Positions 1 to 4,443 of a DNA stretch of 4,443 nucleotides are shown piece by piece. The stretch lies in the IMG/VR virus record IMGVR_UViG_2675903289_000009; one strand, given 5' to 3'. Source of the stretch: a virus (taxonomy: Duplodnaviria; Heunggongvirae; Uroviricota; Caudoviricetes). How positions within the stretch are numbered: the first letter of the stretch is position 1; the number at the start of each line of letters is the position of its first letter. The notes under the pieces were generated by a model. The model ran no database searches. It worked only from the letters and a program-made list of their open reading frames with translations, and was not told the origin of the DNA. Position numbers and translations under genes: made by a program.

Positions 1-231
1 ATGGTAGTGTCCGCTATTGCCAGTACACCTCATCCATCACCGAAAAAAATTGGCTTTTACACCATTGGCGATAAAAGCATTTACCTGTATGACCTACGCC
101 GCATGGATGAAATCATGGAGGCTCTTGATAATCGTTCGTCGATGGATTGGTGTGTTGCTGTTCATGATATGAATGCAGGGTTTGATGAAAAGATTTTGTT
201 CCCCTCATCAGTTGAAAGCACTGCGGGTTAA
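1..231 (+). CDS. hypothetical phage protein, 3' portion (gene probably starts upstream of the window)
   Basis: Frame open from position 1 to TAA at 229-231; the stop is followed by AAGGAG and the ATG of the next gene. No family recognised from the 76 visible residues. Confidence 0.45.
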   Translation: MVVSAIASTPHPSPKKIGFYTIGDKSIYLYDLRRMDEIMEALDNRSSMDWCVAVHDMNAGFDEKILFPSSVESTAG

Positions 232-241
232 GGAGTAACAC

Positions 242-409
242 ATGACCACTATTACCAAAGAACGTATTGAATTGTTCATTAAAAACCCGCTTGAAAACGG
301 GCTTACCCGTGGTGAACAAATGGAACTGGCACGGATTGCGCTGGCATCGCTGGAAGCAGAGCCGGTTGTGTTCTGGTTTGAAAAATATCAAGAAGGGGCT
401 ACGGCATGA
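242..409 (+). CDS. small hypothetical protein, 55 aa ([55 protein letters not shown])
   Basis: ATG at 242 preceded by AAGGAG (230-235) with a 6-nt spacer; 55 codons, then TGA at 407-409 overlapping the ATG of the next gene (ATGA at 406-409). Absent from the supplied ORF track, presumably because of length. Translated by hand. Confidence 0.55.
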
Positions 410-957
410 CGACTTTTACCAGAGAGCAGTTAATAGCTCACGCAGAGGAGACTATTGAAGCACAGAGACTGTGCATACCGGGCACAATCGACCATGACAT
501 CATCCGCACATATAAGATGGATATTGCTGTTCTGGAAATCGCNNNNNNNNNNNNNNNNNNNNNNNNNNNNNNNNNNNNNNNNNNNNNNNNNNNNNNNNNN
601 NNNNNNNNNNNNNNNNNNNNNNNNNNNNNNNNNNNNNNNNNNNNNNNNNNNNNNNNNNNNNNNNNNNNNNNNNNNNNNNNNNNNNNNNNNNNNNNNNNNN
701 NNNNNNNNNNNNNNNNNNNNNNNNNNNNNNNNNNNNNNNNNNNNNNNNNNNNNNNNNNNNNNNNNNNNNNNNNNNNNNNNNNNNNNNNNNNNNNNNNNNN
801 NNNNNNNNNNNNNNNNNNNNNNNNNNNNNNNNNNNNNNNNNNNNNNNNNNNNNNNNNNNNNNNNNNNNNNNNNNNNNNNNNNNNNNNNNNNNNNNNNNNN
901 NNNNNNATTCGATTTGCCGCTGGGGATAAAAACGGTTTGCGGGAAAAGGAGAGTTAA
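406..957 (+). CDS. hypothetical protein, interrupted by a 364-nt N run; 3' end unresolved
   Basis: ATG at 406 in ATGA overlap with the upstream stop; a protein-like N-terminus ([45 protein letters not shown]) runs into the N run at 543. The N run is not a multiple of 3, so the frame after it is unknown; the end is 957 if the frame is kept, 961 in the other open frame. Confidence 0.4.
543..906. other. run of 364 N (unresolved or masked sequence)
   Basis: Literal n characters in the sequence; length not a multiple of 3. Confidence 1.
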
Positions 958-964
958 GTAGAAT
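937..964 (+). promoter_or_regulatory. candidate sigma70 promoter of the hok mRNA (-35 TTGCGG 937-942, 16-nt spacer, -10 TAGAAT 959-964)
   Basis: Hexamers read directly. The predicted start (~971) coincides with GGGTGCTTGAGG, which resembles the 5' end of the plasmid R1 hok mRNA (GGCGCUUGAGG) as I recall it. Confidence 0.4.
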
Positions 965-1020
965 TGCAGCGGGTGCTTGAGGCTATCTGTCTCAGGCATG
1001 AACACCAAAAGGCAGATAGA

Positions 1021-1092
1021 GAAAAGCCCCAGTTAACATTACGCGTCCGGCAAGACGCTTAACATTAATCTGAGGCTCAATCTATGAACGGC
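1021..1092 (-). ncRNA. sok: predicted Sok-like antisense RNA (approximate ends)
   Basis: Predicted start ~7 nt downstream of the - strand -10, near 1092. The transcript would be antisense to the leader ORF GAGG (1072-1075) and ATG (1084). It contains a 9-bp hairpin with one mismatch (UUAAGCGUC-UUGCCG-GACGCGUAA, complement of ~1039-1062). The 3' end is placed at a short U run (complement of 1021-1026); it is not a canonical terminator, so the end is uncertain. Confidence 0.45.
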
Positions 1093-1296
1093 AAATCTAG
1101 GTTAGCCTCTTACGTGCCGAAAGGCAAGGAGAAGCAGGCTATGAAGCAGCAAAAGGCGATGTTAATCGCCCTGATCGTCATCTGTTTAACCGTCATAGTG
1201 ACGGCACTGGTAACGAGGAAAGACCTCTGCGAGGTACGAATTCGAACCGGCCAGACGGAGGTCGCTGTCTTCACAGCTTACGAACCTGAGGAGTAA
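1084..1296 (+). CDS. mok: mok-like leader ORF, here in frame with hok (70-codon ORF giving an N-terminally extended Hok)
   Basis: ATG at 1084 with GAGG at 1072-1075; 19 codons upstream of and in frame with the hok ATG. The alternative frame that would match R1 mok has TAG at 1098-1100 and no start codon. Confidence 0.45.
   Translation: MNGKSRLASYVPKGKEKQAMKQQKAMLIALIVICLTVIVTALVTRKDLCEVRIRTGQTEVAVFTAYEPEE
1099..1127 (-). promoter_or_regulatory. candidate sok antisense promoter on the - strand (-35 TTGCCT = complement of 1122-1127; 17-nt spacer; -10 TAACCT = complement of 1099-1104)
   Basis: Hexamers read from the reverse complement. Their position between the leader ORF start and the hok start, and their spacing, match the R1 sok promoter arrangement as I recall it (TTGCGC - 17 nt - TATCCT). 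Confidence 0.5.
1141..1296 (+). CDS. hok: Hok/Gef family membrane toxin, 51 aa (MKQQKAMLIALIVICLTVIVTALVTRKDLCEVRIRTGQTEVAVFTAYEPEE)
   Basis: ATG at 1141 with AGGAG at 1127-1131. Single hydrophobic transmembrane segment followed by the conserved ...TRKxLCExR...EVAxFxAYE... periplasmic tail typical of Hok (compare R1 Hok [52 protein letters not shown]). Closely resembles HokD/RelF as I recall it. Confidence 0.9.
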   Translation: MKQQKAMLIALIVICLTVIVTALVTRKDLCEVRIRTGQTEVAVFTAYEPEE

Positions 1297-1345
1297 GAGA
1301 CCAGGCGGGGGAGAAATCCCTCGCCACCTCTGATGGGTCAGGCAT

Positions 1346-1358
1346 CCTCAATGCACCC
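1346..1358 (+). promoter_or_regulatory. fbi-like 3' element complementary to the mRNA 5' end (971-982)
   Basis: CCTCAATGCACCC (1346-1358) is the reverse complement of GGGTGCTTGAGG (971-982) apart from one bulged T. This matches the long-range 5'/3' pairing that keeps full-length hok mRNA translationally inert. Confidence 0.6.
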
Positions 1359-1364
1359 ACACTT

Positions 1365-1398
1365 AACCCGCTTCGGCGGGTTTTTGTTTTTATTTTCA
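1365..1398 (+). terminator. Rho-independent terminator of the hok transcript
   Basis: AACCCGC-TTCG-GCGGGTT hairpin (1365-1382) followed by TTTTTGTTTTTATTTT. Confidence 0.85.
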
Positions 1399-1404
1399 AC
1401 GCGT

Positions 1405-1434
1405 TTGAAGTTTTAGATGGTGCCGGAATAGAAT
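1405..1434 (+). promoter_or_regulatory. candidate sigma70 promoter for the downstream rem-like/DUF968/rusA/Q gene string (-35 TTGAAG 1405-1410, 18-nt spacer, -10 TAGAAT 1429-1434)
   Basis: Hexamers read directly, in the 118-nt gap between the hok terminator and the next RBS. Speculative. Confidence 0.3.
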
Positions 1435-1516
1435 CAAAAATACTTAAGTAGCGCGCAGGGAGAAGAGGGATGGACCCCGAACAGGGGAGTGCTATTTATC
1501 TGGAAGGATTCTGTTG

Positions 1517-1798
1517 ATGAAAATCGAAGAATTACGTGAAATTTTTAGTGAAGATGGCCTCTATACTGTGCGCGTTGAGAATGGCGCTATTGTCAGCCAC
1601 TGCCTTCCAGACTACACAATTCTGATAATTCAGCCGTCTTTGCCAGCAGGCACGGGCGGCGCTCTCACGCATTTAAATCTGATTGGTACCAGCATCCCCC
1701 ATGCACTGAAGAACAGGCCGAATGGCTCATTCAGTGTTACCGCAGGCGCGGATGCGAGGTTAAAAAAGCCCTTAGCCTCGACTACCGTCACTGGATAA
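1517..1798 (+). CDS. small hypothetical protein in the rem position (between hok and DUF968); the C-terminal part is probably encoded in the -1 frame (see findings)
   Basis: ATG at 1517 with GGAAGG at 1502-1507. The N-terminal ~40 aa are protein-like (MKIEELREIFSEDGLYTVRVENGAIVSHCLPDYTILIIQP); the later part of this frame is low complexity. A start-less overlapping frame is open from 1579 to TAA at 1870-1872 and looks more protein-like. Confidence 0.5.
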   Translation: MKIEELREIFSEDGLYTVRVENGAIVSHCLPDYTILIIQPSLPAGTGGALTHLNLIGTSIPHALKNRPNGSFSVTAGADARLKKPLASTTVTG

Positions 1799-1873
1799 TC
1801 TCCGTCAGGCTCCCTTACTCCGAACGGCCAACGCGTCCGTCCCGCACATTCCAGCAACGGATCTGGAGGTAAT

Positions 1874-2990
1874 GTGCGGGTATTACTTCGACCTGTTCTG
1901 GTACCGGAACTCGGTCTGGTTATCGTTAAGCCAGGCCGTGAATCAATGTCAGCATTCCATAACGGCAGAATACTGGTGGAGCCGGAACCAAAAAGCATGC
2001 GTAATCTGNNNNNNNNNNNNNNNNNNNNNNNNNNNNNNNNNNNNNNNNNNNNNNNNNNNNNNNNNNNNNNCCGGGGTCGTTCCTGCCGCTCGCCAGCCGC
2101 TGGTGGAAGACAAAACATTGCTGCCGTTTTTCAGTAACGCACGGGTGATTCGTGCTGCTGGTGGTGCTGGTGCATTGTCTGACTGGCTGTTGCGCCATAT
2201 TAAATCCTGCCAGTGGCCACACGGCGATTATCATCACAGCGAAACCGTCATTCACCGTTATGGTACCGGCGCAATGGTGTTGTGCTGGCACTGCGACAAC
2301 CAGCTGCGTGACCAGACATCCGAATCACTCGAGCAACTTGCTCATCAAAACCTGTCAGCATGGATGATTGACGTCATCGGTCACGCAATAAGCGGTACGC
2401 AGGAGCGTGAATTATCTCTGGCTGAATTATCCTGGTGGGCGGTCCGCAATCAGGTGGCGGACGCGCTACCGGAAGCGGTATTACGTCGTTCGCTGGGGTT
2501 GCGTGCGGAAAAAATTCGCTCTGTGTACAGTGAAAGCGACATCATACCGGGAGAGCAGACAGCCACCAGCATACTGAAGCAGCGCACAAAAAATATTGCG
2601 TTACTGCCTCACGTCCACCAGCAACAGAACCCACCACAGGAAAAGACGGTGGTCAGCATTGCCGTTGATCCGGAGTCACCGGCTCAGTATCTCCAGCGCC
2701 AGAAATCACAACGGGAAGAGATGCCTGTATACACGCGCTGGGTAAAAACGCAGAAATGCATGACGTGTGGCAATCAGGCAGATGATCCGCATCACATCAT
2801 TGGTCATGGACTGGGAGGGATGGGAACAAAGGCTGATGATTTGTTTGTTATTCCGTTATGCCGTAAATGCCGTAACGAACTACATGCCGGAGTAAAAGAT
2901 TTTGAAGAGAAACACGGCAGTCAGCTGTTGTTGCTGATTCGTTTTTTAATGCACGCGAGAAATTCGGGTGTTCTGAAGTGGAAAGCATAA
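1874..2990 (+). CDS. DUF968 family protein (YdfU-like) with a C-terminal CxxC...HH...CxxC-N-x2-H HNH-like motif; N-terminus and frame across the N run uncertain
   Basis: After the N run there is a long ORF in one frame ending at TAA 2988-2990, with a C-terminus (CMTCGNQADDPHHIIGHG...LCRKCRNELH) that I recognise as typical of prophage DUF968 proteins. Before the N run the protein-like frame is the GTG-1874 frame (VRVLLRPVLVPELGLVIVKPGRE...), not the ATG-1872 frame used by the ORF track. GGAGG at 1865-1869. Confidence 0.75.
2009..2070. other. run of 62 N (unresolved or masked sequence) inside the DUF968 gene
   Basis: Literal n characters; length not a multiple of 3. Confidence 1.
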
Positions 2991-3371
2991 ATGACCGAGC
3001 GCATAGAATTTGTTTTACCTTACCCGCCGACGGTGAACACTTACTGGCGTCGTCGTGGCAGCACATATTTTGTATCAAAAGCCGGGGAGCGTTATCGCCG
3101 GGCAGTGGCGCTTATTGTTCGCCAGCAGCGGCTGAAATTAAGCCTGTCCGGAAGGTTGGCAATAAAAATTATTGCAGAACCACCGGATAAGCGCCGCCGT
3201 GACCTGGACAATATTCTGAAAGCGCCGCTGGATGCGCTGACGCATGCGGGGTTGCTAATGGACGATGAGCAGTTTGATGAAATCAATATCGTTCGTGCTC
3301 AGCCAGTATCTGGTGGACGTCTGGGGGTGAAGATTTACCCCATAATGCATGAAGAGCAGGTCAAAAAATGA
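2991..3371 (+). CDS. rusA: RusA-family Holliday junction resolvase (crossover junction endodeoxyribonuclease), 126 aa
   Basis: ATG at 2991 directly abuts the DUF968 stop. The protein shares the RusA hallmarks with E. coli RusA as I recall it: LPxPPxxNxY near the N-terminus, PDxRRRDLDN acidic catalytic motif, ALTxAGxxxDDxQ and GGRL near the C-terminus. Confidence 0.92.
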   Translation: MTERIEFVLPYPPTVNTYWRRRGSTYFVSKAGERYRRAVALIVRQQRLKLSLSGRLAIKIIAEPPDKRRRDLDNILKAPLDALTHAGLLMDDEQFDEINIVRAQPVSGGRLGVKIYPIMHEEQVKK

Positions 3372-3637
3372 AACTGGAAGATTTACCGAAATACTACTCC
3401 CCAAAATCCCCTTGCCTGACCGATGCATCGGCCTCAACGTCAAAAGATGCGCTGAGTATCACTGATGTGATGGCCGCGCAGGGCATGACACAGAATCGGG
3501 CTGAGATGGGGGTTTCTGCGTTCCTTGGGAAAATGGGCATTAGTATGAATGACAGAGAGCGGGCAACAGAATTGCTGACAGAATATGCACTCAGTCGGTG
3601 TGATCGCGTGGCGGCGTTAAGAAAACTCCCGGCAGAA
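3368..3637 (+). CDS. late-gene antiterminator Q (phage 21/933W/Qin type), N-terminal 90 codons up to the N run
   Basis: ATG at 3368 in ATGA overlap with the rusA stop. The N-terminus (MKLEDLPKYYSPKSP...TDVMAAQGM...FLGKMGISMND...) matches the conserved N-terminus of this Q family as I recall it (MRLESVAKFHSPKSP...TDVMAA...). It sits in the Q position downstream of rusA. Confidence 0.75.
3511..3637 (+). repeat. direct repeat copy 1 (127 nt of Q coding sequence)
   Basis: Aligns without indels to 3767-3893; I count 12 mismatches in 127 positions. Confidence 0.9.
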
Positions 3638-3766
3638 NNNNNNNNNNNNNNNNNNNNNNNNNNNNNNNNNNNNNNNNNNNNNNNNNNNNNNNNNNNNNNN
3701 NNNNNNNNNNNNNNNNNNNNNNNNNNNNNNNNNNNNNNNNNNNNNNNNNNNNNNNNNNNNNNNNNN
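3638..3766. other. run of 129 N (unresolved or masked sequence) inside the Q gene
   Basis: Literal n characters. Confidence 1.
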
Positions 3767-3893
3767 GTTTTCTGCGTTCCTGGGGAAAATGGGCATCAGT
3801 ATGAATGACAGGGCGCGGGCAACAGAATTACTGGCAGATTATGCACTCAGTCGGTGCGATCGTGTGGCGGCGTTGAGAAAACTTCCGGCAGAA
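3767..3893 (+). repeat. direct repeat copy 2 (127 nt of Q coding sequence), offset 256 nt from copy 1
   Basis: See copy 1. An offset of 256 is not a multiple of 3, so the two copies lie in different reading frames. Confidence 0.9.
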
Positions 3894-4443
3894 ATAAAAC
3901 CGGTAGTGATGCGCATTATGGCTTCGTACGCTTTTGAGGATTATGCCCGCAGCGCAGCGAGTAAAAAGCAGTGCCCTTGTTGCTATGGGGAAAAATTTAT
4001 TGAAAGCGTAGTTTTTACAAACAAGGTCCAGTATCCGGATGGTAAGCCGCCGGTATGGGCAAAGTGTACGAAAGGTGTGTATCCGTCTTACTGGGAAGAA
4101 TGGAAAAAAGTCAGGGAGGTGGTAAAAGTTGCCTGTCCGGAGTGTGGCGGAAAGGGTGAGGTTTCCACCGCCTGTAAGGATTGCCGTGGGCGTGGTGTCG
4201 CCATTCATCGTGAAGAGTCGGTAAAACGTGGTATGCCTGTTATCAGAGACTGCCAGCGTTGTGGTGGTCGTGGCTATGAAAGACTACCATCAACGGAGGC
4301 ATTTAATGCTATATGCGAGGTGACAAACCAGATAACACGCGCGTCATGGGAAAAAACAGTTAAGAAATTCTATGATGCGCTGGTGACTCGGTTTGATATT
4401 GAAGAAGCATGGGCTGAGCGGCAGTTAAAAAAGGTAACTAGGT
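3768..4443 (+). CDS. antiterminator Q, C-terminal portion with four CxxCxG(xG) zinc-finger repeats; continues past the window end; frame is +1 relative to the N-terminal portion
   Basis: Frame open from 3768 to the window end and not in the ORF track. It restarts at FSAFLGKMGISMND..., repeating the pre-gap segment, then continues ...MASYAFEDYARSAAS...CPCCYGEK...CPECGGKG...CKDCRGRG...CQRCGGRG...SWEKTVKKFYDALV...KKVTR, which parallels 933W-type Q proteins as I recall them. Confidence 0.8.

What the first reader, a model, noticed from the sequence alone, without database searches (positions are those of the whole stretch)
937..1398. Intact hok/sok-type type I toxin-antitoxin locus with all regulatory parts, inside the prophage regulatory region
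Recognisable parts are present in the expected order: promoter, 5' end resembling the R1 hok mRNA, leader ORF whose start is covered by a convergent antisense promoter, Hok toxin ORF, 3' fold-back element and terminator. As I recall, the K-12 Qin copy hokD/relF is described as a relic that depends on the relBE operon and lacks its own mok/sok elements; here they look complete and no RelE-like gene is visible upstream. Hok toxins kill by damaging the inner membrane, so an active locus could stabilise the prophage or act in phage exclusion.
Basis: partly seen in the sequence, partly recalled or inferred. Interest (0 to 1): 0.5.

Follow-up and report, generated by a model that had tools for sequence, protein, structure and literature searches.

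The report
Complete hok/sok toxin-antitoxin locus in prophage

Summary
Window 936-1396 is a full-length hok/mok/sok type I toxin-antitoxin locus.

- **Leader:** Rfam's hok-leader model (RF01794 "sok") matches 971-1146 on the + strand at 112 bits (threshold 59).
- **Toxin:** the 51-aa ORF 1141-1296 is a Pfam Hok/Gef protein, identical to K-12 HokD.
- **Leader ORF:** an in-frame mok ORF starts at 1084.
- **Antisense promoter:** its hexamers equal those of the experimentally mutated sokW promoter.
- **mRNA folding:** the full-length mRNA closes by pairing 971-982 with 1346-1358. In-silico 3' trimming gives the published tac/ucb and SD/dcb refolding.
- **K-12 comparison:** K-12 Qin keeps only the part from about 18 nt before hokD; relE replaces the leader.

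It is not new. Phage 933W's 1999 record annotates mokW/hokW/sokW at 93% identity. Takada et al. 2021 showed hokW-sokW is a working type I system that aids phage release. At least 80% of the locus is present in 2231 of 5426 complete E. coli genomes. Of 80 IMG/VR contigs with an identical Hok, 77 carry the full leader.

Its role here (lysis aid, prophage stabilisation or phage exclusion) is inferred, not shown. One side observation: the Sok 5'-tail target (1081-1097) is the most variable patch of the transcript.

The parts
936..964 (+). hok promoter: -35 TTTGCG (936-941), 17-nt spacer, -10 TAGAAT (959-964)
   Evidence: Read directly from the sequence. The hexamers are conserved and the spacer is variable in 66 distinct related loci. 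It falls below the generic scan threshold.
971..982 (+). hok mRNA 5' end with the tac element (GGGUGCUUGAGG)
   Evidence: Start of the full-length Rfam RF01794 match. It is invariant in alignment A2 and in 77 of 80 loci. It pairs with 1346-1358 in the full-length fold and with 1024-1030 after 3' trimming.
973..999 (+). alternative 5' hairpin (973-983 with 989-999), candidate metastable hairpin of the nascent transcript
   Evidence: Appears as the minimum-energy structure for the transcript cut at 1340. Assigned by analogy with the R1 model described in PMC9841398.
1024..1030 (+). ucb / anti-SD box (AAGCCCC)
   Evidence: In the full-length fold 1025-1031 pairs with the mok SD region 1071-1077. 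In the trimmed fold 1024-1030 pairs with tac 971-978. That helix is kept in 8 of 8 sequences.
1022..1092 (-). Sok antisense RNA, about 71 nt: single-stranded 5' tail, long hairpin, U-rich 3' end
   Evidence: Ends transferred from the sokW feature of phage 933W. It is 65/71 identical to sokW, and all six differences lie in the first 10 nt. The fold is -31.4 kcal/mol, z = -5.2, with a free 5' tail.
1099..1127 (-). sok promoter: -35 TTGCCT (1127->1122), 17-nt spacer, -10 TAACCT (1104->1099)
   Evidence: Read directly from the sequence. The hexamers are identical to sokW, whose -10 was mutated to abolish antitoxin activity.
1072..1075 (+). mok Shine-Dalgarno (GAGG), 8 nt before the mok ATG
   Evidence: Read directly from the sequence. 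It is sequestered by ucb in the full-length fold and pairs with dcb after trimming.
1084..1296 (+). mok leader ORF (70 codons), in frame with hok
   Evidence: ORF list. PHROG 251 'MokW-like host killing', E 7.7e-33. It has the same geometry as mokW and K-12 mokC.
1104..1109 (+). dcb box (AGCCUC)
   Evidence: Pairs with 1072-1077 in the trimmed fold. The five invariant pairs are kept in 8 of 8 sequences.
1126..1131 (+). hok Shine-Dalgarno (AAGGAG)
   Evidence: Read directly from the sequence. Invariant in all loci, including K-12.
1141..1296 (+). hok toxin gene (51 aa)
   Evidence: Pfam PF01848 at 82.9 bits. It is 51/51 identical to K-12 HokD and 47/51 to HokW.
1304..1325 (+). 3' UTR hairpin
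   Evidence: Minimum-energy fold. Three of its pairs show compensatory changes in alignment A2 (helix 15).
1346..1358 (+). fbi fold-back element (CCUCAAUGCACCC; U1352 bulged)
   Evidence: Pairs with 971-982. The duplex is -21.1 kcal/mol and 2 of 2000 shuffles reach it. It is present in 74 of 80 loci with an identical Hok.
1365..1396 (+). intrinsic terminator (stem 1365-1382, then T runs)
   Evidence: Terminator scan. Homology with many phage copies ends just after it, at window 1385-1391.

Best explanation
This is a complete hok/mok/sok type I toxin-antitoxin cassette of the hokD/hokW lineage. It has its own promoter and terminator and is embedded in the early-right (nin-like) region of a lambdoid prophage.

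Mechanism, taken from the R1 and hokW systems and matched here element by element:

1. A stable ~415-nt hok mRNA is made from the promoter at 936-964.
2. It is born inert. Its 5' end (tac, 971-982) pairs with the 3' fbi element (1346-1358), and the ucb box hides the mok ribosome-binding site.
3. Slow 3' trimming removes fbi. Then tac pairs with ucb, and the mok SD moves into a hairpin with dcb. The mRNA becomes both translatable and a target for Sok.
4. Sok is a labile ~71-nt antisense RNA made constitutively from the convergent promoter at 1127->1099. It pairs over the mok start and SD, blocks mok and hence the coupled hok translation, and marks the duplex for RNase III.
5. When Sok synthesis stops or is outrun, Hok (a 51-aa inner-membrane peptide) is made and depolarises the membrane.

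The most likely role in this context is the one measured for the 93%-identical hokW-sokW of prophage Sp5. Hok is released on RecA-dependent prophage induction, which hastens lysis and roughly doubles phage yield. Here the cassette points the same way as the surrounding early genes. Read-through early transcription could therefore add hok-sense RNA and interfere with the convergent sok promoter. That last step is my inference.
For: **Shown here**
- Rfam leader model at 112 bits.
- Pfam Hok/Gef at 83 bits and PHROG 'MokW-like host killing'.
- The Hok protein is identical to K-12 HokD.
- The sok promoter hexamers and 65/71 nt of Sok are identical to sokW.
- The full-length fold closes by tac/fbi with ucb on the mok SD. 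Trimming to 1345 or 1335 gives tac/ucb and SD/dcb, exactly the switch described for R1.
- On 8 related loci, 91.5% of cells are paired and 11 pairs carry compensatory changes, against 2-4 for slid controls.

**From the literature**
- hokW is toxic; sokW made from its own promoter neutralises it; HokW rises and sokW falls after mitomycin C in a RecA-dependent way; phage yield halves without the locus.
- HokD is toxic when expressed.

**Context**
- The neighbouring genes are co-oriented: DUF968, RusA and Q downstream. The same layout is seen in E. coli EC332.
Against: - No expression or toxicity data exist for this copy.
- tac, ucb, dcb and fbi are invariant in this subfamily, so their pairings have no covariation support from my alignment. 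They rest on thermodynamics and on conservation.
- Neither promoter reaches the generic sigma-70 scan threshold.
- The tested hokW locus sits elsewhere in its phage, beside L0134-L0142 and not in the nin region. The lysis-aid role and the read-through idea may therefore not transfer.
- The hokD mRNA is reported to need, or at least to receive, low-level A-to-I editing to create Cys at the Tyr47 codon. This could limit toxicity.
Confidence: 0.9

Rival explanations
1. The molecular system is the same, but its selected role is prophage stabilisation by post-segregational killing. Cells that lose or excise the prophage lose the short-lived Sok while the stable hok mRNA persists, so they are killed.
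For: This is the classical function of R1 hok/sok. The cassette is autonomous, with its own promoter and terminator. hok genes are about four times enriched in prophages. GenBank annotators label homologues 'phage maintenance protein'.
Against: Tested chromosomal hok loci did not mediate post-segregational killing. In Sp5 the measured phenotype was faster lysis and higher yield, not maintenance. An excised prophage normally goes on to lyse the cell anyway.
Confidence: 0.25
2. The molecular system is the same, but it acts as abortive-infection or phage-exclusion defence for the lysogen. A superinfecting lytic phage shuts off host transcription, Sok decays, and Hok kills the cell before the invader completes its cycle.
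For: R1 hok/sok on a high-copy plasmid reduced T4 plating by 42% and plaque size by about 85% (cited). Prophages often carry defence cargo.
Against: No enrichment of hok next to defence systems was found. The R1 effect needed a high copy number. Nothing has been tested for the hokD/hokW lineage.
Confidence: 0.15
3. The locus looks intact but is functionally silent, a selfish or decaying passenger. For example, Hok(Tyr47) may be weakly toxic without RNA editing, or the weak promoters may give negligible expression.
For: Most K-12 hok loci are inactivated. hokD editing is only about 6%. Both promoters deviate from consensus. Truncated or frameshifted copies exist in the family: pHS30-1 lacks fbi, several IMG/VR copies are frameshifted, and K-12-type relE fusions occur.
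Against: Every regulatory element and the coding sequence are conserved almost without change across dozens of mosaic phage backgrounds, which argues for purifying selection. HokD and HokW are toxic on expression. Native hokW is expressed on induction.
Confidence: 0.1

Closest known systems
mokW/hokW/sokW of Stx2 phage 933W and Sakai prophage Sp5 (GenBank AF125520; Takada et al. 2021, PMC8621323)
   Same: It is 92.9% identical over window 907-1368. The order of sok, mok and hok is the same, with mok in frame with hok. tac, ucb, dcb, fbi and the sok promoter hexamers are identical. Sok is 65/71 identical and Hok 47/51.
   Different: Four C-terminal Hok residues differ. Mok codons 2-5, which are also the Sok 5' tail, differ at 6 of the first 10 nt of Sok. 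933W has a different 3' end after fbi. The genomic position differs: beside L0134-L0142 in 933W, against rem/DUF968/RusA/Q here.
hokD (relF) of the Qin cryptic prophage, E. coli K-12
   Same: The Hok protein is identical (51/51). The SD, 3' UTR, fbi, terminator and the downstream neighbours (rem, ydfU/DUF968, Q) are the same.
   Different: K-12 has relB-relE fused about 18 nt upstream of the hokD ATG. It lacks the hok promoter, tac, ucb, the mok start, dcb and sok. The window has all of these and no relBE. K-12 also lacks rusA between ydfU and Q.
hok/sok (parB) of plasmid R1, the reference system
   Same: The element set and logic are the same (tac/fbi closure, ucb/SD, the tac/ucb and SD/dcb switch, Sok over the mok start), as described in PMC9841398 and reproduced in silico here. 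The Rfam leader family and the Pfam family are the same.
   Different: The proteins are distant: HokW is 44% identical to R1 Hok. It is carried on a plasmid and has a proven post-segregational-killing role. From my own recollection, not checked here, mok in R1 is in a different frame from hok, whereas here it is in frame.
hokC/mokC/sokC (gef) of E. coli K-12
   Same: mok is in frame with hok, and Sok starts 9 nt inside mok, the same geometry as here. The Sok 3' parts are similar.
   Different: It is a chromosomal locus, not a prophage one. In K-12 IS186 is annotated immediately beside it, and the literature lists it as inactivated by an insertion element. The sequence is divergent.

Membership tests
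[quoted passage not shown] | Small (~50 aa) Hok/Gef membrane toxin ORF | tested here: met
   Pfam PF01848 at 82.9 bits (cut-off 22), covering profile positions 1-42 of 42. It is identical to K-12 HokD.
[quoted passage not shown] | hok mRNA 5' leader with the conserved sequence and structure (tac stem, Sok-target region, hok SD) | tested here: met
   Rfam RF01794 full-length match at 971-1146, + strand, 112.4 bits against a gathering score of 59.
[quoted passage not shown] | Overlapping leader ORF (mok) with its own SD upstream of hok | tested here: met
   ORF 1084-1296 with GAGG 8 nt upstream. PHROG 251 'MokW-like'. Translational coupling itself was not tested.
[quoted passage not shown] | Cis-encoded antisense Sok RNA with a promoter inside mok, covering the mok start, ending in a hairpin plus U tail | tested here: met
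   TTGCCT-17-TAACCT on the - strand, identical to the mutated sokW promoter. The 71-nt RNA is predicted to fold as a free 5' tail plus hairpin, z = -5.2. The transcript itself has not been observed.
[quoted passage not shown] | Long-range 5'-3' pairing (tac/fbi) that closes the full-length mRNA | tested here: met
   In the minimum-energy and centroid folds 971-982 pairs with 1346-1358. The duplex is -21.1 kcal/mol and 2 of 2000 shuffles reach it. The pairing is kept in 7 of 8 loci, but the columns never vary, so there is no covariation evidence.
[quoted passage not shown] | Refolding after 3' trimming: tac/ucb stem and mok-SD/dcb stem | tested here: met
   Folds of 971-1345 and 971-1335 give 971-978 with 1024-1030 and 1072-1077 with 1104-1109. 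These helices are kept in 8 of 8 loci. This is in silico only.
[quoted passage not shown] | Hok toxicity neutralised by Sok; Sok labile and hok mRNA stable; 3' processing in vivo | not testable with these tools
   Known for hokW-sokW and for HokD toxicity. Nothing has been measured for this copy.
K-12-type relBE-hokD relic | relE directly upstream of hokD, with the hok leader and sok absent | tested here: not met
   The leader and sok are present. The K-12 alignment breaks at about window 1123. No RelE is found in the visible upstream sequence or in the unmasked relative L010.

The most novel reading that the evidence does not exclude
The only part of the transcript that varies freely among otherwise near-identical copies is the ~15-nt patch at 1081-1097. 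This patch holds mok codons 1-5 and is the target of Sok's single-stranded 5' tail. If it is diversified by selection, each prophage's Sok would preferentially recognise its own hok mRNA. Co-resident prophages, up to 11 hok-like places per genome, would then keep independent kill switches rather than cross-protecting one another. The window's Sok differs from sokW only there.
Probability: 0.15. Interest if true: 0.4.

Novelty: already known. Interest (0 to 1): 0.12.

Why it matters
It matters little as a discovery. The complete prophage form of this module was annotated in phage 933W in 1999. It was shown to be a working type I system in 2021. It is catalogued in Pfam, Rfam and PHROGs, and it is present in about 40% of complete E. 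coli genomes.

It is useful as an annotation point. RefSeq records label only the 'hokD' coding sequence. The mok, sok, tac, ucb, dcb and fbi elements mapped here could be transferred to thousands of prophages. The K-12 relBE-hokD arrangement, often taken as the reference, is the derived exception.

The biological role of hok/sok in prophages (lysis timing, maintenance or defence) is still open. This nin-region copy, co-oriented with early transcription, would be a convenient test case.

Tried and rejected
- **Source search:** an exact search of genome contigs for a window-specific 42-mer found nothing. A probable source or twin was later found in IMG/VR: L010 is 100% identical over 907-1500. 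It has 265 nt where the window has 364 N, so identity in the masked part is not certain.
- **Covariation for tac/fbi, tac/ucb and SD/dcb:** not obtainable, because these columns are invariant in the hokD/hokW subfamily. I did not build a family-wide alignment with R1, flm, srnB, pnd or hokA/B/E.
- **Degenerate-pattern scan of viral contigs for Sok-target variants:** my pattern was one base too short. It retrieved only one variant (ATGCGACACATAG...), so it gave no unbiased distribution.
- **Within-genome test of the orthogonal-Sok idea:** inconclusive. Of 6 genomes with two or more copies in my sample, 3 had different patches and 3 identical ones. Two of the three with identical patches were found only through the biased scan.
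- **Generic promoter scan:** it found neither the hok nor the sok promoter. They are assigned by homology and conservation.
- **Weak Rfam hits judged chance or terminator-driven:** isrK (25.7 bits against a threshold of 50) and rsmX on the 3' UTR, plus sR55 and Yar_3 elsewhere. The isrK resemblance was not followed up.
- **Literature:** a search for Sok cross-talk among prophage copies found nothing specific. Pedersen & Gerdes 1999 is not in the library, so its content is cited only through later papers.
Full report
**What is in the window**

The 4443-base window has three masked N runs, at 543-906, 2009-2070 and 3638-3766. All of its genes are on the + strand. Small phage ORFs of unknown function lie at 1-231, 242-409 and from 406 onward (PHROGs 1714, 3323 and 660). 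The finding follows at about 936-1396. Downstream come a rem-like ORF (1514-1798), a DUF968/YdfU-like gene (1872-2990), rusA (2991-3371) and a Q antiterminator (from 3368). This is the nin-like early-right region of a lambdoid prophage. E. coli EC332 has the same order, preceded by replication genes and followed by tRNAs and a holin.

**Checking the observation**

- **Leader:** Rfam's RF01794 matches 971-1146 on the + strand over the whole model, at 112.4 bits (gathering score 59), E 6.5e-26. The family is named 'sok', but its consensus runs from the hok mRNA 5' end to the hok AUG. It therefore models the sense leader.
- **Toxin:** ORF 1141-1296 encodes a 51-aa Hok/Gef protein (Pfam 82.9 bits). 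It is identical to K-12 HokD and 47/51 identical to HokW.
- **mok:** ORF 1084-1296 is in frame with hok and has a GAGG 8 nt upstream.
- **Terminator:** an intrinsic terminator lies at 1365-1382 with T runs after it.
- **hok promoter:** TTTGCG-17-TAGAAT at 936-964. It places the start at G971. Its hexamers are conserved across 66 distinct loci while the spacer varies.
- **sok promoter:** on the minus strand, TTGCCT-17-TAACCT at 1127->1099 puts the Sok start at G1092. It has the same hexamers as sokW. Takada et al. inactivated that promoter by changing exactly this -10; primers YO-421/422 show the change.
- **Sok ends:** transferring the sokW feature of phage 933W gives Sok = 1092->1022, 71 nt. 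It folds into a free 5' tail plus a long hairpin and a U-rich end, z = -5.2.

**RNA switch**

The 971-1388 transcript folds at -169 kcal/mol, z = -6.7. In both the minimum-energy and centroid structures 971-982 pairs with 1346-1358. That is 12 bp with U1352 bulged. In the same structures 1025-1031 pairs with the mok SD region 1071-1077.

Cutting the 3' end at 1345 or 1335 changes the optimum. Now 971-978 pairs with 1024-1030, and 1072-1077 pairs with 1104-1109. A cut at 1340 gave the alternative 5' hairpin 973-999 instead, and a cut at 1350 left the 5' end paired with the remaining 3' end. These are the tac/fbi, ucb/SD, tac/ucb and SD/dcb interactions described for R1 hok mRNA (PMC9841398).

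The 5'/3' duplex has an energy of -21.1 kcal/mol. Shuffled 3' UTRs give -12.3 +/- 2.2, and 2 of 2000 shuffles reach the observed value.

I counted pairs on an alignment of eight loci: the window, EC332, 933W, two IncY plasmids, pHS30-1, PPompW and E. coli M8.

| Measure (full-length structure) | Observed | Slid controls |
|---|---|---|
| Cells forming a standard pair | 91.5% | 34-43% |
| Pairs with a compensatory change | 11 | 2-4 |

The four regulatory pairings themselves never vary, so they are supported by conservation and energy, not by covariation.

**Comparison with K-12**

In Qin the order is relB-relE-hokD-rem-ydfU-ydfT. Aligned to the window, homology begins about 18 nt before the hokD ATG and runs through the 3' UTR, fbi and terminator into rem. 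Upstream of that point K-12 has relE. K-12 therefore lacks the promoter, tac, ucb, mok start, dcb and sok.

The window shows no relBE. The contig L010 is 100% identical over 907-1500. In it, the stretch corresponding to the mask holds the end of a 114-aa ORF and a 27-codon hydrophobic ORF. The mask length (364) does not equal that stretch (265 nt).

**How common and how well known**

- At least 80% of window 907-1500 is found in 2231 of 5426 complete E. coli genomes. The median is 2 places and the maximum 11 per genome that has any. The feature is annotated only as a 'hokD' or 'Hok/Gef' coding sequence.
- In phage records, 933W (AF125520) annotates mokW, hokW and sokW at 92.9% identity. Others call it 'MokW', 'gef' or 'host killer'.
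- PHROG 251 is named 'MokW-like host killing'.
- Of 80 IMG/VR contigs encoding an identical Hok, 77 have the exact tac 12-mer 147-170 nt upstream, 2 have the K-12 relE junction and 1 has another truncation.
- Takada et al. 2021 showed that HokW is toxic and that sokW from its own promoter neutralises it, partly through RNase III and Hfq. Mitomycin C depletes sokW and raises membrane-bound HokW in a RecA-dependent way, and deleting the locus halves Sp5 yield.
- A 2026 preprint counts 44,248 Hok homologues and finds them enriched in prophages.

The finding is therefore correct and already known.

**Mechanism and role**

The molecular mechanism is assigned with high confidence by element-by-element correspondence. 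The biological role is inferred. I favour induction-coupled lysis assistance, as in Sp5. Here the cassette is co-oriented with early transcription. Antiterminated read-through could supply hok-sense RNA and collide with the convergent sok promoter. That is my inference and is untested. In 933W the locus sits elsewhere.

Post-segregational stabilisation and phage exclusion remain possible. A silent locus is less likely, because every element is conserved across mosaic backgrounds.

**Side observations**

- Within the transcript, the most variable patch is 1081-1097, the target of the Sok 5' tail. It has at least 15 variants among loci with an identical Hok. The window's Sok differs from sokW only in its first 10 nt.
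- Co-resident copies were different in 3 genomes and identical in 3, in a partly biased sample. A specificity role is therefore unproven.
- One abundant variant has mok out of frame, ending in an ATGA overlap with the hok start.

Further items are listed in the section on things noticed in passing.

Noticed in passing
window 1081-1097: This is the most variable patch of the whole hok transcript among 66 distinct related loci. It has at least 15 variants of mok codons 2-5 even though the Hok protein is identical. It is exactly the target of Sok's single-stranded 5' tail, and the window's Sok differs from sokW only in its first 10 nt. The cause could be specificity diversification or simply a relaxed hairpin loop. 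Co-resident copies were different in 3 genomes and identical in 3.
   Followed up: partly
L146 and more than 120 IMG/VR contigs (L170-L289); corresponds to window 1084-1143: A common variant (ATGCGACACATAGAGATT...) has the mok ATG 56 nt rather than 57 nt before the hok ATG. There mok is a 19-codon leader that stops in an ATGA overlap with the hok start, instead of being an in-frame N-terminal extension. The lineage therefore has two coupling designs.
   Followed up: partly
window 1514-1798 (junction near 1604/1605): The rem-like ORF matches EC332 Rem for its first 30 residues and then diverges. blastn shows that the window lacks about 250 bp present in EC332 (L001 4698-4947). This fuses the rem 5' part to the next ORF, so rem looks like a deletion derivative here.
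   Followed up: partly
window 3513-3637 and 3769-3893: A 125-nt direct repeat at 91% identity covers the N-terminal part of the Q antiterminator, with a masked run between the copies. It could be a partial duplication of Q, two Q alleles joined, or an assembly artefact.
   Followed up: no
L010 363-446 (ends at window 929; mostly masked in the window): A 27-codon hydrophobic ORF (MTWPEALTTVGIAMAVTLMVYSICRWG) lies directly upstream of the hok promoter. It overlaps the preceding ORF's stop in ATGA. It is conserved in 933W and EC332 and has no PHROG match. It may be a second small membrane peptide travelling with the cassette.
   Followed up: no
window 543-906: The masked run is 364 N. The otherwise identical IMG/VR contig L010 has only 265 nt between the same flanks. 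Either the source differs by a 99-nt indel or the mask length is not the true length.
   Followed up: no
window 1305-1386: There is a weak Rfam match to Salmonella Gifsy-1 IsrK (25.7 bits, threshold 50, E 0.012) over the hok 3' UTR hairpin plus terminator. From my own recollection, not checked here, IsrK also lies upstream of a prophage Q-type antiterminator. The match is probably only two-hairpin similarity.
   Followed up: no
window 1405-1434: The only promoter-like site the generic scan found (TTGAAG-18-TAGAAT, + strand) lies just after the hok terminator and before the rem-like ORF. The sequence is also present in K-12.
   Followed up: no
window 1279-1282: The Tyr47 codon TAC followed by G gives the sequence TACG. 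The literature reports low-level (6%) A-to-I editing of hokD mRNA that recodes this Tyr to Cys. That the motif is a TadA recognition site is my own recollection. The site is conserved in all copies with the TAYEPEE C-terminus.
   Followed up: no
L006 (plasmid pHS30-1), alignment A2 columns from about 365 on: This plasmid copy diverges right after the 3' UTR hairpin and lacks fbi and the terminator. Its mRNA could not form the closing 5'-3' stem. It is either a naturally 'open' hok mRNA or a dead copy.
   Followed up: no

Follow-up and report, generated by a model that had tools for sequence, protein, structure and literature searches.

A frame jump between two small genes of a Qin-like prophage is very probably the scar of a 250-bp deletion that joined them out of frame

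The window, i.e., the whole stretch of 4,443 nucleotides (nt) analyzed in this work, derives from a lambdoid, Qin-like prophage. The region studied here lies among the following genes:

1084-1296, hok-type toxin (taken from the list of open reading frames, ORFs)
1517-1872, plus strand, region with the remnants of rem and of a gene for a 92-residue (aa) protein, between the hok-type toxin and DUF968
2991-3371, RusA, between DUF968 and antiterminator Q
from 3368, antiterminator Q

This order is the one found in the Qin prophage of Escherichia coli K-12, namely hokD, rem, (a 92-aa ORF), DUF968/ydfU and antiterminator Q. Both small ORFs of the hokD-rem-ydfU segment are intact in K-12, whereas both are broken in the window; moreover, Qin is devoid of the rusA gene that the window carries between DUF968 and Q. 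The Qin Rem protein is 44% identical, in an alignment that takes in the out-of-frame part of the fused ORF described below, and the Qin 92-aa ORF is 78% identical to the window remnant. On the upstream side, the Hok-family toxin ORF is listed at 70 aa from ATG 1084, and the annotated HokD homologue has 51 aa and starts at ATG 1141. Just 5' of the Rem remnant, a GC-rich hairpin followed by a T-run (cccgcttcggcgggtttttgttttt, 1370-1395) resembles an intrinsic terminator.

Two overlapping frames are open between the hok-type toxin and DUF968. The zero frame runs from ATG 1517 through 93 codons to TGA 1796-1798, as a preliminary description of this DNA had reported, with TTG 1514 as a possible alternative start. 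In the -1 frame, no stop codon interrupts the 97 codons between 1579 and TAA 1870-1872; a frame scan verified that this frame holds no ATG, GTG or TTG, and it offers nothing better than the near-cognate codons CTG 1600, ATT 1729, ATA 1795, ATC 1798 and ATC 1861. The probability of about 1% that had been assigned to 97 stop-free codons is likewise accurate, (61/64)^97 being 0.0095. Within these frames, the following elements are distinguished:

1517-1604, plus strand, 5' remnant of a Rem-like gene (PHROG 340 / Pfam Rem), with the first 29 codons and one further base
1604/1605, plus strand, deletion junction; 250 bp of relatives are absent between these bases, according to alignment with a complete E. 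coli genome (L001) and two IMG/VR contigs (L018 and L019)
1605-1872, plus strand, 3' remnant of the 92-aa gene (PHROG 1212), from the third base of codon 4 through codon 92 to TAA
1517-1798, plus strand, chimeric ORF of 93 aa, with 29 Rem residues followed by 64 out-of-frame residues through the 92-aa gene

That both frames carry real coding sequence was established with PHROG profiles, whose matches divide at the junction. On the zero frame, phrog_340 matches residues 1-29 only (profile positions 13-41 of 85, E = 4.9e-7), and the same profile matches the intact L001 protein with E = 1.3e-22. Conversely, phrog_1212 matches the -1 frame with E = 7e-35, and the impression that this frame encodes a real protein was therefore right, the protein being a member of the 92-aa family. 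The protein-like stretch of the ATG frame had been estimated at ~40 codons; Rem homology stops after codon 29, at window position 1604. The fused product bears the label PF27490:Rem in precomputed Pfam annotation, and it does not give a match over the full length of the Rem family (PHROG 340 / PF27490, ~83-86 aa). The PHROG label of both families, 340 and 1212, is "unknown function"; searches of the local Pfam-A and NCBIfam libraries yielded no usable match for either small protein, and a sub-threshold match to GvpM (E = 0.037, 13.7 bits versus a cut-off of 109) was taken as noise.

The preliminary description rested on the premise of one gene lying in two frames, and the relatives speak against it, as they carry two separate neighboring genes. 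When window positions 1400-1900 were compared by megablast with 5,426 complete E. coli genomes, every full-coverage match came in two pieces, spanning 751 nt rather than 501 nt. In the best match, E. coli 2011C-4251 (L001), PGAP annotates two CDSs here, encoding the hypothetical proteins WP_077625879.1 (86 aa) and WP_032156506.1 (92 aa), the second lying 69 nt after the first and ending just before DUF968. The pairwise alignment of the window with L001 contains a single 250-nt gap in the window, between 1604 and 1605. Furthermore, the contigs L018 and L019 are 100% identical to window positions 907-1604 (698 nt) and 1605-2008 (404 nt), and the sole difference across those blocks is the presence of 250 extra bases between them. 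An intact parental allele with identical flanks is thus at hand, differing from the window by the missing segment alone, and the deletion allele is reproducible across independent assemblies. No microhomology was found at the breakpoints in the comparison of the window with L018/L019, and no insertion sequence (IS) at the junction itself.

The deleted segment starts with GTATTAAATG... and finishes with ...GGAGAAAGCCGATGGCGCAAAA; it contains Rem codons 30-86 plus the stop codon, a 69-nt spacer with a GGAG ribosome-binding site, and the initial 11 nt (ATGGCGCAAAA) of the gene for the 92-aa protein. On its left side, the Rem remnant 1517-1604 differs by one base from the 5' end of the WP_077625879.1 CDS and is 100% identical to L018/L019; PGAP starts the intact L001 homologue at a TTG equivalent to window position 1514. 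The intact Rem-like protein of 86 aa reads MRIEELREIFSEDGLYTVRVENGAIVSHC/RIKCLQ... (the slash marks the junction), and the window shares its residues 1-29. On the right side, the intact 92-aa protein reads MAQN/SRLHNSDNSAVFAS...QQRIWR, and the -1 frame of the window from 1606 on aligns to its residues 5-92. The translation of this remnant is 100% identical to residues 5-92 in L017-L019, and 78-92% identical to the other homologues, K-12 Qin included. The window therefore has no complete 92-aa CDS with its own start upstream of DUF968: the deletion has taken the ribosome-binding site of this gene and its codons 1-3, ATG included. As 250 equals 3x83+1 and is no multiple of 3, the reading frame changes exactly at 1604/1605, and the -1 frame is start-less, stop-free and protein-like because the deletion left the authentic 92-aa frame without a start codon.

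In our view, the frame jump is very probably the scar of this 250-base deletion, which joined two neighboring prophage genes out of frame, and does not reflect programmed frameshifting. From the Qin-like prophage, the event removed the two-thirds of the Rem-like gene that lie toward its 3' end, the spacer together with the ribosome-binding site, and the beginning of the 92-aa gene. The Rem start codon now reads 29 authentic codons and then the wrong frame of the 92-aa remnant, up to a chance TGA at 1796-1798, and the authentic 92-aa frame persists as a long start-less open frame to its original TAA. Both small genes are inactivated, with no part for recoding, and the chimeric 93-aa product is probably functionless. 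This reading meets no contradiction in the data. A 1-nt deletion producing a pseudogene had been among the options considered before: the mutational origin and the pseudogene status hold, and the size does not, the actual loss being 250 bp. Likewise, homologues contiguous in one frame and differing by a single-base indel had been envisaged, and the relatives show instead two genes and 250 additional nt.

The direction of the change is not given by the indel alone, and the short form could in principle be ancestral, the relatives having acquired a 250-bp insertion that split one gene in two. The 92-aa gene was characterized among its homologues. All 80 intact IMG/VR loci (80/80) have a 279-nt CDS starting with ATG, and the spacer from the Rem-like gene measures 69-70 nt at those loci where the upstream Rem-like gene was matched. 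In a set of 32 non-identical nucleotide sequences of the 92-aa gene, the three codon positions contain 26/26/61 variable sites, and the median pairwise dN/dS is 0.17. A homologous-protein search with the 92-aa protein returned 155 clusters, nearly all of 90-92 aa and from Escherichia or Shigella. The intact 92-aa gene is real, conserved and under purifying selection. These data leave the insertion scenario scarcely any probability: the long form comprises two ORFs that are complete from start to stop codon, the second one preceded by a ribosome-binding site that is visible in L001 and L018; its two genes match independent PHROG families; it spans divergent prophages down to 74-78% identity, K-12 Qin included; purifying selection covers the full length of the 92-aa gene, first codons included; and the short form is confined to one near-clonal sequence set. 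Taken together, the intact ATG loci, the K-12 Qin arrangement, the purifying selection and the 155 homologue clusters indicate that the two-gene state is ancestral and that the window carries a deletion.

In K-12 Qin, the 92-aa ORF lies intact between rem and ydfU, on the minus strand (L016 3307-3585; NC_000913.3 1644306-1644584). It is absent from the RefSeq feature table consulted; PGAP annotates members of the family elsewhere, and the family is widespread in Escherichia prophages. This ORF between rem and ydfU thus represents a real, conserved gene under selection, and the K-12 annotation table used here lacks it. Regarding its structure, the AlphaFold2 model of residues 5-92 has a mean pLDDT of 68, with a beta-alpha-beta-beta core at ~85 and a disordered N-terminus. 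A PDB sequence search with the 92-aa protein gave no relative, and Foldseek of the model against PDB gave nothing at E <= 0.001; against BFVD, the best match was Orf QD1 of phage N15 (E = 3e-3), which is uninformative on function.

Programmed -1 frameshifting is known in bacteria and phages from dnaX (A_AAA_AAG), from the transposases of IS1 and IS3, and from the lambda tail assembly chaperone G/GT (G_GGA_AAG). In true programmed frameshifts, homologues retain both the heptamer and the two-frame architecture, and homology switches frame at the slip site. The window resembles these systems in that two frames overlap, the upstream one containing an X_XXY_YYZ heptamer and the downstream one lacking a start codon; it differs from them in that its homologues are two genes, the switch precedes the heptamer by 68 nt, and the heptamer is polymorphic. 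Two heptamers are involved:

1672-1678, plus strand, T_TTA_AAT in the zero frame, read as GCA TTT AAA TCT (A F K S) in the 92-aa frame
1762-1768, plus strand, A_AAA_AAG in the zero frame, read as GTT AAA AAA GCC (V K K A) in the 92-aa frame

The former was confirmed to lie in the zero frame (codons TTA and AAT) and to lead into the open -1 frame, as previously described. The latter, which is of the heptamer type most prone to shifting in E. coli and had not been listed before, also leads into the -1 (92-aa) frame and is identical in intact L001. From the frequency of X_XXY_YYZ in the window (24 in 3864 positions), 93 codon boundaries should by chance include ~0.58 heptamers of this form.

Under programmed -1 frameshifting at T_TTA_AAT, which had been listed among the alternatives, a single Rem-like gene would give rise to a functional trans-frame protein. 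The motif is indeed a formally valid X_XXY_YYZ in the zero frame that leads into an open frame lacking a start codon, and the core of PHROG 1212 (residues 27-92 of the 92-aa protein) starts right at the heptamer. However, the homology switch is at 1604/1605, so a shift at the heptamer would still leave 24 out-of-frame residues. In addition, the downstream frame is a separate ATG-started CDS in 80/80 intact relatives, which accordingly lack a two-frame architecture. The heptamer itself, for which conservation in homologues had been put forward as a check, proved to be a synonymous variant: TTCAAA is present in 71/85 loci and TTTAAA in 14/85, TTT and TTC being a Phe polymorphism. TTTAAA also occurs in intact two-gene loci (L017-L019, L022-L023, L025, L043 and L077), in which the Rem frame closes before this position. 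As for a stimulatory structure, a test that covered nested folds gave the 82 nt at 1679-1760, a stretch that is coding in relatives, a minimum free energy of -27.9 kcal/mol (z = -1.60), a stability matched by 16 of 200 shuffled sequences. A heptamer is also close to what chance supplies in an ORF of this length, and efficient shift motifs in E. coli are of the form X_XXA_AAG, the best heptamers reaching only ~0.3% without a stimulator (Sharma et al. 2014, PMC4066793). Judged from the sequences of the intact relatives, programmed frameshifting at this site is effectively refuted, and we regard its probability as minimal. Both T_TTA_AAT and A_AAA_AAG are fortuitous, being part of the coding sequence inherited from the 92-aa gene.

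A weaker version of the idea is that the deletion allele yields a little chimeric protein, with part of the 92-aa protein and residual function, through adventitious -1 slippage at a low level, either at T_TTA_AAT or at A_AAA_AAG, the stronger of the two. Each of these heptamers lies in the zero frame of the fused ORF, from which a slip would enter the authentic frame, and most heptamers are measurably shift-prone even without stimulators (PMC4066793); trace slippage could therefore take place at 1672-1678 or 1762-1768, with no evident function. Nevertheless, the expected yield is about 0.3% or less in the absence of a stimulator (PMC4066793), the product would hold 24-53 nonsense residues, and a shift at 1762-1768 loses the first strand and the helix of the core predicted by AlphaFold2. 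Moreover, both heptamers are already present in the intact gene and hence give no sign of selection for them. A functional role for such slippage seems to us very unlikely. Its more specific form, in which slippage at T_TTA_AAT would join the Rem N-terminus, 24 nonsense residues and the complete 92-aa core (27-92) into a low-abundance chimera with residual or new activity, must be considered less likely again. Two inactivated genes, with a frame change produced by the deletion, remain our preferred reading.

The distribution of the deletion allele was also examined. The exact fused 93-aa ORF occurs on 679 contigs, and all source names listed for it, those of its cluster included, correspond to Shigella sonnei (for instance, FORC11_1990 and A0A8B4CJ38_SHISO); it is listed in 965 index blocks, which include contigs >4.8 Mb. 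Window positions 1517-1872 are 100% identical in independent S. sonnei assemblies, and the junction is present in 6 IMG/VR contigs. In the 5,426 complete E. coli genomes, an 80-nt junction probe found no contiguous match; in genome contig scans, a 30-nt junction pattern gave no match and an 18-nt pattern only chance matches in unrelated taxa. The deletion allele is fixed in S. sonnei, and the window itself almost certainly belongs to a draft scaffold of this species. Some NCBI records of this species (L097-L099, 3001-3356) give a gene range of 356 nt, equivalent to window 1517-1872, with a recorded product of 93 aa, which suggests that annotators drew a single gene across both remnants. Titles retrieved from the literature on rem/ydfU/Qin and on S. 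sonnei pseudogenes (only titles were consulted) included none on this locus.

These same data bear on the suspicion of a sequencing or assembly error, either a miscall in CCCCC at 1696-1700 or a misassembly. The window is a gapped scaffold whose runs of N have non-homologous lengths and whose right end is duplicated and divergent, which lends the suspicion some substance. However, the sequence of 1517-1872 recurs unchanged across independent S. sonnei assemblies, 4.8-Mb contigs included, as well as in the IMG/VR contigs with the junction; the CCCCC run is the same in the intact relatives, where it is in frame and encodes the conserved H-P-P-C; and the difference from the relatives amounts to 250 bp and not to 1 nt. 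The identical fused ORF on 679 contigs excludes a sequencing error, and an artifact of either kind retains next to no likelihood as the origin of the frame jump.

The deletion scar finds close parallels in the deletion remnants of cryptic prophages of Shigella and E. coli, products of reductive genome evolution, in which a lineage-specific internal deletion likewise takes the end of one gene and the beginning of the following one, together with the sequence between them, and leaves an out-of-frame fusion. They also share its fixation in a host-restricted pathogen lineage, here S. sonnei, and the presence of an IS3-family element nearby. No difference in kind is apparent; the deletion mechanism is not evident, the breakpoints being free of microhomology and IS. 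The feature is an ordinary lineage-specific deletion pseudogene. In S. sonnei chromosomes, an IS3-family transposase pair (HTH_Tnp_1 + rve; L099-L101, 416-1572) lies ~1.4 kb upstream of the fused ORF, and it stands where L097/L098 carry other genes. An IS3-family insertion near the fused ORF is typical of IS-driven prophage erosion.

For sequence interpretation, this locus provides a cautionary example: a long, start-less and protein-like frame beside a slippery heptamer mimics recoding, and here it is a truncated neighbor gene exposed by a deletion. With respect to annotation, the S. sonnei 93-aa "hypothetical protein" is best treated as the remnant of two genes.

Downstream of the remnants, the gene for DUF968 has its own initiation signals:

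1865-1876, plus strand, Shine-Dalgarno sequence GGAGG (1865-1869) and GTG start (1874) of DUF968

A TAATG overlap had been taken as the DUF968 start region; the true start is GTG 1874, located 1 nt after the TAA and preceded by GGAGG. The PGAP start of the L001 DUF968 CDS (2225) corresponds to window position 1874, and the ungapped L015 has a GTG-started DUF968 ORF of 352 aa (1780-2838). An alternative start at ATG 1872, giving a 372-aa ORF, was rejected as an artifact: the 62 N at 2009-2070 replace 4 nt (CCGT) of ungapped relatives such as L015, which makes the frame appear shifted by +1. DUF968 keeps its own GGAGG and GTG, and its translation is probably essentially unaffected by the upstream loss.

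The runs of N at 543-906, 2009-2070 and 3638-3766 do not preserve length (for instance, the 364 N at 543-906 take the place of 265 nt), and frames across these gaps are therefore unreliable. After the third run, 3769-3890 repeats 3513-3637, the sequence preceding that run. Positions 3769-4443 are only ~95.5% identical to S. sonnei-type contigs that elsewhere match the window at 99.6-100%, and the right end of the window looks like a scaffold join of two paralogous antiterminator-Q copies.

Follow-up and report, generated by a model that had tools for sequence, protein, structure and literature searches.

The window, that is, the whole stretch of 4,443 nt of DNA that was analysed, contains a gene for a Q antiterminator that appears to be broken by an out-of-frame duplication on the two sides of a run of Ns. 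This duplication is very probably an artefact of scaffolding, in which the ends of two contigs carrying two natural alleles of Q would have been placed next to each other across an arbitrary number of Ns. The real locus most likely harbors one intact Q gene of 822 nt, with a single copy of the segment that now appears twice.

The window includes three N runs, at 543-906 (364 nt), 2009-2070 (62 nt) and 3638-3766 (129 nt). The third of these sits exactly between the two copies of the repeated segment, which are the following:

3511-3637, plus strand: copy 1, allele A, corresponding to Q nt 144-270; these 127 nt close the contig to the left of the N run (left contig)
3767-3893, plus strand: copy 2, allele B, likewise corresponding to Q nt 144-270; these 127 nt open the contig to the right of the N run (right contig)

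A repeat search returned a single direct-repeat family in the window, with members at 3513-3637 and 3769-3893, 91% identity and a spacing of 256 nt. The diverged direct repeat at 3511-3637 and 3767-3893, with copies 256 nt apart, which the original prediction had described, was thus recovered independently. By our own count, 115 of the 127 positions are identical in the two copies, a match far beyond chance, and 12 positions differ. Eight of the differences are synonymous and four are non-synonymous (V/F, E/A, T/A and E/D); the recount agrees with the numbers given in the prediction, and the peptides quoted there are identical. The repeat search detected neither another repeat of comparable length in the window nor repeats flanking the other two N runs (543-906 and 2009-2070). 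The list of open reading frames also bears out the statement that Q, if read through the Ns, terminates at 3806-3808, which is the stop of the listed ORF 3368..3808. The exact 127-mer of copy 1 was found in 10 IMG/VR contigs, which are relatives of the window and not the window itself, and in none of the genome contigs. The junction of the two copies with its 129 Ns matched no genome contig either, and a 199-nt pattern from the left contig matched no viral contig. Strain KKo009 has a Q gene with 99.85% identity to the Q region of the right contig.

In complete genomes, the intact Q gene is 822 nt long (273 aa), is annotated as 'antitermination protein', and lies directly 3' of rusA. The two flanks of the third N run map onto these genes as follows:

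3368-3637, plus strand: 3' end of the left contig, Q nt 1-270, 99.3% identical to the annotated 822-nt genes, A-type at the 12 diagnostic sites of nt 145-261
3767-4443, plus strand: right contig, Q nt 144-820, allele B, ending 2 nt before the end of the 822-nt gene

The left and right flanks hence overlap by 127 nt at homologous Q coordinates, and no sequence is missing between them. If 3638-3893 is deleted, so that the left flank (Q nt 1-270) is followed by the right flank from nt 271 onward, an open gene of 273 codons results, with A-type sequence at nt 145-261 and B-type sequence from nt 281. The original prediction had proposed that both flanks be aligned to intact Q genes and the copies counted, and this comparison gave one copy per gene in the relatives. 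Across 57 fetched loci, the segment occurs 60 times, and no two occurrences lie within 1 kb of each other. Of the 60 related Q genes, 44 can be read to 273 aa, with the segment present once in each; of the remainder, 6 stop at 275-284 codons, and 10 are cut by contig ends or by single-N joins. The intact single-copy homologues include 10 loci that encode a RusA identical to that of the window. Gap-free sequence joining copy 1 to copy 2 was not found in the 57 fetched loci, and in the window, the copies are joined only by Ns. A search of 2.9 million viral contigs with a degenerate pattern that covered both alleles (segment end, 100-130 nt, segment start) likewise yielded no contiguous instance.

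The protein encoded by the merged gene (273 aa) matches the Pfam profile PF03589, 'Antitermination protein Q', with 184 bits (cutoff 26.7; E 5.2e-55). It also aligns with lambda Q (7UBM/7UBN) over residues 1-113 and 116-207 (E 1.7e-41) and with the lambda Q structure 4MO1 (E 4.4e-28). The identification of the gene as a Q antiterminator, which had been made from the letters alone, thus holds (PF03589, E 5e-55; lambda Q 7UBM, E 1.7e-41). These profile and structure-sequence matches are what the reconstructed protein shares with lambda-type Q (PF03589; 7UBM/7UBN, 4MO1), together with the place of its gene right behind rusA, which is also where lambdoid phages and prophages have it. The protein is a homologue of the lambda-type antiterminators and is predicted to act as one. 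In contrast to lambda Q, the reconstructed protein contains a Cys-rich insertion of 68 residues with CxxC motifs between the lambda-aligned parts (aa 114-181, about 3963-4166 of the window). This insertion, which overlaps a sub-threshold match to the DnaJ CXXCXGXG profile (aa 171-218; 28.4 bits vs a cutoff of 32.7), is probably an extra zinc-binding module. The form of Q that bears the insertion is common in E. coli and Klebsiella phages. About 2,480 of the 5,426 complete E. coli genomes contain this Q, and a single genome can have as many as 4 copies.

The genes around Q are those expected for such a locus. The gene order in the window is hok/sok, DUF968, rusA, Q, and the proteins encoded upstream of Q were assigned by profile matches: RusA to PF05866, the DUF968 protein to PF06147, and Hok to PF01848. 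The hok/sok type I toxin-antitoxin locus occupies 971-1296 and includes:

971-1146, plus strand: sok, Rfam RF01794, 112 bits
1084-1296: ORF of the Hok/Gef family, PF01848, E 3e-23; its counterpart in relatives is annotated hokD

Together, DUF968, rusA, Q and hok/sok make up the late-regulatory module that E. coli lambdoid prophages usually have. On the 3' side of Q, relatives have tRNAs and holin and lysozyme genes. The position of Q, after DUF968 and rusA in the window and ahead of the lysis genes in relatives, fits this lambdoid module, in which the nin-region genes and rusA precede Q and the late promoter and lysis genes follow it. The window itself ends at 4443, which corresponds to nt 820 of the 822 nt of Q and lies within the stop codon; the qut site, the promoter and the terminator would be located beyond this end.

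A comparison of the variable columns in the related loci showed that the Q alleles A and B differ at 4 sites in nt 45-75 and at 31 sites in nt 145-403, whereas nt 76-144 and nt 404-764 are the same in both. Each of the 12 positions at which the two copies disagree is an A/B difference located at nt 145-261, with copy 1 being A and copy 2 being B. The claim that the two copies diverged as functional coding sequence is thereby substantiated: the 12 differences are polymorphisms between intact single-copy genes, and the excess of synonymous differences is observed because the copies represent two functional alleles, not a decaying duplicate. Two related isolate-derived draft scaffolds in IMG/VR carry both alleles in separate pieces, namely L007, with three Q regions (A, a variant of A, and B), and L045, with separate A and B regions.

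The lengths of the N runs provide further evidence. The true distances were determined from relatives with exact 25-nt flanks for gaps 1 and 2, and by gene alignment for gap 3. In L009, L010 and L012, for example, the sequences to the left and to the right of gaps 1 and 2 match those of the window at 100%. The comparison gave the following values:

543-906, no strand: gap 1, 364 N vs 265 nt in 11 loci with exact flanks; error +99 nt
2009-2070, no strand: gap 2, 62 N vs 4 nt in 13 loci with exact flanks; error +58 nt
3638-3766, no strand: gap 3, 129 N vs -127 nt (an overlap) by gene alignment; error +256 nt

The lengths of all three gaps are arbitrary, which fits imprecise estimates of scaffold gaps and not a mask laid over collinear sequence. 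The length of gap 3 is uninformative because the flanks really overlap by 127 nt. From the comparison with relatives, we infer that the Ns originated in scaffolding. Gap 2 lies within the DUF968 gene (window 1874-2990), the N-terminus of which is in the frame of 1874 and the remainder in the frame of 1872. The apparent +1 frameshift of DUF968 is false and belongs to the same class of artefact as that in Q. As a side observation, the ORF 406..957, which is listed across gap 1, is not real; the homologous gene in L003 ends within the missing stretch.

The original prediction had further stated that Q is interrupted. This conclusion does not stand, since a reading frame across Ns of arbitrary length is meaningless, and all 44 genes that can be read to 273 codons carry the segment only once. 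Nor is the proposal of a prophage that lacks an intact Q and is defective supported, as it rests on the same frame through an arbitrary N run. The proposal that two Q paralogues had been joined, by scaffolding or by recombination, is retained in part: the evidence favors scaffolding and speaks against recombination, because the lengths of all three N runs are wrong and the contig ends are located at or near the points where the alleles diverge.

The positions of these ends are informative in themselves. The right contig begins at Q nt 144, one nucleotide before the first A/B difference (nt 145), and it ends, together with the window, at nt 820, a mosaic boundary where related prophages diverge downstream of Q. 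This suggests that the 677 nt of the right contig are a repeat that was collapsed between two branch points. The left contig stops 9 nt beyond the last A/B difference of the block at nt 145-261, that is, not at the exact point of divergence. Other draft contigs also end inside Q, at nt 206, 230, 233, 279, 280, 437, 555, 634 and 746. In L007 (N at 1952 and 4268), Q fragments that end at nt 233 and 746 are joined to further Q pieces via single Ns, and in L045 (N at 2232 and 6087), a fragment that ends at nt 206 is joined in the same manner to further Q-bearing pieces. Given the similar break-and-join patterns in these two scaffolds, the phenomenon recurs in other drafts of related strains.

The left contig is of mixed type. 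Up to 3337, it does not differ from the L010-type prophage; seven L047/B-type bases follow (3338, 3349, 3355, 3412, 3413, 3421 and 3442), and the stretch 3512-3628 is A-type once more. Among complete E. coli genomes, none matched the window at 100% over 3100-3637. The type switch looks like phase switching between paralogous prophages in the assembly, which would make the contig a chimeric consensus of two prophages, or, less probably, like a natural mosaic.

The following course of events would account for the observations. The window would be a short scaffold from a draft assembly of the short-read type, made from an Escherichia-like genome or sample, and the source would contain at least two lambdoid prophages that share related late-regulator regions (DUF968, rusA, Q). 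The assembly would have broken inside Q because Q is a multi-copy mosaic repeat. One contig (2071-3637) would follow one path into Q and halt at nt 270, with allele A over nt 145-261. The other (3767-4443) would start at the A/B divergence (nt 144/145) with allele B and continue through shared sequence to nt 820. The scaffolder would then have linked the two contigs and written 129 Ns despite a homologous overlap of 127 nt. The overlap, the identities of the alleles, the wrong gap lengths and the lack of this arrangement in other sequences are observed; how the assembler behaved, and which allele truly follows the left contig, are points that we infer.

Several numerical coincidences were considered in this context. 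The overlap is exactly 127 nt, and 127 nt plus 129 N gives 256 nt. In SPAdes, 127 is the usual maximum for k. An overlap that is simply a de Bruijn k-mer was nevertheless rejected, since the copies differ at 12 sites. The end of the left contig at nt 270 could not be derived from the known alleles with a graph of k = 127. An explanation of the 129 Ns as the missing A-branch (nt 271-403, 133 nt) was likewise discarded: although the lengths nearly agree, the geometry is not right for it.

Two reconstructions of the gene can be compared with existing sequences. In the merged gene, allele A switches to allele B between nt 261 and 281, and the same switch is found in the intact Q of the complete genome SCU-176, which is 99.1% identical to the merged gene, and in L037, which is 99.05% identical to it over 634 nt. 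SCU-176 and L037 differ from the merged gene at nt 45-75 and at nt 145. In the database, no sequence matched the merged gene (left 1-270 plus right 271-820) at 100%, the best match being the one at 99.1%. A sequence of 123 nt that spans the junction of the A/B hybrid occurs exactly in 31 IMG/VR contigs. The alternative reconstruction is a plain B allele: the 10 loci with identical RusA are identical to the window over 3030-3511 and continue with the full B allele. Under either reconstruction, A/B hybrid or plain B, Q is predicted to be intact.

A variant of the scaffolding artefact, which we consider rather unlikely, is that the sample was mixed (metagenome, MAG or contaminated culture) and the alleles came from two different strains, and not from two prophages in one genome. 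Such an origin would be compatible with the presence of three gaps in so short a scaffold (4443 nt), as is typical of fragmented assemblies, with the apparent phase switching in the left contig, and with the metagenome contig L057, which has allele B and a rusA 3' end that matches the window over a 199-nt pattern, and which ends inside Q. However, the isolate-derived scaffolds L007 and L045 already carry A and B together, and with up to 4 Q copies per complete E. coli genome, a single genome is sufficient. The window itself does not discriminate between mixed strains and two prophages, as either gives the same picture. A deliberate hard mask over real contiguous sequence would mean that the coordinates are true and that the gene contains extra sequence. 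Some sequence collections do carry masked stretches as N, and the irregular lengths of the N runs (364, 62 and 129) do not correspond to a fixed placeholder value; irregular lengths are, however, equally expected from gap sizes estimated from read pairs. A mask would have to hide length anomalies at all three stretches in comparison with every relative that has the exact flanks (+99, +58 and +256 nt), and at two of the three it would put a conserved gene, DUF968 or Q, out of frame. Since all three N runs disagree with these relatives, we rejected masking of collinear sequence and regard it as extremely improbable.

A real duplication appears to us very unlikely as well. In that case, recombination between two prophage Q genes would have produced an out-of-frame tandem of 256 nt (nt 144-399 present twice) and a Q pseudogene, and the Ns would hide 129 real bases. 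The spacing (127 + 129 = 256) is compatible with a tandem unit that continues under the Ns, and inter-prophage recombination is common in these genomes, as is visible in the mosaic structure of the Q alleles. Homologous prophage sequences have also been reported to recombine (PMC10925052). Yet this scenario requires a non-homologous join, from allele A nt 399 to allele B nt 144, at exactly the place that the Ns cover; neither of the other N runs is a collinear placeholder (62 vs 4 nt and 364 vs 265 nt); and the arrangement is absent from 60 related Q occurrences and from 2.9 million viral contigs. Moreover, the right copy starts at the point of A/B divergence, which is expected of a branch in an assembly graph and not of a recombination junction. 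If the duplication were true, it would be the scar of a recombination event by which one prophage lost late-gene antitermination, and that prophage would be one more defective lambdoid prophage. Defective lambdoid prophages are common in E. coli.

The joining of two contig ends by a scaffolder, which we favor, has described counterparts. Between the copies of a false duplication there is typically an assembly gap (PMC9516828), and a gap between the members of a duplicated pair is a primary hallmark of the 'heterotype' false duplication (Ko et al. 2022, Genome Biol 23:205, PMC9516828). As in that class, two diverged versions are kept adjacent across a scaffold gap, with false gene structures and frameshifts as the outcome; there, however, the versions are the haplotypes of diploid vertebrates, whereas here they would be prophage paralogues or strain alleles. 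Four of the features by which false duplications are recognized are present in the window, namely an N run between the copies, flanks that overlap on a single-copy reference, allele-specific differences, and an unreliable gap length. Short reads have been described as limited at the homologous prophage regions of STEC O157:H7 (PMC10925052). The fragmentation of short-read assemblies of E. coli and STEC at lambdoid modules is similar to the present case in that several near-identical Q regions exist per genome and contigs break inside them. That description is a general one, and the Q-internal overlap across Ns is one specific instance.

When duplicated sequence is found to the left and right of a gap, this is a classic indication that contig ends overlap or were joined wrongly, and reading frames across N runs in draft scaffolds are uninterpretable and call for caution. 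Automated scans could otherwise report the false Q 'pseudogene' and the DUF968 frameshift as prophage inactivation.
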